Source of the DNA: a virus | Length of the DNA: 64,000 nucleotides | Reading direction: 5' to 3' (one strand) | Virus record (IMG/VR): IMGVR_UViG_3300045738_002140 | Span: 1-64,000 of that record | Shown here: positions 1 through 64,000 of the stretch, piece after piece | Position numbering within the stretch: the first letter of the stretch is position 1 | How the letters are laid out: each line of letters opens with the position of its first letter | The notes under the pieces: model-generated | Told to the model about the DNA's origin: nothing | The model's database searches: none | Seen by the model: the letters and a program-made list of their open reading frames with translations, nothing else | Made by a program: the position numbers and the translations under genes

Positions 1-72
1 GAGCCCGAAAAAGTCGAGGAGCCCGAGAAAGTCGAGGAGCCCGAGAAAGTCGAGGAGCCCGAAGGGGTAGAG
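1..72 (+). repeat. 18-bp coding tandem repeat (EPEKVE units, about 4 copies)
   Basis: gagcccga(a/g)aaagtcgag three times, plus a degenerate fourth copy gagcccgaaggggtagag. Confidence 0.9.
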
Positions 73-240
73 GAGATCGCTGAGGAGCCTGAAAAGGCCC
101 CTGAGGAGCCTCAGGAGAGCTCAGAAGAGGCTCCCAAGGAAGAGGATGGGGAAGTGGCAGAAACGCCTCAGAAGGCCCCTGAGGAGCAACAAGAGGCATC
201 TGAGGAAACGCCAGAAGATAATTTAAAAGAAGGGGAATAA
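1..240 (+). CDS. 3' end of a CDS with an acidic Glu/Pro-rich low-complexity tail (partial; starts before the window)
   Basis: Frame 1 is open from base 1 to TAA at 238-240 and reads EPEKVEEPEKVEEPEKVEEPEGVEEIAEEPEKAPEE...NLKEGE*. Confidence 0.75.
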   Translation, partial: EPEKVEEPEKVEEPEKVEEPEGVEEIAEEPEKAPEEPQESSEEAPKEEDGEVAETPQKAPEEQQEASEETPEDNLKEGE

Positions 241-263
241 AATACAAATAGTTAAAAATCCTT

Positions 264-287
264 GCCCCATACTCTGGGGCTTTTTTT
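264..287 (+). terminator. Rho-independent terminator-like hairpin
   Basis: GCCCCA-TACTC-TGGGGC followed by T7, downstream of the stop at 240. Confidence 0.6.
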
Positions 288-291
288 ATAT

Positions 292-1308
292 ATGAGGCTA
301 GAAAAACCACAACTGAGGACAGCATACATGGACATTGTTAAGGGGTACTCTCCTGCCCTTAGCGAAAAGTTTGGCTCTTTTTATATAAAGCACATAGACT
401 ATGAATGTACAGAAGATCTAGATGAAGTAAAAGAAAAGCTATTTAAAAAGGCCACGAAAGAGGGACTACCTGACGCAAAGCAAAGAGAAAAAGATATAAT
501 AAAAGAAGGCTTTTGGTCTGAAGAAAAAGACAAAAAGATAAAAGAATTAAAAGAATTTTTATCGAGACTAAAAGAAACCAAGGCTAAGGTATTGCTCCAA
601 AAAGAAATAGACTCAATCAACAAAGACATAAAAATAACAGAAAAAGAACTAGAGGAGCTAATCCTAGAGAAGCTAGAGCTTATGGGGTATACAGCAGAGG
701 TTTATACCGCAAAGAAAGTAAACGAATACTATCTTAGAACAACCTCATTCAAAGACAAGGATCTAAAGACAAAACTTTTGTCAGATGAAGAATTTGATTA
801 CCTTCAGGATCCAGATGTCGCTGACCTTACAAAGGCCTTCGGAAAATATTCCGAACGATTTGAAGAAGAAAATATAAAAAGAATTTCATTATGTCCTTAT
901 TTTCTTAATTTCTTTTCCTTATCAGAAGATAATCCTATGGTTTTCTATGGTAAACCGGTGGTTGAATTAACCTTCAATCAGGTAGATTTATTTAGCTATG
1001 GAAGATATTTCAAGAGCATGATCCAAGGTATGAGGCGCCCACTTACAGAATCGGAGCTAGACGATCCAGACAAAATTATAGACCTATTTAATTCAAGCCA
1101 AAACGCAGAGAAGGTAACTAATAAGACTCAGAAAAAAGAAGGAAAAGGAAAAGCAACAAGCATAGTCGGCGCAACAAAAGAAGATATGGAAAGAATGGGT
1201 ATCTCTTCTGACGAAATTAAGGCTCCGGGCGTAAGCCTGCACGCTGAAGCAGCCAAAAAGGGCGGAAACTTAAGCATGGAAGATCTCATAAAGTTACATG
1301 GAGCTTAA
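292..1308 (+). CDS. Phage hypothetical protein directly upstream of the TMP (possible tail assembly chaperone)
   Basis: Charged helical/coiled-coil ORF. ATG at 292 is preferred over TTG at 262, which lies inside the hairpin. Function inferred from position only. Confidence 0.55.
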   Translation: MRLEKPQLRTAYMDIVKGYSPALSEKFGSFYIKHIDYECTEDLDEVKEKLFKKATKEGLPDAKQREKDIIKEGFWSEEKDKKIKELKEFLSRLKETKAKVLLQKEIDSINKDIKITEKELEELILEKLELMGYTAEVYTAKKVNEYYLRTTSFKDKDLKTKLLSDEEFDYLQDPDVADLTKAFGKYSERFEEENIKRISLCPYFLNFFSLSEDNPMVFYGKPVVELTFNQVDLFSYGRYFKSMIQGMRRPLTESELDDPDKIIDLFNSSQNAEKVTNKTQKKEGKGKATSIVGATKEDMERMGISSDEIKAPGVSLHAEAAKKGGNLSMEDLIKLHGA

Positions 1309-1316
1309 ATAATTAA

Positions 1317-1342
1317 GTGTAATTATAGAAGGAAAAAGGAGA
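1317..1342 (+). promoter_or_regulatory. GTGTAATTA motif plus AAGGAAAAAGGA RBS (putative late promoter/leader)
   Basis: The same arrangement occurs at 22269-22296 (+) and 21385-21410 (-). Confidence 0.6.
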
Positions 1343-4300
1343 ATGGCTGAATTACCGACAACTTTAAGAGTAGGCGTAACAATAGACCGGGCATCGCTTT
1401 CTAGAGCAGAAAGAGATGTCCAAAGGTCTTTCAGGAATATTCAAAAATTAGCCAAGTCTGGCAAGCTCCTTGGATCGGCCTATACCGCACCGTTAGGTCG
1501 CATAACGCATTCCGCAGACGAATTTACCAAATCCCTAGAAGCCTCAAATGCTCGTGTCCTTGCGTTCGGAGCTTCCGCTGGCGCAATCTATGCTGTTGAA
1601 GCAGCTTTCTCCGCATTAGTTAGAAAAACAATAGAAGTTGAAAAATCACTTAAGGACATAAACGTAATCCTAGGACTAACAAGCTCAGACCTCAGGGGCT
1701 TTAGTCGAGACCTTTTTAAGATAGCTGGAGAAACGGGACAATCTTTCGCTGAGCTCGCTAAGTCTGCTACAGAATTTTCAAGACAGGGACTAGGCGCAGC
1801 AGAGACCCTGAGGAGAACTAGGGACGCAATGATTCTTGCTCGCTTAGCCGGTATGGACGTGATAGCTTCTACAGAGGCTCTAACTGCGGCCATGAACACC
1901 TTCAATGATACCGCGTTAACCTCGACTGTGATCGTCAACAAGCTCGCTAATGTTGATGCTAAGTTTGCTGTTAGCTCAGAAGATTTAGCCGAAGCCATAA
2001 AGCGCGTGGGTAGCTCTGCTATTGCTGCCGGGGTAAGCTTTGATTCCCTGTTGGCAACCATAACCGCAGCCCAACAAAAAACTGCTAGAGGCGGAAGAGT
2101 AATCGGTAATAGCTTTAAGACAATTTTTACTAGAATACAAAGGCCTAGGGTCATTAAGCAGCTTCAGGACATGGGCGTAGCCGTAAAAGACATGTCTGGC
2201 AACATGAAGCCCGCAATGGAGATTCTTCAGAACTTTGCTAGTACGTACGACAACCTAAGTGATTCCCAAAAAGCACTCACTGCAGAGATGCTCGGTGGCG
2301 TTTTCCAAGTAAACGTACTGAAGGCTACAATGTCTGATTTAAGTTCAGAATATTCTATATATAGCCAAGCCCTTAAGGTCGCAGCTAACACGACTAACGA
2401 GGCAGTAGACAGAAATGAAGAATTAAACAAAACCCTTGCTGCATTGCTCAATGAAACACTGAACAATGTAACTGCGTTCGCTGCGGCCATAGGAAAAACA
2501 TCGGTTGGTCCAGCGATAGAAAAAATCTTAGGTACAATTAATTCAATAATTGAAGCCTTTACCATCAAGGACCCAGAAAGCTGGGGGGCCAAACTTGGGG
2601 AAGGTTTGTTGTCTGGAATAGGGAAGGTCCTTTCTGGTCCGGGTCTTATTTTATTAGCTGCGCTTCTTGCTAAGATAGGTGCTAACTTTTTGAAATTTAC
2701 AATCAAGGCGGTCCAAACATTCACTGGATTAAATGCAGCTGCTCAGGAGCAAGCGAGCATACAGACGGTAATACAAAACATTTTAATAAAAAATCCAGAA
2801 ATTATTAACAAAGCCACAGCAAGTGCAGAAGGTCTTCTGGCTGTAGAAAACGCAATGCTTAAGGTGATGCAAAGCCAGAATACGGCCATGGCTAGTGCAG
2901 CCACGCTGAGCGCAAGTATGGCTGCGAACCTTACCGCCGCTACAAAATTGGGCGGTGGTCGAGTTGGAGGCAAGAAGGGGGCAAAGGCTTCTGGGGGGTT
3001 CATTCCTAACTTCGCAATGAAAACAGCCGACAGAACAGAAGCTATTGGAGCGATGGTTAACGGATACGAGGCCGGAGAAACCAAGAGGGCCCACATAAAG
3101 GGCATAGGTCAGATAATATACAACTCAAAAGAAACAAAAAAAGACGTAGGGCTTGGACAAGACGCCATACTTCCACCGAAGAACAGCTTGGGAGCAGATA
3201 GATATAAAAAAGCTTTCGAACAGATGCACGGGTATGACCCATATACAGCGTCTGGGGGCTTTGTGCCAAATTTCACCGCGCCAAAAACAAAACCAAAAAC
3301 TGCGGCGGGCAGCTTAACTGTCCCTTCTTCTCAGTTCGGTGGGGTTGCTCTTATTGTATCAAAAGATCTAGGTTTTGGAAAATTAGGGTTTACCAAGGAA
3401 GCTCTTGCTAAGGGCAAAATAACGGTTCCTGATAGCATGATGGGTATAAAAAGCAAACAAGGAAAAAGTGGGGACGTATTAAATGTTACAGGCATAAGAC
3501 AATACGTTCCACAGAGCCTTAGCCATGGGGATATTTCAGACAAATCGAAAAACAGCAGATTCGACGATATGATTAAGCAGCCCCTTGGGGGCGCAGTAAG
3601 GGCAATAGCTCAAAAATTATTAAAGCCTGCCACCAAGGAAAATTTTCCAAACATAAACAAAATAATGAAGCTTGTCAAAAAAGACAAGTCAGGATACCCT
3701 CAATTTGCTGGTAGAATTTTTGAAGCGGCAATCAATACTGCTATATGGTCAAAAGACATGGCTGGATCGAATACGTGGGATCATAATCCAAATCAATTTT
3801 CTGGGAATAACAAAGCCGTCACGGATGCTCTTATAGGAAATAAAGGCAAAGGTAGGGTGGGTGTTCATATCGCTTCCAATAAATACATTGATTCTAAGTT
3901 ATCTGGGCTGGGAAGTGACGCCGCCTTAAAGAGCATGAGGGGCAAACTTACCGGAACAGCCCAAATCAGAAACTCAATCCAGCAGAAACTTAATGCTGTT
4001 GCAAAGACCTCTGCAGTCGCACAGAAAAAGGGGTCATTGACGCCAAACGTAGCCATCACAAAGAAGGGCGTGGTTAAGTCCGGGAAATGGGCCTCTGCAG
4101 GATTTATTCCAAACTTCGCAGACGGATTGGCAGCGGCAGTACAAAGAGAAGCAGCTTCCCCGGGGATTGCGGAAGGGCAAGTGAAAGTCGGTCACGACAA
4201 AAGACTTTATGCTTCTGGTGGACTAGGTGTTTTCAATTCCACAGAAGGAAATCTTGGCAATGCAATAGACAGTCATATGTCTATGGGCAAAAATATAAAT

Positions 4301-7300
4301 GCAATTCAAAAAGCTGGCGCATCAGGCGGGTTTATTCCAAACTTCGCAGGGGAACATCCTCTAAATCAATGGTTAAGATCGTCTGCAGGAATACGTACAG
4401 AGAAAGACCCAACAGGAGCAAAGGGCCTTGGAAGAACCGATCTGGCAAAGATGCAAAAAGCCTTTGACAACCTCAACAAGGCAGTAGAGAAGGGCCCGGG
4501 AGCAATCGATAAGGCCTACAAAAACTTCAGAAAATTTGGATCAGCGGCAGGGCTAAGTAGGCATGAAATGAGCAGCTTCCACAAGAGCCTGAGGACAATG
4601 ACTTCACAGCTTACGGAACAAGCCAAGATAAGAAAAACCAATATAACCGCTGCCAAGTCAACAGGAAAAGCTCTCGAAAGACTAAAGGGAACAACTATTG
4701 CGACTTCGACTGCAACTGAGGGAACGGCAAGAAGGGCAGCCGCCACTAAAGCTGCCGTGTCCGGGAGAGGAGCAGCTGCTGCAGCCGGAGGGGGCGGAAT
4801 GGGCGGTATGGGAATGATGGCCGCTTTCATGTTGCCGTCTATGCTAACAGGAATGGTGGGCGGCGCAACGAGTACCGCAGTTCCGGGACAAGGAGCAGTG
4901 AACACAAACAGGATAATGGATGCAATCTCTGGAGGTGTTATGAAGGGCATGGTTAGTCACATGGTTGCTGGTGCATTGGGCGATGCCATGAAAAAGGGAT
5001 TTGAAGGACTAGGCAAAAAGGGAATGACAGCAGGTCAGGTTGGTTCCATGACTGGGTCAAGGGGCTTTTCTGGTTCGCGCTTGACTGCAGCCGCAAGAGC
5101 CAGACAAGCAGGCGGAGCGGCACAAGGCATGATGGGCCGAGCGGGCACGAGCATGTTGGCTACCAAGGTAGGGGGTAAGGTGGCTTCTCAGGCTTTTAAG
5201 GCCGTTCCCTACGTCGGTTGGGCCATTGCTGTAGCTGACATTACAAGCGAATTAGCTGATGTTTTTGACCAATGGAATGTCAATGTAAGGGCAGCGGAAG
5301 GGAATTTGGCTCAAGCTAATTTCGAACTTACAAAAACTTCAGAAACATTTAATGAATTTTTCAAGATATCCGCAGACCTAAACGAGATGACGCAAGGGTA
5401 CAAAAAACCTGATCCTTTCGTTATAGAAGAAATGAAGTCTAGGCAAATGGAAACATTAGACAGAATGGATCCAAAAAACAGACAAGCAATGATTGGCGCA
5501 ATGAAGAGGGGCGCAAGCACAAAAGAGCTAGAACACATTGCCAAACGGGCAACGGAAGACGCAAAAAGAGAAACTGACTACGGGAAAGTTAAGCTTTATG
5601 CTCATAGGATGCGGTCGGCGGAGAGCAAAAAAACCGGAGAGTTTTCGGTCGCTGCAGGCAATGATCTGTTGGGAAAGGTAACCAAGGCAGGTATAACAGG
5701 GACAGGTATTAACATAGCAAAAGACATGGCCAGAACTATATCAAGGATGCCTTTTGAGACCATCATGCCCAGTGGAGCTGTGGGACCTAACGTAGACCTA
5801 ATATCACGTCAGAATACAATTGGCGGAGAAAAAGTGACGCTCGGGAATGCGGTTACAACCTTCAACGCCGGCGATACAGATGACGAAATGGTTGACGCCG
5901 CTAAAGCGCTTTTCTCTAGCGGGTCGTGGACGGGGGGCTGGAAGGACAGCTTTAAGAAGCTTCAAGAAATAATGGACAAATCTGCCGATCTGGGTAACTG
6001 GGAAGATGAAGTGGGCGAGGTATCAACCCAATTCTATAAACAATTCGATCTAATTTTGGAAGCTATGGGCAAGGAAAACCCAGCAACTAAAGCCGCCGTG
6101 CTTAAAATAAGAGGGAACATGAAGCTTTTGAATACAGAAGACACGGAGGGGTCCGCAACGGTGTTGTACGAGATGCTTACAGAACTAAACAGATCATTTA
6201 ATAAGGGGGCAGGCGACCTCGCGGAATATCAAATAGCCCTTAAGCTTCACAACGAAAGACTAGCTCAAACTAGAAAGAATGTAGTAAATTTTTCAGACAG
6301 GATGTTTGCAATGTCAAAAGTTCTTCAGGACTTTACGAACCAAATGAGTTTTAATATAAACGTTACGAAAATGTCGACTAAGGCTGAAATGGATCGAGCG
6401 AACATGATGGAGAAGTTCGCAGGAAAGAAAGCGGGAATGTTTGGAAACGACTTGGCAATGACTCAATTTAACGCTGACGTTGCTTTTAGGCAGCTCGATA
6501 GGCAGGAGGTAGCCAATGAGCAGGGGGAAAGAATGAGCTCTACTGTCGGAGTAACAAAAGCAATGAGTGAGTTTGCTGGTAAGTTTGCGAAGGTCAGCGG
6601 CAGAATGGGTCAATTTGGTTTGTCTCCGTCCAAACTAACAGAAAAAGAAAGATTAGCTTGGGATGCCCTCGCAGACATGGAGGGTTTGACCGACAGCTTT
6701 TCAGGAGGTTTCGTAAAGGGGCAGGTCCATTTGAATGAGTTTATTACCGGGCTGGAAAATAGCAATAAAATGATGTCCGGAATCTATACTGGGGCTATCC
6801 ACCCGAGTGCGGCTGGGGTACCGGCCGAATTAAAGCAGTTTACCAAAGAAGACAAGGGACTAAAAGAGAGACTGAACGCCCAGCAACATCTGGTAAAAAG
6901 CCTCAAGCAAATTTCAGCAGACGGAAGGGCAAATCTAGAGCTCAACCAAAGAAGCACCAACATAGAAAGAAAAAATGTTTATGACCGAATGAAGGAAGGA
7001 ATGGAGGTTCAGAGAATCCAGAGGGAAGTTTCTTGGGGCGGAGGATTCCAAGCGAACCTGATGGCTACCAGCCTTGACCACGCCTTCAAGATTCAGGACA
7101 AGGCGAACCTTGTTAAGCACTTCGGCTCAGACTCCGCTGTCGGCAAACAATTACAAGCAGAAACAGATTTCGCCATGTCCAAGCAACTAAAAACCCTTGG
7201 TTATAGGGAAAGCGATATTGATCCAACCGCGAAGAAGAGAATGATACAAACAAGTGCGGAAAATATGATGCGACTTGGTAAAATGTATGGAATAAAAATG

Positions 7301-10300
7301 GATCCTGAGGTCGCAGCAAGAAGGGCGGCGATGCAGTTTCAGGCGACCTTCAAGGAGGAAAGCCCCGCAGAATTAATCAGAAGATACCTTCAAGACAATG
7401 TTGCCCCCATGGAGGCTATGAAGAAAATGGGAGATGCCGCTGTAGGTAGTGGAATTTTTGTTGTACCCGGAAAAGGCGCCATAATGCAATCGTATGGCCC
7501 ACAAGCTGGAGGAAAATCTTCGAGAACTAGCCCCGGTCCGGGATCGGGGGGTTCCGCACAGGGGACTAACGTAGCCGGTACCATCAGTGGAGCCGGTTCG
7601 AGCACTTCCACCTTTTTGTCATCCGTTTCCCAAGCGCTGGCGCGCGCCGCCAAGGTGTTTCAAGCCGGCGCCAGTGCGCAAAGCAGCCAAGGTATGAGCC
7701 AAGCATCCTCGCAACCCTCAGGACTAGCCACCGGTTCCGGGACGAGCCGCAGCAGACCACAAAGTCAGCGTGGGCAATCTGCAAACGCCAACCAAGCTGG
7801 TGCGGGAAATGCTCAATCTGCGGGAGGGTCAACACAACTTTCGCTAAGGCCTGACGGATCACCCAGACTAATGCCACCAATACCGAAGAAAAATAAATTC
7901 GATGTGGAATTGGTTGCTGCAGAACTATTTGAAGCTAGATTGTTGAAATTTGGATCAGTGGACTTTGATTCAAGTGCAAGGCCCTTTGATCCCGGCACTA
8001 GGGCGAGAAAAGACTTAGATTTTGAATTAAAAGAAGGGGATCAGGCTTTATTTCCGGAGAAAGCTATATCTCTAATTATGAGCCAACTAGAGCGGGGCGC
8101 TCCGGGACACTTCAAAGAAGGGATAACTGACTTTACCGAAGAGGTAAAGAAATGGCTTAGAGAGCAATATGACCTTGGCCCAGAACAGCCTACGGCGCCA
8201 ATGGTTGGTCCGATAAATAAACCCGGCTCACCTACTGGACCTAAAAAAGGTGGTGGTGGAACTGGCGCTGCCGGTGCCGTATTTGGAATGGCAATGGCAA
8301 TGCGAAACCTTCCAGAGTTCAAGGACCTAGACCCAATGGCTCAACTTAAGCTTGCAGATGAAGTATTTAAACAATATGGACCCGGCGGCATTTGGTTCTT
8401 TTCGGATCCGGCAGCAAGACAGCTTTTACCCCTTATGTTAAATAAGAGCGGGGTTAGTCTTCCCAGAGGCTTCAGCTCAACAGGGGGTGGCGGTGGTAAA
8501 AGCGGTGGAGGTAAATTAAGAGTCGTGCCCACCAGACCGAACAAAAGCCAGCTCCCCAGTGGGGGCGGAAACACTGCTGCCACGGGTGCCGCCAAAGGCA
8601 AAGGGAAACCAGCGCACGTACCGAATTGGGAATCAACGGGGGTGACGATCCTCACGGAGGAAATGCAGCGAGATCCGCATAACGAATGGTACGATCACGC
8701 TAAGTTCGGACCTCGACACCTTAATCCCGCATGGAAAGGTGGGCGTATCAAAGGCTCTGACGGGAAAATTAAAAATTATCCGAAGTATAAGAAGCCGACC
8801 AAGAAACAATCGAGTTTGGGTTCTTCGTCGACCACCATGACCACCTCAACCGGGGCTTCGTTGGGCATTCATTCACCAAGCCCGCAATCGTCTCTCGACA
8901 TTCCTAATTTGTTAAATCAAATAGCGGTTGCTACTGCGGCATCAGTAGAATTATTGAAAAAAATAGAACCCCATCTTCACGGAAGCCAAGGAATAGGGGC
9001 ATCTGGGGTCTCTATAAACAATGCCCTAAACACGGGTGGAGTTATTCCAAATGTACTCGGGCAGATGAAAAAGGACACCGCTATCTTTGCTCAAGTGACT
9101 CCAAATATAAAGAAAATAGGAGATATACAAAGAGCTACCCACCTCGGTAGACTTGGTGCGGCGGGCGCAACGGCCGCAAAAGAATATGGCATTACTCAGT
9201 TGCCGGGCAAATGGACAGATCCAAACAATGTCGCGGCTGGCCCCACGAAACACGATGATCTGCAAGCATGGTTCGACTTGATAAAAAAAGAAATGGGTGC
9301 GGAATTATTTGATTCGATTTTTGAGGGAATAGGCGCACACAGAGGCCCGGCAGGGGCCGTAATCAAGCCCGGCACCCCGGGTCTCTCCAGTATACCAACA
9401 ATGCAGAATGCCGCGGGCGACAAGTTGGTAGATTGGAAAGAGTTAGACAAGATTCTGGTATCTCATTCAACGCGTATAAGAAAGGAAGTAGAAGCCGCAC
9501 ACAAACACGCGATTATGGCTGCCCCATTCCCGGACACTACGGGGCCATACGGACGCCCGGTTGGGGCAACGCAGGCTGGTAGCTTAAAGACTGGTATAGA
9601 CGATACAGTAGATGGCAAAGTTGTCGGTCCGGCGGCCGACACCACCGGCCTTGGCGGCGCGTTGGGTAGATTCTTCAGGTTGATGTTTGGAAAAAACAAA
9701 GGGCCCCTGACGCCAAAGCAGGGTTTCGTAACCCCGGGTGGAAAACCTGCTGTAGGGGAATACGAGGATACTCCCTTGTCCTACTCATCAGGCACTAAAG
9801 GGTTGTTGGAATTTTTCAGGAAAAATAGTTCCAAGTTTGACGCGGATGTAATTGCAGATGTCGTAAAAGCTATTGAAGCAAGAATGCCCGCAAACCAAGA
9901 AAAAATCAAACTCCAAACAACGTTAGACAAAATTCTAGACGAAGGATTCCGAGGGAAGGGGCGCTCCGGAGGTTATGGTTCACCCGAAATGAGATTCGAT
10001 TCCTCTGGCCGTGACGATCCCGAATCGTTCAAGGATTTTGAAAAAGCTAGAGATCTTTGGATAAAGACAATTGAAGAACTAAAGAAAAAAATTAAAGACC
10101 TTCCCGACACAAAGCAGCCCGAAGAAGTGAGGGTGGATACCAGCACAAGAAGTATGTTGATTGGAAGTATGCAAAAGCAGCACGGCATCGGCGGCTCAAG
10201 CCAACTTACAGACGCTAGTGCTATAGCCGACAAATTCAAAAGCCTTACCACAGAGGACAAAAGCCGAGACCTCATGGCGGGTGGAGGATTCACTGCGCAG

Positions 10301-12178
10301 AGTCGACTAATAGATATGCAGTGGAAAGCAAGCTCGGCGATCGCTTCATCTAACATATCAGTAGAAGAACAGATAAAACTATACGAAAAGCTCGCCAAGT
10401 CCTCCACGGATCTTACCAATTCTAAATTGACAGAGACACAACAGATAACTGAATTTGGTCACGTAGTCGCAACGGCGATGAGAGAAATCGCAGCAGAGCA
10501 ACTAAGAAGAGGAGAAATAAGCACTGGCGAATATAGACAGCAAATAGGTGCAGAAAACGAAGCGGCCATACGAAACAGTCAATATGGTGGAAAGAATATG
10601 GGAAGATCTTTCGGCGGAGCATTACTCTATGACAATAAGGATATGCTAAGGGACTTCGACATGTTGATCGGGTCTTTGGCCGTTAACCTCAGGGATGGAG
10701 TAACAAACGCCTTCGAGGAGGCCATATATGGATCCAAAAAACTCAAGGAGGCATTTGCCGATATGTTTAAGGATCTTGCTAAGTCAATCCTTAGCGGTAT
10801 GATGAAGATGGCTTTCCAGAGATTGTTCGGGGCAATGGCTGGCGCAGCCATGGGAACTGGATCGGGTTGGGCACGAGGAGGACTCGTAGAAGGAGGATCA
10901 GGGGTTAGGGATGACGTACCGGCCAGATTAATGGGCGGAGAATTCGTTGTAAAAAAATCCATGGTAGACAAATATGGATCAGGATTTCTTGCCGCGCTTA
11001 ACTCAGGGTCCATACGAACAGCAGCGGGAGGGGGATCTTCCGAAGGCGCGGGATATAACGACTCAAAAACAGGAAAAGTTAAATACGAAGATGGCGAACA
11101 ACACCCGATGGCGAATAGGTATGTGTATAATAATCCAACAAAGCCCACAGAGGGACACTTTGAAGTTGACCCAAGAATGTCAGCCTATGCTTTGACTGAC
11201 CCAGATAATCCGCAAAACGATCTCAAGTTTGAGAGATATGAAAATCTGACTAATTACATAGAAGAAAAAGAAGAGTACGAAAAGATGAAGGCCGAAGCGC
11301 TGCAGCAATTTGAAGACAACAAGAGAAGACAAGCAAGAGGAGCATTGATACAAACAGCTATGACTTTTGCCATCATGGGCCTAGCTAATAAAATTACGAG
11401 TTGGCAGGCAGGAAAAAATAATGACGTCGTAGCAAAATATAACCGAGGAGAAACACTAACCCCCAAGGAAATGAAGAGGCTAGAGGGTGCGGTCAATGGA
11501 CCATTAGGGCGACATATGGATCCAACGGTAAGAGCAAATCTTCGAGAGGATTTTTCTGTCCACGGCGGTAGCGAAGGGAACATGGGGGGCTTTAATAGGA
11601 ATTTCAGAGCTAACAATGATCTGATGCCCGGAGGAGGCAAGATAAACGCTAGGTACGTACCCGGCTCATGGGGCGGTGGAACAGGGGCCACAGGTCCAAG
11701 AGGGGATACGGTTGGGGACTTTTTCGGTGGGAAAGATTGGACGCAAAAAAGTTATTTTCATAATCCAACAGGGGCTAAGGCGTTTAAACCGCAGGCCCAT
11801 GGAGGAATACACCCGTCCGACAATATTCCCGCAATGTTAACTGGTGGGGAGTTTGTGATGAACAAGGGCGTTGTCGACAAATACGGCATAGACTTCTTCA
11901 ATAGGCTAAATCAAGGAAACGTTTCAGCCTTCCAATCCGGAGGCCTAGTGGGCGGAAGTGATGCCTCTCCTGTCGCCGGCGGAGGCGCAGGGGAAATGAC
12001 CAACAACATCACTATCACGGTGAATATTGACAAGGACGGAAATACGAACTCAAATACAGAGGGCGGAACAGATGAGAGCAGCGGAAAACAACTCGCAAAG
12101 AGGGTTCACCAAGTTGTTATCGGAACCCTCATTGAAGAGAAGCGTCCCGGCGGTCTTCTGTATGGTGCGGGGGTCTAG
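1343..12178 (+). CDS. Phage tail tape measure protein (TP901-type N-terminal core), 3611 aa
   Basis: N-terminal TMP core (ATEFSRQGLG...LANVDAKFAVSSEDLAEAIKRVGS...GNSFKTIFTRI), long Ala/Gly-rich helical body, C-terminal GG...D.(V/I)PA.L.GGEFV repeats and a ...EEKRPGGLLY ending. Confidence 0.93.
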   Translation: MAELPTTLRVGVTIDRASLSRAERDVQRSFRNIQKLAKSGKLLGSAYTAPLGRITHSADEFTKSLEASNARVLAFGASAGAIYAVEAAFSALVRKTIEVEKSLKDINVILGLTSSDLRGFSRDLFKIAGETGQSFAELAKSATEFSRQGLGAAETLRRTRDAMILARLAGMDVIASTEALTAAMNTFNDTALTSTVIVNKLANVDAKFAVSSEDLAEAIKRVGSSAIAAGVSFDSLLATITAAQQKTARGGRVIGNSFKTIFTRIQRPRVIKQLQDMGVAVKDMSGNMKPAMEILQNFASTYDNLSDSQKALTAEMLGGVFQVNVLKATMSDLSSEYSIYSQALKVAANTTNEAVDRNEELNKTLAALLNETLNNVTAFAAAIGKTSVGPAIEKILGTINSIIEAFTIKDPESWGAKLGEGLLSGIGKVLSGPGLILLAALLAKIGANFLKFTIKAVQTFTGLNAAAQEQASIQTVIQNILIKNPEIINKATASAEGLLAVENAMLKVMQSQNTAMASAATLSASMAANLTAATKLGGGRVGGKKGAKASGGFIPNFAMKTADRTEAIGAMVNGYEAGETKRAHIKGIGQIIYNSKETKKDVGLGQDAILPPKNSLGADRYKKAFEQMHGYDPYTASGGFVPNFTAPKTKPKTAAGSLTVPSSQFGGVALIVSKDLGFGKLGFTKEALAKGKITVPDSMMGIKSKQGKSGDVLNVTGIRQYVPQSLSHGDISDKSKNSRFDDMIKQPLGGAVRAIAQKLLKPATKENFPNINKIMKLVKKDKSGYPQFAGRIFEAAINTAIWSKDMAGSNTWDHNPNQFSGNNKAVTDALIGNKGKGRVGVHIASNKYIDSKLSGLGSDAALKSMRGKLTGTAQIRNSIQQKLNAVAKTSAVAQKKGSLTPNVAITKKGVVKSGKWASAGFIPNFADGLAAAVQREAASPGIAEGQVKVGHDKRLYASGGLGVFNSTEGNLGNAIDSHMSMGKNINAIQKAGASGGFIPNFAGEHPLNQWLRSSAGIRTEKDPTGAKGLGRTDLAKMQKAFDNLNKAVEKGPGAIDKAYKNFRKFGSAAGLSRHEMSSFHKSLRTMTSQLTEQAKIRKTNITAAKSTGKALERLKGTTIATSTATEGTARRAAATKAAVSGRGAAAAAGGGGMGGMGMMAAFMLPSMLTGMVGGATSTAVPGQGAVNTNRIMDAISGGVMKGMVSHMVAGALGDAMKKGFEGLGKKGMTAGQVGSMTGSRGFSGSRLTAAARARQAGGAAQGMMGRAGTSMLATKVGGKVASQAFKAVPYVGWAIAVADITSELADVFDQWNVNVRAAEGNLAQANFELTKTSETFNEFFKISADLNEMTQGYKKPDPFVIEEMKSRQMETLDRMDPKNRQAMIGAMKRGASTKELEHIAKRATEDAKRETDYGKVKLYAHRMRSAESKKTGEFSVAAGNDLLGKVTKAGITGTGINIAKDMARTISRMPFETIMPSGAVGPNVDLISRQNTIGGEKVTLGNAVTTFNAGDTDDEMVDAAKALFSSGSWTGGWKDSFKKLQEIMDKSADLGNWEDEVGEVSTQFYKQFDLILEAMGKENPATKAAVLKIRGNMKLLNTEDTEGSATVLYEMLTELNRSFNKGAGDLAEYQIALKLHNERLAQTRKNVVNFSDRMFAMSKVLQDFTNQMSFNINVTKMSTKAEMDRANMMEKFAGKKAGMFGNDLAMTQFNADVAFRQLDRQEVANEQGERMSSTVGVTKAMSEFAGKFAKVSGRMGQFGLSPSKLTEKERLAWDALADMEGLTDSFSGGFVKGQVHLNEFITGLENSNKMMSGIYTGAIHPSAAGVPAELKQFTKEDKGLKERLNAQQHLVKSLKQISADGRANLELNQRSTNIERKNVYDRMKEGMEVQRIQREVSWGGGFQANLMATSLDHAFKIQDKANLVKHFGSDSAVGKQLQAETDFAMSKQLKTLGYRESDIDPTAKKRMIQTSAENMMRLGKMYGIKMDPEVAARRAAMQFQATFKEESPAELIRRYLQDNVAPMEAMKKMGDAAVGSGIFVVPGKGAIMQSYGPQAGGKSSRTSPGPGSGGSAQGTNVAGTISGAGSSTSTFLSSVSQALARAAKVFQAGASAQSSQGMSQASSQPSGLATGSGTSRSRPQSQRGQSANANQAGAGNAQSAGGSTQLSLRPDGSPRLMPPIPKKNKFDVELVAAELFEARLLKFGSVDFDSSARPFDPGTRARKDLDFELKEGDQALFPEKAISLIMSQLERGAPGHFKEGITDFTEEVKKWLREQYDLGPEQPTAPMVGPINKPGSPTGPKKGGGGTGAAGAVFGMAMAMRNLPEFKDLDPMAQLKLADEVFKQYGPGGIWFFSDPAARQLLPLMLNKSGVSLPRGFSSTGGGGGKSGGGKLRVVPTRPNKSQLPSGGGNTAATGAAKGKGKPAHVPNWESTGVTILTEEMQRDPHNEWYDHAKFGPRHLNPAWKGGRIKGSDGKIKNYPKYKKPTKKQSSLGSSSTTMTTSTGASLGIHSPSPQSSLDIPNLLNQIAVATAASVELLKKIEPHLHGSQGIGASGVSINNALNTGGVIPNVLGQMKKDTAIFAQVTPNIKKIGDIQRATHLGRLGAAGATAAKEYGITQLPGKWTDPNNVAAGPTKHDDLQAWFDLIKKEMGAELFDSIFEGIGAHRGPAGAVIKPGTPGLSSIPTMQNAAGDKLVDWKELDKILVSHSTRIRKEVEAAHKHAIMAAPFPDTTGPYGRPVGATQAGSLKTGIDDTVDGKVVGPAADTTGLGGALGRFFRLMFGKNKGPLTPKQGFVTPGGKPAVGEYEDTPLSYSSGTKGLLEFFRKNSSKFDADVIADVVKAIEARMPANQEKIKLQTTLDKILDEGFRGKGRSGGYGSPEMRFDSSGRDDPESFKDFEKARDLWIKTIEELKKKIKDLPDTKQPEEVRVDTSTRSMLIGSMQKQHGIGGSSQLTDASAIADKFKSLTTEDKSRDLMAGGGFTAQSRLIDMQWKASSAIASSNISVEEQIKLYEKLAKSSTDLTNSKLTETQQITEFGHVVATAMREIAAEQLRRGEISTGEYRQQIGAENEAAIRNSQYGGKNMGRSFGGALLYDNKDMLRDFDMLIGSLAVNLRDGVTNAFEEAIYGSKKLKEAFADMFKDLAKSILSGMMKMAFQRLFGAMAGAAMGTGSGWARGGLVEGGSGVRDDVPARLMGGEFVVKKSMVDKYGSGFLAALNSGSIRTAAGGGSSEGAGYNDSKTGKVKYEDGEQHPMANRYVYNNPTKPTEGHFEVDPRMSAYALTDPDNPQNDLKFERYENLTNYIEEKEEYEKMKAEALQQFEDNKRRQARGALIQTAMTFAIMGLANKITSWQAGKNNDVVAKYNRGETLTPKEMKRLEGAVNGPLGRHMDPTVRANLREDFSVHGGSEGNMGGFNRNFRANNDLMPGGGKINARYVPGSWGGGTGATGPRGDTVGDFFGGKDWTQKSYFHNPTGAKAFKPQAHGGIHPSDNIPAMLTGGEFVMNKGVVDKYGIDFFNRLNQGNVSAFQSGGLVGGSDASPVAGGGAGEMTNNITITVNIDKDGNTNSNTEGGTDESSGKQLAKRVHQVVIGTLIEEKRPGGLLYGAGV
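2987..4348 (+). repeat. Four dispersed AS(G/A)GF(I/V)PNF(A/T) peptide repeats inside the TMP
   Basis: Copies at 2987-3016, 3248-3277, 4091-4120 and 4319-4348. Confidence 0.9.
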
Positions 12179-12957
12179 GGGGAAGACGGTTTTTCTGAGA
12201 TCAAGGCGGAGTTGGAAATCTTAGCTATGTCGTGTATAGACTCTGTCATGTTCTGTGGTAGCTCAGCCTTCACTATCGCTTGTTTTTTTGTTTTTGCATT
12301 TTCATCGTTTGGGGGGGCAACAAGCACATTCGGTCGTCTCAGATATCCGCACCCCGGGTTTGCAATTATTATATTTGTTATTCTGCCATTTTCTACTTCC
12401 GCATATGCTTCCGCTTTAAATCCAAAAAAAGCGTCGCAAGGGGGGACTATGTCTATAGGTGGTGGATTTTTGTATCCTTCTCCTCCATCAAAAATAATAA
12501 ATCCAAAAATGTTATTGAATGGACTATAATCTTTTAAGTCTTGCAGGTCTGTTATTTCATCAAATCTTAAATTATCCGGAAGATCTCTTAGGAAGTTCTT
12601 TAAAGTTATAATTTTTTCTGTGCATTCTTCACATTTCTTTTCGAGAGAGATCATAAATGCAAGGTCTAGCTCCTTGAGGAGAAAATCTCTTTTTCTTTTT
12701 ATTGCTGCTGTTTTTTCGATAATCACGTTGTGTCTCTCGTCAAAGCTTAGTGCTCCTCTCTCGTCTACGCTGTACGCATCTGCAGTTACTCCTTCGCTTT
12801 GTCTTTTGTCGTGTTCTAGGAAGAAGTGTTTTTTTATTTTCAAGTTTCCGTAAAGCTGCTCCACCCTCTTGAGGGCTTCCTGCTCATGTGTTTCTATGGA
12901 AAAAGATAGATTCTTTTTCGTACCGTCTTCGAGAAATATGATTAAATTATTATTCAT
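12175..12957 (-). CDS. Tail fibre assembly chaperone-like protein with a C-terminal beta/Ig-like GxGY domain
   Basis: KRKRDFLLKELD...KNFLRDLP is typical of phage tail assembly chaperones; DGGEGY and NPGCGY motifs. ATG at 12957 follows the gpJ stop. Confidence 0.55.
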   Translation of the reverse strand: MNNNLIIFLEDGTKKNLSFSIETHEQEALKRVEQLYGNLKIKKHFFLEHDKRQSEGVTADAYSVDERGALSFDERHNVIIEKTAAIKRKRDFLLKELDLAFMISLEKKCEECTEKIITLKNFLRDLPDNLRFDEITDLQDLKDYSPFNNIFGFIIFDGGEGYKNPPPIDIVPPCDAFFGFKAEAYAEVENGRITNIIIANPGCGYLRRPNVLVAPPNDENAKTKKQAIVKAELPQNMTESIHDIAKISNSALISEKPSSP

Positions 12958-12958
12958 T

Positions 12959-15900
12959 TTAACATCCTGCAGCGATATTGTTCTCCCAATCGTTGGTCTC
13001 ATTTAAGGCTGCGCTCTTGCTTATCACTCTAAAATAGGCTTCATCTAAATAGCTTGCATCTATGAGCTTGCCCATGTGCACATCAAAATATGTTGTGGTT
13101 TTCGCCATACCCCCGAAACCTTGTCCGAAGCCAGCGGGGTGATGCTCGTATTCAGGGTTGCTTTGAAGAAGGGGATAACCCTCTCCCCACCCGTACTCGG
13201 TGCCTGATCCGTCTGGGTCGGGGTCCATCCAAGAATTAGGCTGGTCCTCTCCATCTGGGGAAGAGTATATGGTTCTTGCAAAATTAACGAATGAGTCGTT
13301 TGGTAATCTATATGTGGCGTTTCTTGCATTGCTTCCTATCACGGCATAATCTGCGTCAGGAGGGGTTGCGTCGGTAGCAATATGTACCCTGAACCTCTTA
13401 AAGTCTTTCCCTGCTGTCATATTGGCATAAGTAACGGGGCTGGCGGATTTCAGGCCACCTTCGAGATAGGCCTGAACAAAGCCGCAATAATAAGAGACAA
13501 CAGGCCCCGGGACGTATTCTCCGGCCGCGTTCAGTTTAAGTATTCTGTAGAACCAGTACGGACCGTAAAATTGTTCTTCTAGGTTCGAACATTCAAATCT
13601 TCTAAATCCATAAAGCCCTTGACTTGCTCCGTATTCATTAGCCGGCCCGTTTGGAGGGATCTCTTCTACACACGTTATGCCTCTGCCTATCCAGTCTCCG
13701 TTTTTCTTGAGCCTTATCCATATGTTCGTCCCCTGCCCAACTAGTCCATACAGTGTGTCTGTGGAAAATGTTATTTTTACTTTATTGGATATTTGCATCT
13801 CTTGCTCTTCATGATAGGATTCGTCTAACCTGTCCCTGCCTAGCGAAAAGTTATCAAGAAAGCCCATACATATATTAAGTTCTTGAGCGAGCCTTATTGT
13901 GTCTCTTTTGGGGGTTACTGTTATCGGGTTGTCTTCAGTCGTAAACTTCATTGCCTCAACCCCTCCCAGCAGCGAACCATCGGTTTTTACTACATACCCG
14001 TCACTGTTAACCTGTTTGCCTGCGATATCCGATGCGGGGTCAATGTTGGTGGTCGTAGGCCACGCGTAGACATAGCCTCCAGCAACATCTCCGCCAGAGC
14101 ATGACCATTCCGAATGGTCTATTTTTGTGAACAGTATTCTTATGTCTCTGTTGAGCTCTATGTTTTGTACTGAGCAAGTCCAATTGGCTGTGGGGCATTC
14201 CGTGAGGGTTTCCCAGTCTGTGAGGATGGGGGCGGGTATTAACTTGTCGTGCACCCTGTGTATATCGTATCCGTCTGCATTGCTCCAAGCTCCCGTAGAT
14301 GGATCTCCAGAATATGTTGATAGAATGCCTCCGGATGAGCTATTTAGATATTCATCATGGGCCTCAACTACTATATCGAATTCTCTCCTTGGGCCGCCGG
14401 GTACGGAAAGATGCTCTGCAAAGCCTAGTGTGAAAAACATTGTGCCTTGCTCTGCGGCTGGCCTAAAGCTCCTTATCTCATAGAAGATCGTGCTGTGCGG
14501 AGTATTGTTACTCGATGGTTCCCTGAGGGTTATCCTGTATGAAAGGTTACTGCTAAACGAGGACCCCTCTATGATTGATGCTAGCCAAGAAAAAGACAAA
14601 CCATTGGCTGGGTCGTTCGGAACCTCTTCTTTGGGGCACTCTTCGGAATCGGGGATTGTTGAGTCACCAGTTATTCTTCTGCCTGCAAGGTTGTCGTCCA
14701 CGTCTGATGAGAATCCTAAACCGTGGATAGTAATGTCTTCTATCGGTCTTACGTCTGATACGTGTTGAGTATCGTTGACGCTATAGGTTGAATGAAAACC
14801 CTGAACGTTAACTGCGAAAACCCTAAATCTATAGTGTCCTTCCTTGCTGGGGATAAAAGTTCCATGATGCCCTGCACCGTTATCCCAATGTGGTGTTCCG
14901 ATTAGGAACTCTGGGTTTGGTATTTTTTGGTTGTTTGCGCCGCCGGCCGAGCTGGAGCTGTCATTTATTGTTGAAAGCCACGAGGAGACACCTAGTTCGG
15001 CAAGGGTGTATCTTGCATCGAAATCTTGCGCAATCCAATGTTCTGGTGCTGATCCAGTTCCTGCGAACTTTAAATAAACATAATAAGTATTTAATCCCTT
15101 TCTGCAGGTTGCGTTAGCATTGGAGCTACAGTGGATCATTTTATATTTAATTTCTTTAGTGTGGCAGTTCGTGCATGGCGAATGAACGCTCAATTGCACG
15201 CTTGAGTTTCCTTCTATAGATGGGGTAAAGGTAACAGTCGAATCCTCGAAGCTAAGCCCGTGCTCTACGGAGTTGTATTTTTCTTCGTTATATTCTATAC
15301 CCGCAACATTGAATTTATTTGCCTCTGCTTCTTCAACGGATATTATCCTGTAGAGACTCGTTGTGCTCATTGCTTCCTCAAAGTCTGAAGCGTTGTAGTC
15401 TGTGCCTACCGGCTCTATCATCCAAACGCAACCTTGTTCTATGGTATAATCTGTATCATTAAAGGTCTCGCTTATAACAATAGCGTCGTGCTTTGTCCAT
15501 GGGTTTCCGATGCTGGTCCCCGGCACCACTGATGACCCTTGAAAGGTATGGCTCTGTATTTGCGGACGTCTTATGTCGTCTAGATCATCGCTGCTGCTTA
15601 TGTCTACGATGGCCGGATCGTAATTGTAGGACGGGGTTAATAGGGTCAGTTTATATGTCCTGTTGTCATCTATTGTGTCTGAGATTTCTCCCTTTGGGCA
15701 ATCAAAAATAATGGTCGTTGTCCCGCTGGCTACGCTGTAAGACGCTATCCTCCCCGCTCTTCTTTTGGTGTTCCTGTTGGAGTCGGAAACGTTTATGACG
15801 TCCCCGGGTTTTAGGAAGGAGGCCTCTATGCCTGCCGTAAAGCTTACGCTTTCGGTTTCTAGATTTTCTGTAAAGATAACCCATCTTCCTAGCCTTGCTG

Positions 15901-17518
15901 CTTGCCCTCTGCTGGTGCAGCCGAAGGCTGCCATTTCGGTTTCTCTTATTCCGTATTTTCTTATTCCATCTACGTCTTCTGCGTATTCTATTGCTGGCTT
16001 GTAAAAATTTTCTTTATCATTGTAGCGTATTATAGCTACTGTATGTCGTACTTTTGTGCTGCTATTTTGGTAAGCAAAATTTCCATCTTCTACGCTTGCA
16101 TTAGTAAATTGATAAACCGCTTCCTTTGGGGCGTCTTGTATCGCATAAATGTGTCCTGCGGAATAATAGGCCATACCCCTAAAAATAGAAGAGATATCAT
16201 TTACAACCTTGAACGCCTCTGCTCTCGTCGTTATGTAAAGATTGCATGTGAATCTTGGCTCAAAACCGCCAAAGCCATCTGCAACCATCTGGTCGCAGTA
16301 TCTAGCTATTTCGTATAACGTCCACTTATCAACTAAGTTTGGGTTTATATTTTTTCCAAGGCCGTATCTTCTGTTGGTTATAAGGTCATAAAAAATCCAA
16401 GCGGGGTTGTCTGTATAATAAGGTACAGCGTTTCCATCTCCTGCGGTTGTTTCTCCTTTAAATAATCCGTTCCAAACTGGACCAGAAGCTGGACCAGAGT
16501 ATGTTTTCATTATGTGATCATAATTACTGGGAATTTTCACCCTCATTCCTTCTGTTTCAAAGGCTCGATCAGGAATAGAACTAAAATATTCTCCTTGGAA
16601 CTTGGAGCCAACTAAGGCTGCGTTTGGGTATGCAAATTTAAGCCCATATATTTCCGTTATGCTGTCTACAAATGTTACATTTTTTATGTCTGTAGTTTCT
16701 GCTTCTACTGTTACTCTTTCTAGTTTTATTTCCCACCCCAAGAAGGAGTTTGCTTGGGTCAAGTCTACGTTGTCTTGGTCAATGTATTGTAGGGTAACCC
16801 TTACTGACTTTATAAAACCAGCAGTAGATTTTCCTTTTATTGTGTATAGGGACCCTTCTGGCGGGGCAAGATATGCCACGCCCTCTGCTGTGCCGTCATT
16901 AAAGATGGGCTTGTATTTTATGTCAAACTGTACAGCTGTGTCTTTTATGTCTCCAATCTTCTCCCAAACTTCTCTTTCTATTGCGTATAGAGCATTTACT
17001 TTTATATTAACTTCTATTTTGGCACATTCTGGATTTAGTATTCTGTAAATCTTTGGAAAAACCGAACCCGTAAGCACACCTTCTCTTGCTGTTGGGCCTC
17101 TTAGTCTTTCGCTTATGGTTCTTGTTCTTGTGGTTTCTGGGCTAACGCCTCCACCCACGTCTAGCTTTCCGTTTGGCTCCCCTTCTGTGTCGTATATTTC
17201 AAATTGTTGAAAGTTCGCTAATCCCTGAGCATCTACAACTGGAACCTGATTCCAGTAAATGGACCTATAGGTTCCTTTTGGGTTTGTGCTGCCCACGCCT
17301 TTAGCCCATGAGGTATATTGGTAACCGCTTACCCCTAGGTCTGTGTCTATCGAATAGCCTATCTGGCCCTCTTCGGCTTTGAACTTGTGTTCGCCACTTA
17401 TCAAGCCTTGAATTAATCCTTCAGACAAAAGATCGATAGTGTCTATCCTTGTCACAGAATAGGCCCTTACGGTCTGTCCGTCGATAACGTGTTCTATGCC
17501 TTCTGATACTTCTTCCAT
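12959..17518 (-). CDS. Tail tip / host-specificity protein, lambda gpJ-like (TipJ)
   Basis: IDLLSEGLIQGL, YTDNPAWIFYDLITNRRYGLG, IARYCDQMVADGFGGFEPRFTCN, AFGCTSRGQAARLGRW, LKPGDVI. Confidence 0.93.
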   Translation of the reverse strand: MEEVSEGIEHVIDGQTVRAYSVTRIDTIDLLSEGLIQGLISGEHKFKAEEGQIGYSIDTDLGVSGYQYTSWAKGVGSTNPKGTYRSIYWNQVPVVDAQGLANFQQFEIYDTEGEPNGKLDVGGGVSPETTRTRTISERLRGPTAREGVLTGSVFPKIYRILNPECAKIEVNIKVNALYAIEREVWEKIGDIKDTAVQFDIKYKPIFNDGTAEGVAYLAPPEGSLYTIKGKSTAGFIKSVRVTLQYIDQDNVDLTQANSFLGWEIKLERVTVEAETTDIKNVTFVDSITEIYGLKFAYPNAALVGSKFQGEYFSSIPDRAFETEGMRVKIPSNYDHIMKTYSGPASGPVWNGLFKGETTAGDGNAVPYYTDNPAWIFYDLITNRRYGLGKNINPNLVDKWTLYEIARYCDQMVADGFGGFEPRFTCNLYITTRAEAFKVVNDISSIFRGMAYYSAGHIYAIQDAPKEAVYQFTNASVEDGNFAYQNSSTKVRHTVAIIRYNDKENFYKPAIEYAEDVDGIRKYGIRETEMAAFGCTSRGQAARLGRWVIFTENLETESVSFTAGIEASFLKPGDVINVSDSNRNTKRRAGRIASYSVASGTTTIIFDCPKGEISDTIDDNRTYKLTLLTPSYNYDPAIVDISSSDDLDDIRRPQIQSHTFQGSSVVPGTSIGNPWTKHDAIVISETFNDTDYTIEQGCVWMIEPVGTDYNASDFEEAMSTTSLYRIISVEEAEANKFNVAGIEYNEEKYNSVEHGLSFEDSTVTFTPSIEGNSSVQLSVHSPCTNCHTKEIKYKMIHCSSNANATCRKGLNTYYVYLKFAGTGSAPEHWIAQDFDARYTLAELGVSSWLSTINDSSSSAGGANNQKIPNPEFLIGTPHWDNGAGHHGTFIPSKEGHYRFRVFAVNVQGFHSTYSVNDTQHVSDVRPIEDITIHGLGFSSDVDDNLAGRRITGDSTIPDSEECPKEEVPNDPANGLSFSWLASIIEGSSFSSNLSYRITLREPSSNNTPHSTIFYEIRSFRPAAEQGTMFFTLGFAEHLSVPGGPRREFDIVVEAHDEYLNSSSGGILSTYSGDPSTGAWSNADGYDIHRVHDKLIPAPILTDWETLTECPTANWTCSVQNIELNRDIRILFTKIDHSEWSCSGGDVAGGYVYAWPTTTNIDPASDIAGKQVNSDGYVVKTDGSLLGGVEAMKFTTEDNPITVTPKRDTIRLAQELNICMGFLDNFSLGRDRLDESYHEEQEMQISNKVKITFSTDTLYGLVGQGTNIWIRLKKNGDWIGRGITCVEEIPPNGPANEYGASQGLYGFRRFECSNLEEQFYGPYWFYRILKLNAAGEYVPGPVVSYYCGFVQAYLEGGLKSASPVTYANMTAGKDFKRFRVHIATDATPPDADYAVIGSNARNATYRLPNDSFVNFARTIYSSPDGEDQPNSWMDPDPDGSGTEYGWGEGYPLLQSNPEYEHHPAGFGQGFGGMAKTTTYFDVHMGKLIDASYLDEAYFRVISKSAALNETNDWENNIAAGC

Positions 17519-17522
17519 GGCT

Positions 17523-18188
17523 TTATGATGTTATGTTGCTTCCTTCATCTTCGGAGTCTCTGTATATTATATCATAAGACGCGCCTACTACTTGGGACCC
17601 TATCATTAATTTTCCATATAGCACAGGGACCGGACCACCTTCGTTCACTGTGTTCTGCGGGCCGTTAAAAAGATATGATGATCTTTTGTTAACTTGTTGT
17701 ATTTCTCTAAAGTCTTCGAATTCTGGAGGCTCCGTTAACATGCTGGAAATTCCTTGGAATATAAGTCCTGCCCCCATAACGGCCATCCCTACTCCCCATC
17801 CAAAAAAGAGGCCACCAATCATCAGGATAACACCGATTATGATTAGCAGGGTTTCCCAGAAGCCTGAGTCTGACCCTTCCACGACGGGTATAATATCTAT
17901 ACTCTTTATGTTTTTTCTTTTTAGGGTTAGCTCTGAGTTTTTTATGCTTTCTGGTTCGTCTACTGAGAGCTCGTGTTTTTCTTGATTTATTATATCTTCG
18001 TTGTTTACAAGCACTCTATATTTTATGTTCTTTTTTTCATTTTTAAGTAAATTTTTATAAAGTTTTCTACCACTGCATATTTCAATAGCGTGAAGTGCTT
18101 CGCTAACACTGCCAATTGCCATGTCAAAGGTTTTTCCTACCTTGTCTCCAAGGACTCCGTGGAGTGTTATTTTTGTTAAGGATTTCAT
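17523..18188 (-). CDS. Tail assembly protein, lambda gpI-like
   Basis: ITLHGVLG ubiquitin-like N-terminus, IIPVVEGS, hydrophobic segment, SYLFNGPQNTVNEGGPVPVLYG. Confidence 0.9.
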   Translation of the reverse strand: MKSLTKITLHGVLGDKVGKTFDMAIGSVSEALHAIEICSGRKLYKNLLKNEKKNIKYRVLVNNEDIINQEKHELSVDEPESIKNSELTLKRKNIKSIDIIPVVEGSDSGFWETLLIIIGVILMIGGLFFGWGVGMAVMGAGLIFQGISSMLTEPPEFEDFREIQQVNKRSSYLFNGPQNTVNEGGPVPVLYGKLMIGSQVVGASYDIIYRDSEDEGSNITS

Positions 18189-18934
18189 TATATTAAATTT
18201 TTGTGCCTTATTATGTAGGAGGTTCTTCTCTTGAAGGAGTCCGTGTATTCTTCTACTAAGGAATATTTTCCCCTTGGCTGATGAAGCATTAGTCCGTTGT
18301 CGAGGTAAATGGAAATATGCTCTGTGTGTTTTAAAAATTTAAATAGAATACAATCATATTTATTGAGCTTTATCTCTGGGGTTGGTGGTCCTTCGTGAAT
18401 CCTAATGAACCCCTCTTTTTCGTAATTTGAATCATAGAGCAATGGGGTTTCGTCCTGCCATTTTTCATCTCTATAATAATCATTTATATTTATATTTAAT
18501 TCCGTTCTAAAAAAATCTCTAAAAACAGAAAAACAATCCATCTTTCCCATTTCAAATTCTCTCCCTATATACGAAGGGCACTGCGAAGATTGGGTCGGCA
18601 AAGGATACTCGCTGAAACAATCCCCTTTCACGGAGTAAAGAATAGACTTCAGTTCAAGCCCTTCGCTGCTTTGTTTGTCTAGCTCAGAAAAACCATTTTC
18701 GCTTTTGGGGTGAGAGTGATAGCACGCTATAATGGTTCCTGTTCTGCTGGCAAAGAGGTAGTCCGAGGGGGAAATGGTGAAGTGGTGTTCTGGATTTTCG
18801 GATATGTTTTTGCATTGGAAAGCTTCTAATGTTTTGGAAGAATGATTAGCAACAACAAGCCCGCAACATTCGTTTGGGTAAGCCTCAAGTGAATGGGCTT
18901 TGATTTGTTTTTTTATTTCTTTGTCTAAGGTCAT
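18188..18934 (-). CDS. Tail assembly protein, lambda gpK-like (JAB/MPN + NlpC/P60)
   Basis: PNECCG, YHSHP...SELD (JAB); GREF..G.MDCF...H.SIYL....MLHQ (NlpC/P60). Confidence 0.92.
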   Translation of the reverse strand: MTLDKEIKKQIKAHSLEAYPNECCGLVVANHSSKTLEAFQCKNISENPEHHFTISPSDYLFASRTGTIIACYHSHPKSENGFSELDKQSSEGLELKSILYSVKGDCFSEYPLPTQSSQCPSYIGREFEMGKMDCFSVFRDFFRTELNININDYYRDEKWQDETPLLYDSNYEKEGFIRIHEGPPTPEIKLNKYDCILFKFLKHTEHISIYLDNGLMLHQPRGKYSLVEEYTDSFKRRTSYIIRHKNLI

Positions 18935-18938
18935 TTTA

Positions 18939-20252
18939 TTATCTGTTTATTCCGGGCCAGCCGCCAAATGGTAAGTGGTTTCCTCCGGTTGCAGACTTGT
19001 ACGGGTTGCTGGCGCTGTCGCCCGTAAAAGTGCCCGCCGCCCATCTGGCTTTACATCCCTTAAGTGTTTTGGAGCAAGTGTCTGGTGCCCAATATTTTGA
19101 GTTAGGGGGTGGCTCGTTCGAAGGAACACTTGTTGAACTGCATGTCCAGTTTTCGGCGTCGGTGCAATCCCAAAACTTAGCTACATAATAATAATTTATC
19201 CCACCTACGGTTATGTAAACAACTGTCTTGGGGGCGTAGGCTACATTTTTTTGCCAACAACTTGGTTTGCTTGCTGCCGCTCCCGGGCCATAGTAATCAT
19301 CGGAATTTAATCTTTTGTTTCGGACTACCCCTTCGTTTCCTCCCAGCAATTCGTCTTTTTCATTTGCGACTGGGGGAGCTGAATTGGGAAGTTTGGCATT
19401 TTTCCCATGGACCTTTTTCCAGTTGGCTACGGTATTGCATTGGTTGTTGTTGTTGTCGACTCCATATTCGTAGCAACAGCCTTCCCCTCTGTATTGGAAG
19501 GTGCATCTTTTCTCGGCTATAAGTCTTGAGGGAAGAACCATACCGTCTAGTTCAAGAATTGAGGACAGCTCGAATTCTAGGGCTTGTTTATTTTCCATTG
19601 ATTTTCTATCAATAAAATATACATCCCTTGGGAGCTCCGCATAAGAATCAGGGGTATGATCTTCGGGAACGTTGTCTACTTTGGTTTTTGCGGGTTGGAT
19701 AATGTTATCGTCCGCGTCTGTAAAATAAAAATTTTTATTATCTAAATATTTTGCAAATGTTCTTATCCTTGTTACTTTTGCGTTTGAAAGGTCGCCAAGG
19801 TCTTTCATGAGGCCTTTAAATATACTCATAAACTCTACGCCCTGTTCGCTCACCGTGATTGAAAGCTTAGGCCTTGGCAGTGTTCCTTTTGAACTCACTT
19901 CGAAGCCTGTCGCCATAATGGGTGCGGCAATGTATTTTCTTTGATTAGTTCCGCACCTTAGGTTCGGGTTTGACGACGTTGGGCAGGGCTCTGCTCCCCA
20001 CCATATTTCCGGAGCAAGGGTTGCTCCAGACCCGACCATAGCTTTCATCGTGTTTATGTTATTGTGAAAATAAAATTTCATATCTGGAATGCTTGAGAAG
20101 TCTGTCCCTAGGCGAATATTTTTAGCTAAAGTCTCATCGATGGCTATCTCAGAAAGATCTATTTCAAACAAAGTAATCAGGGGAGACTGTAGGAGCCTTG
20201 AGGCTTCTTCCTGTACCCTTTTCGTTGATGTTCTGGCTTGTTCTTTATTCAT
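18939..20252 (-). CDS. Minor tail protein, lambda gpL-like
   Basis: LITLFEIDL, GFE....GTLPRPKL, KVTRIRTFAKYLD..NF, FELSS, Fe-S cysteines CTFQYRGEGC...DTCSKTLKGCKARW, LPFGGWPG. Confidence 0.92.
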   Translation of the reverse strand: MNKEQARTSTKRVQEEASRLLQSPLITLFEIDLSEIAIDETLAKNIRLGTDFSSIPDMKFYFHNNINTMKAMVGSGATLAPEIWWGAEPCPTSSNPNLRCGTNQRKYIAAPIMATGFEVSSKGTLPRPKLSITVSEQGVEFMSIFKGLMKDLGDLSNAKVTRIRTFAKYLDNKNFYFTDADDNIIQPAKTKVDNVPEDHTPDSYAELPRDVYFIDRKSMENKQALEFELSSILELDGMVLPSRLIAEKRCTFQYRGEGCCYEYGVDNNNNQCNTVANWKKVHGKNAKLPNSAPPVANEKDELLGGNEGVVRNKRLNSDDYYGPGAAASKPSCWQKNVAYAPKTVVYITVGGINYYYVAKFWDCTDAENWTCSSTSVPSNEPPPNSKYWAPDTCSKTLKGCKARWAAGTFTGDSASNPYKSATGGNHLPFGGWPGINR

Positions 20253-20836
20253 TATTTAATATAAAAGTTAGCTTTCTCTTCAAACGACGCTGAGACAGTA
20301 TAATCATTATAAAAATTATAAGAAGATGACCAGCTTTTGCACACAAAAACTCTAGGCGGCGCATAATCTGCACCACTTGCCACGTCTTCGACCTCCGGCG
20401 TATCAAATGGGGCAGGGACGGCAAACAGGAAAGGGCTTACCCCTTTTCTCGCGTGCAGAAAATGAAGTATCGCGGTTGATTCGTCGATGCCCCTTTTGTC
20501 AAATTTTAAGTCAAGCGTTATGAGTTTGTCGTTTAATCCGTCCTTTATTCTTTGTTCTACCCCTCTCCCTCCGTACTGCTGGGTCCTCGTCCTTGGCTCT
20601 AGCCTTACCGAAGAGTCGTATGATGGTGTCCATAGAAACTTTGGAAACAATGTACTGTGTGATGTTCTAACCATTCCTTTCCAGTAGTCGGAGGTTTCTG
20701 TCGGCACGCATGATTCGCAATTAAGAAGGTACGTGTATGACATGTACCAATAATGTCCAGCATGCGAAACTATATCATGAGGCTTATAGTTCCTGTTGCT
20801 GTCCCAGCCTTCTATGTTATATATTGAAGATGACAT
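20252..20836 (-). CDS. Minor tail protein, lambda gpM-like, with an N-terminal CBM5/12-like module
   Basis: FLWTPSY...QQYGG..EQRIKDGLN...LKFDKR..DESTAILHFL..RKG...F; N-terminal WDSNRNYKPHDIVSHAGHYW. Confidence 0.85.
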   Translation of the reverse strand: MSSSIYNIEGWDSNRNYKPHDIVSHAGHYWYMSYTYLLNCESCVPTETSDYWKGMVRTSHSTLFPKFLWTPSYDSSVRLEPRTRTQQYGGRGVEQRIKDGLNDKLITLDLKFDKRGIDESTAILHFLHARKGVSPFLFAVPAPFDTPEVEDVASGADYAPPRVFVCKSWSSSYNFYNDYTVSASFEEKANFYIK

Positions 20837-21384
20837 TATGACACCACCTCCTCAAAAGATGCTGATATGGAATGATTATCATGAAAAACAAAAGTACTAT
20901 CCCAGCTTCTACATATAAAAAGTCTATTGGATGAATATGGAACGGGCGCTCTGTAAACAAAGGATTCTGTGGCGTTCCTTTGGTCCAGAAAATGAAGTAT
21001 TGCCGCCGCCTCCCTTTCGTTCCTGTCGTCAAACTTAAGATTTATTTTAATGGTTAAATTGTTTATTCCTTCTGGAGAGGTCTGTTCATAGCCATCTCCG
21101 AATTGTATGGTATTTATTTTCGGCTCAGAGTTTACCACGGCAGAATACGATGGGTTCCAAGAAAAGTCTGGTTTAGTGAGGGAGTTGTGGGTCGTATATC
21201 CGCCCCATACTGCTTGCTGCGAGTTGCCGGGCGTGGGGGCGTATGTGTTATCTGGCCCTGTATAATAAAAATAACGACCACTGTCTTGTTCTGCGCCCCC
21301 ACAGGGCCCACAGACCACTATGTCATTTTTTACGTAGCTGCTTGAGCCTGCTACAAAATTGTCTATGTCATATATCGAAGCCAT
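20836..21384 (-). CDS. Minor tail protein, lambda gpM-like (second paralog)
   Basis: FSWNPSY...IQFGDGYEQTSPEGIN...EAAAILHFLDQR...SASFEEV. Start MASIYD at 21384 follows the AAGGAAAAAGGA RBS. Confidence 0.88.
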   Translation of the reverse strand: MASIYDIDNFVAGSSSYVKNDIVVCGPCGGAEQDSGRYFYYTGPDNTYAPTPGNSQQAVWGGYTTHNSLTKPDFSWNPSYSAVVNSEPKINTIQFGDGYEQTSPEGINNLTIKINLKFDDRNEREAAAILHFLDQRNATESFVYRAPVPYSSNRLFICRSWDSTFVFHDNHSISASFEEVVS

Positions 21385-21410
21385 ATTCCTTTTTCCTTTC
21401 TTGTTTACAC
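21385..21410 (-). promoter_or_regulatory. GTGTAA motif plus AAGGAAAAAGGA RBS heading the tail-tip operon
   Basis: Minus strand reads GTGTAAACAAGA-AAGGAAAAAGGA-AT-ATG. Confidence 0.6.
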
Positions 21411-21415
21411 TTTTA

Positions 21416-21444
21416 TTGGCTTTAGCAATGAAAAACAATATAAT
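21416..21444 (+). promoter_or_regulatory. sigma70-like promoter, probably leaderless, for the GT2 gene
   Basis: TTGGCT-17-TATAAT-6 nt-ATG(21451). Confidence 0.6.
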
Positions 21445-21450
21445 ATTCAA

Positions 21451-22269
21451 ATGGCCCACACGTTCAAAAAGCCAAAAAAACCAATAGAAAGCCTTTTGGA
21501 AAGGCTCGAAAAGTTTAAAAAACTAAACATAAAAGCAGAGAAAAAACACTGGTCTTCTCGCGGGTTTCAGGTCGTTATCTCCGCTTACAATGCTGAGCCT
21601 TATCTTTCGAAAGCCCTGCTAAGCATAGAGAGGTGCATGTCTGGGCAAAATTGGGTTCTGTTGTTTGGGAATGACGCTTGCGAGGACTCGACAATGGAAA
21701 TAGTAAATGACTTTAGGTCTTATTGTAGCGCTAGTGTATTCGAGGCACATTCATTCAAAAAGGCTAAGAATGTTGCACAAGCAAAGAACAGAATAATCAA
21801 ACAAATCAACGACTACAGAGACAAATATCCAGCGATATTACTCTGCGATGCTGACGATATAGTTTGTGAAGATCGAGCCGAAGGCCTCCTAAACGAAGCC
21901 TTCGAAAAAAACAGCAAGTTTATGGTTGGGGACTGGATAGAAGAGCATGAGGGGGAAGAAAAAGAAGTCTATCATGAAGCCATTCGAAACACCAAGACGA
22001 TAAAGTTTGGGCCTTGGTCAACGCTTATACACGAAAGCCTTATCCCTGAGGATGGGCTATTTTTTTATGAGGGAATAGACGCTCACGAAGACCTTCTCTT
22101 GTGGTATGAGCTAAAAAAAGCAGAAGTAAAAATGGGATCGGCCAATGGGGTTTTGTCCTGTAGGTATATAAGAAGAATAGGTAGCGTCTCTTGCCCCAAA
22201 GATAAGGGTAAAAAAAACAAAATATGGGAAGATTACACTAGGTTGAGAGGGGAAGTGTACAAGCTGTAG
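21451..22269 (+). CDS. Glycosyltransferase family 2
   Basis: VVISAYNAEPYL...NDACEDST...AKN...CDADD. Confidence 0.85.
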   Translation: MAHTFKKPKKPIESLLERLEKFKKLNIKAEKKHWSSRGFQVVISAYNAEPYLSKALLSIERCMSGQNWVLLFGNDACEDSTMEIVNDFRSYCSASVFEAHSFKKAKNVAQAKNRIIKQINDYRDKYPAILLCDADDIVCEDRAEGLLNEAFEKNSKFMVGDWIEEHEGEEKEVYHEAIRNTKTIKFGPWSTLIHESLIPEDGLFFYEGIDAHEDLLLWYELKKAEVKMGSANGVLSCRYIRRIGSVSCPKDKGKKNKIWEDYTRLRGEVYKL

Positions 22270-22296
22270 TGTAATTAAGCATAAGGAAAAAGGATA
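22269..22296 (+). promoter_or_regulatory. GTGTAATTA motif plus AAGGAAAAAGGA RBS heading the fibre operon
   Basis: GTGTAATTAAGCAT-AAGGAAAAAGGA-TA-ATG. Confidence 0.6.
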
Positions 22297-23607
22297 ATGT
22301 CATTCGAACCAGTAGATAAGCCGCCCAAAAAGTATTTAGAGGCAAGGAATATCCCGGTGCTTTTTGCCCCAAGCTATCTTTATCTTCACAGAGACACGTG
22401 GGTCTACCCGGATCCCACCCTTGGTCTTGAGTTTGATTCGACCGGCGGTGATGTGGTGTGGAGGGCTGAATCCATTCTGGCAAACTCTGTAGAAATCTCG
22501 TCTTCTACTTCGCTCAGCAACAAATATATTACCGAACGTAGGCCGGGACAGGGGACTAGCGCTAAACGTTCTGCCGAGGGAAAGATACAATTAAATTACT
22601 ACCTGACCGGAGTGGACCCACTCAAGAGATACTATTTTGATCAAGAAACAGAAGCTCTCCGAGGCACGCATGGTGACGCTTCTGTTATGAAAAATCTAAA
22701 ACTAGGAGGCGAAGGGTACCACCCCAACATGATTTTCAAGATAGGAGAAAACGTAATCAGAAGTGGGTACCTTTCTTCCTATTCGATGACCGCAAAACCA
22801 AACCAGCCCATATCTGTAAATGCAAGTATTTCTTTTTTTCACGGCTTGGATATCGTTTCTCCCAATTCAGTAAATCCATTTCCGGAGCATTACTGGATAA
22901 CTTCAAATCCAGACCAGATAAGATATTTAAGTTACGACGACGTGACAATAGAAACCACCTCTCCCCACCCCATTTCCATTGACAACATATTAAGTCTAAG
23001 TTATTCTTTTGAGTCTACGATAACCCCCTCTATAGAAATAGGACAACTTTTTCCAAACGAGATAAGATACGGCGAGAAAAAAATATCAATGGATATAAAA
23101 ACGCACGCCACAGGAATACATCTCGCTCATTCTGGCGAAGCAGCTAACCTTAGGATGAAAACCCACCACCCCGATCCAGACCATGACCATACTGTGGGTA
23201 TAGCACAAGGTAACCTTAAGGATTATTATGATTTATTTGAAGTGGATGGCGTCATAACTTCAAAAAAAATTGATATACAGGCTCATGGCGAAGCCGAGGG
23301 GAGCATAACTCTATCACAAGATACAGTCGGGGAGGCCCCTTCTCTTTCGTACTGGGCTAACACCGGGTCGCAATCAGCTGTTTACCCGGGAGAATATTTT
23401 CATATTTGGGGCAAGAATTTAGAGAACATAACGGACATAGAAATTCAAGGGCGAAACGCTGAGATAAGTGGTGTTCACACCTCTGATCATATTTTTTATG
23501 TGAAGGTCCCAGACGATTCGTTTGGCGCGCAGAAAATAATTGCTTATAGCATAGGCGGCACATCTAACATCCTAAATTTTTATATAACTCCTAGGCCTAT
23601 ATCATGA
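22297..23607 (+). CDS. Putative tail structural protein (beta-rich, C-terminal IPT/Ig-like domain)
   Basis: Alternating beta-strand pattern; C-terminal PGEYFHIWGKNLENITDIEI...VKVP; first gene of the fibre operon. Confidence 0.5.
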   Translation: MSFEPVDKPPKKYLEARNIPVLFAPSYLYLHRDTWVYPDPTLGLEFDSTGGDVVWRAESILANSVEISSSTSLSNKYITERRPGQGTSAKRSAEGKIQLNYYLTGVDPLKRYYFDQETEALRGTHGDASVMKNLKLGGEGYHPNMIFKIGENVIRSGYLSSYSMTAKPNQPISVNASISFFHGLDIVSPNSVNPFPEHYWITSNPDQIRYLSYDDVTIETTSPHPISIDNILSLSYSFESTITPSIEIGQLFPNEIRYGEKKISMDIKTHATGIHLAHSGEAANLRMKTHHPDPDHDHTVGIAQGNLKDYYDLFEVDGVITSKKIDIQAHGEAEGSITLSQDTVGEAPSLSYWANTGSQSAVYPGEYFHIWGKNLENITDIEIQGRNAEISGVHTSDHIFYVKVPDDSFGAQKIIAYSIGGTSNILNFYITPRPIS

Positions 23608-25187
23608 TTGGATTCGACACAAATACAGGAAATATAGGTGACCGGATATCCATAACTGGAAATAATTTGATTAATATAACTAGGGTTTTGTTTTCGTCTA
23701 CGGAATCTAATTTTGAATCAATAGATAAAAATTTAATTTATGCAACTGTCCCAAAGGGCGCTGCTTGGGGTTATTCTTGGGTTATCAATGATAATGTATT
23801 AACATATGAATCTGGAAATGCGAGCGGTGTTTCTGGCTCTATTACTACAGGAATAAGCGGTCAAAGCTCAGAAAAATTTGCGCCAGCACCCGTCATAAGC
23901 TTCTTCTATCCTGTGGTAGGAATCTCTGGGGAAACCGTAGAGATCACTGGGGATTCATTGTCGGGTATAACGGGCGCATCCATAAACAATATAAGTTGCG
24001 GCTTCGCGGTGTCTTCGAACTCTGGGGTGTCATTGACTGTCCCCTCTGGCAATACCTACGGACCCATAACTCTGTCTGGACAGTCTGGGCTGAGTCATTC
24101 TACGGTAGGGTATTTTTCTCCTGAAGTAAAAATGACTGGGTTTAGTTTAGAGAGCGGAAACACTGGGGACTCTTTGGGAATATATGGGCAATACTTTTTT
24201 GATGAATTAATTTCTGGTTTCCATGATACAGGAAACATGTATGAATTATATGTCGCCGATGGAGATTCTTCTGGTGCGGGAGATAAGTATTATATACGGC
24301 AAAGTGGATACCTCACAGGGTCTGGCCATCTTGCCCCGAACATTACCCTTTACAGGAATCAAGATTATTATTTTGGCACGCTTCACCCTTCTAATTCTGG
24401 GTATAGTTTTAGTGTTTCTCATTTTGTGGATGGAATACATCAGGTCCCCGGGTTTACTTCAAATTATTCTGGCTTTTCCCACTATGAAGGCGCTATAAAG
24501 CTGACTTTGTATAATGACGCTCCGGATATTTTATATTATTATGATAGTAACTATACTGGAATGGGCGGAAGCGGGTATTTCAGAATTATGGACCCAAACG
24601 GATTTTCAGTTTTCTTCAATAAGAATGATAAGTCGGAAGTTTATTCTCAATTTTTAAAAACAAACAACACAACTTTATCTGGATCTATTCCGATGGGGGC
24701 AAGGACTGGTCCAGTCTACGTTGAAAAACATAAGGGCATTGGAGAGGGCATTTTTTATTCTACTGGAATTTTTGTTGTAAATCAAGGGCTACCAGAGATA
24801 TATAATAGAAATACCATTACCGGTAGACCAGCTGACGCTTATTATGGCGGGACTAGGATAGCTGTAAGCGGGAGAAACATATCTAACAGCACTGGGATAA
24901 GGCTAATAGGGAGCGAAGTGGCAATCTATCCGGGGACGGGACAGCCAAACCCGTATGAAAATGAGGGCACTTTTTTGGGGGGAGACTCTTTTGGGAATGA
25001 TGTTATTTCTTTTGATTTGCCGACCGCAGACAATTTCCCTCACGACAGTACGCCGGCTTCTCCAGCTAGACTTTATGGGGTACAGGTAGAAACGCCTATA
25101 GGGAATGCGCTTTGGGAGGACGCTTTATTTATTATGAAGGACCCCATAAATCAAGGATCAGGATTAGGGGAGATAGGATTTTTATAA
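23604..25187 (+). CDS. IPT/TIG-repeat virion (tail fibre/appendage) protein
   Basis: Repeated G..G..V.ITG..L...T.V.......VP.G...GPI units; Ser/Thr-Gly rich. Confidence 0.65.
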   Translation: MIGFDTNTGNIGDRISITGNNLINITRVLFSSTESNFESIDKNLIYATVPKGAAWGYSWVINDNVLTYESGNASGVSGSITTGISGQSSEKFAPAPVISFFYPVVGISGETVEITGDSLSGITGASINNISCGFAVSSNSGVSLTVPSGNTYGPITLSGQSGLSHSTVGYFSPEVKMTGFSLESGNTGDSLGIYGQYFFDELISGFHDTGNMYELYVADGDSSGAGDKYYIRQSGYLTGSGHLAPNITLYRNQDYYFGTLHPSNSGYSFSVSHFVDGIHQVPGFTSNYSGFSHYEGAIKLTLYNDAPDILYYYDSNYTGMGGSGYFRIMDPNGFSVFFNKNDKSEVYSQFLKTNNTTLSGSIPMGARTGPVYVEKHKGIGEGIFYSTGIFVVNQGLPEIYNRNTITGRPADAYYGGTRIAVSGRNISNSTGIRLIGSEVAIYPGTGQPNPYENEGTFLGGDSFGNDVISFDLPTADNFPHDSTPASPARLYGVQVETPIGNALWEDALFIMKDPINQGSGLGEIGFL

Positions 25188-25188
25188 C

Positions 25189-27126
25189 ATGGCATTAAAA
25201 AGTGGAATAGCTGGAGATAAGGTGACCGTTACTGGGTCGGGAATATATAATCACCCTGACGTAGCTATATATTTTAACTCTATATTGGGTGGCAAGGCCA
25301 ACGTGGTATCTGGATCTCTTAGTAATACGCACGACTCCGTAGACCTCCTGATTCCCAATAACCTACCTAGGGACAACACACTCATATTATATAATGGGGT
25401 AAATTATGCTTCTGGAACGGGGTTTAGATTCATAGATGTTCCTAACATATCTAGCTTTGGTCCGCAAACAGGCGCATACTGGGGAGAGTCAGCAAGCATA
25501 AGTGGTTCAAATTTTATCAATGTATCTAAAATAAAAATATCCGAACAAGAAGTGACAAACTTTTCTGTACAAGGAGAAACCGGTGCAAGCTTTATAATTC
25601 CACCGGGAACAAATTCTGGACCGATATCAATTTTCGCTACCGGAGGGTCAGACAGTACATTAAGCGGGCAGTCTGGGGTAGGCTTTACCGGCTTCCTTGA
25701 CGTAAGGACTCCGCCAACACTTATTCATGGGTTTTCTCCTGAGTTTGGCAATCCGGGCACAACCGTGTTTGTGTCTGGTATTTCATTGCATGACACAAGC
25801 AAAATAGAATTTAGTGGAAGAGGGGGTCTGCCGGTGTTTTTGAATAATCCGATAAGCTCTGGAAATACATCTTCTCCTACGAGTGCGTTTACTGGCATAG
25901 AGACTACAGGGATTATATTTAATATACCGCATGATATTAAAGCTAAAGAAAAATTTAAGTTACTAAATATAACCGGAGGACAAATACACGAAGAAACTCA
26001 ATCGCCTAATGTTTTGCATTCTGTGTATACGGGAATAGATATTATTTCTCCGACCTCTGGAAAATACCAAGACATCATAAGCGTGTCTGGTACAGAGTTA
26101 ACCGGCGTCGAGTTCTTGTTCAAGGGGTATTGGCCGTTTACTGGAGAAAGCACATATATTGCTGCTACAGAAAAAACCTTTGTCGACGGAACGGGCGCTT
26201 ATATAAAAGTCCCAAGAGAAATTTGTTTTTCTCCTATATTAATAAGCGGAGAAAATGTATTAGAAGAATCCAATCAAAATTTTCAACCACTGCCCACCAT
26301 ATCAGGGATAGAAGTGAGCAGTTTGATAGTGGGAGAAGTCTTTCGTCTTACTGGGGTAAACGCCGGTCAAGCCGCCCCATTACTGGGGGTAACTGGGAAT
26401 TCTTTAAATGGAAAGAATTTAAGTTTTTCTTCACACCAAAAAGACGTTACAGTTAACTATGAATTTAATGGAGCTCCAACCGGAAGCCGATTAGGAACAA
26501 GGGGCGAACCGTATAGCGACCACTTCGGAAACATAGGAATAGATATATCTATGATTACGGGGGATTATCCTAATAGTGTGGCCACGGGGCTAACTATAAT
26601 AACGGGAATTATAAACAATACATTTATTGGATCAGGTTTTCCGTTTTTAGTACCCGATAATCAAATATTTTCGAGAGATTTTCATCAAGGAAATTCCAGC
26701 ATTCGCACGTATCGTCCCCCTGCCTACGGAGATGCAGGTCAGTCTTTTAAGATAGAGGCCTTTATTAAGGATATTGCTTCAAGACCTTTTTTTGGAATTT
26801 TGGAAAATATAACAGGGGAAGCTATAGAAATATCGGGAAGGGCACCAGAAATAAGTGGCATAACCCCTCTCGCAGGGAACGAAAATACCCTCATAAGCAT
26901 AAAGGGGAGCTACTTTAATAATGCTACGGGGGTAAAAATTACATCAAATTCAAATGAATGTATTGTTTCTTCTGGGCAATGGGTAAGTGGAATAAAAAGA
27001 ACCAACCCCCACAATTACGAATTTACTCACGATTATATCAACTACATAGGAATCAACTTTTGCACAGGCTTCTCTCTAGGAACATCTGGAGCAATAACAA
27101 TTTTAGATTATCATCATAAGGCTTAG
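25189..27126 (+). CDS. IPT/TIG-repeat virion (tail fibre/appendage) protein
   Basis: PNISSFGPQTG..G....ISGSNF, GFSPEFGNPGTTVFVSG, PEISGITPLAG......IKGSYFNNATGV. Confidence 0.68.
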   Translation: MALKSGIAGDKVTVTGSGIYNHPDVAIYFNSILGGKANVVSGSLSNTHDSVDLLIPNNLPRDNTLILYNGVNYASGTGFRFIDVPNISSFGPQTGAYWGESASISGSNFINVSKIKISEQEVTNFSVQGETGASFIIPPGTNSGPISIFATGGSDSTLSGQSGVGFTGFLDVRTPPTLIHGFSPEFGNPGTTVFVSGISLHDTSKIEFSGRGGLPVFLNNPISSGNTSSPTSAFTGIETTGIIFNIPHDIKAKEKFKLLNITGGQIHEETQSPNVLHSVYTGIDIISPTSGKYQDIISVSGTELTGVEFLFKGYWPFTGESTYIAATEKTFVDGTGAYIKVPREICFSPILISGENVLEESNQNFQPLPTISGIEVSSLIVGEVFRLTGVNAGQAAPLLGVTGNSLNGKNLSFSSHQKDVTVNYEFNGAPTGSRLGTRGEPYSDHFGNIGIDISMITGDYPNSVATGLTIITGIINNTFIGSGFPFLVPDNQIFSRDFHQGNSSIRTYRPPAYGDAGQSFKIEAFIKDIASRPFFGILENITGEAIEISGRAPEISGITPLAGNENTLISIKGSYFNNATGVKITSNSNECIVSSGQWVSGIKRTNPHNYEFTHDYINYIGINFCTGFSLGTSGAITILDYHHKA

Positions 27127-27129
27127 ATC

Positions 27130-28842
27130 ATGCACGACCCTTTGGGAAACTTTAATTTTACTATAGTTCCAGACGCAGAAGTCTCTGGGTTTTATCCTCA
27201 CATGGGGACTACGGGATCTAAGGTGACAATAACTGGCGAGTCACTTAAGTATACAACTGGTGTTGCCCTTGTCGACGATTTTCACGATGAGGCACAATTA
27301 GCTTCGTGGAGCCTTCATGAAGGGGACTCGTATTGGGGGGGTACTGATGTAATAAGTGGAACTATACCCTATATAACCTCCCATATAGGGTCTAGGGATT
27401 CATTTGCTATAAGGGTTTATTCTAGCTTAGGGCATACCACCCCGGGAATGGCCCCGGGAGGGGCGGAGTCTTCGGATCGATTCAAGGTAATAGAGCCTAC
27501 GTGCACATTCTTTTGCGATGCAGACTTCAGTGGTTCCTTAAAAGTCAGGGATATACCTTATGATGGTTTGCAAACGGGCTTCCTCGCCAAGGACGAAGAT
27601 GGAAATATAGTATTCAGACAATTAAATGTACAGGGAGTGACTGATTTTAATGCAGCCTCAATTACATTAAGCGCCGGTAGTGGCTTAGTGGGGGGCGGAG
27701 ACCTAACCCAATCTAGGACATTCGACATAGGGGCAGGCACGGGGATTATAGTAAAAGATAACGACATTCATGTAGACACCGGAAATTTTTCGGTTACGGG
27801 TGATAGTTATTTTGATATAGTCCTTACATCTGGCCTACACTCTTCTTCTCATGGGCCTAACGGAGATAGGGTTTACATGACGGATTCTTTAGAGTTAAGT
27901 GTCGGGGCGGGCACGGGAATTATCGTTACAGATACAGACATACACATAGATACTGGCCAAATTCTATCAACAACCGAAGCAGACTCACGATTCCTGCAAA
28001 CGGGGGACGGCTATTTCAACGTAAATGCTGGGCCCGGACTCACTGGCGATATAAAGGTCTACATGGGGGAAGCTCTCGATTTGGGTGTGTTCGTGGATGG
28101 GGAAACCATAAACTTTACTGGTTCTCAGGGGGACGAGATTGGTGCATTCACTGTCATGGATGGAGGCATCACTCCTGAAAAGGTAAGCTTTTGGGACGAA
28201 TTGGTTCTTAAAACTGGAGAGCAATTCATAAGTGGAAATAAATATTTCCATGGAACAGGAACCTTTACTAATCTTTTTGTTCAGGGGTTGTTAACCGCTA
28301 CCGGGGATGGAATATGGGTATCGGATTTATCTATATCGGGGAAGTTAAATCACCCTTCGGCAACTGGAAAATATGTTAGAATGACAGGCATAAGGTGGAA
28401 TGATACTTTCTCTACAACAGAGAAAATAGACTATCAGGACCCGCAGAGCACAGAAGGGGCAGAGATTACGGGTTTATCTATATCACCTAGCGAATCTGGG
28501 CATTCTTTGATAATAGATACAGAGCTGAACTTAAGCGCGGGCAACAATTCTGAAGCCATAATAGCTCTGTTCAAGGATGATGAGGCCACCCCAAGGAGAG
28601 CTTGGTCAAACAACATATATGCTAGAGAGTATGGACAAGTAGTTAGGATGAGGCACGTACACGTAGTAGAAACGACAGGGGAACAGTCTTGGAAGATAAG
28701 GGTAGGAAGAAGGCTGAATCAAAACGGAACAATTTACTTGAACAGGACCCACTATTACGGAGCTAATGGTCCGAGCAACGTGCTAGGAGGAAAAGCGTAT
28801 TCTAATATGACAATAGAAGAAATAAGAGAGTATAAGGAATAA
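27130..28842 (+). CDS. Tail fibre protein (N-terminal IPT, GAGTGII repeats, C-terminal beta-sandwich)
   Basis: AGSGLVGGGDLTQSRTFDIGAGTGIIV and VGAGTGIIV repeats; C-terminal ...SNMTIEEI typical of fibre tips; followed by a chaperone-like gene. Confidence 0.7.
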   Translation: MHDPLGNFNFTIVPDAEVSGFYPHMGTTGSKVTITGESLKYTTGVALVDDFHDEAQLASWSLHEGDSYWGGTDVISGTIPYITSHIGSRDSFAIRVYSSLGHTTPGMAPGGAESSDRFKVIEPTCTFFCDADFSGSLKVRDIPYDGLQTGFLAKDEDGNIVFRQLNVQGVTDFNAASITLSAGSGLVGGGDLTQSRTFDIGAGTGIIVKDNDIHVDTGNFSVTGDSYFDIVLTSGLHSSSHGPNGDRVYMTDSLELSVGAGTGIIVTDTDIHIDTGQILSTTEADSRFLQTGDGYFNVNAGPGLTGDIKVYMGEALDLGVFVDGETINFTGSQGDEIGAFTVMDGGITPEKVSFWDELVLKTGEQFISGNKYFHGTGTFTNLFVQGLLTATGDGIWVSDLSISGKLNHPSATGKYVRMTGIRWNDTFSTTEKIDYQDPQSTEGAEITGLSISPSESGHSLIIDTELNLSAGNNSEAIIALFKDDEATPRRAWSNNIYAREYGQVVRMRHVHVVETTGEQSWKIRVGRRLNQNGTIYLNRTHYYGANGPSNVLGGKAYSNMTIEEIREYKE

Positions 28843-28843
28843 A

Positions 28844-29173
28844 ATGGACATATCAAAAATATTAGAAATTAAATATCCAGATCATGAATGGTCCCTAAGG
28901 GGCAACGGTTATGAAAATCTAACTTGGTCTAACAACAACTCTCTTGCTAAACCAACTGAGGAGGAGCTTACTGACATCTGGGAAGAGGGGGAGTTCCAGA
29001 ACAGCATCCTTCTAGAAGGGGTTCGAAACAGCAGACGAGTAGAGATTATGAACGCTTGGCCTATTGAATCTCAATTCGAAGCGCTAACAGAGAGCTCCAT
29101 GGGGAGACCTGAAAAATTAAATGAATTAATAAATTTTATTATAGAAACGAAAGAAAAATATCCTAAGCCTTAG
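28844..29173 (+). CDS. Tail fibre chaperone-like protein (XkdW-like)
   Basis: YPDHEWSL.G..Y..L.W......KPTEEEL and ...IIETKEKYPKP ending. Confidence 0.6.
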   Translation: MDISKILEIKYPDHEWSLRGNGYENLTWSNNNSLAKPTEEELTDIWEEGEFQNSILLEGVRNSRRVEIMNAWPIESQFEALTESSMGRPEKLNELINFIIETKEKYPKP

Positions 29174-29912
29174 CTATTTTATTCATTCTTTCTATTAGTT
29201 CAAAAATTTTAATATTTGGTATCTGGTCTATGTCTGACATGCTCTCTGCCTCTGGGTAGTCTTCTCTGAGCAATCTGTTTTTTACGTTATCAAACGAGAC
29301 ACCTTTTTCTTTCATTAGGGCCTTCAGCAAAAACTTAGGGTCTGCTTGCATTTCTCGCGTGGGCTCGTTGCCCATCTTGGCGTCACCCATTTCTTCTTGG
29401 GAAACGATGTGAATTTTGAGAAAATTTCTTACGCATCTTACGAAAGCCCTGTTCTCTGCGATGGGGCCTAAAAAGTTTTTAGCAAAACTTTTGGTATTAT
29501 TCGGAGACGCATCACCTATTGAAGAGAAGGTAACGCTCCTGCCTTCTGTTTCAAAATTAGGAATCCACGATATGCTGCATGTTACTACGACGTAGTCTGG
29601 TGATGGGGAGGTCACTGTATACGCCACGTTTGTGTAGCCCCTTATCTGCGCTAACTCCTTGATTCCGCCAAGTAGGATAAGTAGGTCTTTGTCTTCTAGC
29701 TTTGTTACGTCTATCGTTGATGTCTTTTGGCGATTAGATACAAGGTATTCTTGTTTAACCATCTTCCTCCAGTCTATGAGGCCCTCTTCGGTAAAGAGAT
29801 ATTCTATTGAAGCATCGTCGATCAAGCCGTGCTCATTTCTCGAGAAAACCTTTGGTGGCGTACAGGAAGAGTTCTCATCTTTCTGCGCGAAGCCTATATT
29901 TTTTTTGGGCAT
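29163..29912 (-). CDS. Putative ssDNA-annealing recombinase (Rad52/Sak-like fold)
   Basis: GGIKELAQIRG...VVVTCSI...IGDA...IAENRAFVRCVRNFL.I..VSQEEM resembles the conserved AExRAxxR motif of annealing proteins. Confidence 0.45.
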   Translation of the reverse strand: MPKKNIGFAQKDENSSCTPPKVFSRNEHGLIDDASIEYLFTEEGLIDWRKMVKQEYLVSNRQKTSTIDVTKLEDKDLLILLGGIKELAQIRGYTNVAYTVTSPSPDYVVVTCSISWIPNFETEGRSVTFSSIGDASPNNTKSFAKNFLGPIAENRAFVRCVRNFLKIHIVSQEEMGDAKMGNEPTREMQADPKFLLKALMKEKGVSFDNVKNRLLREDYPEAESMSDIDQIPNIKIFELIERMNKIAKA

Positions 29913-29917
29913 ATATT

Positions 29918-29945
29918 ATATTACTATAAAAACCAATAAAGTCAA
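29918..29945 (-). promoter_or_regulatory. sigma70-like leaderless promoter
   Basis: TTGACT-16-TAATAT-5 nt-ATG(29912); the -35 contains the upstream gene's TGA stop. Confidence 0.6.
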
Positions 29946-31129
29946 GCGTCTTTTTTAAGAATGTAATAATCTTGAATCTCTTTCCAGAAGGATTTGTCGT
30001 CTATTATTTTCTGGGGCTTGTAGTCAAAGCCTTCGATCTCTTTGCCTTTATGCCAAGCGGCTACGCTGGGGTATATTTTGCCTTTTGAGATGAGAAACTT
30101 GTTTGATTTATAGTAAAGATTGTCTATTCCTTCGCTCTTTATTTTTTCTATGTCTTCCTTTTTGGGGTGACCTTTTGGCAGGATGACGTTATGGTCCATG
30201 TAGTCTATCTTTATTTCATTTAGTTCTTTTTTATCCATTTCAGATAAAAGAATTGGCCTCACTCCGCCTAGCCTAATAAGGCTCTCTACGAATTGGGGGT
30301 CGTGGTTGTCTTTTTCTATAAGGTAAACTATTTGTTTTATCTTGTCTTTAAATTTTTTTATTATATCTAAAGAGATAGGCTTATTGGTCAGTATGGAGCA
30401 GGGGGTTTTCAGCAATTGATTAACTAAGATGTCCTCGTCAAAATGCAAGTCCATTCTCATGATAATAGAATCAATTAACATCCCTTGTATATTAATTGTT
30501 GAGTGTGGCACGGATTGTACGTTCTTGGGTAGGTAGTTGGGCCCTCTCGTCACGGTGGTATAGCCATAGTCATAATCTATATCTAGTAGAGATAGGACGC
30601 TTTTTGCTATTTCTTCTGGTTTTATTGAGTTGATTGACTTCGGGTTTTCTTCGGTTGCGTAGCTCGGCTTTTTGCCCTCCCTGTCTGGCTCTAGTAATAT
30701 TTGGTTTTGTTTTTCTCCCCAGTAGGGGCTCGCTTGGCTTGGGTAAATATTAGAATAAAGCGCCACCATTTTTTTGTTGTAAGAAGAGGCTATATGGACG
30801 GGGAAGCTGTCTGCGCCTAGGTGTAGCATGGAGTTTCTTATTAGGTAAGCTGCTTGGCCTATGCTCGTTGTACCTTGGGTGCTTCTGCATTTGTTTATTT
30901 GAGGATCTTCTTTGGTTCCTATTTGTAGTATTTCAATTCCGTTTTCCGATAGGGGCTCATAGATTATGTCTATGACCTCTTGCCAAAAATCATAACATTT
31001 AGAATCAAATTTACTTCTGGGGTGGAGGGTTATGTATTTTTCCATGTCGTGTGGAAAAAACTTTTCCAAAATATAAGGCTTGTCTATTTTGGCTCCGCTT
31101 CCTAGCGCATATCTTTCTATTAAGTGCAT
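29942..31129 (-). CDS. GT9 (heptosyltransferase-like) C-terminal domain fused to an unknown domain
   Basis: MHLIERYA...YITLHP.S....K.YDFWQEVI...LQIG...AAYLIRNSMLHLGADSFPVHIASSYNKKMVALY...INSIKPEEI. Confidence 0.75.
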   Translation of the reverse strand: MHLIERYALGSGAKIDKPYILEKFFPHDMEKYITLHPRSKFDSKCYDFWQEVIDIIYEPLSENGIEILQIGTKEDPQINKCRSTQGTTSIGQAAYLIRNSMLHLGADSFPVHIASSYNKKMVALYSNIYPSQASPYWGEKQNQILLEPDREGKKPSYATEENPKSINSIKPEEIAKSVLSLLDIDYDYGYTTVTRGPNYLPKNVQSVPHSTINIQGMLIDSIIMRMDLHFDEDILVNQLLKTPCSILTNKPISLDIIKKFKDKIKQIVYLIEKDNHDPQFVESLIRLGGVRPILLSEMDKKELNEIKIDYMDHNVILPKGHPKKEDIEKIKSEGIDNLYYKSNKFLISKGKIYPSVAAWHKGKEIEGFDYKPQKIIDDKSFWKEIQDYYILKKDA

Positions 31130-31130
31130 T

Positions 31131-31811
31131 TTATCTAAAGTCTATTCCGTATTTGGGCAAAAAAGCATGTCTTATCTCCACCTTCGGGGTGACATAAATT
31201 TTGTATCCGATCTTTCTTGCTTTTTCGAAGAAGGGTATGTGTTCATTTTTCTGGTGGTATGGATCGTATCTTAGGCCGGGCCCAGCTACGAGGGGTTCAC
31301 CCACCCCGATTCCTCCGAACTGGTGTTCTCTGTATATATCCGCTGGCATAAGGAAGCATGTACCGACAGAGGAAACCGATTGAAGGTCTTCGTCTGGTAG
31401 GCTATTGTATGGCTGCTTGTAATCAAAACATTTTCCGTCTAGATCCACAAAACAAGAGATATCATAAAACCTTTTAAACGGCCAAGTTTCATTCTCCTCT
31501 ATAAAAACATATGGAGCAACAACATGTTGATCAGTAAGCGACAGAAGCTTTTGAATTATATCTTTATCAAACTCTACTATATCTGTGTCAATCCAGAAAA
31601 CGTGAGTATGGTCGTCTTTTAGGTGCTTGTCTATAGCGTTATTGCGGGCGTTAGATTCAGCGGCCCATGGCCCTTGGAAGGACGACACGGCCTCATCATA
31701 AACCACGACCTCTTTATCTTCATAAGATAATTCATTTGCGATTCTTTCGGCATTCTTTACCCATGCCTCTGGTCCGTTTGGTCTAAGCAATAGTGGAACT
31801 AAAATTTTCAT
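31131..31811 (-). CDS. GT-A fold glycosyltransferase
   Basis: ARNNAI...VFWIDTDI...SVGTCFLM...EH..F...ARK.GYKIYVTP.VEIRH. Confidence 0.7.
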   Translation of the reverse strand: MKILVPLLLRPNGPEAWVKNAERIANELSYEDKEVVVYDEAVSSFQGPWAAESNARNNAIDKHLKDDHTHVFWIDTDIVEFDKDIIQKLLSLTDQHVVAPYVFIEENETWPFKRFYDISCFVDLDGKCFDYKQPYNSLPDEDLQSVSSVGTCFLMPADIYREHQFGGIGVGEPLVAGPGLRYDPYHQKNEHIPFFEKARKIGYKIYVTPKVEIRHAFLPKYGIDFR

Positions 31812-31812
31812 A

Positions 31813-33729
31813 TTAATATTTAAGGTCAAAAGCTATTTTATCTTTAGCATTATGTTGGTAATCAAACATCCTTTGGGTTCCTGAATAGGGTAGGAATGCC
31901 ACTTCGAAAAATCCCTTATGGTCTCCTTGGCCCTCTAGCCATAGAAGGCTATCCATTTGGGATATGTACGGTATAATTTTGTGCACATATTTGTTGCCTT
32001 GTAGTACCTCAAAGTTTTTCTTGTTTGTCGCAACATAAAGATTATAATCTGGGTATTGTTCTCTTAAGGATTTAAAAAGGCTTGTCGAGAGAAAGACGTC
32101 CCCTATGCTGTCGGGCATAACGTACAGCATCCTTTTGCCTTCGTCGTCTTTGTCGAGGATTTCCTCAAATTTCATTTCTTTTTTACTCTCTTCGTCTTGG
32201 GCGACTTTTCTGAAGTAGTTTTCTACGTCTGCCCTTGTTCTTCCTTTAGAAATTTCTTGTGTCCAGTACTTGTGTCCTTCGTCGGCTTCGTCTACTTTCA
32301 TGTTTAGTATGTGTTCGTACAAGTAGATTAACCATTTGTCGTCTTCTTTTATTTCTGGTATAACTGCTGTGGGGTCTTTGGGTCTTCCCTTTATGGGGAA
32401 ATCATATTTTACTAAATCGAATTTTTTTATTTCTTGCTCTATAAAATTGCCTATTGTCTTTGGGGAATAGTTGTCTAGTGTCCACTGTCTGGCTTTTTCT
32501 CCCATCTCTCTTAGGGGTTTGGGCTTCATGAAATATACCTTACGTATATTTTTAGCTATAGCATATGGTTTTGTTGAAGCCTTGATGAACTCTGTGTTGT
32601 GCTCTCTGTACTCTGCCCAGTCTAGGGCAAGTGACCCCGCTGGGCTTTCGCACATTTCTTCCCCGCAGCTATAGTCTGTTACTAGGGTAACTAGCTCTGT
32701 AAGCTTGGCTTCTTGTATTGGTATTTCTTGTCCTCCCGATGTAAACGGGTGGCAGTATACATCCATAAGGTTATATACTTCATTAAGTTGTTCTTCTGTC
32801 ACCCCCAAGCCTACGTTAGTAGTTCCTCTGCACTTTTTGTTTCCACAGCTATCGCAGTCTTGGTCTTGCCCTGTAAAGTTTTGTATTTTATATGAAAGAC
32901 ATTGGTTGCATACATAGGTGGTGAATATTTCTTTTTTGTCTATTTTATATTCGTCTGATAAGCGCAGGATGTTCCACCCTTCTCCGAAATGAGTATGCAG
33001 CAAGAGTCCGGTGGGCCGTTTTTTGTCATAATATTTATCTTTCCAAATTTTATATCCCTCTAGAAGATTTGGCACAGATTTCCTTAGTTGATTTCTAAAA
33101 ACAAAACCAATCATGAAGATGTCCTGCGGGAGGCCATGTCTTTTCCTTAGCTCTTTTCTCTCGTTGTCTTTTAATCTAAAGAAATAAGAGTCATCTACTG
33201 CCCCGTGGACTGTCTTTACGTGTTTATGCCCTAGCTTGTGTAGGGCTTTTGTCGCGAAGTTTGACCATATCCAGTAGTTTTTTATTTTGGGGGCTTTTTC
33301 TATGGCCGATGGGAGTATGGGTAGGGAGTCTAGGGTTGTCCAAATCACAGAATTAATTTTATTAAACCAAGGCTTATCTATTGAAAAGTCAACACCCCAT
33401 ATATCTTGGGCAGCAATATATATGTCTGGCTTTTCTTGCTCGATCACCTTATCAAGATAATGCGCCCCGTAAGCAGCCATTCTGGCTACGTTTGGGTCTT
33501 TGTTGAGGTTTTTCAGTTCCTCTTGACTGTCCGGTAGGCACCCTAGAGATTGCCAAGGGGTTCTCGCTAGTTGTGGATTTGACCAATTTAACCCGCAGCA
33601 ATAATGAACTAGGTCGTACTTTCCTGTATTGTGAAGGTAAGTAAGAATGGCCTTCGCATTTCTGCCAAAGCCTGTCTTAGCAAGGGAAAAATCGCTTTGA
33701 AATACTATTTTCTTTTTTCTGTTGGACAT
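31813..33729 (-). CDS. Multidomain glycosyltransferase: GT4 (with CxxC zinc-ribbon insert) + DUF4214-like + GT9 N-terminal domain
   Basis: TGFGRNA, RNQLRKSVPNLLEG, CNQC...CDSC, LNEVYNLMDVYCHPFTSGGQEIPIQEAKL; LYEHILN...DEGHKYW; SIGDVFLSTSLFKSLREQYPDYNLYVAT. Confidence 0.8.
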   Translation of the reverse strand: MSNRKKKIVFQSDFSLAKTGFGRNAKAILTYLHNTGKYDLVHYCCGLNWSNPQLARTPWQSLGCLPDSQEELKNLNKDPNVARMAAYGAHYLDKVIEQEKPDIYIAAQDIWGVDFSIDKPWFNKINSVIWTTLDSLPILPSAIEKAPKIKNYWIWSNFATKALHKLGHKHVKTVHGAVDDSYFFRLKDNERKELRKRHGLPQDIFMIGFVFRNQLRKSVPNLLEGYKIWKDKYYDKKRPTGLLLHTHFGEGWNILRLSDEYKIDKKEIFTTYVCNQCLSYKIQNFTGQDQDCDSCGNKKCRGTTNVGLGVTEEQLNEVYNLMDVYCHPFTSGGQEIPIQEAKLTELVTLVTDYSCGEEMCESPAGSLALDWAEYREHNTEFIKASTKPYAIAKNIRKVYFMKPKPLREMGEKARQWTLDNYSPKTIGNFIEQEIKKFDLVKYDFPIKGRPKDPTAVIPEIKEDDKWLIYLYEHILNMKVDEADEGHKYWTQEISKGRTRADVENYFRKVAQDEESKKEMKFEEILDKDDEGKRMLYVMPDSIGDVFLSTSLFKSLREQYPDYNLYVATNKKNFEVLQGNKYVHKIIPYISQMDSLLWLEGQGDHKGFFEVAFLPYSGTQRMFDYQHNAKDKIAFDLKY

Positions 33730-33732
33730 ATT

Positions 33733-34281
33733 CTACCACGGTATCCCGTCTCCTTCGTCGTCTTGTTTGTCGTCTTGTTTGTCTTCCTCTAGGTCTACGA
33801 CTTTAACGGGTTCTTCCTCTTCATTATTTTGAGGAAGAGTCATGGTTTTATCCAAAAAAACTTCTAAATCATGTCTTAGCACCCTTGCTTCTGGGAAGGT
33901 GAAGCCAATGACAAAGCCAGTTTTTGCTGTCGAATCTTCTTTCTCTTGTTTATTTATGGAGAAAGAAAAGCCAACCTGTTTACCATCTCTAAGATAAGGG
34001 CTAAATTTAATTTGGAGAACTTGATTCTGGCTACTGTGGTAGGCCGAGAATTCCCTGTTAGATTCTATTGAGTCTATGAACCCACCAACCTCCATTCTGG
34101 AGAGCTTGGTGATTACTCTTCCTTTGGGGTTTTCTTTGTTCTTGGAGAAGGAGCCTATCTTTCTTTCGCTGTTCCATGAGGCCTGTTTTATTAAAGACGA
34201 CATGACTGAGCCATCTCTATTAAGCCAAAATGAGCAAGCAGATCCGGTGTTCTTGGCGTTTGGTTTATAAAATTGTATCAT
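33733..34281 (-). CDS. Putative ssDNA-binding protein (Whirly/PC4-like) with an acidic SSB-type tail
   Basis: Beta-rich core, C-terminal EEDKQDDKQDDEGDGIPW; located next to the replication genes. Confidence 0.45.
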   Translation of the reverse strand: MIQFYKPNAKNTGSACSFWLNRDGSVMSSLIKQASWNSERKIGSFSKNKENPKGRVITKLSRMEVGGFIDSIESNREFSAYHSSQNQVLQIKFSPYLRDGKQVGFSFSINKQEKEDSTAKTGFVIGFTFPEARVLRHDLEVFLDKTMTLPQNNEEEEPVKVVDLEEDKQDDKQDDEGDGIPW

Positions 34282-34286
34282 ACTTA

Positions 34287-34314
34287 ATAATATCAGGTTT
34301 ACTTAGAATGTCAA
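34287..34314 (-). promoter_or_regulatory. sigma70-like leaderless promoter
   Basis: TTGACA-16-TATTAT (with TGn extension)-5 nt-ATG(34281). Confidence 0.7.
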
Positions 34315-35214
34315 CTCATTTCTTAAATAATCTTTAAGTTTTTTTGTGGCTTTCCAGCCAAGTATTTTTTTCGCTTTTGTTACGTCTGCGAGCGTATGTC
34401 TTGCTTCGCCAACTCTTGTTTCAATATGTTCTTTTTCGCCACCAATCATTTCGGCTAAGCTGTTTACGCTATACGATACGCCTGAGCCTATGTTGAATAC
34501 CTCTCCAAAGGCTTTTTTATTTTCAGTCATGAGGGCAAGGATGTTTGCGTTTACTACGTCTTCGACGTGGGTGAAGTCTCTGGTTTGTTCCCCGTCTCCT
34601 ACTACCGTCATGGGCGTACCGCCTTTATGTTGCTCTAGGAATAAGCCAACAACTGGAGCGTAGAGCCCCTTGAGCGGCTGCCTGTCTCCATAGACATTAA
34701 AGTACCTAAACACTATCGTTTCTAAGCCGCAGGAATCATTAAAAAATTTACATAAATTTTCTGATGCCAGCTTGCTTATAGAATAGGGGTTTAAGCAGTC
34801 CGTGGGCATGTCTTCTATAAGTGGTGGATCATTTTTTAGTCCGTATACAGAAGACGTAGATGAAAATACAAACCTCTTGACCCCGTTGTCTTTGCATGCC
34901 TGTAGCAAATTAGCGGTTCCTACGTAGTTTACTATGCAAACCTTGACGGGGTCATCTATGCTTTTTTGTATTCTTGCTTCGGCAGCTAGGTGAATCACAG
35001 CGTCTGGCTTTTCTCTGAGAAAAAGATGCTTGATGCCGTCTTGATGTTCTATGCTATTAAATAAATTTTTTACGCCACGCTTTTTCCAATAAAACTTTTC
35101 GTTTGACTCTGCGGATTCATTATCTACGCAAACAACATCATGGCCATCTTCATAAAGTCGGTCAACAATATGGCTGCCTATGAACCCCGCACCACCTGTA
35201 ACTATTATTTTCAT
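34303..35214 (-). CDS. NAD-dependent nucleotide-sugar epimerase/dehydratase (extended SDR)
   Basis: TGGAGFIG, SSTSSVYG, YSISK, RYFNVYG, GDGEQTRDF. Confidence 0.93.
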   Translation of the reverse strand: MKIIVTGGAGFIGSHIVDRLYEDGHDVVCVDNESAESNEKFYWKKRGVKNLFNSIEHQDGIKHLFLREKPDAVIHLAAEARIQKSIDDPVKVCIVNYVGTANLLQACKDNGVKRFVFSSTSSVYGLKNDPPLIEDMPTDCLNPYSISKLASENLCKFFNDSCGLETIVFRYFNVYGDRQPLKGLYAPVVGLFLEQHKGGTPMTVVGDGEQTRDFTHVEDVVNANILALMTENKKAFGEVFNIGSGVSYSVNSLAEMIGGEKEHIETRVGEARHTLADVTKAKKILGWKATKKLKDYLRNELTF

Positions 35215-37853
35215 TCTTTAAGCTCGGATAATTTAGTATATATTTTTAAATCTTGAATTGTCATTTTGTCAGCAAAGACCACTCCATCTTTTTTTGAGCC
35301 CGCCACATAAACAATATTGTTTTCTTTAGGAAGTGCCCCGTTGGAGTCTTTGCATTGGGATAAAAGTTTTCTGTTTTTTGTGTCAAAAATCATTACCTGC
35401 ATGTGGCCCGTCTCGTCAGAGACTGTGCATTTATAATAATCATTACCGTTTTTTGAGGTTCCTTTCCAATTTTTTTTGCCTACATACCCAACAAATTTTG
35501 TTCTAGCGCTATCTTGCATGTCTTCTAGGTCAGAAATATAATTTAAATTTAATATTTCTGATTGAAAAATAGAGCGAAGAGATTGTCCGTGAGTATATCC
35601 AAGTAATTTATTTTCATAATACCAATTAGCAAAATTTTCATATTTGCTATTTTGTCTATATATTTGAACGTATGGTATATATTTTCTCTTGATAGTATTA
35701 TATCTGGATTCTTTTATAAAGGGTTTTTCGTCTCCTTCCTGCGGAGTCTTTAATATGTTTATGATATTGATAAGGTCATTGTCTTTTTTAGACGCTAAGG
35801 CTAAGCACCTTTGCTTTTCCCTGTTCGTAAGAATTTTCCATAGCTGAGACTCTAGTACGACCTTGCTTCTAGACTGAGAGTAGCCCCCCTCTAGGGCTCC
35901 GGCCTGTATGAGCGCTGACAGTGTTCCTATGTTGAGGTTAGCTTCCTCTGCTGATTGAAAAATTTCAAATTTATTTGTATATTCCTCTTCTGGTCTGAAC
36001 TTTTTAATTTTGTCCATTGATTTCTCTGATATGCCCTTTATCGAAAGAAGCCCAAACCTTATGTCGTTTCCTTCAATAAAGAAGTCGTCTTTTGATTTAA
36101 CTATATGTGGCCTTAAGAGCCTCATACCAAAAGAATAAAGTTCTTTTTGTACATAAGAAATTTCCTCCGTTGAGTCTGGCTCGTGCTTGGTCATTCTAAG
36201 TAGCTCCAAGAAAAATTCTTTTGGGTAATTAAACTTAAGATAAACCGTAATCGCCGAAAGGGCAGCGTAGGCTATCGAGTGAGACTTGTTAAATGAATAA
36301 TTTGCAGAGTCCTCTAGCACCTTCCAGAGTATGTCTCCGATTTTTTCGTCTAGTTTGTTATCTTCTATCTTTTGTTTGATTTTTTTCTTCCACTTGCGGA
36401 CTTCGGACACCTTTTTCTTGCCCACGATTCGCCTTAGCATTTCCGCTTCGTCTAAGGTGAATCCAACTTTGTTGGCCATTTTCATTAGCTGTTCTTGGTA
36501 TAGCGCCACGCCACCTGTTGACGACAAAATGTCATCAAAGAAGGGGTGTATGGCTTCGTATTCTGCGCCGTTCGCCCAGTCAGCATATGTTTGTTCAAAC
36601 TGTAATGCGCCGGGTCTAGCTATGGCCAACACGGCGCTAAGTTGTTCTAGATTTTTGGGCTTAATGTTTTTGCACACTTTGTATGCCACATCTGCTTCTA
36701 TCTGAAAAAGCCCATGCTTGGACCTTAGGTCTTGAAGGTGTGAGTATATTTTATCATATGATTTTTTATTGTCTCCGTTTACATAGTCGAGAAGGTCTTC
36801 TTTTTTGACACCTATCCTTTTGCACACCTTAGCGACAACGGATACGCACCTTAGTCCTAGTACGTCTAGCTTTACATTGAACAGGGACATCCAATTCATG
36901 TCGTATGAAGAAACAGTGCTTATCTTATCTGAACATAGCTCGGTTGGGCAAGTGTCTTCTAGGTCGTCGTACGAAAGAGCAATGGCTGACGGGTGTACGC
37001 TTTTGTTTTTAATTAGATTTCTTAACTTAAGGGCTATTGAATAAACTTCGTCATGTTCCTCGCACCACTCTTTGAATTCTGGAACTTCTGAGTACGCCTG
37101 TTCTATGTCTGTAACGTTTCCATAGATTTTAGGGATCATGGAGGACACCCTGTTCATCTCAGACTCGTTAAGCGGAATACCTATGTCTCCCTTAGACGTA
37201 TGCCCTGCTATTTTGCCGCATTCTTTTATTAAAAGTTTTGAGCTAAGCGTGTTTAGGGTTAATATTTTTGAGGTTTTCCCTTTGAACTTTGTCCCTAGGT
37301 GGTCTAGGACCTTGTGTCTGTCGTAATAACAGATGTCTAAATCAATGTCAGCCATGAGTGATCCATCTAGATATACAACTCCGTCATGTACTTCTTTTTT
37401 GGCTCTAACTTTTGAAACAAACCTTTCAAAAAATAGTCCGTGCTTAATTGGGTCAATTCCCGTTACTTCAATTAAATAAAGTATAAGGCTTCCTGCGGCG
37501 CTTCCTCTTCCTAGCCCTTTTTCGATGTTGTTTTTATCACAAAAGCGACACACATACCACACTAAAAGAATATAATCAATGAAATCTAAATCTTTTAAGG
37601 TTTCGAGTTCGTGCTTTGCTCGATCCCTGTAAGCTTTGATTTCGCTTTTCTTTAGCTTGGGAGCAACTTTTTCTTTAAATGTTTTGGCCGAAAGGATGCG
37701 AAGGAAGTCGTAGTTGGTGCAATCTTCGCTTGCTCCTATAGCTCTTTTCTCTTCGAGGTCTATTTGGAATGAGGGCAACCTAACCCCGTGCATGGGAAAG
37801 GAATACCCTTTTAATTTTTTATCCAGTGTATTGTTCAAATTTCTATTTGCCAT
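35211..37853 (-). CDS. dnaE: DNA polymerase III alpha subunit, core lacking the PHP domain
   Basis: GLGRGSAAGSL, LFFERF, ADIDLD, KLDVLGL, LYQEQLM, YSFNKSHS, IRFGL..IKG, C-terminal OB fold. Confidence 0.93.
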   Translation of the reverse strand: MANRNLNNTLDKKLKGYSFPMHGVRLPSFQIDLEEKRAIGASEDCTNYDFLRILSAKTFKEKVAPKLKKSEIKAYRDRAKHELETLKDLDFIDYILLVWYVCRFCDKNNIEKGLGRGSAAGSLILYLIEVTGIDPIKHGLFFERFVSKVRAKKEVHDGVVYLDGSLMADIDLDICYYDRHKVLDHLGTKFKGKTSKILTLNTLSSKLLIKECGKIAGHTSKGDIGIPLNESEMNRVSSMIPKIYGNVTDIEQAYSEVPEFKEWCEEHDEVYSIALKLRNLIKNKSVHPSAIALSYDDLEDTCPTELCSDKISTVSSYDMNWMSLFNVKLDVLGLRCVSVVAKVCKRIGVKKEDLLDYVNGDNKKSYDKIYSHLQDLRSKHGLFQIEADVAYKVCKNIKPKNLEQLSAVLAIARPGALQFEQTYADWANGAEYEAIHPFFDDILSSTGGVALYQEQLMKMANKVGFTLDEAEMLRRIVGKKKVSEVRKWKKKIKQKIEDNKLDEKIGDILWKVLEDSANYSFNKSHSIAYAALSAITVYLKFNYPKEFFLELLRMTKHEPDSTEEISYVQKELYSFGMRLLRPHIVKSKDDFFIEGNDIRFGLLSIKGISEKSMDKIKKFRPEEEYTNKFEIFQSAEEANLNIGTLSALIQAGALEGGYSQSRSKVVLESQLWKILTNREKQRCLALASKKDNDLINIINILKTPQEGDEKPFIKESRYNTIKRKYIPYVQIYRQNSKYENFANWYYENKLLGYTHGQSLRSIFQSEILNLNYISDLEDMQDSARTKFVGYVGKKNWKGTSKNGNDYYKCTVSDETGHMQVMIFDTKNRKLLSQCKDSNGALPKENNIVYVAGSKKDGVVFADKMTIQDLKIYTKLSELKE

Positions 37854-38473
37854 TTAAGTTTATCCCATACTTTTACGTTAAGGTCTAGGTCATAAAGTGC
37901 ATCATGTCTTTTCGTCTTGTCTACGAAAATATCAAAATCTTTAGATAGGGCGTCTAGGTTCGTTTTTATGCCCTTCGTTCTCTTGTGGTTCATCCTGTAC
38001 TGGTACTCCACAAGGGACTCTTTTCCGTCGTAAAAGATCCCGTTTTTTATCCCTTTTGCTAGAGCATTAGTGTCTATGAGCTTTGGCAAAAGATGCTTCC
38101 AATCTTTCCCCATGTATTGATAATAATCTTTTATTAAAAAAATGTCAAAGCCTATGATGTTATGCCCTAGGATATGGTCCGCCTCGTCCAGCCAGCTTTG
38201 CATTGTTGGAAAAATCTCTTCTGGGCTGAGCCCTTTTTCTTTGATTACCTTCGGGTTGTAGTTCGTTATTCTTGCTGCTTCGCTGCCAATTTTTAAATCT
38301 GTATCCCATTTAATGAAGAAGTTTTTTTCGGCTATTTTTTTCTTTCCTTTTATCTTTATCATTGCTACTTGCCACGGCAAGTTGTGGACAAAGCTAAGGC
38401 ATAGGTTGAAAGTCTCTAGGTCTATAAAGACCAAGGTCTTGTCTTCGTCAAATCTCAAAAGATGCTCGTCCAT
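37835..38473 (-). CDS. DEDDh 3'-5' exonuclease (Pol III epsilon-like)
   Basis: FIDLET, GHNIIGFD, IDT, HDALYD. Confidence 0.9.
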   Translation of the reverse strand: MDEHLLRFDEDKTLVFIDLETFNLCLSFVHNLPWQVAMIKIKGKKKIAEKNFFIKWDTDLKIGSEAARITNYNPKVIKEKGLSPEEIFPTMQSWLDEADHILGHNIIGFDIFLIKDYYQYMGKDWKHLLPKLIDTNALAKGIKNGIFYDGKESLVEYQYRMNHKRTKGIKTNLDALSKDFDIFVDKTKRHDALYDLDLNVKVWDKLKWQIEI

Positions 38474-39225
38474 TATTTTTCTTTCCAGCTTTCAAAGCAG
38501 AATTCCTTTGAGGTCATATGGTCAAAGTTTGGTCTATCTAGGGTTGTCCTTTTACTTATGCACCTAAAAGTAAGATAGGACTTAAAATCGTCCCTAAGGT
38601 TATAGTATATACTTTTGGCGTCAAGTATCTCATATTTTCCTTTGCAAAAATTTAGTATTTTTTCTTTTATAAAAACGTCTATAAAATTTTCATTATCTTC
38701 CTTGAAGAAAATGGGCTCAGTGAAGTCAAAATCGGGCTTACAAATAGAATCGTAAAGCGAATTCTTGTGGAGAAAAGAGTCATAGAAGGGAACGCAAAGC
38801 GTAACGTGCTTGTCGTCCCACATCTCTTTTAAATTTTTAAAATCGATTCTAGGCTCATAATAAAAACCTACCTTGGCTGCTAATGTATAAATTTTTATTA
38901 GCCTTTTATACCCTTCGTCATCGTTGGCGAAGATAACGTATTTACAAGACCTATGCAGTTCCTCTGCGTTTTTGGCAGACATGTCATTGCAAATAGTAAT
39001 CCTCAAACCAAAGTTAAACTTAAGCTTTTCGGAAGAAGAGTTCTTGTATGCCTGCAAAAAACCACTCATATTATCTTCTACTAAATGGAAGACTCCTAGG
39101 TCATTCTTTTTGGCTATACTTATTATGGAGTCTGGGCCGGTTTCTTGCTCGTCCTCTGGGCTCTCTAGGGTCAGTATGCTCTTGCCTAGGGAGTAGTGAC
39201 TTTTGAATAGCGGCAAGACGGACAT
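38473..39225 (-). CDS. Stand-alone PHP domain of DnaE
   Basis: FKSHYSLGKSIL, D.NMSGFL.AYK, FGLRI, IFAN...GYKRLIKI...A...GFYYEPRID. Confidence 0.85.
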   Translation of the reverse strand: MSVLPLFKSHYSLGKSILTLESPEDEQETGPDSIISIAKKNDLGVFHLVEDNMSGFLQAYKNSSSEKLKFNFGLRITICNDMSAKNAEELHRSCKYVIFANDDEGYKRLIKIYTLAAKVGFYYEPRIDFKNLKEMWDDKHVTLCVPFYDSFLHKNSLYDSICKPDFDFTEPIFFKEDNENFIDVFIKEKILNFCKGKYEILDAKSIYYNLRDDFKSYLTFRCISKRTTLDRPNFDHMTSKEFCFESWKEK

Positions 39226-39232
39226 CTACTAA

Positions 39233-39260
39233 ATAGTAACCTATAAATAAAAAAAGTCAA
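39233..39260 (-). promoter_or_regulatory. sigma70-like leaderless promoter
   Basis: TTGACT-16-TACTAT-7 nt-ATG(39225). Confidence 0.65.
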
Positions 39261-39262
39261 GC

Positions 39263-40300
39263 CTAAAAATCGAAAGGGTCTTTTCCTTGCTTGTGTGCGG
39301 GGCATCCATCGTAGTGTTTTTTATGTATGGACTGCTCTTTCTTTGGCTTGGGTAGCTCTTCCTCGCTTAGGGCGCTGGAGACTATGTTGTTGTCTTTATC
39401 CGTAAGAATATAATACTCAAAATCGAATTTAAATGGACAGTGCCACATAAGCGCCCCGTTCTTCTTAAGCTGGCCCTTTCTTTTGGCGAAACCACAATTA
39501 AGCGGCCCCTTGAAGCCTCCGTTTTTCGGGGGCATGGGCTGATCTGAGGCAAAGTTAGTTTCAGCTACGTCACTATTAAAATTATTTATAATTTTAAAAA
39601 CATGAGACAAGTAGTATTCTAACCCATTAAGCTGTGACTCCTTAAAGTTAAGTTCTTGAACGGGTTTTCTGGGAAATTTAAGGAAAAGAAAATTAATTAC
39701 AGGCTTGAGCTTGGGCCAGATCTTTGTCGCGGCTAGGCTGTAGATTAGCCCTTGAAGGTTGGAGTCTAGGTCTTCTCCTGCGAATTTTCTCTTACTTGTT
39801 TTGTAGTCTGATATTACGATTTTTTTATCTTTGTCGTAGGTCGCTGTTTTGTCCATGTAGCCCATCACTTTGTACGGTGGGTCTTCGTTTTCTATGAGAA
39901 ATTCGTACTCTGGTTCAAGAAGCTTGCCCCCTTTGCAGAAAAAATCATTTTTAAGTGCTACGAGGATCATGTCGCTGCAAAGCTCGTAGTGGTCTTCCTC
40001 TAGCAGAAGCTGCTCTCCTTCATTTGAGGTCAGGAGTTCGTGCTTTTTGAGGAATTTTCTTACTATTTTGTCTACTGGTTTGCTTGCTTTTATGTGCCCT
40101 TCTTTGGTTATTGAATTAAAGTGTTTTTTGTGCCTTTTTTTAAGCAAAAGTTCTAAGATAAGGTGGCACACAGTGCCCCGTAATGCGCCAGAATTGCCCT
40201 TCTCAGGCAGTTTGAGGTAGTATTTGCACCAATACAGCCAAGAGCACGACTCAAGGGTCTTTATGCGCGATGCAGATAGTATGCTTTCTTTTTTATTCAT
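39263..40300 (-). CDS. PD-(D/E)xK nuclease superfamily protein (AddB/RecB/Cas4-like)
   Basis: LSASRI...C.W...Y, GTVCH..LE, EYEF, GYMDK, DYKTSK, Q.LIY; C-terminal cysteines. Confidence 0.88.
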   Translation of the reverse strand: MNKKESILSASRIKTLESCSWLYWCKYYLKLPEKGNSGALRGTVCHLILELLLKKRHKKHFNSITKEGHIKASKPVDKIVRKFLKKHELLTSNEGEQLLLEEDHYELCSDMILVALKNDFFCKGGKLLEPEYEFLIENEDPPYKVMGYMDKTATYDKDKKIVISDYKTSKRKFAGEDLDSNLQGLIYSLAATKIWPKLKPVINFLFLKFPRKPVQELNFKESQLNGLEYYLSHVFKIINNFNSDVAETNFASDQPMPPKNGGFKGPLNCGFAKRKGQLKKNGALMWHCPFKFDFEYYILTDKDNNIVSSALSEEELPKPKKEQSIHKKHYDGCPAHKQGKDPFDF

Positions 40301-41219
40301 TACAGTTTGCCTCGTTCGCCCACTCTTCGATCTCTTGGTCGTTCATTTCCCCAAAGTCCTTTTGCTGTGGGAGGTGAACGGAGACCTGATCGGGGTCAAA
40401 ATACTTAAGCATTTTTTTGTGCACTTTTCGGGCCGCTTCGTTGCCTGCGTTGTTGTTTTCGGAGTCGTTATTAAATGCAACAATGATTTTGCTCATGTCA
40501 AATTTCAAGAAAGTATTAATCATAGACACGCTAACGTCTAGGCCAAACGTGACCATAACATTATGGTGTCCGCACGTCCATAATGCCAACATATCTCCTA
40601 TGCTTTCTACTAGGATAACTTTCTTTTTGTTTCTTATAATCTTGTGGTTAAAAAACAAGGGGTAATTCCATTTGCTTTTATCTCCGTAGTGTTTCCATTT
40701 TGGAATCTTGGAGCCCTCTTCTATTTTGTGTAGATATCTACCGCTTATTCCTATTAGTTCTTCTTTCCAGTTAAAGATGGGAAAAACATATCTGTCTTTC
40801 ATTTTGCCTTTTTCCGTCATCTCTCCGCCTCTAAAAATTCTAACGATTTCTTCTGGCACTCCTCTGTCTATCCAGTATTTGTGTCTAGGTAAAATTTTAT
40901 CTAGTGGTTCTTTTGAGAAGACTCTTTGGGTTCTAATCTTCGGTTGATGCTTCTGTACCTTGTCGTCGCTTTCTCCGTGTCCGTTGGATAGCCATTTCTT
41001 TGCCTCTTCTGCGCTCTTGAGCTTGAGCGAGAGCTTGACTAGATCGTGAAAAGATCCGCTAATGTTCTTGCTAAAATCTATGAAGTAGCCGCTGTCTTTT
41101 CTTACGCTTAAAACAGTATTGCTACTTGAATCCCTGTATATGGGCTTCATTCTTAGCTCTCTTCCATTGTCTATGATGTTGGAGTAGCCAATTTCACTTA
41201 ATATGTTTTTATAATCCAT
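40293..41219 (-). CDS. DnaG-like primase (Toprim), degenerate zinc-binding domain
   Basis: YWIDRG, RYVFPIFN....LIGISGR, KWK, VILVESIGDMLAL, FNND...AG. Confidence 0.85.
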   Translation of the reverse strand: MDYKNILSEIGYSNIIDNGRELRMKPIYRDSSSNTVLSVRKDSGYFIDFSKNISGSFHDLVKLSLKLKSAEEAKKWLSNGHGESDDKVQKHQPKIRTQRVFSKEPLDKILPRHKYWIDRGVPEEIVRIFRGGEMTEKGKMKDRYVFPIFNWKEELIGISGRYLHKIEEGSKIPKWKHYGDKSKWNYPLFFNHKIIRNKKKVILVESIGDMLALWTCGHHNVMVTFGLDVSVSMINTFLKFDMSKIIVAFNNDSENNNAGNEAARKVHKKMLKYFDPDQVSVHLPQQKDFGEMNDQEIEEWANEANCNE

Positions 41220-42718
41220 TATTCTAGAAGGAAGTCTCCGTCATCTTCGCTTATGTCTGAGACGTCTGCGACGCCATCTTCTCTTCTCACTATATCCTCT
41301 AATGTGCCCTTCTCTTCTACTTTAAAATTTCGTATATTAAAATTAAGATAATTTGGCTCTGCTCTTTGAGAGCCGTCTTCTAGGGTCCTTGTAACCATAT
41401 CTCTAAAGCCTGCCGCATCTCTCCCTTGGTATCTAGAGGCAACACATATTAATTTGTGTGTGCCGAAATCTACACCTGTCCTATTGTCTAGATGTTGTTC
41501 GTCTGCTGTCTTGCTTCTAAATATAAAAATATTTCCACCAAACCAAGCTAGTCTATCTGAGCCCGCCAAGGTGGACATATCATCGACAACCTGAGAGCCT
41601 CTTCGGCCCCTGTTCTCCGCTGTTCTGTTCAGTTGGTTGGCTGTCAAGAGGGCTGCCTCGGTTTCCATGCAGCAAGATTTGAGCAGGCTTATCTTGTCTC
41701 CTATGGCTTGGTATTCTTTGTTAAAATCAGACAAGTTTTCACTAGTTATTTTTAAATAGTCGTACACAACAAGGAAGGGGTTCCCTCTTCCTACGTGTTC
41801 ATATTTAAATCTTCTTATCAGGGAGCAAACCTTATCTGAAGACATGTTGCCAACATAGATATGAAAAATATCATGACCCTCCTTGAGGGCTTCGCAGCCT
41901 CTAACCTTTTTAACCATCTCTTCGTTTTTTCTCCAGTTGCCCGACTCGAGCCACCAAGGGTTAATGTCTGTAAGGGCTGCTGATCTTCTGAATTTAACCT
42001 CTTCCGTTGCCATCTCTGTGTCCAAAAAAAGGACCTTACAGTTATTAATTTTTGCGACCCCAAAGGCTACTTCGTTTAGGAATGTGCTTTTGCCCTGCTT
42101 TGGCCTAGAGGCGATTGCGAAAGCCTGCCCAATTCTTAGGCCACCATACAGTCGGTTAAGGCTTTTGAAGGGGGTCGCTAGGCCAATTTCCTTGACCGGA
42201 TTGTTGCCCCTGTCCTCTAGGAGATCGAGTAGGCCCTCCGTCAGCTTGACTGGCTCTTCGCTCTCCGTGTAGCTGTCTACCAGCTTATTGCAAATTTTAT
42301 CTGCGCTCTCTATGATCTGCGAGCACTCCTTGTCTCCATTTTTACGCATGGATTCTTTTAGCTCTTCCCCGATCTTTTCGTAGTCTCTTCTTAGGCTGTA
42401 TTTTTTAAGATCTTTTACCGATTGGATTACTGCACTCCTTTTGATTTGAGTGAAGGCTATGCCGTCTATGTACTCATAGATATCCAAGTCTCCGTTGTAT
42501 TTTATCCCCCAGTTTTTGAGCTGGTCGGCCAAAATTACCTTGTCTGCCTTCTCGTTTTTTAGAAGTGACTTTCTTAGGACACAGAAAATAGTATAATGAA
42601 CTTCGCTGAAAAAATCTGACTCTGATAGGAACTTATCGACCTCTGGGAAAACATCGGGATGATTGATTAAGCCGCCAAGAACATGCTTTTCTAGTTGTAG
42701 TGAATATATATTGCTCAT
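41219..42718 (-). CDS. dnaB: Replicative DNA helicase, DnaB-like
   Basis: LEKHVLGGL N-terminus, Walker A ASRPKQGKST, LDTEM, VYDYL, QLNR. Confidence 0.92.
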   Translation of the reverse strand: MSNIYSLQLEKHVLGGLINHPDVFPEVDKFLSESDFFSEVHYTIFCVLRKSLLKNEKADKVILADQLKNWGIKYNGDLDIYEYIDGIAFTQIKRSAVIQSVKDLKKYSLRRDYEKIGEELKESMRKNGDKECSQIIESADKICNKLVDSYTESEEPVKLTEGLLDLLEDRGNNPVKEIGLATPFKSLNRLYGGLRIGQAFAIASRPKQGKSTFLNEVAFGVAKINNCKVLFLDTEMATEEVKFRRSAALTDINPWWLESGNWRKNEEMVKKVRGCEALKEGHDIFHIYVGNMSSDKVCSLIRRFKYEHVGRGNPFLVVYDYLKITSENLSDFNKEYQAIGDKISLLKSCCMETEAALLTANQLNRTAENRGRRGSQVVDDMSTLAGSDRLAWFGGNIFIFRSKTADEQHLDNRTGVDFGTHKLICVASRYQGRDAAGFRDMVTRTLEDGSQRAEPNYLNFNIRNFKVEEKGTLEDIVRREDGVADVSDISEDDGDFLLE

Positions 42719-42816
42719 GTTTATGATAGCTCCGCGAAGGGATTGAATCTATCATTTTAAAGAGACAATGTGTCGCGGATCTATCAAAAGGTAAGATAAA
42801 AGACCAAAAAAGTCAA
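42719..42816 (-). promoter_or_regulatory. Promoter plus structured leader / inverted repeat upstream of the helicase
   Basis: TTGACT-17-TACCTT; 14-bp inverted repeat (13/14) at 42724-42737 and 42773-42786. Confidence 0.55.
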
Positions 42817-43106
42817 GCGAAATCATCGCCTTCTTCTGGCTCTCTTTCTTCGGGGTCGTCTTCTGGGTCTAGGTTTTCACTCAGGTCGAAAGATCTTGCT
42901 GTGAGCTCTATATTGAGGCCCTCCACAGCCTTCCCCCAGTTTTCAATGTAATATTGAAGGGCCATGGCGTATGTGGGATTGTCGAAGTCGCTATGGACTT
43001 GGGGTAACCCGTCGGTATCTAGGCTAAATAAAATATAACCGCCATTAGAGCATTCATTTATTTGGCCCAGTATCGCTTGGGGGAATACAAACTTTTTGTT
43101 GTCCAC
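42813..43106 (-). CDS. Hypothetical protein with acidic C-terminus
   Basis: 97-aa ORF fitting the tight gene packing; GTG start. Confidence 0.65.
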   Translation of the reverse strand: MDNKKFVFPQAILGQINECSNGGYILFSLDTDGLPQVHSDFDNPTYAMALQYYIENWGKAVEGLNIELTARSFDLSENLDPEDDPEEREPEEGDDFA

Positions 43107-43120
43107 GACAACATTACACC

Positions 43121-43540
43121 CTAAAGAATGGAAACACTAAATGTTTTTAGTATGTATTCTGCTGATAATTTATTAATGTCTTCCTCTTCTATCTCTAGTA
43201 TTTTAAAATTATTTAATTCAAGCCACTCTCTTTTTTGGCAGTCTCTTTTAATTGAGTTAAGGTAGTTTGACGCAGAGTTTTTGTGGAAAAATTTATTGAA
43301 TTCACTGTGTTGTCTTCCTTGTACCTCGACGGCAATTTTTTTAGTTGCGTTTAGTATATCGACCTTCATCAACGTCCCGTACACAGGGAATTCTTCATAT
43401 ACAATTTGGTTTTTCCAGTAGGTTTTTAGGAATTGCTTAACTTTGAATTGTATTTTAGATCTGGATTTTTTGTTCCAGTCTATTAAAAACCTTGAAACAT
43501 TCCTGCTTCGTAGTTTTCCTTTTATGTCATACAGCCTCAT
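43121..43540 (-). CDS. DUF559/Vsr-like endonuclease-fold protein
   Basis: EEFPV.....VD.......AVEVQGRQH...KRD..K..W...N..K. Confidence 0.8.
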   Translation of the reverse strand: MRLYDIKGKLRSRNVSRFLIDWNKKSRSKIQFKVKQFLKTYWKNQIVYEEFPVYGTLMKVDILNATKKIAVEVQGRQHSEFNKFFHKNSASNYLNSIKRDCQKREWLELNNFKILEIEEEDINKLSAEYILKTFSVSIL

Positions 43541-43545
43541 TAAAT

Positions 43546-43974
43546 TGGTGGAAGCGGCGGGAGTCGAACCCGCGTCTTTAAAGCCATCGGCTCAAATGTA
43601 CTACAAGCTTAGTCGGTGTTAATGCTCGCTTGGCGTGTCACCGACAAACGGCCTACGCGAGGTTGTAAGGGATGTATAAATTTTATACTGGGCTCCCTTA
43701 CGTGCTCCAGTTTTTTGCTCGCTATCGACGCCCTAGCTCCTTAACGAGCATCCAGAGTAGGACGGGGTAGGTTATTCTACCAGCAAGAGGGCTTCATCCT
43801 CTACAAAACCGAACTTGGCGAGAATCTCGTCAGCTTCGGCTAGTGAAGGGGCCATCTCCATGTCAACATTAGTGTTGGCATTTATGTTTTTTTGATAGAT
43901 GTTTTTAAGAGGCCAACCATCATCCTCTGCTTGCAATTTGGCGTAAGGTTCTAAATCGAATCCAGTACGCTCCC
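43546..43974 (-). ncRNA. ssrA: tmRNA (429 nt)
   Basis: 5' GGGAGCGUACUGGAUUCGA; 3' GACGCGGGUUCGACUCCCGCCGCUUCCACCA; acceptor stem GGGAGCG/CGCUUCC with G3-U70 and discriminator A; pk1-like AGAGG/CCUCU; AUAAAU-GCC resume context. Confidence 0.95.
43772..43879 (-). other. tmRNA tag reading frame ANTNVDMEMAPSLAEADEILAKFGFVEDEALLLVE*
   Basis: Resume codon GCC follows pk1 and the A-rich AAAAAACAUAAAU; 35 sense codons to UAA. Confidence 0.8.
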
Positions 43975-43981
43975 GTATATT

Positions 43982-44009
43982 ATTATACACAATTATTTAT
44001 TTTCGTCAA
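43982..44009 (-). promoter_or_regulatory. Strong sigma70-like promoter of the tmRNA
   Basis: TTGACG-16-TATAAT, 7 nt before the mature 5' G. Confidence 0.75.
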
Positions 44010-44024
44010 GTTCTTTTATTTACG

Positions 44025-44144
44025 TCATTTCCAGTTGTCTTTGTTCGTTAAGTCACTAATTTTTTTATTGCACCAAAGCAAAACTATGATGCCAACAATT
44101 ATATTAGCCACAAAGATAGTTACTCCTAGCTCTGCGTCGTCCAT
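44025..44144 (-). CDS. Small single-TM membrane protein (39 aa; not in the ORF track)
   Basis: MDDAELGVTIFVANIIVGIIVLLWCNKKISDLTNKDNWK*; GGAG upstream; fills the gap exactly. Confidence 0.55.
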   Translation of the reverse strand: MDDAELGVTIFVANIIVGIIVLLWCNKKISDLTNKDNWK

Positions 44145-44146
44145 AA

Positions 44147-44473
44147 TTACTCTCCCCGGCTAAGAGTTTTGCCGTAGTCAATCAGGTAAAGGTCGTGCGT
44201 TGCCGCCGCAGTCTCGTCGATGATGTCTGCAAATTCAAACATCTCAATCGCTGGCATGTTGTTCTCGCCGTACTTACCGGCTGGCAAGTCCGAATACTTC
44301 GGCACAACGCCTTCGCGGAGCAACGCAATCTTCTTTGCGCTATCTCTGTTGTTCATGGCCTCCATGCCATCATTGGACAGGTCGAGTTCTTTGACTCTTG
44401 TCTGTGTTTCTGCGATATTTTTTTCAAGTCGCTTGATATGGTTGCTAAAAGCAATTTCTGTTTTGTTGTTCAT
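44147..44473 (-). CDS. Hypothetical protein
   Basis: 108-aa ORF in the operon; N-terminal coiled coil. Confidence 0.6.
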   Translation of the reverse strand: MNNKTEIAFSNHIKRLEKNIAETQTRVKELDLSNDGMEAMNNRDSAKKIALLREGVVPKYSDLPAGKYGENNMPAIEMFEFADIIDETAAATHDLYLIDYGKTLSRGE

Positions 44474-44483
44474 AAATTATTGG

Positions 44484-45251
44484 TTAAACCGTTCTTACCC
44501 CTCTCTTTGAGACCACTTTTGTCGCACACTCATTGGCGTAGTTTATCGCTGTTTCTGCATCACCCACCCTTGTCATGGATACTGCTAGTGCAGCTAGGAA
44601 TGTGTCTCCTGCGCCCGACAAATCTTGAGTGACTACTTTCTCTGGTGGCGGATATATTTTACCCATATATTTGCACCCTTTATGCCCTAGGGTTACAATT
44701 ATTTGGTCTGGCCTAGTATAAGTTGATGTCTCCGCTCTGTCTGGTATTAAGTGGTGCCTTAAGTGGGGATTAACTTCAAGCTCGTGCTCGTTTATTTTTA
44801 GAAACTTCAAATTAACAGGCAAATCACAGCGGAGTTTAACTTTGTTGCTATCTAAATAAACATTATCATGATATTGGCATATATCCCTAATGCCACACCT
44901 GCGAAGAAATCCCTTGCCGTAGTCTGAAACTAAAACTGCATCATATTCGCCCCAAGGTACATTTTTGTAACTAAACTCGTCTTCAGCGGCGTCATTTTCG
45001 TCTATTCGAAGTAACATTTGATTTGTTTTAATGTCCACATACCTAGTCTTAAGTATTTCATTAGACTGAGTGATCAGGTCGCATTCTACTCCAAGCGCTT
45101 TTACATTTGCTTGCACATTGGCCGCCATGCCGCCATTGGTTTTCTCTTTTACAGGGACAAATACCGGGACAGGAGCCTCTGGGCACATCCTGTCACATTT
45201 GCCGTAAATAAATATGTCTTTGCAGCTATCTCCTATTGCTAGAAATTTCAT
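44484..45251 (-). CDS. PfkB-family sugar kinase, HldE/RfaE kinase-domain-like
   Basis: IGDSCKD..YG...R..PEAPVPV, GGMAANV, KTR, SDYGKG, DLSGAGDTF. Confidence 0.88.
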   Translation of the reverse strand: MKFLAIGDSCKDIFIYGKCDRMCPEAPVPVFVPVKEKTNGGMAANVQANVKALGVECDLITQSNEILKTRYVDIKTNQMLLRIDENDAAEDEFSYKNVPWGEYDAVLVSDYGKGFLRRCGIRDICQYHDNVYLDSNKVKLRCDLPVNLKFLKINEHELEVNPHLRHHLIPDRAETSTYTRPDQIIVTLGHKGCKYMGKIYPPPEKVVTQDLSGAGDTFLAALAVSMTRVGDAETAINYANECATKVVSKRGVRTV

Positions 45252-45658
45252 TTTAATTTATTTATACACACTTTTTTTCTGAGGGCTGAGGTTGACCAGT
45301 CATGGCTTCTCCTATGATAATATATATCAATGTTCAAAAAATCTCCAGTAAATTTTTTTCCTTCATAGTCGCTTCCTAGTATTCTGATGTCTGGCTCGAG
45401 TATTTTGAGCCATTCTATTAGTTCTTTTTCTGTGTTGTATACTACGACTTCGTCAACATAGCGTATCGCTTCAAGCTGAATCATTCTCTCGGGAAAAGAT
45501 TGTATGGGTTTGTTTTTTTCTGGCCTGTCTATGGTGGGGTCTGTCTGTAGCGCAACGATAAGGTGGTCACACTGAAGGCAGGCGTCTTTTAGCATCAGGC
45601 AATGACCCGCGTGCAGCATGTCGAAGCAGCTGGCAACTATACCAACCTTAGTGCTCAC
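45248..45658 (-). CDS. Cytidylyltransferase-like protein (TagD / glycerol-3-phosphate cytidylyltransferase family)
   Basis: FDMLHAGH, DPT.DRP.KNKP, YVDEV, GSDY, R.H.WSTS. Confidence 0.88.
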   Translation of the reverse strand: MSTKVGIVASCFDMLHAGHCLMLKDACLQCDHLIVALQTDPTIDRPEKNKPIQSFPERMIQLEAIRYVDEVVVYNTEKELIEWLKILEPDIRILGSDYEGKKFTGDFLNIDIYYHRRSHDWSTSALRKKVCINKLK

Positions 45659-45685
45659 TTTTTTCCTTGTATATTATTCATATTA

Positions 45686-45759
45686 TGGAGCGAGCGAAGG
45701 GGATCGAACCCTCATCAAGAGCTTGGAAGGCTCCCGCACTACCGTTGTGCTACACTCGC
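45686..45759 (-). tRNA. tRNA-Gly (anticodon UCC)
   Basis: GCGAGTGTAGCACAACGGTAGTGCGGGAGCCT-TCC-AAGCTCTTGATGAGGGTTCGATCCCCTTCGCTCGCTCCA; full cloverleaf, U73, encoded CCA. Confidence 0.95.
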
Positions 45760-46190
45760 TATATTTTTTTAAGTCCTGTGTATTCTGAGGAGGAGCGAAT
45801 CTTTTGTCCTAGTCCATCAACCATTTCTATTTTTAATTCTTTGCATACTTTTGCTTCTGGTATTTCTTCTTCTGTTCTGTCTCCTCCATTAGCAAAAATA
45901 TCAGGCTTGCATAGCCTGAGCGATTCGCAAACTGTTTGGTCTTCGTCAACAGCAAGGAATGCTTCGTCTACGCACCTGAGGGCACGGACTATCTTAAGGC
46001 GATCCTCTTCTTTCATAAATGATTTACCTTTCTTTAGGGAAGCCTGTTTGTCTGTGTTAACTATGACTACGAGCTTAGTAAAGAAGGGCTTGTCTCCTAA
46101 GGCTGCTGCTTGTTCAAGATATTCTAGGTGTCCCACGTGGAGGGGGTCAAAGTAGCCGCTTACTGCGATGGTTATAAGTCTTGCTTCCAT
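45759..46190 (-). CDS. Nucleotidyltransferase (HIGH / cytidylyltransferase family, RfaE domain II-like)
   Basis: SGYFDPLHVGHLEYL, VNTD...KKG, PDIFANGGDR, SSS; start taken at MEARL. Confidence 0.88.
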   Translation of the reverse strand: MEARLITIAVSGYFDPLHVGHLEYLEQAAALGDKPFFTKLVVIVNTDKQASLKKGKSFMKEEDRLKIVRALRCVDEAFLAVDEDQTVCESLRLCKPDIFANGGDRTEEEIPEAKVCKELKIEMVDGLGQKIRSSSEYTGLKKI

Positions 46191-46195
46191 AATGT

Positions 46196-47293
46196 TCACG
46201 CTACGTCTTTCACTATTGAATCTATAGTTGCGTTTGTTACTTGAGGCATGCAGATGAGGTGGGCGGTGTTCTTCTCTACTGCTAGTTTCCATTTTCTGCT
46301 AATTTTTTCATCTGGCCTAGGGAAAACTACTGTAATCGCGTGGTCATTTTTCCAAGCTTTCACCCCTGCTTCGTTAAACTTTGAAACAGCATACTCTGCG
46401 GTTCTTGTGCACCGCCTGACTATTCTTTTGAAGCCGTTGAAGCCGTGTTTTTTTATAGCATACCATAAGAGAATGGGGGTGAACCCATTTCTCGAGCCGC
46501 TGAGTGTACTGTCTAATGAGCCCACATACTCTACATCCCTAGAAACCCTGCCGACGTTACTTTTAAGTGCAAGAACTACGCCGCAGGGAATAGGCGAACC
46601 TATAAATTTGTGTCCACTTATGGATATGCTTTGAACCCCTGTTGTAAAATCAAATTTAGGAGAGCCCTCAATGAAGGGCAGCGTCATCCCTGCTAGGGCC
46701 GCATCAACATGTATATAATATTCCGGTATTGCTAATTGTTCTAGTACCTTTTTTATTTCTGTTATATCGTCGAACCCCTCTTTCATTGTCGTGCCTATGT
46801 TTGCAAAAATAACAGGAGGTGCAGAGCGCCAAGTGGAGAGCATGTTCCTGAAGTCGTCATAATCCATTTCTCCGTTACGTCTTGATTTAATCATGACGTT
46901 TTCCATGTTCAATACCCTTATGTTTTTGCTCACGCTATAGTGGGTGTCTTGGGAATAGTAGACTACCCCCTTGGGGTAAAGTTCCCTAGCTAAGTAAAGT
47001 CCATATAAATTGCCTTCCGTTCCACCATTGGTAACATATCCCCAGTAATTATCAGAAGGAGCGTTGTGAAGCTCTGCGAACCAATGCAGCACCTCTTGTT
47101 CGAATTCTCTGGAGTCTAGCCCATAGTAGCTTGAGGAAAATGGGTCTCCTACATTGTTAAGGGGGATAGACAAAAAATCAGATAGCTCAGAATAATCAAA
47201 AGAAGTATTTACAGGGTATCCTATAAACTTTTCTTTTTCTTCCTTCAAGCTTTCGTAAAACTTTTTAAGTTTTTTTATATCTGATTTGTTCAT
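46196..47293 (-). CDS. Group II PLP-dependent decarboxylase (histidine/serine decarboxylase family)
   Basis: GYP.N..FDY, NNVGDPF, WGYVTNGGTEGN, HYS, HVDAAL, SGHKFIGSPIPCG (PLP lysine), GSRNG. Confidence 0.92.
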   Translation of the reverse strand: MNKSDIKKLKKFYESLKEEKEKFIGYPVNTSFDYSELSDFLSIPLNNVGDPFSSSYYGLDSREFEQEVLHWFAELHNAPSDNYWGYVTNGGTEGNLYGLYLARELYPKGVVYYSQDTHYSVSKNIRVLNMENVMIKSRRNGEMDYDDFRNMLSTWRSAPPVIFANIGTTMKEGFDDITEIKKVLEQLAIPEYYIHVDAALAGMTLPFIEGSPKFDFTTGVQSISISGHKFIGSPIPCGVVLALKSNVGRVSRDVEYVGSLDSTLSGSRNGFTPILLWYAIKKHGFNGFKRIVRRCTRTAEYAVSKFNEAGVKAWKNDHAITVVFPRPDEKISRKWKLAVEKNTAHLICMPQVTNATIDSIVKDVA

Positions 47294-47369
47294 GGCACTC
47301 TCGCTGGGACTCGAACCCAGAACCCTCTGTTTAGAAGACAGATGCTCTATCCAATTGAGCTACGAGAGC
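47293..47369 (-). tRNA. tRNA-Arg (anticodon UCU)
   Basis: GCTCTCGTAGCTCAATTGGATAGAGCATCTGTCT-TCT-AAACAGAGGGTTCTGGGTTCGAGTCCCAGCGAGAGTGCCA. Confidence 0.95.
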
Positions 47370-47378
47370 ATAATCTTC

Positions 47379-48467
47379 TTAGAACTTTTTGAGGGTTTCT
47401 CTAAATTTATGAAATAAATATTTTCCTATCTCTTTGTTCTCCTCAAGGTATTTGCTAAAATTGTCTATGCCTTGGTGCTGTTTTCTGAACTCTAGTTCTG
47501 TTTTTTCTTTAACTTCTTCTATTATCTCGTCTGAGATGGTCACCCATGCCCCTTTGGCTGTGGCCATCCCCCACATAAGCATCATGTCTGCCACTTCTTT
47601 TTCTACCCAAATACTTTTTCCGTTTTTTCTTTCGTATCGAATGGGGTATCTTACGCCCACTCCTGTTTTTTCATTAGGGGTTTTCCTGAAAATAACTTTG
47701 CACCAATGACCAAGCTTGTCCCCTTTTCCGTTCGGCTGGGTAGAAATAATATCTTTAAGATAGCGTGGTTGAAACTCTAAAATCCAATCACTGTAATGCA
47801 ACATAGCGTTACCTCCGGATGCATTCGTCACTTGAGGGTCGGACTTTTCATAGGGATTAATTTTGATTGTGCTTCTTACTTGGGATATCATGTAGCAAAT
47901 GTGGCCTCTGGTTGATAAGCCGAGGGCCATTCTCCTAAGGAAGTCAGAGCTCAGTAGTGCGCCCCCGCCTACTTTTAGGGCCTCTTCTGATCCTTTTTCT
48001 AAGTCTCCACGAGGGATGAGGGAATCCATGGAATCTATGATAAACATATATCGAGTATCTGATGGGTTGTCTTTGACCATCTGGCGCATAAGGTTTATTA
48101 CTGTTTCATAAACATTAGATTTAAACACAAACCATTTCTCTGGGGAAGTGTCTATGCCCATTCTTTCTATAAGGTCTTGGGATAATCTTCCTTCCGCTTT
48201 CACGTAGATGACCATGCTGTTTTCCATCTTCTGAAAGTTCTTGGCGAAGGCGAGACCACAGGAGGTTTTCCCCCCCTCGGTGACTCCTGTGGCTCGCACA
48301 ACGCCGGGCTTTATCCCGCCCCCCATTTCGATATCTAGCAAAAGACTTCCGCTAGATACCGCATAGATTCTTTCTTCTTCAAAATTATAATGATCCCCTT
48401 TATGCTGTTCAAGGTACGCGTCGATTTGCTGGAGGGGCGTAATATTATCTGTTTTCTTTTTTGTCAT
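47379..48467 (-). CDS. recA: RecA/UvsX-like recombinase
   Basis: SSGSLLLDIEMGGG..PG, GGKTS, IIDSMDSL, ISQVR, SGGNA..HYS. Confidence 0.88.
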   Translation of the reverse strand: MTKKKTDNITPLQQIDAYLEQHKGDHYNFEEERIYAVSSGSLLLDIEMGGGIKPGVVRATGVTEGGKTSCGLAFAKNFQKMENSMVIYVKAEGRLSQDLIERMGIDTSPEKWFVFKSNVYETVINLMRQMVKDNPSDTRYMFIIDSMDSLIPRGDLEKGSEEALKVGGGALLSSDFLRRMALGLSTRGHICYMISQVRSTIKINPYEKSDPQVTNASGGNAMLHYSDWILEFQPRYLKDIISTQPNGKGDKLGHWCKVIFRKTPNEKTGVGVRYPIRYERKNGKSIWVEKEVADMMLMWGMATAKGAWVTISDEIIEEVKEKTELEFRKQHQGIDNFSKYLEENKEIGKYLFHKFRETLKKF

Positions 48468-48838
48468 TTTTTCTTAATCATGAATTCCATCAGGTTGGAC
48501 GGGGGGAGCTTGACTTCTGCGTCTTCTCCGATTTTTGTAGCATTAAGTTTAACTTCTGCTATTTTTTGAAGTGGAGCTTGGGCCCCTTTCATCTTCTGAG
48601 AGTGTTGACATAGGGACATGTTCCCCTCTGTTGTCAGAAACCAAGAAAGAGACGTGGGCCTTTCTTCGATGTATAGGGTTTTCCAGAACTTTTTTTCTGG
48701 GAATTTTTGGAGTAGCTTTTTGGCTATTTTAATTTCTTTTGGCCAATTTATGTTGTTCGCAGAATCGTCCCACCTAGTTTTGGAGACCAGCTTAGATACT
48801 ATCATTTTGCATTTTTGATGATTTGTTAGTTCAGCCAT
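48464..48838 (-). CDS. Hypothetical protein
   Basis: 124-aa ORF overlapping its neighbours in the operon. Confidence 0.65.
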   Translation of the reverse strand: MAELTNHQKCKMIVSKLVSKTRWDDSANNINWPKEIKIAKKLLQKFPEKKFWKTLYIEERPTSLSWFLTTEGNMSLCQHSQKMKGAQAPLQKIAEVKLNATKIGEDAEVKLPPSNLMEFMIKKK

Positions 48839-49880
48839 CTAGTAGTCCTATGTCATATAGTACCATAGTTTTAACCAGATTGTCAAATGAAACTTTGGGT
48901 TTCCAGCCTAGTTCCTCGCGTATTGGGGAGGAGTCTCCAAGCAGAAGCTCTACGTCTGCTGGCCTATAAAACTTTTTGTTTATTTTCAACAAAGTGACTG
49001 AATCAGTGTTGCTTTCTTCATTTAGATTATAAGTTTCATTTAGGCCTTCCCCTTGCCAGTGGCCGTATATGTTGGCCGTTTCAAAGGCAAGCTCTACGAA
49101 TTCTCTGATCGAGTGCGCTTCTCCGCTTGACAGTATATAATCTTTAGGTTTGTCTTGGTTAAGCATTAGCCAAACACCTTCAACAAAGTCTCTGCTGTCG
49201 CTCCAGTCTCGCTTTGCGTCTAGGTTGCCGAGCTCTAACGGGGTGATTGATTCTCCGTTTTCTATTTGTTTGTTTATTCTTGCGACCGATTTAGTTATCT
49301 TTCTTGTCACAAACTCCTCGCCCCTTTTTGTCCCTTCGTGATTAAATAGAATGCCATGAATGGCATACAGGTTGTGGGACTCCTTGTAAACTTTGACTAA
49401 GTGTCTTGCTGCAGCCTTAGATGCACCGTATGGGCTTCTGGGTTTTATGGGGTGGTTTATGTCTTGCGGAGAGTAGTCTACGTCCCCCCATTCTTCGCTG
49501 CTTCCTGCGCTGTAAAAGCGGCAGTTGTCCTTGAACTTACGAAGGCCCTCTAGGCATCTAAGGACACCTATGGCGTTCACGTCCATGACTTGAAACGGCA
49601 TGTCCCAGCTGCAGCCAACGAAAGAGTTGGCCGCAAAGTTAACAAGGTAATCTGGTTGTATATCTTTTATAAGCCGGTCTATGCTAACGTCGTCAGAAAG
49701 ATCTCCATAAACAAGATGGAAATTAGCGTGGTCTTTAAAGGCTTGTATGTTGACGAAGTTAGGGTTAGCACTTCTGCGCATCATGCCGTAAACTTTTACG
49801 TCGGACACGTCTTGGAGTAGGTACTCCGCCATATTTGCCCCGTCTTGTCCGAGTATGCCTGTTATCAGTGCTTTTTTCAT
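48831..49880 (-). CDS. gmd: GDP-mannose 4,6-dehydratase
   Basis: KKALITGILGQDG, PRSPYGASK, GILFNHE...RGEEFVTRKI, LGNLDAKRDW, FYRPADVELLLGD. Confidence 0.95.
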   Translation of the reverse strand: MKKALITGILGQDGANMAEYLLQDVSDVKVYGMMRRSANPNFVNIQAFKDHANFHLVYGDLSDDVSIDRLIKDIQPDYLVNFAANSFVGCSWDMPFQVMDVNAIGVLRCLEGLRKFKDNCRFYSAGSSEEWGDVDYSPQDINHPIKPRSPYGASKAAARHLVKVYKESHNLYAIHGILFNHEGTKRGEEFVTRKITKSVARINKQIENGESITPLELGNLDAKRDWSDSRDFVEGVWLMLNQDKPKDYILSSGEAHSIREFVELAFETANIYGHWQGEGLNETYNLNEESNTDSVTLLKINKKFYRPADVELLLGDSSPIREELGWKPKVSFDNLVKTMVLYDIGLLDG

Positions 49881-49882
49881 GA

Positions 49883-50836
49883 CTAAAACTGTGGCCCCTC
49901 TTGTTCTTCCCCTTTGTCTGTTAGATATTTATTTATGGGGCCGATGTAGTCTGTTTCGGTTTGTTCTTTGTCTTTCGTATCTAAGTATATCCTAAAGCTC
50001 CAGTTAATTCTATTTTTATCTATTTCTTTAACAAAGTCTTGCCCTAGTACTTTGTATCTAAAGTAGTCTTTGAGGTTTACTTCTAGGTCGACGGCGTTTA
50101 TAAACTCGTCAGAAAAATCATTTTTTCTATAAAAATCTTCTAAGGAATCTAAAGTAGAAAGGTCTAGCCCCAGCGCCTTTTCGCAGTGAAGCCTAAACCT
50201 GAGTCGATTTGCTTCGTGAAAGTTGTGGACCTCTTGACCGAACCTCCCGTAAAGTAATTGGCAGTGATTTGACCGACCATAGACATAGTAGTATTTGGCT
50301 GGGTGAGCAAGTGCCGGTATAGCTGGGTCATCAAATCGGTTGCTACGTATGCATTTTTGTTTCTCTTCTTCTTCAAAAAATAAAACCTTAGACACTATAC
50401 CCTGAAGCCCCCAATGTGGGTTTGGAAAGAAAAACATATGATCAAAATATTTTGCTAAATGAATTTTGCTGTTCATGTTGATTGCCCCTATATTGTTCGA
50501 GTCAAGTTCTTCAATTTGTTCCCTTAAGGACGCTGCCCATTCTATGTTTACTCTGTCTGGGGAGTCTGCCAGAACAAACCAGTCTCCGTTGGACATGGTG
50601 CCCGCCCTCATGAATTCGTTCATCTGGAAGTCGTGGTCGTTCGTCCATTTTCTTCTTACTATTTTGCCTTGTTTTTTTCTATCATTCAAAAGTTCGTAGG
50701 TTCCGTCTTTGGAGAAGCCGTCAGTAAATACTAAGCCATCGAAGTGTTCCATAACCTCTGGGTTAGTCATCTCTTCTATATCCTTCAGCCTGTCTTGGGT
50801 TATCCCGCATAGCCATAGCCTTGGTTTGTTAATCAT
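49883..50836 (-). CDS. Divergent GT-A/GT2-like protein
   Basis: DGFSKDGTYELL...W...H..Q.N......GDWFVLADSPDR. Confidence 0.6.
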   Translation of the reverse strand: MINKPRLWLCGITQDRLKDIEEMTNPEVMEHFDGLVFTDGFSKDGTYELLNDRKKQGKIVRRKWTNDHDFQMNEFMRAGTMSNGDWFVLADSPDRVNIEWAASLREQIEELDSNNIGAINMNSKIHLAKYFDHMFFFPNPHWGLQGIVSKVLFFEEEEKQKCIRSNRFDDPAIPALAHPAKYYYVYGRSNHCQLLYGRFGQEVHNFHEANRLRFRLHCEKALGLDLSTLDSLEDFYRKNDFSDEFINAVDLEVNLKDYFRYKVLGQDFVKEIDKNRINWSFRIYLDTKDKEQTETDYIGPINKYLTDKGEEQEGPQF

Positions 50837-51590
50837 AATTTAAATTTGGTTTTTGTTTGTTGTGTTTTTCGTAATAGTTTTCGTTAAACTCTAGCTCGCT
50901 CGTGTCGTAGTTCCATAGATAGCTGCAGAAATCCTCTCCCCATCTGTATTTTTGGTATTCGCATTTCATTTTGCTTGTTTCATTATTGAGCCAAGTCATG
51001 TGCCTTATGTGGGCTATGTGTCTGGGAATTTCTAGGTGCGACGTGACTTTATAATCTGAACCATCATTGTAAATAACATCGTCGTCATAATAAAGTCGAT
51101 CAATCCCGCCATTGCACTTCATGTTAAATATCCTTGGTGGGCAAAAGCCGTCCACCCAAGTGTTGTCATTAAATAGGTAGTTCTTAAAGTTTATACTAAA
51201 CCAAGTTATAAATTTATTGAATTCAACGAACTTTATTATTTGTTTAATTTGATCCACCGTGTAGATCTCATCTAGCCCCAGTAGCCACATGTAATCGACG
51301 TCTTGTTTTTTAAGGTAATCTAGGCATATACTCTTTGAGTCTGCTTCGTCTAGTGGCTTTCTCTCTATGTGTAAAAAATCAATAATTTTTTCGTCATTGA
51401 GTTCTTTGAGTATTGACTCGGTATCGTCTGAGGACTTAGGTGGAAAACCAAGCTCTTGGTTCTCTTTAAAGCATACGTGTACGACGCTAATGGTCGTGTC
51501 TGATTCTTCTTTAAATTCGCCCCAAGGCCTAAGGGCTTCTTCTAAATACTCTGCGCAGTTATAAGCTGAAGATATTATTCCTATTTTCAT
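50829..51590 (-). CDS. Divergent GT2-like glycosyltransferase
   Basis: ISSAYNCAEYL, SSDDTESIL, DYMWLLGLDEIY, PPRIF. Confidence 0.65.
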   Translation of the reverse strand: MKIGIISSAYNCAEYLEEALRPWGEFKEESDTTISVVHVCFKENQELGFPPKSSDDTESILKELNDEKIIDFLHIERKPLDEADSKSICLDYLKKQDVDYMWLLGLDEIYTVDQIKQIIKFVEFNKFITWFSINFKNYLFNDNTWVDGFCPPRIFNMKCNGGIDRLYYDDDVIYNDGSDYKVTSHLEIPRHIAHIRHMTWLNNETSKMKCEYQKYRWGEDFCSYLWNYDTSELEFNENYYEKHNKQKPNLNYD

Positions 51591-52780
51591 TATACTTGGT
51601 TTAAATAATCTGTTAGGTTTAGTATCTGGTCTTCTGACACTTGGCTGTGGAGTCCTACATATAATCCATTTTTGTGCAAATATTCTGCGTTCTTGAAGAG
51701 CTTGTAGTCTTCGTATTGCTTATAGCAGGTATGTCTTAGTATGTTGCCGCTAATTATTGGTCTGTATTCTATGTTTTTTTCTTTAAGATAATTTTTTATT
51801 AATTTTGATTTTCTTTTTTTGGATATAATTGGTAGACAAAACGGGACATTAACCCTATCGTTTACGTTGTCTGGCAATAGGTATTTACTTACGTCTAGGT
51901 TGGACGAATAGGTATTGTATAATTGTAGCCTATCGTAAGCATAGTCGTATATTCTCTTGAAATCTAAAAGCCCCATGAACGCCGCAATGTTTGTGCTTCT
52001 GTAGTTCCCACCGAGGGTATTAAAATCAAATGATGGATCGACTAGTTTGTTTGATAGGATTTTGGCATAGTCTTTAGACAAGTCGTATCTGTTGAGCTCT
52101 CTCGTAAGGCCATGACTCCTACCTAAAACATAAAAGACAAACTCCTCCTCGTCATTAGTGAAGATCATTCCTCCTTCTGATCCCGTGGTGGTCTGGTGGC
52201 CAAAGTATACGGAGGTGGAGGACGTCGGGCCAGAGCACACGTGTCTGTAGTCGTAGATATCTTCGTCGTAATATGAGCCAAAAGAGTTTTCGCAATTGTC
52301 TAGTTTTAATTGTACGCCGTACTTTTTGCATATGTTTTCGGCGCGAGGTATGTCTGGGGTAAGCCCTATAAGCGAAGTAAGGAAAACTGTATTTACTGAG
52401 TGGTTTTTAGCTTTAAGATAGTTTTCTAGTAGGTCTAGGTCAATAGAAAAATCTTTTAAATTTATATCAATAAATTTTGGTGTGAACCCATTGTTTATCC
52501 AAGGGCTAATAGAGGTTTGCCAAGTGACAGAGGGAAAAACTACTATTGGTTTTTTGGGATTAAGCCTCTTGGCGTATTGAGCTATCAATTCGTTGGCCGT
52601 GGACCCGCTGCTGACCATGAGTGCGTATTTAGATTTAGTATATTCTTTCCATCCCTCTTCATACTTTAGGACGTACTTGTCTTGAGTCCACCTGTTTGAT
52701 GGGTTAAGAAAAAATTTACAAATTTTAAGTCTATCTGACCAAGTAAAATTAGAATCATTTAAATGCCAGTTAAACTTCAT
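51590..52780 (-). CDS. DegT-family PLP enzyme, ColD/E1-type 3-dehydratase-like (His in place of the catalytic Lys)
   Basis: VSSGSTAN, PSVTWQT, DNCENSFG, SVYFGHQTTTGSEGGM, RSHG, YRPIISGN. Confidence 0.8.
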   Translation of the reverse strand: MKFNWHLNDSNFTWSDRLKICKFFLNPSNRWTQDKYVLKYEEGWKEYTKSKYALMVSSGSTANELIAQYAKRLNPKKPIVVFPSVTWQTSISPWINNGFTPKFIDINLKDFSIDLDLLENYLKAKNHSVNTVFLTSLIGLTPDIPRAENICKKYGVQLKLDNCENSFGSYYDEDIYDYRHVCSGPTSSTSVYFGHQTTTGSEGGMIFTNDEEEFVFYVLGRSHGLTRELNRYDLSKDYAKILSNKLVDPSFDFNTLGGNYRSTNIAAFMGLLDFKRIYDYAYDRLQLYNTYSSNLDVSKYLLPDNVNDRVNVPFCLPIISKKRKSKLIKNYLKEKNIEYRPIISGNILRHTCYKQYEDYKLFKNAEYLHKNGLYVGLHSQVSEDQILNLTDYLNQV

Positions 52781-53660
52781 GACTCAGTATCCTTTCTGCC
52801 ACGCGATTGGGAAGGTACCACTCTGCAACCTCCTTGGCTTTTTCCATGTCAACTCCATCATGATCAAAATTGAGAACTTTTTCTTTGCAATCATCTGGAT
52901 TTTGAGCCTCGTAAAGTGGCAAAATGTCTCCCCATATTTCTCTTTTAATCGGTATGTCTGCGCTTAGGCATGGTGTTCCCATCAGGGCCCCCTCTATGGG
53001 TTGCATACCTAGGCCTGTGTATATTTCTGAGGCGATTAATAGATGGGCGTGTTTAATTAGGGTGTTGACATTTGCCCTGTCTAGCCAACCAAAATTTTTT
53101 ATTTTTATATCTGGAGCAACTGAGTTAAAAAGCTCTGGTGGGCAGGGTTCTCCAGAGACGAAGAGCTCAAAGTCTGTACCGTTTAAAGCCTGAACTACTG
53201 TCGATATGTTTTTTATGGGGTCCATCGGTCTACCAAAATAGTAAACATACGAGTGCCTTTCTCTTTCTTCGTAGTCGCGCTCACACGATAAGGCTGGTAT
53301 CCCTACGTGTCTTGAGTCTAGGCCGGTGTACTCTTTTAACACTCGGCTGGTTTCTTTTGAGATGGTCATCAACGAATCGCAATGTTCGTAGATTTTCTTT
53401 TCTTCGCTTAAAAGCTTTTCGTCGCAGATTCTAAATTCCCCATTGTGAACCCCATAGGACAAATCCAAAATTAAACAATACAGGGGTTTTCCTGAGCTTA
53501 TAGACTCTTCGTACGCAAGGTCTAGTTGAGATCTATCTATATTGAAAATGATGTCGTAGCCCCGTTTAACTATGGGGTGTCCGGATTTTCTCCACTCTTT
53601 CTCTAAGGACTCTAAGTATCCTCCCGGAGTTTTTTTGTATCCAAAAGTTTTTATTTTCAT
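52770..53660 (-). CDS. GT4 (GT-B) glycosyltransferase
   Basis: YFGRP.DPIKN, SEIYTGLGMQPIEGALMGTPCLSADIP..REI. Confidence 0.82.
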   Translation of the reverse strand: MKIKTFGYKKTPGGYLESLEKEWRKSGHPIVKRGYDIIFNIDRSQLDLAYEESISSGKPLYCLILDLSYGVHNGEFRICDEKLLSEEKKIYEHCDSLMTISKETSRVLKEYTGLDSRHVGIPALSCERDYEERERHSYVYYFGRPMDPIKNISTVVQALNGTDFELFVSGEPCPPELFNSVAPDIKIKNFGWLDRANVNTLIKHAHLLIASEIYTGLGMQPIEGALMGTPCLSADIPIKREIWGDILPLYEAQNPDDCKEKVLNFDHDGVDMEKAKEVAEWYLPNRVAERILSHEV

Positions 53661-54763
53661 AGGCTATTAATCAGGCATTCAGAAACATAATCTATTTGGT
53701 TATTGGTTATTTCTGGGTAAATGGGTAGGCTTATTTCTCTTCGAGCTTGCCTTTCTGACTCTGGAAAGTCTCCCTTTTTGTGATTTAAATTTTTATAAGC
53801 TTTTTGGAGATGTATGGGTATGGGGTAATGTATTCCTGTTTGGACCCCCTTATCAAGCATTTTCTTGGCTACCTTGTCCCTGTGCGAAATAAAGACTGGA
53901 AAAAGGTGATACACGCACTTGTTGTCGGGGTTGATCTTGAGAAGCTGGATCTTCTTGTGTCCAGATAGGTTCTTTGTATATCTTTTTGCTGCTCTTATCC
54001 TTTTGTCTGTCCATTCGTTTATGTATTTTAGCTTTATGTTTAGCGCTGCCGCTTCTATTTCGCTCATTCTATAATTATTGCCCACTATCTCATGTTTATA
54101 TTTTTCGCTTTGCCCATGGTTAATAAAGGCTTTCATATACTCGAAAGCTACTTTCGAATTCGTAACTGCAGCGCCCCCTTCTCCGCATGTGCCTAGATTT
54201 TTACCGGGATAAAAGCTGAAGCACGTTATCAATGAGAACCAAGAAATTGGTGTGTCAAGTATTTCGGCTCCGTGCGCTTGAGCTGCGTCATGGACTAAGA
54301 ACTTCCCGCTCAGTTGGCAAAGCCTTGCGTATTCTACTAGGTTGCATGGATTGCCGTAAAGGCTGACGGGCATCACTATTTTTGTCTTGCCGTCTTCTAT
54401 CGCTGTTTCTGCTTTAGCTGCGTCCATTCCACCCGTCTTGTCGACGTCTATAAATTTGTGCCTAAGCTTGGGCATATAGGACACCGCTTCGCTTGTCGCT
54501 ATAAAACTATTTGGGGGAGTAACAACGTCCCCCTCTACTTTGAAACATGCTAACGCCGCATGTAACGCCGCGGTCCCGCTGCTCGTGGCGACGCAATACT
54601 TAACGTCACAATACTCTGAGAAATCTTCTTCGAATTTTTTGACCCTATCCCCAGCGGCGTAGCTGCCTGAGTCTACAATGCTGGAGACCTCTTCCATGAA
54701 TTCTTTTTTAAATAGCTTGTTCTGTTTGGGCAGATCTAAGAATTTAACATTCATTTTCTTCAT
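53657..54763 (-). CDS. DegT/DnrJ sugar aminotransferase (WbpE/FdtB/QdtB-like)
   Basis: SSGTAAL, NSFIAT, DAAQAHGA, SFYPGKNLG..GEGG, HYPIPIHLQ. Confidence 0.92.
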   Translation of the reverse strand: MKKMNVKFLDLPKQNKLFKKEFMEEVSSIVDSGSYAAGDRVKKFEEDFSEYCDVKYCVATSSGTAALHAALACFKVEGDVVTPPNSFIATSEAVSYMPKLRHKFIDVDKTGGMDAAKAETAIEDGKTKIVMPVSLYGNPCNLVEYARLCQLSGKFLVHDAAQAHGAEILDTPISWFSLITCFSFYPGKNLGTCGEGGAAVTNSKVAFEYMKAFINHGQSEKYKHEIVGNNYRMSEIEAAALNIKLKYINEWTDKRIRAAKRYTKNLSGHKKIQLLKINPDNKCVYHLFPVFISHRDKVAKKMLDKGVQTGIHYPIPIHLQKAYKNLNHKKGDFPESERQARREISLPIYPEITNNQIDYVSECLINSL

Positions 54764-55622
54764 ATCTTTTGAGTCCGTCTTCTAGCCTAATCGATTCTTC
54801 TCCGAGCAATTTATTCATCTTGCTCGTATCAAAAACGAGGTCTGTTTGTTTATAATGGGGTTTGGTGTACTGTATTTCTAGGTCTTTTTTGTATATTTTA
54901 ATTATTTTTTTTAAGATTTCTTTTATGGTAAGTGATCTTGATGAGCAAATGTTTATGGGGCCCTCATATTTTGTGAGGGGTAGGCTTTTGAGTATGAGGC
55001 TGCATACATCATCTACGTGAATCAGGCTTCTTTTGCTAAGCCCGTTTCCTGTTACTTGAGGGCTCTTGTTTTCTTTTATTCTTCTTATGGTTTCTGGTAT
55101 TATTTTTTTATATGACTCGTCCCCCTTCCCGTATACGTGACCTATTCTTAGTATTTGTAATGTAACGTCGTTTTCTTTTGCCCAAGCTTCAAGCATTTTT
55201 TCGCAGTACAATTTTGACCAGCCATATAAAGACGCTGGGGTTGTCTCTGTGTCCTCGTTAATGCGAGAGGTGTTTGTCCCTCTGTAAACATCGAGGGTGC
55301 TTGCAAATATTATTTTTTGGGGCTTATGTGGTAGTCTGTCTAGAAGGTATTGTGTATTTGTAATATTACTATTTGACTCCCTAGCTAAGTCAACCTCGTC
55401 TGGGGACTTTGGGGTGAATGCTCCAATGTGGAGGAGAGCGTATATATCTTCCCATGTTTTTTCGTAAGGCTTGGGGCAGCTTAGGCATGGCAATAGGTTA
55501 TATTTTTTGTTTTTTGTTTTTATCGGGATCACTCTATACTCTCTGGGGAATTTTTGAGAGATGAGCTCTGTTAGTCTTTTGCCTATGAAGCCACCCGTCC
55601 CTGTCACTAGGAGCTTTTTCAT
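54744..55622 (-). CDS. NAD-dependent epimerase/reductase (extended SDR)
   Basis: VTGTGGFIG, STLDVY, YGWSK, LRIGHVYG. Confidence 0.88.
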   Translation of the reverse strand: MKKLLVTGTGGFIGKRLTELISQKFPREYRVIPIKTKNKKYNLLPCLSCPKPYEKTWEDIYALLHIGAFTPKSPDEVDLARESNSNITNTQYLLDRLPHKPQKIIFASTLDVYRGTNTSRINEDTETTPASLYGWSKLYCEKMLEAWAKENDVTLQILRIGHVYGKGDESYKKIIPETIRRIKENKSPQVTGNGLSKRSLIHVDDVCSLILKSLPLTKYEGPINICSSRSLTIKEILKKIIKIYKKDLEIQYTKPHYKQTDLVFDTSKMNKLLGEESIRLEDGLKRYEENEC

Positions 55623-56683
55623 GGCTCAAGCATCTCTTCTTGTATCTCTTTTTCTGTGGTTAGCATGGGGCATGTGTCCATGTTTCTTAGCCATAGGAGC
55701 CCGTCTTCTAGCGGGTTTATCTTTTTGTCTAGCGTGGGGAACCTATTGTATAGCGCTATGTCTTTAAATATTTTAGGCATATTAAGTCCAGCTCGAGTAA
55801 AAAAGAGAGACGTTGTAAAGAATCTTGAAATATTTATCTCTGTTGGGTTGGGGGCTCCTTCGCTGTCGTAGGTCATGTCAACTCCATAAATTCCATGAGG
55901 TTTTTCGTCTATGGATAAGATGGAGTCTTGGGCCACAGTGTCTACACTCTCTGAGGAAAACGTTTCCCCAACCTTTGTAACTCCGGTTACTCCGGATAAT
56001 GTTCGGTTGCCTAGGTTCCAAGACCTTCTTTTTCTGGTTTGAGCAACAACTAAGTCTCCTTCATACCAAATAGACAACCAAGTAACGCTATTTTTTGTGA
56101 GTAGTTCTGCTGCTGTAAACTCACCCCATCCGCTAAATTTACTTATCCACTTCTCTGCAAAATCATAGTCTCCGGTTGGGAGCGCCCCCCTGCCTCCGCC
56201 CCCCACGTTGGCTCTTAACCAAATTTTACCATCATTGTTTCCTAGGGTTTCAAAGGCTTTCTTGAGGTCTTTTGTGTTCTTAACGGTGATGGTTTTAGGG
56301 ATTTTTATTCCTGACTTTTCCCATATGGTTGCAGACTTTCCTTTGTCTACGCAGTTCTCTATTACGTCGTGCGGGGGCATGAAAACCTTAGTTCCCGTAT
56401 CGGTTATGCTGTACCTGAGTTTCGAGGCTTCTAATATTTCTATGTCGTTTTGGAAGTGGATTAGTTCTGGCTTCTCTCTGTTTAAAAGTTTTATTAATGA
56501 CTTTTTGTATCCTTTTTCTGTGGCGCACGGGACTATGTATTTTCTGGCGGCAGCAGAAAGCATAAGGTCGCTTGAGTCGCAGTTCATTCCTATTATTTCT
56601 TCTTCGTGCCCTCCTGCAAAAAGGCACTCTATCACGTTCTCGGAGGGGGTGCCTCCGGCTCCGGCTATTAGTATTTTAGACAT
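55619..56683 (-). CDS. ATP-grasp domain protein (carboxylate-amine ligase)
   Basis: ILIAGAGG, DKG......GIKIPKT, GGGGRG, GVDM.......PTEINISRF. Confidence 0.85.
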   Translation of the reverse strand: MSKILIAGAGGTPSENVIECLFAGGHEEEIIGMNCDSSDLMLSAAARKYIVPCATEKGYKKSLIKLLNREKPELIHFQNDIEILEASKLRYSITDTGTKVFMPPHDVIENCVDKGKSATIWEKSGIKIPKTITVKNTKDLKKAFETLGNNDGKIWLRANVGGGGRGALPTGDYDFAEKWISKFSGWGEFTAAELLTKNSVTWLSIWYEGDLVVAQTRKRRSWNLGNRTLSGVTGVTKVGETFSSESVDTVAQDSILSIDEKPHGIYGVDMTYDSEGAPNPTEINISRFFTTSLFFTRAGLNMPKIFKDIALYNRFPTLDKKINPLEDGLLWLRNMDTCPMLTTEKEIQEEMLEP

Positions 56684-57653
56684 CGATTGGTTGCCCTTTA
56701 AGTTCTATGGATTTGTTGGTTGCCTCAATGAGTTCTACAACCCTTTTGCCAAGTTCGGGCCCTGAAATACACTCTCCTCCCTGTATACATTGACAGAAGT
56801 GTTTTATTTCTTCCTCTATGGCTTCTGAGTTGTCGAGCTTGGGGGAAAACATGTCTCCTGATCTGTAAGAGAAGACATTTTCGTCATAGCTTACCCCCTT
56901 GTCGTAGACCATAATTTTTTCTGAGGGTTTGTTATCGTCGTAAACCGCCATCTTCTCATCGCCGTTAAGTATTATTTGCCTCACCTTAATGGGAGAAAAC
57001 CAGCTGATGTGAATATGTGCAGAAAAGCCATCTTCGTAGGTTACGGATATGTTCGCCACGTCCGCATTTCCTTTCGGGGTGTGGGAAGCGCCGACAGCGG
57101 AGATTGTTTTTGGTTTTTTTTCTCCGACAAGATAGCTTAGTATAGAAAAATCGTGAGGGGCCAGATCCCAAACCACGTTAGAGTCTCTTTGGAATAATCC
57201 TAGATTAATTCTCACTGAATCGAAATGTTTAATCTCCCCCAAGGAACCATTTATTATTAGATTCTTTAGCTCTCTAACAGACGAGGTAAACAGGAATGTG
57301 TGTGCGACCATGAGCGCTAAGCCTTTCGCTTTGGCTATATTTTCTAGCACGCTGCATTCCTCGGAGCTCATGGCCATGGGTTTCTGTATTAGCACGCTCA
57401 CCCCGCTCTCTAGTACGTGCTTTGCGATTTTAAAATGGGTAGATATTGGCGTAGCTATTATTACTCCGTCTACATTTGAGTGTCTGCCTAGGGCAAGCTC
57501 TGCGTCGTCAAAGAACGCTGTGGCTGCTGGGATTTTTTTAAAAACCTCAACGTCTTTATCTACGATGAACTCTAAGTCAACGCCGTCAATTTTCTGGATA
57601 TTGCGAACAATGTTTGGGCCCCAGTAGCCGCATCCTATGAGTCCTAGTTTCAT
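56676..57653 (-). CDS. Gfo/Idh/MocA oxidoreductase (WbpB/WlbA-like)
   Basis: MKLGLIGCGYWGPN, IATP..TH, QKPMA, WDLAPHD; ATGA overlap start at 57653. Confidence 0.9.
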   Translation of the reverse strand: MKLGLIGCGYWGPNIVRNIQKIDGVDLEFIVDKDVEVFKKIPAATAFFDDAELALGRHSNVDGVIIATPISTHFKIAKHVLESGVSVLIQKPMAMSSEECSVLENIAKAKGLALMVAHTFLFTSSVRELKNLIINGSLGEIKHFDSVRINLGLFQRDSNVVWDLAPHDFSILSYLVGEKKPKTISAVGASHTPKGNADVANISVTYEDGFSAHIHISWFSPIKVRQIILNGDEKMAVYDDNKPSEKIMVYDKGVSYDENVFSYRSGDMFSPKLDNSEAIEEEIKHFCQCIQGGECISGPELGKRVVELIEATNKSIELKGQPIDV

Positions 57654-58507
57654 TTTATTATTTGTTTTAGTTTTTCTTCGCCTATGTTCATGATTGATTT
57701 TCCTTCGTCCGTGAAGGCGGGGGGCGGCACTTTTCCGAACACTTCGTTTGTGTCTCCGTGATCCATGGAAAGGTGCATCCTTTGTATCGTCACGCACTGA
57801 AAGTGGTGGGCGTAAGAGCGACAATATACACCTGTGGTGAGGCCGAGTTTGCGGCAGTTGTTATACCAATCATAGTCCTCCCCTCCAGAGAGACCCACGT
57901 CTGTTCTGTATCGGGGGATCTTTTTCAGGGCTTCCTTTTTGATGTGATAGCACCCTGTCCAGAGTTGGCCTACGTGCGACACCGTTGGGAGCGTTAGTAT
58001 GTGTTTGTCTAAAAATGCCTGCTCTCCTTCCGGGTAGATTATTTTAAGGAATTTTAATATCTTGGCCTTGGACTCTGGGTGATCTAAGTATTTAGGCTTT
58101 AGTTTGTTATGTTGGGCTTTGTTGGCGTCGTTCCAGAACGGAACGTCGCCTTCTATGTGCAGTCCGAATGGGGTCCATGGGCTAGCGATATCTACTGGCC
58201 CGCCCTCAAGGAAGGGCGTTGACCACCCGGGAAACATGTAGTGGTCATTTGATATATACATTACATCTTGGCCTAGTCGCTCGCCCACATCCATAAGGTA
58301 GTTCACTGCATTTGATGAGCCATAATTATTGTCCAGCTTAAGAAGCGCGGTGTTGCTTGAGTCTATGTCCGTCTCGTCCAACCTGTCTTCGGACAGATTG
58401 TCCCACACAACCAAGTTGATTTCTTCTGGGGGTGTGTTCTTGTATATGGAGTCAATGCAAACCCTTGTGAACTCCGCGTGTCCGTATGTCAGTACTAATT
58501 GTATCAT
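57650..58507 (-). CDS. GT2-like glycosyltransferase
   Basis: VLTY...FTRVCIDSI......VWDNLSED, NYG...AVN, SNDH, GEDYDW. Confidence 0.75.
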   Translation of the reverse strand: MIQLVLTYGHAEFTRVCIDSIYKNTPPEEINLVVWDNLSEDRLDETDIDSSNTALLKLDNNYGSSNAVNYLMDVGERLGQDVMYISNDHYMFPGWSTPFLEGGPVDIASPWTPFGLHIEGDVPFWNDANKAQHNKLKPKYLDHPESKAKILKFLKIIYPEGEQAFLDKHILTLPTVSHVGQLWTGCYHIKKEALKKIPRYRTDVGLSGGEDYDWYNNCRKLGLTTGVYCRSYAHHFQCVTIQRMHLSMDHGDTNEVFGKVPPPAFTDEGKSIMNIGEEKLKQIIK

Positions 58508-58510
58508 ACA

Positions 58511-59320
58511 CTATTCATTCCATAGCCTTAGGTTGTGTTTGTAAACGGTATGTGTGGGCATATCTTCTTCTTTCGTCGGTATGTCATTTGTTTTTCCTGA
58601 CTCTATTTCCCAGTGGCTTTTCCAGAAGTTTTTGTTTCTTAACGCTCTGTCTGAAAAGTTTGCATACCCTAAATGAAATACAAAAAGGCCTTCGTTTTCT
58701 ATAAAATTTAAATATTCTTGCATAGAGTTTTTGCAGGAGTCTTTTGTTATGTGCGCTGACGAGCAAAGGCTTCCGTCTTTTTTTATTAATTCGCACGTGT
58801 CGCTTTTGGCTGTATCTACTTTTCCGTTGGGGAGCCTGCCGAAATCTACGGCCCCTCTATGTAGCCCGCCTTTGTGAAGGTACCATTTAAAATTCAAATT
58901 CATTTCATCATCCCACCTTATAGAATATGTGTCCCCCCAAAGGTTTAAGCTGGGGACTAGATAAGAATCAAAGTTGGAAAACCTCATCCTGTAGGCGAAC
59001 GTCTCCCACCTTTCTCTGTGCCTTATGGGGATTCGTTCGTCAAGATCTAAGTTAATTTTGAATTCTTGAGTTGTCGCTTGAAGTGCGGCGTTTTTTATTT
59101 TTCCGTCTAGAAGTGGGTCTTCATAGCTGAATTCGGTTTCTATTATCTTTAGGTTTCTTCTGTCTCTGGCTTCGTCCTTCAGTTTGCTGAGCGTGTCGTC
59201 TTCGCTCTCGTTGACAGCTATGACCACCTCGTTAGCAAAGAAACAAAAATTTTCTAAGGCTTTTCTGTAATCAAAATTATTCTTAATTAAGTTAAATGCA
59301 GAACTGTAAATAGATAGCAT
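58511..59320 (-). CDS. GT2-like glycosyltransferase
   Basis: FANEVVIAVNESEDDT, KNAALQA......NLDLDERI, FHLGY. Confidence 0.75.
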   Translation of the reverse strand: MLSIYSSAFNLIKNNFDYRKALENFCFFANEVVIAVNESEDDTLSKLKDEARDRRNLKIIETEFSYEDPLLDGKIKNAALQATTQEFKINLDLDERIPIRHRERWETFAYRMRFSNFDSYLVPSLNLWGDTYSIRWDDEMNLNFKWYLHKGGLHRGAVDFGRLPNGKVDTAKSDTCELIKKDGSLCSSAHITKDSCKNSMQEYLNFIENEGLFVFHLGYANFSDRALRNKNFWKSHWEIESGKTNDIPTKEEDMPTHTVYKHNLRLWNE

Positions 59321-59325
59321 ACCAT

Positions 59326-59353
59326 ATTATAAACTAATATGGCAAAAAGGCAA
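59326..59353 (-). promoter_or_regulatory. sigma70-like leaderless promoter heading the glycan operon
   Basis: TTGCCT-16-TATAAT-5 nt-ATG(59320). Confidence 0.65.
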
Positions 59354-59359
59354 TTTTTT

Positions 59360-59644
59360 TTACTTTTTGAGGTTATCTATTTTCTCTTCTAGCCTGTCGA
59401 ATCTGTCGTTCATCCTTTCGGCGAAGACTCTGAAGTCGTCTTTGTTGACGTATTTATCTGGAAGTGAGAGAGCGAGATCCGTAACCTTGCCAGTGAGCTC
59501 CCTGTAGTCTTCTGTTTGTTTGACAAATAATGACTGGTGTTCGTCTTTCATTTCCTTAAGCTGTGTGAGGACTAGTCTAAAGACCCAGCCAGCTATAATG
59601 GCGAAAACACCAGTGATTATATCAATAAGGTTTGCAATCTCCAT
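59360..59644 (-). CDS. Small membrane protein with coiled coil (holin/XhlA-like candidate)
   Basis: One N-terminal TM helix; ...YVNKDDF.....RMNDRFDRLEEKID; preceded by GTGTAATTA. Confidence 0.5.
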   Translation of the reverse strand: MEIANLIDIITGVFAIIAGWVFRLVLTQLKEMKDEHQSLFVKQTEDYRELTGKVTDLALSLPDKYVNKDDFRVFAERMNDRFDRLEEKIDNLKK

Positions 59645-59663
59645 AACAATAGTAATTACACCC

Positions 59664-59695
59664 AAAAAAGAAAAGCCCCATAAAAAATGGGGCTT
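59664..59695 (-). terminator. Rho-independent terminator
   Basis: AAGCCCCAT-TTTTT-ATGGGGCTT followed by TTCTTTTTT on the minus strand. Confidence 0.75.
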
Positions 59696-59717
59696 GGCGT
59701 AAGGTTTTTTATGTTGT

Positions 59718-59903
59718 TTACTTGTCGACCTTTACGCCAGCGCTAACAAGGGGCACCGTTAGGTTAACGTGGTTCCACCCTAACGATCCGCTTAGGCAGC
59801 TGTTTTTGTTAGCTTTTGGGCCAACGGTTACTGTGCTTGTGCAACCTGCCGCTGTACCTAAGAGAGCGACGGTAACAATGATGTATTTAAGTGTTTTCTT
59901 CAT
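59718..59903 (-). CDS. Small lipoprotein (61 aa)
   Basis: MKKTLKYIIVTVALLGTAAG-C signal peptide with lipobox; has its own promoter and terminator. Confidence 0.7.
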   Translation of the reverse strand: MKKTLKYIIVTVALLGTAAGCTSTVTVGPKANKNSCLSGSLGWNHVNLTVPLVSAGVKVDK

Positions 59904-59910
59904 TGAAATA

Positions 59911-59939
59911 ATCTTATCATCTAGTGGGCAAAAAGTCAA
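59911..59939 (-). promoter_or_regulatory. sigma70-like leaderless promoter
   Basis: TTGACT-17-TAAGAT (with TGn extension)-7 nt-ATG(59903). Confidence 0.65.
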
Positions 59940-59972
59940 ACTTAAAATTTATATTTAAAAAAATAATTATAT

Positions 59973-61193
59973 TTATGATTTATCATCGCGCGGCTTCTTA
60001 TCCTTTTCGGCTGGGACCTGAGAAGGGGCGGCCGCGGCCAGCGAGGTGACCGACAAGCCGACCTCGCGCAGGGATTTCCGCTCAGAACCATGGCTGCCTG
60101 CGCGGGTTCCTCCCCACCAGAATCTTGCTGGAAGGTAGTTTTCCATTTCTTCTACTACAATGCGGGAATAGTCTCGGGCAAACTGATCAAATGGCATTCC
60201 TTCTATGTCGAAGACCCCTTCAATCAGTGACTGAACTAACCCAATCAGAACCTTTTCTTCTTTCCCGTTCCAGAAATGACGATGACCAAAGGATGCCCTT
60301 ATTGAACCCCTTACGGTCCCCATCATCTTGTCGTAATCGCTTTTTTCAGTTATCTTCATATTGCTCCAGTTTGCTATGTATTCCTCTTTGGTCATGCGAT
60401 CGTAGTGATGGATGGCCGTTACGTCTATTAGCTGATTTGGGAGCCAAATATGGTTTGATACCGCTTTAGCAGCTCTGTAGAAATCGACATCGTGGAGTTT
60501 TTTGTCTAGTTTTTTGGCGCAAACATATGTCCAGTAAAGGGTATTCTCTGTTGCTCCATCACTGAGGGCTTTTTTGATGAGGTCAAGCCCATACTCTTCG
60601 AGTAGATCTTTTACTACCTGAGTGTTGAATTGACAGTGTGCAGCAATCAATGAGCTCGGTGGCGCCGTTAAGTTCAGGTGCTCAGATGCTGCCCGCCACC
60701 AATGATGCGTGGATCCGGCAGCGCCCGGCGGCTTTCCGACTGCGGTTTTGATTCGTCCATTAATAAAAAAATCTTTTACTTCACATTTGTTTGCGATATA
60801 TTGGTCACAGTCTATTATTTGCACAAATTCTGTATCGATGTGCTCATGGAGTAATAGTTTTAGGCCTTTTTGGCGCTGCCAGTGTTTACCTTTGTGAAAA
60901 GTGTGTGCCCATTTTTGACTGTCCTTCACAGGCTCGAAGAGGTGTCCGCGCTTTTGCTGCTTCCCATCGCTGCCTTGTCCATGATGAAGGAATCCGAGGT
61001 CAACATCACGGTCTTTTAATATTTTATACTCATGGGAAGTGGGAAGAGATTCAATATCGTTTGGGGTTACTACTAATATTTTGATGTCTTTCTTGTCGAC
61101 CAATCTCTCTATTGTGGGGATTACGCATTTCATTAGTCTAATTTCGTCTGTGGGGCCAGACATGACTGTAACTAGCGTTAGTCTTTTATTCAT
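59973..61193 (-). CDS. Putative GT-A-like (DUF6492-like) protein
   Basis: ILVVTP, W.RQK.LKL......TEF..IIDCD (DxD). Confidence 0.55.
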   Translation of the reverse strand: MNKRLTLVTVMSGPTDEIRLMKCVIPTIERLVDKKDIKILVVTPNDIESLPTSHEYKILKDRDVDLGFLHHGQGSDGKQQKRGHLFEPVKDSQKWAHTFHKGKHWQRQKGLKLLLHEHIDTEFVQIIDCDQYIANKCEVKDFFINGRIKTAVGKPPGAAGSTHHWWRAASEHLNLTAPPSSLIAAHCQFNTQVVKDLLEEYGLDLIKKALSDGATENTLYWTYVCAKKLDKKLHDVDFYRAAKAVSNHIWLPNQLIDVTAIHHYDRMTKEEYIANWSNMKITEKSDYDKMMGTVRGSIRASFGHRHFWNGKEEKVLIGLVQSLIEGVFDIEGMPFDQFARDYSRIVVEEMENYLPARFWWGGTRAGSHGSERKSLREVGLSVTSLAAAAPSQVPAEKDKKPRDDKS

Positions 61194-61211
61194 ATTTTAT
61201 AAAATCTTTAT

Positions 61212-62222
61212 TTAGAAGTCATCTTCTAGGCTCCCTGAACTTTGATAGTCTTTTACTTTTCTTTCGAAAAAGTTGGTCATGGCCGTGGTGTCAACAACCT
61301 CGGACAACCAAGGGAATGGATTCTGGTCACTGTCAAATCGGAAATCAATACCTATGCCTTCAAGTCTCCTGTTACCGATATACTTCATGTAGTCCACAAA
61401 CATATCCGCGTTTAAGCCTAGGATTCCTCTCGGCAGAACGTCATGGGCGTATTGAATTTCGAGGTCTACGGCTTTTTTAATGTGTTCGACCGTTTCTTCT
61501 TCGAACTTCTTTGTCCACACCGATGGGTATTGTTTTTTTATTGTGTTAATTAGGTATGTCCCGAACTGTATGTGGAGGGTCTCGTCCCTTAGGGTATATC
61601 TAATCTGGTCTGAAAGTCCCGGTAATTTGTTTTGTCTACCCAGAGCGAGTAGCATGGCAAATCCACTAAAGAAAAATGTGCCCTCGCAAACAATGTAATA
61701 GGTTATGAGGTTGCGAAGAAACTCCCTTTTGCCTTCTGTTGTTTTTGTGGAAAAATCTTGCCTGTTGACATCTGTCGTGATCTCTATCAAAAAGTCGTCC
61801 TTGGCTTTAATGCTTGGAATATTAAGGTACGCCTCGTAAACCTCCGAGACCTTTAGCCCGTAGCTGTCGCAACAGGTTACTATCGTCCAGTTATGAAGGG
61901 ATTCTTCGTATGCTTGCCTGAGTATATATTGACTGCACTCCGCGTCAGTTATCCACCTGTTGACTGTAAGTAATAGGTTGTTTCCTACTAGGGACTCCGT
62001 GCTGGCAAAGAAGCCCAAGCAGCGCCTGACTAGGAGTTTTTCGTCTTTTGTTAGGGCGTCTGATTTCCATTGGTCAACATCGTCGCTCATGTTAATCTCG
62101 GACGGAGCCCAACTGTTGGCTACGCCCTTTAGGAATAAGTCCCATGCAAATTTATGTTTGTGCGGAAGTATTTGGTTTACCCCTCCGATTTCTTCCCCTA
62201 GTAGTAGCCCTGTTTTGTTCAT
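61212..62222 (-). CDS. nrdB: Ribonucleotide reductase beta subunit, class Ic (R2c)-like
   Basis: VNQILPHK, W.P.EI....D, FFASTESLVGNN, EESLH, EGTFFFSGF, RDETLH, NPFPWL, NFFE. Confidence 0.92.
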   Translation of the reverse strand: MNKTGLLLGEEIGGVNQILPHKHKFAWDLFLKGVANSWAPSEINMSDDVDQWKSDALTKDEKLLVRRCLGFFASTESLVGNNLLLTVNRWITDAECSQYILRQAYEESLHNWTIVTCCDSYGLKVSEVYEAYLNIPSIKAKDDFLIEITTDVNRQDFSTKTTEGKREFLRNLITYYIVCEGTFFFSGFAMLLALGRQNKLPGLSDQIRYTLRDETLHIQFGTYLINTIKKQYPSVWTKKFEEETVEHIKKAVDLEIQYAHDVLPRGILGLNADMFVDYMKYIGNRRLEGIGIDFRFDSDQNPFPWLSEVVDTTAMTNFFERKVKDYQSSGSLEDDF

Positions 62223-64000
62223 TATTGACAACTCTCGCATGAAGGATCTTGTATATTGCAGGCCGCTGGTTCTCCGTCCTGTGTCGCTTGGGTGAATGAT
62301 TTTTCGATTTTGCTTGCGGCTTCTGTTCTTAAGTAGTATGTGCTCTTAAGTCCCCTGTTTCTGGCGTGAATATAAAGGTCGTTCAAGAGTTTAAGAGATG
62401 TCTTATTGTTAAACAGGTTTAAGCTTTGGCCCATATCTATCCATTTTTGTCTCGCTGCGGCACCGTCTATCAAAATAAATTGATCCTGATCAAACGCTAC
62501 CCTGTATTGTCTCTTAAGTCCCTCGGGTAGCTCTCCGTTTAGGTCTGCAACATTTCCGTCTACGGCCTTGATCATTTCTATAAGATTTTTTGACCAAATA
62601 TTTAGTTTCTTACATTCTTTCACGAACCACTCGTTTGTTATCGTCAGGTTTCCCGATTTGTTTTCGTAGACGAAAAGGACAGAAAAATCAGGCTCAACAG
62701 AAGGAGAGCAACCTTGAATGTAAGATATAGTAGCAGTAGGAGCGACAGCCATAGTGTTACTGTTACGCATACCGTAAATCCCAATATCATCCCGTAAACT
62801 TTTCCAATCCACCTCAGAAACATATTCTTTGCCCTTATGGATGATAGGCTGTTGGTCCAAATAATCCATAAGTTTTTTATATGTATCTATGGGAAGAGAG
62901 CCCTTGCTCCACTTGGAGCCTTCGTAGGTTTGGTATTTTCCTCTTTCCTTTGCTAGTCTGTTTGAATTTAAGATACAATGATATGAAATAAATTCATAAA
63001 GTTCATCTGAGAATCTAACCGCCTCCTTCGACGAGAAGTCTATTCCATATGAGTGGAAAACGTCTGCCCATCCCATCGTGCCTGCTCCGACGGGTCTGTG
63101 TTTGTTGTTGGCTTTTTCTGCTTCTTTTGTGGGGTAGAAGTTCAGGTCTATAACGTTATCTAGCATGCGCATTTGGGTAGCTATGCTTTTAGCTAAAAGC
63201 CTGAGGTCTAGCTTTCCGCTCTCTTTAAGGTGGCTCTTGAGGTTTATGGAGCTCAGGTTGCACACCGCTGTCTCTCCTATTTCGGTCTTTTCCCCGTGCT
63301 TATATTTAGAGGCCTTGGTGTGTAAAAAAATTTCTGTACAAAGATTTGAGCTATTTATTATTCCTTCGTGTGAGTTTGAGTACCTTATATTGGCGTTGTC
63401 CTTGAACGTCATCCACGGGTGCCCTGTTTCGTAAAGGGATCTTAACATCTTCTTCCACAAAGATTTAGCTTTTATTATCTTATGGTTTTTAATTTCCCCC
63501 TCTTCCGCTAGTCTGCAATAATCTTTATATTTTTCATCAAACTTATCGCCGTAGGTGCCGTGAAGATCCTTTACGTCATTTGGGCTAAAGAGGTACCAGT
63601 CTTCGTTTCTTTCTACTTTTTGCAAAAAAAGATTTGGAATCCAATTGGCCGTATTGATATCGTGACAGCGACGACGCTCTTCTCCAGTGTTCTTCTTTAA
63701 GTCTAAGAATTCCTCTATATCTAGGTGCCAAGTTTCAAGGTACGCACATCCTGCGCCGGGGCGTTTGCCGCCTTGGTTAACCGCGACTAGGAGATCGTTA
63801 AATATCTTAAGCCACGGAACAAGACCGCTTGAGGTCCCGTTTGTCCCCTTTATGTAGGACCCTGACGCTCTAAAATTAGAGACATCCAATCCTAATCCGC
63901 CCGCGAACTTGGATTTCCTAGCTTCTTGCCACGCCCCTTCGAAAATTCCATCTATTGAGTCGTCGAAAGTATTAAGGTAACAAGAAGAAAGCTGAGAGCG
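62222..64000 (-). CDS. nrdA: Ribonucleotide reductase class I alpha subunit (partial; 5' end beyond the window)
   Basis: Frame open to base 64000 (QLSSCYL); NQGGKRPGA, SSNLCTEI, VCNL, APTATIS, KSTYYLR, C-terminal CESCQ. Confidence 0.95.
   Translation of the reverse strand, partial: RSQLSSCYLNTFDDSIDGIFEGAWQEARKSKFAGGLGLDVSNFRASGSYIKGTNGTSSGLVPWLKIFNDLLVAVNQGGKRPGAGCAYLETWHLDIEEFLDLKKNTGEERRRCHDINTANWIPNLFLQKVERNEDWYLFSPNDVKDLHGTYGDKFDEKYKDYCRLAEEGEIKNHKIIKAKSLWKKMLRSLYETGHPWMTFKDNANIRYSNSHEGIINSSNLCTEIFLHTKASKYKHGEKTEIGETAVCNLSSINLKSHLKESGKLDLRLLAKSIATQMRMLDNVIDLNFYPTKEAEKANNKHRPVGAGTMGWADVFHSYGIDFSSKEAVRFSDELYEFISYHCILNSNRLAKERGKYQTYEGSKWSKGSLPIDTYKKLMDYLDQQPIIHKGKEYVSEVDWKSLRDDIGIYGMRNSNTMAVAPTATISYIQGCSPSVEPDFSVLFVYENKSGNLTITNEWFVKECKKLNIWSKNLIEMIKAVDGNVADLNGELPEGLKRQYRVAFDQDQFILIDGAAARQKWIDMGQSLNLFNNKTSLKLLNDLYIHARNRGLKSTYYLRTEAASKIEKSFTQATQDGEPAACNIQDPSCESCQ

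Follow-up and report, generated by a model that had tools for sequence, protein, structure and literature searches.

Introduction

The peptide tags encoded by bacterial tmRNAs are mostly about 10-15 amino acids long, vary in their middle and keep an ALAA end. Departures from this plan exist both in nature and in the laboratory. The Mycoplasma ssrA tag has about 27 amino acids, is recognised by Lon through determinants placed along the tag and ends in -FA, and in the engineered ssrA-DD variant an acidic ending blocks degradation. Phages carry tmRNAs as well: about 2.3% of phage genomes encode one (PMC9004378), and those of mycobacteriophages and of phage G have been described (PMC4131195). When read by ARAGORN, the tags of Bxz1 (ATDTDATVTDAEIEAFFAEEAAALV, 25 aa) and Wildcat (AVDTDVDFAMWEAELASDLVAA, 22 aa) are strongly acidic. 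The same program gives short, ordinary tags for the Streptomyces phage Jay2Jay (ANSNVAFALAA) and for Bacillus phage G (AKLNITNNELQVA), and returns GNNAEMRMAA for LR756500 and ANDNDVVTAEVRLAA for Lacusarx.

Phage tmRNAs are usually viewed as extra rescue capacity copied from the host. Here we describe a family of viral tmRNAs that does not fit this view, since its long tags share a core that is nearly unchanged in hundreds of viral contigs with differing replication and tail modules, while the degron end is the variable part.

Results

A complete tmRNA gene in an uncultured marine phage

The window, by which we mean the whole stretch of 64,000 nucleotides analysed here, makes up the first 64 kb of a virus record from IMG/VR that totals 114 kb and has a CheckV completeness of 66%. 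A one-piece tmRNA (ssrA) gene of 429 nt lies on the minus strand at 43546..43974. Rfam model RF00023 matches this interval from 43974 to 43546 with a score of 134.3 bits (gathering score 47; E = 2.4e-52) and is covered in full (model positions 1-374); 33 and then 80 homologous viral loci add to the evidence for the gene. A preliminary description of this DNA had proposed a complete and alanylatable tmRNA, and the tRNA-like domain indeed has all of the expected parts, namely a 7-bp acceptor stem, the G3-U70 pair, a T arm with GGUUCGA and a 3′ ACCA. The 5′ strand of the acceptor stem, GGGAGCG (43968..43974, minus strand), supplies G3 of the alanine identity pair G3-U70, as judged from the sequence and an alignment of 22 sequences, all 22 of which have G-U here. 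The T arm GCGGG-UUCGACU-CCCGC, the 3′ acceptor strand CGCUUCC, the discriminator A and the encoded CCA follow at 43546..43573 (minus strand), as placed by RF00023 and the sequence.

Covariation in the 22-sequence alignment is seen in the acceptor stem, the T arm and helix 2. Acceptor pair 4 changes from A-U to G-C in six sequences and pair 6 from C-G to U-A in one, and the T stem covaries at both of its outer pairs. Of the pseudoknots, PK1 together with helix 5 aligns to RF00023 with high posterior probability and PK2-PK4 align poorly; RNAalifold cannot draw pseudoknots. The feature at 43546-43974 is a real tmRNA gene, carried by an uncultured marine phage, and from its sequence we infer that the RNA is charged with alanine and takes part in SmpB-dependent trans-translation.

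A predicted sigma-70-type promoter (43982..44009, minus strand) precedes the gene, with TTGACG at 44009-44004, a 16-nt spacer and TATAAT at 43987-43982. It agrees with the consensus at 11 of 12 positions, as the near-consensus promoter of the preliminary description had implied, and 7 nt separate its end from the mature G1. A -10-like GTGTAA(A/T)NAAT is retained at the equivalent site in relatives, several of which have TTGAC or TTGAT at -35. With this promoter of its own, the tmRNA stands at the head of a helicase-primase-polymerase block. A basic ORF of 139 aa (P0002; 43121..43540, minus strand) starts 6 nt past the tmRNA CCA and has weak PHROG matches to HNH and homing endonuclease families (2e-6 and 3e-5). 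P0002 belongs to the conserved helicase-primase block and is probably co-transcribed with the tmRNA. Because no terminator is found between the two, the tmRNA probably arises by cleavage at the 5′ end of a helicase-primase operon transcript. P0002 lies downstream of the tmRNA in 46 of 109 loci, all of them in the window's phage lineage, and is absent from divergent lineages; the idea that it is a mobile cassette that moves the tmRNA between phages was rejected on this ground.

The record further encodes a DnaE-type polymerase, a DnaB helicase, a primase, a RecA/UvsX-like protein and an RNR, and the closest polymerase from an isolated phage is no more than about 31% identical to that of the window. 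A single ORF of 3611 aa occupies 1343-12178 on the plus strand. As had been noted for the window, there is no smpB, and searches of the entire 114-kb record and of five large relatives (86-100% complete, four of them at least 93%) found none either. Genes for Lon and Clp ATPases were likewise not found in the phage record and the large relatives examined, and a ClpP-like gene occurs in one relative only. Since the record has no smpB, the phage presumably uses the SmpB, AlaRS and EF-Tu of its host, which the sigma-70-type promoter and the ANDN-type tag start suggest to be proteobacterium-like.

The tag frame is under selection as a peptide

The tag reading frame comprises 35 codons (43775..43879, minus strand), from the resume codon GCC at 43879-43877 to GAA at 43777-43775, and is closed by the stop codon TAA at 43772..43774 (minus strand). 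Translation from GCC gives ANTNVDMEMAPSLAEADEILAKFGFVEDEALLLVE, exactly the 35-aa tag that had been read earlier. GCC 43879 aligns with the resume codon of RF00023 and is preceded by an A-rich stretch. The frame of the window tag is settled by homology, because ARAGORN calls the equivalent resume codon and the same frame in homologues with tags of 30-31 aa. A check of the resume codon with ARAGORN and Infernal, as proposed in the preliminary description, therefore gave a divided result: RF00023 and the ARAGORN calls in homologues agree, but ARAGORN misses the gene in the window itself.

Within the close family, entropy at the three codon positions is 0.33/0.37/0.80 and pN/pS is 0.32, and indels in the tag are whole codons without exception. 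Upstream of GCC the frame is unconserved, and many homologues are frame-shifted there or have stops 3-8 codons upstream. As the frame is conserved only from GCC onwards, coding constraint begins exactly at the resume codon, and a 72-aa ORF in the same frame (43990..43772) is for the same reason not a gene. In a set of 53 distinct core sequences, all six Ser codons (TCG, TCA, TCT, TCC, AGC, AGT) are used for the invariant Ser and all four Gly codons for the invariant Gly, and three or four codons serve for the invariant Ala residues. Many members have F, L, V, K or T in place of the internal Met of the tag, and an internal start is accordingly unconserved. These patterns of codon usage and substitution indicate that the tag is translated and under selection at the level of the peptide. 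The alignment of tags from related phages that had been suggested earlier thus upheld coding conservation, but acidic ends turned out to be confined to one subgroup.

A near-invariant helical core

Family alignments and the predicted helix delimit a conserved core, APSLAEADEILAKFGF, at codons 10-25 (43805..43852, minus strand). Pooling of 179 distinct core-to-end strings gives the family motif A-[PML]-S-[VL]-x-E-A-D-[AE]-[IV]-L-A-x-[FYH]-G-[YFW], or, in narrower form, A-P-S-[VL]-x-E-A-D-[AE]-I-L-A-x-F-G-[YFW]. Ala7 of the core is invariant in these strings, Asp8 and Leu11 are kept in 99%, Gly15 in 98%, and Ser3 and Ala12 in 97%. Column entropy is 0-0.3 bits in the core versus 1.8-2.5 bits at positions 2-4 from the C-terminus. 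By this measure the strongest selection on the tag acts on the core and not on the C-terminus, the main point that the preliminary description missed.

Given the family alignment, AlphaFold models residues 13-22 and 28-34 as helices and places a turn at FGF; the mean pLDDT is 76 for the tag and 88 for residues 11-20. An amphipathic helix in the middle of the tag, as proposed before, is in keeping with this model, in which Ser-x-x-Glu would form an N-capping box and Phe-Gly a C-cap. Tags of the family are built on a plan of three parts: an AN(D/N)N-type start, resembling that of ordinary proteobacterial tags; a near-invariant acidic amphipathic helix; and a variable acidic linker with a non-polar end.

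Mimicry of a known protein was considered as a source of the core and rejected. A profile search of the PDB with the tag family gave no match, and among 1.84 billion protein representatives no real protein family carries the core; there were only mis-called tag ORFs and two repeat proteins whose resemblance is at chance level. The core motif is also absent from the literature searched.

Predicted RNA structure overlapping the tag

Part of the tag sequence may also pair as RNA. A small 5-bp hairpin, CAACA-CUAA-UGUUG, lies within codons 1-6 just after the resume codon (43864..43877, minus strand); in the 22-sequence alignment its pairs 104:111 and 105:110 survive two-sided changes in 6 and 7 sequences, respectively. 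In the subgroup with ADNIV/ANNIV tags, GUUGA seems to pair instead with UCAAC upstream of the resume codon. RNAalifold further draws a hairpin through codons 10-28 (alignment columns 127-183, about 43792-43846 in the window) with some covariation. At its pair 135:173, a switch between G-C and C-G tracks the Val13/Tyr25 and Leu13/Trp25 types of tag, and the Ile-Leu codons ATT and CTC are invariant in the close family. Because this hairpin shows covariation, constraint on the RNA may account for some of the nucleotide conservation seen in the close family, and over codons 10-28 it may add to the constraint on the peptide.

The glutamate end

The last two codons of the window tag are GTA GAA (Val-Glu; 43775..43780, minus strand), where relatives mostly have GCA GCA or GCG GCA (Ala-Ala). 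The tag therefore ends in -LVE, as had been read earlier, and the usual non-polar degron end, typically -LAA, is not present. The last residue among the 179 distinct variants is Ala in 144 (80%), Val in 25 (14%), Glu in 6, Ser in 3 and Asn in 1. All six Glu variants fall in the "...(E/K)ALLLVE" subgroup to which the window belongs, and their nearest relatives end in -LLLVA, -LLLVV or -LLLAA. Ends vary among AA, VA, VV and VE within the "VEDEALLL" subgroup, VE being the commonest, and the last tag codon alternates among GCA, GTA and GAA. The Glu end is derived, since its six variants sit in one subgroup and the others mostly end in Ala or Val.

It had been allowed that homologues ending in -AA would make VE a private mutation or a sequencing error. 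Most homologues do end in -AA, -VA or -AV; VE nevertheless recurs in 10 protein clusters and in 5 other viral contigs. In one of the homologous loci (L020) the tmRNA is only 90% identical to that of the window, and the tags differ by four changes, all of them synonymous. By these comparisons the end is a derived and rare trait that is maintained, and sequencing error does not explain it. The further proposal of the preliminary description, that the tag is no degron and spares its product, finds no support at the level of the family given these counts of Ala, Val and Glu ends. That a C-terminal Glu blocks ClpX is a claim based on work in E. coli.

Four tmRNAs of the family (L002, L004, L006, L021) are 471-472 nt long owing to an insertion of ~45 nt. 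In the tmRNA tree, L002, with an -LLLVE tag, clusters with L006 and L021, which have -LQLTA tags; this grouping hints at recombination within the gene between tag types.

Spread of the family and its detection

A 35-aa tag is too short as a query, and the 72-aa same-frame ORF was used as bait for the search of viral contigs. This returned 33 viral contigs with full-length homologous tmRNAs (72-99% identity), the tags of which have 30-35 aa and a common core. In a protein database, 72 clusters of mis-called ORFs were found to overlie such tmRNAs, and the profile search of 1.84 billion representatives added 105 more, nearly all of them short "proteins" with the tag at their end. A second viral scan with divergent members as queries gave 80 loci, and the divergent members were verified as tmRNAs by ARAGORN and Rfam (73-137 bits). 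In total, the family comprises about 110 viral loci and about 175 clusters of mis-called short ORFs, with tags of 29-35 aa; nearly all contigs on which it was seen are viral.

The DnaE polymerase of the window has a counterpart in one of eight large related records, namely the closest complete relative (G001, 178 kb, 100% complete), at 60% identity; the other seven gave no match at E <= 1e-5. One divergent member of the family adjoins a tail-sheath gene, and no conserved neighbour gene common to all lineages was found. With DnaE shared by one of eight records and P0002 limited to one lineage, the tag family crosses phage lineages without a co-travelling neighbour. No family member was found among isolated phages, for which 50,697 phage records were searched by blastn with the tmRNA and by tblastn with two tags. 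For prokaryotes, represented by one genome for each of 185,579 species, the matches listed include two MAG contigs, NYZO01000117.1 (20 kb, from an "archaeon" bin) and JAAZYK010000267.1 (793 nt, from a Dehalococcoidia bin). Both are probably phage DNA put in the wrong bin, and the tag family is likely absent from bacterial chromosomes.

Variation on the family theme was also observed. Four separate ORF clusters (P0037, P0051, P0067, P0081) have a 52-aa version of the tag that exits the usual frame after FGYVE and continues as ...TQESI(S/P)AKWDSCRV(T/A)EKVPV(H/L)(A/V)(A/G)A, mostly ending in -AAA; this could be a recurrent frameshifted or extended allele of the tag and not a sequencing error. 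On two divergent phage contigs, Pistol ribozymes (RF02679, about 60 bits) occur at 5457-5524 (L114) and 4688-4756 (L120), 0.4-1.3 kb upstream of the tmRNA or of the tag-motif position.

Automated annotation deals unevenly with such tags. ARAGORN finds family members with tags of 29-33 aa, misses those with tags of 34-35 aa, the window gene included, and shortens some tags of 31-35 aa by starting at an internal GAA or GCT, as in EADEILAQFGYVEEEALLLAA; this behaviour was seen on the window and on the loci L010, L012, L018, L025, L068, L077, L085, L099 and L102. ARAGORN is the tool of the published phage tmRNA surveys (PMC9004378, PMC7162821). As long tags are missed or shortened by it, the family is probably under-counted or mis-read in surveys based on it.

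Discussion

There are several possible explanations for a phage tmRNA tag of this kind. A conserved middle combined with a variable degron end points to a specific partner of the tag, and our best reading, to which we assign a probability of about 0.5, is ribosome rescue together with a helical docking module that fixes the fate of the tagged proteins. Cleavage of mRNA by phage nucleases or by host defences should leave many ribosomes stalled. The phage tmRNA would be loaded onto these ribosomes by SmpB, AlaRS and EF-Tu of the host, and the nascent chain would gain a 35-residue tail during infection. The helical core may dock to a conserved factor of the host, be it a protease domain or an adaptor, and this factor would decide how the tagged proteins are routed. 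The non-polar C-terminus may in turn represent an ancestral second determinant of the ClpX type. Two point substitutions in the subgroup of the window (GCA GCA to GTA GAA) would have given -VE, which probably weakens recognition of the C-terminus; if so, the fate of tagged proteins in this subgroup would depend on the core alone. A reader encoded by the host is favored because the phages examined have no smpB, Lon or Clp ATPase gene and no shared neighbour across lineages, and a conserved host protein is favored because the core is alike in phages from marine and other samples. A more daring version of the docking reading, which we regard as quite unlikely, holds that the core is a module that phages add by trans-translation to every protein freed from a stalled ribosome, and that it binds one universally conserved host protein. 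The phage would in this way choose the fate of tagged chains, which might be destroyed faster by a different protease or be used as decoys that occupy host quality control, with -VE as a natural version that is bound and not degraded. If this were true, the tmRNA would be a viral tool for post-translational re-addressing, beyond spare rescue capacity.

The end of the window tag invites another explanation, that -VE makes a natural non-degradable tag like ssrA-DD, and that rescue spares the product or adds a functional peptide, directed against RNA-cleaving defences or against the host tmRNA in competition for SmpB. The terminal Glu is real and is under purifying selection in its subgroup, in view of its recurrence in 10 clusters and the synonymous-only differences from a 90%-identical tmRNA; VE is the commonest end within the "VEDEALLL" subgroup; and the family conserves the core rather than the terminus. 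Glu ends, however, account for 6 of 179 variants only, and because family members normally end in non-polar Ala or Val, as classical degrons do, sparing cannot be the function of the family. Products that end in -VE could still be degraded by Lon, FtsH or ClpAP, or through the core itself, and a link between this tag and defence systems is not evident, all of which makes the explanation unlikely. We are similarly doubtful of a role of the core that is independent of proteolysis, in which an acidic helical tail (net charge about -8) stops truncated structural proteins from interfering with the assembly of capsids or tails, or serves as a decoy for a host protease or adaptor. A tag that is very acidic and 3-4 times the usual length would suit such a role, as would the retention of the core across phages with differing modules and tail types and the recurrence of long acidic tags in unrelated phage tmRNAs (Bxz1, 25 aa; Wildcat, 22 aa; Cellulophaga phi14:2, 38 aa). 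A steric or charge effect alone would nonetheless not require near-invariant Ser, Ala, Asp, Leu, Ala and Gly, and most members retain a degron-like end.

The conserved stretch might, finally, not be a tag at all, and instead be a structural element of the tmRNA or a small gene, be it the 72-aa ORF or a peptide from the internal ATG. Such an ORF does exist and has been annotated by gene callers in many metagenomes, and the RNAalifold hairpin runs through codons 10-28. Loss of the frame upstream of GCC and replacement of the internal Met in many homologues argue against a gene, the many synonymous codons used for invariant residues, both Ser codon families included, argue for selection on the peptide, and Rfam and ARAGORN place the tag frame exactly at the one opened by GCC. 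We consider this reading very improbable. The main interest of the locus is accordingly the core conserved throughout the family, more than the glutamate end. For the docking reading, the core provides a ready peptide bait for its partner, and the series of AA, VA, VV and VE ends is a natural test of how important the C-terminus is.

Comparison with known tags

Long tags are borne by other phages as well, although they share no sequence motif with that of the window. In the Cellulophaga phage phi14:2 (NC_021806.1, 4031-4502) we find an unannotated tmRNA that scores 46 bits with RF00023, one bit below the gathering score. Read from the Rfam-aligned resume codon, its tag has 38 aa (GNDTDNTQLKANMTVVHNILNGSDALIGSSVQKLAMVA), ends in -MVA and is of another sequence type; the ARAGORN output contains only the last 11 residues. 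Homology to the tags of Bxz1 and Wildcat was also considered and rejected, as 567 and 250 of 3000 composition-matched shuffles, respectively, reach the observed profile score.

The Mycoplasma tag, which is directed to Lon in a way comparable to the docking proposed here, is a precedent for a long tag that accompanies a change of protease, but it is cellular and has no sequence similarity to the phage tag. The engineered ssrA-DD resembles the window tag in having an acidic C-terminal residue where ClpX reads the tag; the window tag differs in being a natural variant and in being acidic at its last residue only (-VE, not -DD). E. coli SsrA, with the tag ANDENYALAA, is like the window tmRNA in its full match to RF00023, its G3-U70 pair, T arm and CCA, and the A-rich stretch before GCN. 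The likeness extends to the AN(D)N start of the tag, and most relatives of the window tmRNA have a comparable (L/M/V)A(A/V) end. In contrast to the E. coli system, the phage tmRNA comes without smpB, its tags have 29-35 aa as against about 10, a helical core is inserted, and the window tag ends in -VE. The family as a whole shows the opposite pattern to ordinary bacterial tags, in that the middle is kept and the end is variable. By analogy, the part of the E. coli tag that binds SspB may be the counterpart of the docking core proposed here.

Follow-up and report, generated by a model that had tools for sequence, protein, structure and literature searches.

How can a tRNA and a protein be produced from genes that share a nucleotide, and is such sharing a device or a by-product? 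The question is raised by a viral stretch of 64,000 nucleotides (hereafter the window; positions 1 to 64,000 of IMG/VR record IMGVR_UViG_3300045738_002140), in which two tRNA genes embedded among protein genes have ends that coincide with a start codon and a stop codon. The initial annotation saw in this a two-gene cassette bracketed by tRNAs, reminiscent of the tRNA punctuation of mitochondria and possibly linked to a phage-encoded tmRNA nearby.

Two tRNA genes that share a base with a protein gene

All genes concerned are read from the minus strand. A gene for a RecA/UvsX-like recombinase (47379–48467; Pfam PF00154, E 3.1e-17) ends in a TAA stop 9 nt ahead of G1 of a tRNA-Arg(UCU) with encoded CCA (47293–47369; ARAGORN tct; Rfam 69.6 bits), behind which come a histidine-decarboxylase-like PLP decarboxylase of 365 aa (46196–47293; Pfam PF00282, E 3.7e-25) and a cytidylyltransferase-like gene, here CTa, of 143 aa from its likely start at ATG 46190 (45759–46190; Pfam PF01467, E 9.1e-17). 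The second tRNA, a tRNA-Gly(UCC) with encoded CCA and discriminator U (45686–45759; ARAGORN tcc; Rfam 65.8 bits), is followed by what reads as a 27-nt A/U-rich trailer (45659–45685), with AAGGA before GTG 45658, the start of a second cytidylyltransferase-like gene, CTb, of 136 aa (45248–45658; Pfam PF01467, E 1.4e-13). The CTb stop overlaps the ATG of the next operon gene (as ATGA), a PfkB-family sugar kinase (44484–45251; Pfam PF00294). Further downstream, a sigma-70-type promoter (TTGACG-16-TATAAT, 11/12 matches; 43982–44009) ends 7 nt before the 5′ end of the phage tmRNA (43546–43974; Rfam RF00023, 134.3 bits), just behind which lies a conserved 139-aa ORF taken from the ORF list (43121–43540). 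A Pfam search with this ORF gave no match at E<=0.01; its nearest Atlas clusters have DUF559 on 12–21% of their members, which is a lead only.

Read on the minus strand, position 47293 is both A76 of tRNA-Arg and the A of the decarboxylase ATG: acceptor stem, discriminator G and CCA follow one another, and the last A opens the ATG of ORF 46196–47293 (...CGAGAGTGCCATGAACAAA). Position 45759 is likewise both G1 of tRNA-Gly and the G of the TAG (45761–45759) that closes the PF01467 ORF, the minus-strand junction reading ...AAAAAAATATAGCGAGTGTAG. The gaps around the two tRNAs, where all genes are on the same strand, are therefore −1, −1, 9 and 27 nt. ARAGORN, Rfam and the minus-strand reading all bear out the two overlaps of one nucleotide described in the initial annotation, and its statement that the tmRNA CCA ends 5 nt ahead of ATG 43540 is equally correct (the RF00023 match ends at 43546, separated from this ATG by ATTTA). 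Two of its deductions hold as matters of logic from the sequence. Since A76 is common to tRNA-Arg and the AUG and can be used by one product per RNA molecule, one transcript cannot yield a complete tRNA-Arg plus an intact decarboxylase start, and an RNase P cut at G1 of tRNA-Gly would leave an upstream mRNA ending in UA. Chance is ruled out for the CCA/ATG junction by the fact that a conserved 365-codon ORF begins exactly on A76.

The dullest explanation would be an annotation artefact: with the decarboxylase start at some other codon, or with either tRNA decayed to a pseudogene, no functional overlap would be left. Nothing speaks for it apart from the general rarity of such overlaps; in L002, the CCATG behind tRNA-Arg opens a frame of just 3 codons. 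Against it, both tRNAs score 66–70 bits vs a 29-bit Rfam cut-off, and in tRNA-Arg (the one of the two for which homologues were compared) the acceptor, anticodon and T stems vary in sequence among 11 homologues, with compensatory substitutions that keep the pairing. Between the window and L004, tRNA-Arg differs at 2 of 77 positions despite saturation of the synonymous sites of the decarboxylase, which itself shows a dN of 0.094 and retains CCATG; tRNA-Arg and decarboxylase are both under purifying selection. Folding of the tRNAs together with flanking sequence, meant to gauge the accessibility of the AUG, gave minimum-energy structures other than the cloverleaf. As for the start, ATG 47293 is the earliest start codon in the open frame of the decarboxylase, and the relatives' decarboxylases start at the homologous codon, be it ATG, TTG or GTG. 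The annotated Hdc of an Acinetobacter-phage record (46% identity) aligns over query residues 1–364. Codons 2–16 are constrained, with serine family switches (TCA/AGC and AGC/TCC) plus synonymous changes between the window and L004, and the sole nearby alternative start, codon 16 (TTG), reads TTA in L004. On these comparisons ATG 47293 is evidently the true start, and the fear that the decarboxylase might begin elsewhere, which would have undone the original proposal, proved groundless. An artefact has thus already been largely refuted, and we regard it as extremely improbable. The protein belongs to the group II PLP family (88.9 bits vs a 27-bit cut-off for PF00282), its substrate being a prediction from sequence.

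These genes sit in a very compact genome of 114 kb and ~124 ORFs, with 3 tRNAs and 1 tmRNA, all with encoded CCA. By crude ORF calls, whose start-choice rule is biased toward compact junctions, ~95% of it is coding, and its 101 same-strand gene junctions include 22 overlaps of 4 nt, 6 of 1 nt and 18 gaps of 0–5 nt. The tmRNA promoter was the top-scoring site in a scan of 42500–52000 and the sole strong promoter there; neither the scan of that interval nor reading of the sequence revealed a convincing promoter inside or directly upstream of either tRNA. A terminator scan found no clear terminator between the tRNAs, nor between recombinase and kinase; terminator-like matches numbered 10, vs a shuffle mean of 9.0, and the one on the minus strand from recombinase to kinase falls within CTa. 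In the genome, 46% of Arg codons are AGA and 32% of Gly codons are GGA. A codon-based link between the tRNAs and the genes that they enclose was considered and rejected, both codons being common genome-wide and without enrichment in the cassette.

Overlaps in relatives and in other viruses

The recombinase has 353 relatives in IMG/VR, and the site just downstream of it is a tRNA/tmRNA hotspot. In a non-redundant set of 38 CCA-encoding tRNA/tmRNA junctions (duplicates and tRNAs <100 nt from the locus start or <250 nt from the locus end were excluded), the next start lies <=15 nt away in 20, two of them overlapping, and the previous stop <=15 nt away in 14, again with two overlaps. A spacer of 6–15 nt is the modal class at tRNA-to-gene junctions (16/38) and is rare between genes (3/101). 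The trailer after the CCA follows the pattern (A/U)UUU, with T at positions 2–4 in 25, 26 and 23 of the 38 junctions. The operons of this uncultured marine phage family usually hold their tRNA and tmRNA genes tightly enclosed, set off by a short A/U-rich trailer. Cultured relatives were sought in INPHARED by DNA and protein, and none was found: DNA matches were to tRNAs alone, and protein identities were <30% for the recombinase and 46% for the decarboxylase.

Absence of the overlaps from relatives, which the initial annotation had named as a ground for refuting its proposal, is largely what comparison shows. The CCA/ATG overlap occurs in 3 of the 39 rows of the decarboxylase tree (partial matches led to the exclusion of 10 of the 49 candidate rows, and L003, which matches L001 at the decarboxylase junction, was omitted), all in one shallow clade (support 97/96) formed by the window, L004 and L333, the last two with identical decarboxylase proteins. 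In the survey of metagenome relatives it was seen in 1 of the 38 with the decarboxylase N-terminus on the contig, 7 of 45 loci having been set aside with the N-terminus off the contig. Nearly all members of the sister of this clade have TTG at the same codon, behind a different gene, and the decarboxylase is found in several other upstream contexts with TTG, GTG or ATG there. The same tRNA-Arg is followed in four further loci (L177, L179, L181 and L019) by a 6-nt spacer and then a different gene, and its junction in the window is without the usual (A/U)UUU trailer, so that 3′ processing there must differ from that in the relatives.

The TAG/G1 overlap at tRNA-Gly is confined, among the relatives compared, to the window. 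In the nearest relative, tRNA-Arg, decarboxylase, transferase and kinase are all present but tRNA-Gly is not; in L004 the transferase orthologue ends in a TGA that overlaps the kinase ATG (...CTTAAATGA), the kinase directly following CTa, and at exactly this junction the window has tRNA-Gly plus CTb. The closest-relative record (G004, 60% complete) yielded no tRNA-Gly(TCC), and its CTb homologue lies ~45 kb away (L110). Elsewhere, the transferase ends in TAA 4 nt ahead of a tRNA-Gly(TCC) (L189), and a second, independent TAG/G1 overlap joins a conserved lipoprotein ORF to a tRNA-Ile (G003). On this phylogenetic comparison, the overlaps are derived and rare. With one overlap restricted to a shallow clade and the nearest relative lacking tRNA-Gly, the idea that tRNAs deliberately bracket a two-gene cassette finds no support.

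Comparable junctions exist in other viruses. In an unrelated viral contig (L267), the CCA of a tRNA-Thr overlaps the start codon, ATG, of a gene for a dNMP kinase with a P-loop that begins at residue 5, and a possible overlap between tRNA-Ser and ThyX was seen in L221, where in-frame ATGs further on, at residues 5 and 11, are alternative candidates for the true start. As in the window, A76 in L267, and possibly in L221, belongs to an encoded CCA and doubles as the first base of the start codon (ATG) of a recognisable gene, although the phages, tRNAs and genes are all different. An IMG/VR scan for a tRNA T-arm followed by CCATG returned at least 92 matches in the 80 loci listed, and for 73 of those matches ARAGORN calls a tRNA whose last base is that A. 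From the CCATG, ORFs of at least 100 aa open in 9 of these 73, vs 13% for all ATGs of the same loci, an imperfect control that includes internal ATGs of real genes; since 9/73 is not above 13%, there is no general enrichment at CCATG among the matches listed. A literature search on phage tRNA punctuation or tRNA/start-codon overlap, supplementary files aside, found no description in phages.

Scars, punctuation or tmRNA substrates

The overlaps are probably junction scars in a mixed tRNA–mRNA operon, left over as genes were shuffled and packed together, and not a special control device. Two ordinary functional tRNAs would serve the most-used Arg and Gly codons of the phage, as cistrons of a single long operon on the minus strand of this densely packed genome. 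Cargo genes would have recombined in at the edges of tRNA genes, at the hotspot downstream of the recombinase. The decarboxylase may have been fused straight onto the CCA, possibly from a TTG-start ancestor, A76 providing the A of its ATG; the transferase would have lost its own stop, so that reading runs to the first in-frame stop, made of TA and G1 of tRNA-Gly. Host RNA polymerase would produce a polycistronic precursor from which host RNase P and 3′ nucleases cut out the tRNAs, and the flanking proteins would be translated from short-lived unprocessed RNA. Any one RNA molecule would then supply a complete tRNA-Arg or a decarboxylase message fit for translation, but not both, and after the RNase P cut at tRNA-Gly the transferase message would be of no further use. 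Several observations count for this origin: both partners at the decarboxylase junction are under selection, the genome is compact, the family habitually embeds its tRNAs tightly, the overlap is derived and the stop is borrowed. The independent TAG/G1 overlap in G003 and the CCA/ATG overlap in L267 count for it too.

Parts of this arrangement have known counterparts. In E. coli, operons with a tRNA ahead of an mRNA include tyrT-tpr and thrU-tyrU-glyT-thrT-tufB; to our knowledge, a base common to a tRNA 3′ end and a start codon has no counterpart there. Short gene–gene overlaps such as ATGA and TAATG are usual in compact bacterial and phage operons, and overlaps of the same size (1 or 4 nt) account for 28/101 junctions in the phage genome. 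In those, however, an intact RNA serves both proteins, whereas a base shared between tRNA and protein gene can belong to just one mature molecule. Closest is secG-leuU of E. coli, in which, according to PMC2241853, the spacer between secG and leuU measures 14 nt, one RNase P cut frees the secG mRNA from the tRNA, the half-life of the secG mRNA after the cut is <30 s, and RNase E cuts an A/U-rich stretch just past the leuU CCA. Here too, protein gene and tRNA with encoded CCA would lie on a common transcript, and the same RNase P cut at G1 and short-lived upstream message may be expected; the spacer is minus 1 in the window instead of 14 nt, so the cut would remove part of the stop codon.

The chief competing explanation is that this is true punctuation: excision of tRNAs and tmRNA would make the 5′ ends of downstream mRNAs family-wide, leaving very short leaders with no Shine–Dalgarno sequence. 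At tRNA-Arg, a cut at or before C75/A76 would create a leaderless AUG decarboxylase mRNA, and the host CCA-adding enzyme would complete the tRNA. The next start is indeed <=15 nt from the CCA in 20/38 non-redundant junctions, the starts read at such distances are all ATG (although few independent gene families carry this pattern) vs TTG or GTG in 18/38 other contexts of the decarboxylase, and a Shine–Dalgarno-like core precedes only 22% of genes, vs a background of 11–14%. The (A/U)UUU-rich trailers resemble the AAUU that, according to PMC2241853, E. coli RNase E cuts 1–2 nt past the leuU CCA. Cuts between both Cs of an encoded CCA are reported for Propionibacterium acnes in PMC3848588, and enzymes with PF01743 occur in 10/10 bacterial control genomes. 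A phage CCA-adding enzyme (PF01743), by contrast, is absent from G000 (66% complete), G002, G003 (100% complete) and G004, and the overlap is an outlier with the usual trailer missing, not the family rule. In mitochondria, CCA is added after RNase Z cleavage and incomplete stops are completed by polyadenylation. The resemblance, which the initial annotation drew, is that tRNAs directly abut coding regions in what would be a polycistronic RNA and that excision would leave an incomplete UA stop and a leaderless message. However, tRNAs flank most genes in mitochondria, whereas the phage has 3 tRNAs and 1 tmRNA in 114 kb; CCA is encoded in the phage (in the 3 tRNAs, the tmRNA and the 38 family junctions) and not in animal mitochondria; and the overlap arrangement is not conserved, relatives keeping spacers of 4–15 nt. 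The wider mitochondrial reading therefore goes unsupported, and true punctuation strikes us as rather unlikely.

The tmRNA has been invoked on the grounds that a cut at G1 of tRNA-Gly would take away the G of the TAG, leaving a non-stop transferase mRNA in UA to which the phage tmRNA would add a long non-degrading tag, or from which it would just clear stalled ribosomes. The phage tmRNA does lie 1.7 kb downstream in the same hotspot, and operon-embedded tRNAs and tmRNA are both family features, with an ATG <=15 nt behind the tmRNA in 12 of the relatives' 19 tmRNA loci. Yet a tmRNA is present in 19/80 relatives' loci without any such overlap, and the transferase of the nearest relative has a normal TGA stop and no tRNA-Gly. 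The missing G would also add little, since in E. coli an mRNA that precedes a tRNA on the same transcript is destroyed within 30 s of the cut despite an intact stop and a 14-nt spacer (PMC2241853). A link between overlaps and tmRNA, as first suggested, is hence unsupported, and we consider it very unlikely.

Returning to junction scars, a dedicated regulatory function would on balance not be required. Persistence of the overlap through synonymous saturation fits neutrality or low cost and a selected function equally, and the 6–15-nt mode hints that a trailer is normally needed, which makes the case with zero spacer harder to dismiss as cost-free.

A possible limit to operon compression

What is known here, on our best reading, is the mixed tRNA–mRNA operon, as in secG-leuU, which the window would take to a spacer of zero. 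If this plain reading holds, the locus is a clean natural case of the compression limit of such operons in a phage, with the sharing of one base between tRNA and codon stable while synonymous sites saturated, and a warning to annotators that such overlapping genes should not be trimmed. A bolder and quite unlikely reading is that tRNA/tmRNA excision makes short-leader mRNAs without a Shine–Dalgarno sequence family-wide, the window being the limiting case (a cut inside the CCA, a leaderless decarboxylase mRNA and a host-completed tRNA-Arg), with the tmRNA rescuing ribosomes from truncated upstream messages. Were it true, the maturation of tRNAs and tmRNA would determine where mRNAs end and where translation begins in an abundant marine phage group, and a phage-encoded tmRNA would be tied to the by-products of tRNA processing.

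Two junctions at which tRNAs and genes share a nucleotide

The source record is a linear sequence of 114 kb (CheckV completeness 66%), the first 64 kb of which make up the window, and every gene around the tRNA-Arg/tRNA-Gly site lies on the minus strand. A RecA/UvsX-like recombinase gene ends in TAA 9 nt before tRNA-Arg(tct) (47293..47369; ARAGORN, Rfam 69.6 bits), whose 3' end (...CGAGAGT-G-CCA) runs straight into TGAACAAA..., A76 (47293) doubling as the first base of the ATG that opens a 365-aa PLP decarboxylase gene (PF00282, TGA at 46196). Five nucleotides later comes the ATG (46190) of a 143-aa cytidylyltransferase-like gene (PF01467) ending in ...AAA ATA TAG, the G of which (45759) is G1 of tRNA-Gly(tcc) (45686..45759; ARAGORN, Rfam 65.8 bits). 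Beyond 27 nt containing AAGGA lies the GTG of a second cytidylyltransferase-like gene, joined by ATGA to a PfkB kinase, which is followed by a strong sigma-70-type promoter, the tmRNA (43974..43546; Rfam 134.3 bits) and, after 5 nt, the ATG of a 139-aa ORF. ARAGORN, Rfam and the minus-strand sequence bear out the initial annotation of these junctions in every element. In the frame of the first transferase (45750-45761, TAG CGA GTG TAG), a second stop made by the conserved bases U8-A9-G10 of tRNA-Gly follows 9 nt after the first, and read-through would therefore add three residues only.

The overlapping ATG had been taken as the decarboxylase start, and sequence comparison indicates that it is. 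It is the earliest start codon of the open frame, the homologous codon is a start in relatives too (as ATG, TTG or GTG), and an alignment with an annotated Hdc spans query residues 1-364. Comparison of the window with L004 (from genome G004), its nearest relative, reveals synonymous changes in codons 2-16, serine switching codon family twice (TCA/AGC and AGC/TCC), and L004 has TTA in place of the TTG at codon 16, the sole alternative start close by. For the full gene, dN is 0.094, and synonymous sites are so saturated that the NG86 estimate is undefined; the decarboxylase has therefore been under purifying selection since the two diverged. Over the same divergence, tRNA-Arg differs at 2/77 positions, and its acceptor, anticodon and T stems show complementary changes across 11 homologues. 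Both overlapping partners are, by these signs of constraint, functional.

The decarboxylase (histidine/serine-decarboxylase-like) adjoins the cytidylyltransferase-like genes and the kinase (44484-47293, minus strand), a set that we take to resemble an amine-activation route (decarboxylation, phosphorylation, formation of a CDP-derivative), which could decorate a phage-encoded glycan.

Origin of the overlaps among relatives

Decarboxylase homologues were collected from 4 viral and 45 metagenome loci, 38 of the latter having the N-terminus on the contig. The tRNA is fused to the start in only one of these 38 (L333, in which the protein matches the L004 one exactly); the aligned first codon is ATG in seven (L333 included), TTG in ten and GTG in eight, and the other 13 start a few codons away. 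When 39 rows are placed in a maximum-likelihood tree, the fused state forms a single clade of three (window, L004 and L333; support 97/96), with a sister group of 12 rows comprising ten TTG, one GTG and one ATG start. On these sequences, the start overlap is a derived trait with one origin in one clade. The common TTG-start gene overlaps the stop of another gene ahead of it and is preceded by a ribosome-binding site of the GGAAG type. The junctions (CCA+TGAATAAAAG in the window, TTGAATAAAAG in TTG forms such as locus L345) are compatible with a TTG-start gene having been joined to CCA, A76 replacing the first T, a direction that the midpoint-rooted tree does not itself set. Since in four loci (L177, L179, L181 and L019) the same tRNA-Arg is followed, after a spacer of 6 nt, by an unrelated gene of 157-160 aa, the 3' edge of this tRNA is a recurrent recombination boundary. 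In the relative genome G002 (L002, 2428-2520), tRNA-Arg is followed by TG (CCATGAGATTATGA...); the resulting ATG frame has 3 codons only, the real gene begins 7 nt past CCA, and this CCATG may be either a remnant of the overlap or chance.

The locus of L004 holds the recombinase, tRNA-Arg, decarboxylase, transferase and kinase, and lacks tRNA-Gly and the second transferase. Its transferase end (...CTTAAATGA) overlaps the kinase ATG, and it is at this exact joint that tRNA-Gly and the second transferase sit in the window, where the first transferase runs two codons further, to the first in-frame stop, TA + G1. In a more distant relative (L189), the transferase TAA lies 4 nt before tRNA-Gly(TCC), and their adjacency is thus older than the overlap. 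The tRNA-bracketed pair of genes is hence no conserved unit, tRNA-Gly being absent from L004 and the start overlap confined to 3/39 rows. An independent second stop overlap was found in the complete relative genome G003 (L009, 1289-1501), in which the G of the TAG of a small, conserved lipoprotein-like gene (signal peptide with LLAGC lipobox) is G1 of tRNA-Ile(TAT); a homologue (74% identity) lies beyond the window in its own record (G000, 106423-106617).

Start overlaps also occur sporadically in unrelated viruses. In one viral contig (L267, 12379-12933, plus strand), a dNMP kinase with its P-loop starting at residue 5 has an ATG overlapped by the CCA of tRNA-Thr. In another (L221, 5443-6168, minus strand), the CCA of tRNA-Ser and the first ATG of a ThyX gene have one A in common, which may be a genuine overlap, later ATGs being possible starts as well. 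Among the matches listed, long ORFs are no more frequent behind the 73 tRNAs ending in CCATG than for ATGs generally. The literature searches turned up no account of tRNA overlaps with start or stop codons in phages.

Proposed processing of a shared transcript

The locus would work like a mixed tRNA-mRNA operon. One polycistronic precursor would be made, host RNase P would cut each tRNA at G1, host nucleases would mature the 3' ends, and the flanking proteins would be translated mainly from still-uncut RNA. The conflict on the 3' side is strict, as one product only can hold A76, and a cut just after CCA, or deeper among the A-rich first codons, would deprive the decarboxylase message of its intact start. 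We therefore consider it probable that transcripts are simply shared out between tRNA-Arg and decarboxylase, without dedicated control.

The closest measured precedent is secG-leuU of E. coli, where genes with a 14-nt spacer are, according to PMC2241853, parted by a single RNase P cut, RNase E cleaves within AAUU 1-2 nt past CCA, and the separated secG message has a half-life of <30 s; here, processing is deduced from sequence. Cuts just after CCA also occur in E. coli proline tRNAs, according to PMC5291269. If upstream phage messages die as fast as that of secG, the lost stop G would cost little, which would explain why the stop overlap has been tolerated twice in this phage family.

By sequence scan, no promoter comparable to that of the tmRNA lies upstream of the tRNAs, and no clear terminator between them. 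The predicted tmRNA promoter, a near-consensus sigma-70 TTGACG-16-TATAAT (43982-44009, minus strand), ends 7 nt before G1, and transcription may give the tmRNA a 5' end close to the mature one, with the ORF behind it on the same transcript. In relatives, this position carries a GTGTAA-ATA...TTTAT motif.

Tight embedding of tRNAs and tmRNA across the family

IMG/VR contains 353 relatives of the recombinase gene, and among 80 loci taken from these the site just 3' of the gene is occupied by a tmRNA in 19 cases and by tRNAs in three. This site is a variable hotspot (window 43500-47380; loci L013-L092), occupied in the window by a 3.4-kb block between tRNA-Arg and tmRNA (decarboxylase, two nucleotidyltransferases, kinase and a 108-aa ORF). 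A conserved 138-139-aa ORF (MRLYNI...) lies right behind the tmRNA (window 43121-43540, minus strand; relatives L032-L064), at 5-15 nt in 11/19 loci; in 12/19, an ATG begins no more than 15 nt behind the tmRNA. Pfam gives no match to this ORF at E<=0.01; in its closest ESM-Atlas clusters, 12-21% of members carry DUF559 (a Vsr-like endonuclease fold), and it may be a homing-type nuclease helping to make the site a cargo hotspot.

From family loci and the genome, 38 non-redundant junctions of CCA-encoding tRNAs or tmRNAs were assembled, many of the tmRNA ones being homologous and hence not independent counts. The next same-strand start overlaps CCA by 1 nt in two, follows within 0-5 nt in two, 6-15 nt in 16, 16-30 nt in three and beyond 30 nt in 14, with none found in one; for the previous same-strand stop before G1, the corresponding numbers are two, eight, four, six, 14 and four. 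The trailer after CCA is usually (A/U)UUU (T at position 2 in 25/38, 3 in 26/38 and 4 in 23/38). The genome is ~95% coding by crude, heuristic ORF calls, and its 101 same-strand gene junctions include 22 overlaps of 4 nt, six of 1 nt and 18 gaps of 0-5 nt, under a start-choice rule biased toward compact junctions. A Shine-Dalgarno-like core precedes 22% of genes (background 11-14%). The three tRNAs match the most frequent codon of their families (AGA 46%, GGA 32% and ATA 54%); a codon link to the enclosed genes was rejected, as these codons are not enriched in them.

Such embedding bears on whether excision of tRNAs and tmRNA sets the 5' ends of short-leader, Shine-Dalgarno-less messages family-wide, with, at tRNA-Arg, a cut within CCA that the host would then repair. 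Short, A/U-rich trailers, low Shine-Dalgarno use and the fact that all starts read behind tRNAs are ATG speak for it, as does the cleavage of an encoded CCA between its two Cs in P. acnes that PMC3848588 reports. CCA-adding-enzyme families were matched in 10/10 bacterial control genomes and in none of the phage genomes examined (G000, G002, G003 and G004). However, the window is itself an outlier, its tRNA-Arg junction (UGAACAAA) lacking the usual trailer, and we hold this reading to be doubtful. The resemblance to mitochondrial punctuation noted initially is confined to the two tRNA/gene junctions, and three defining features of that system open to comparison all differ: mitochondrial tRNAs flank most genes, do not encode CCA and keep their arrangement among relatives, whereas the phage tRNAs do not flank most genes, encode CCA and vary in arrangement. 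A purposeful link to tmRNA is distinctly unlikely, tmRNA being widespread among relatives without the overlap, and an annotation artefact, which the start-codon and tRNA evidence refutes, is the least credible explanation. It is the tight embedding of tRNAs and tmRNA across the whole phage family that is most worth testing.
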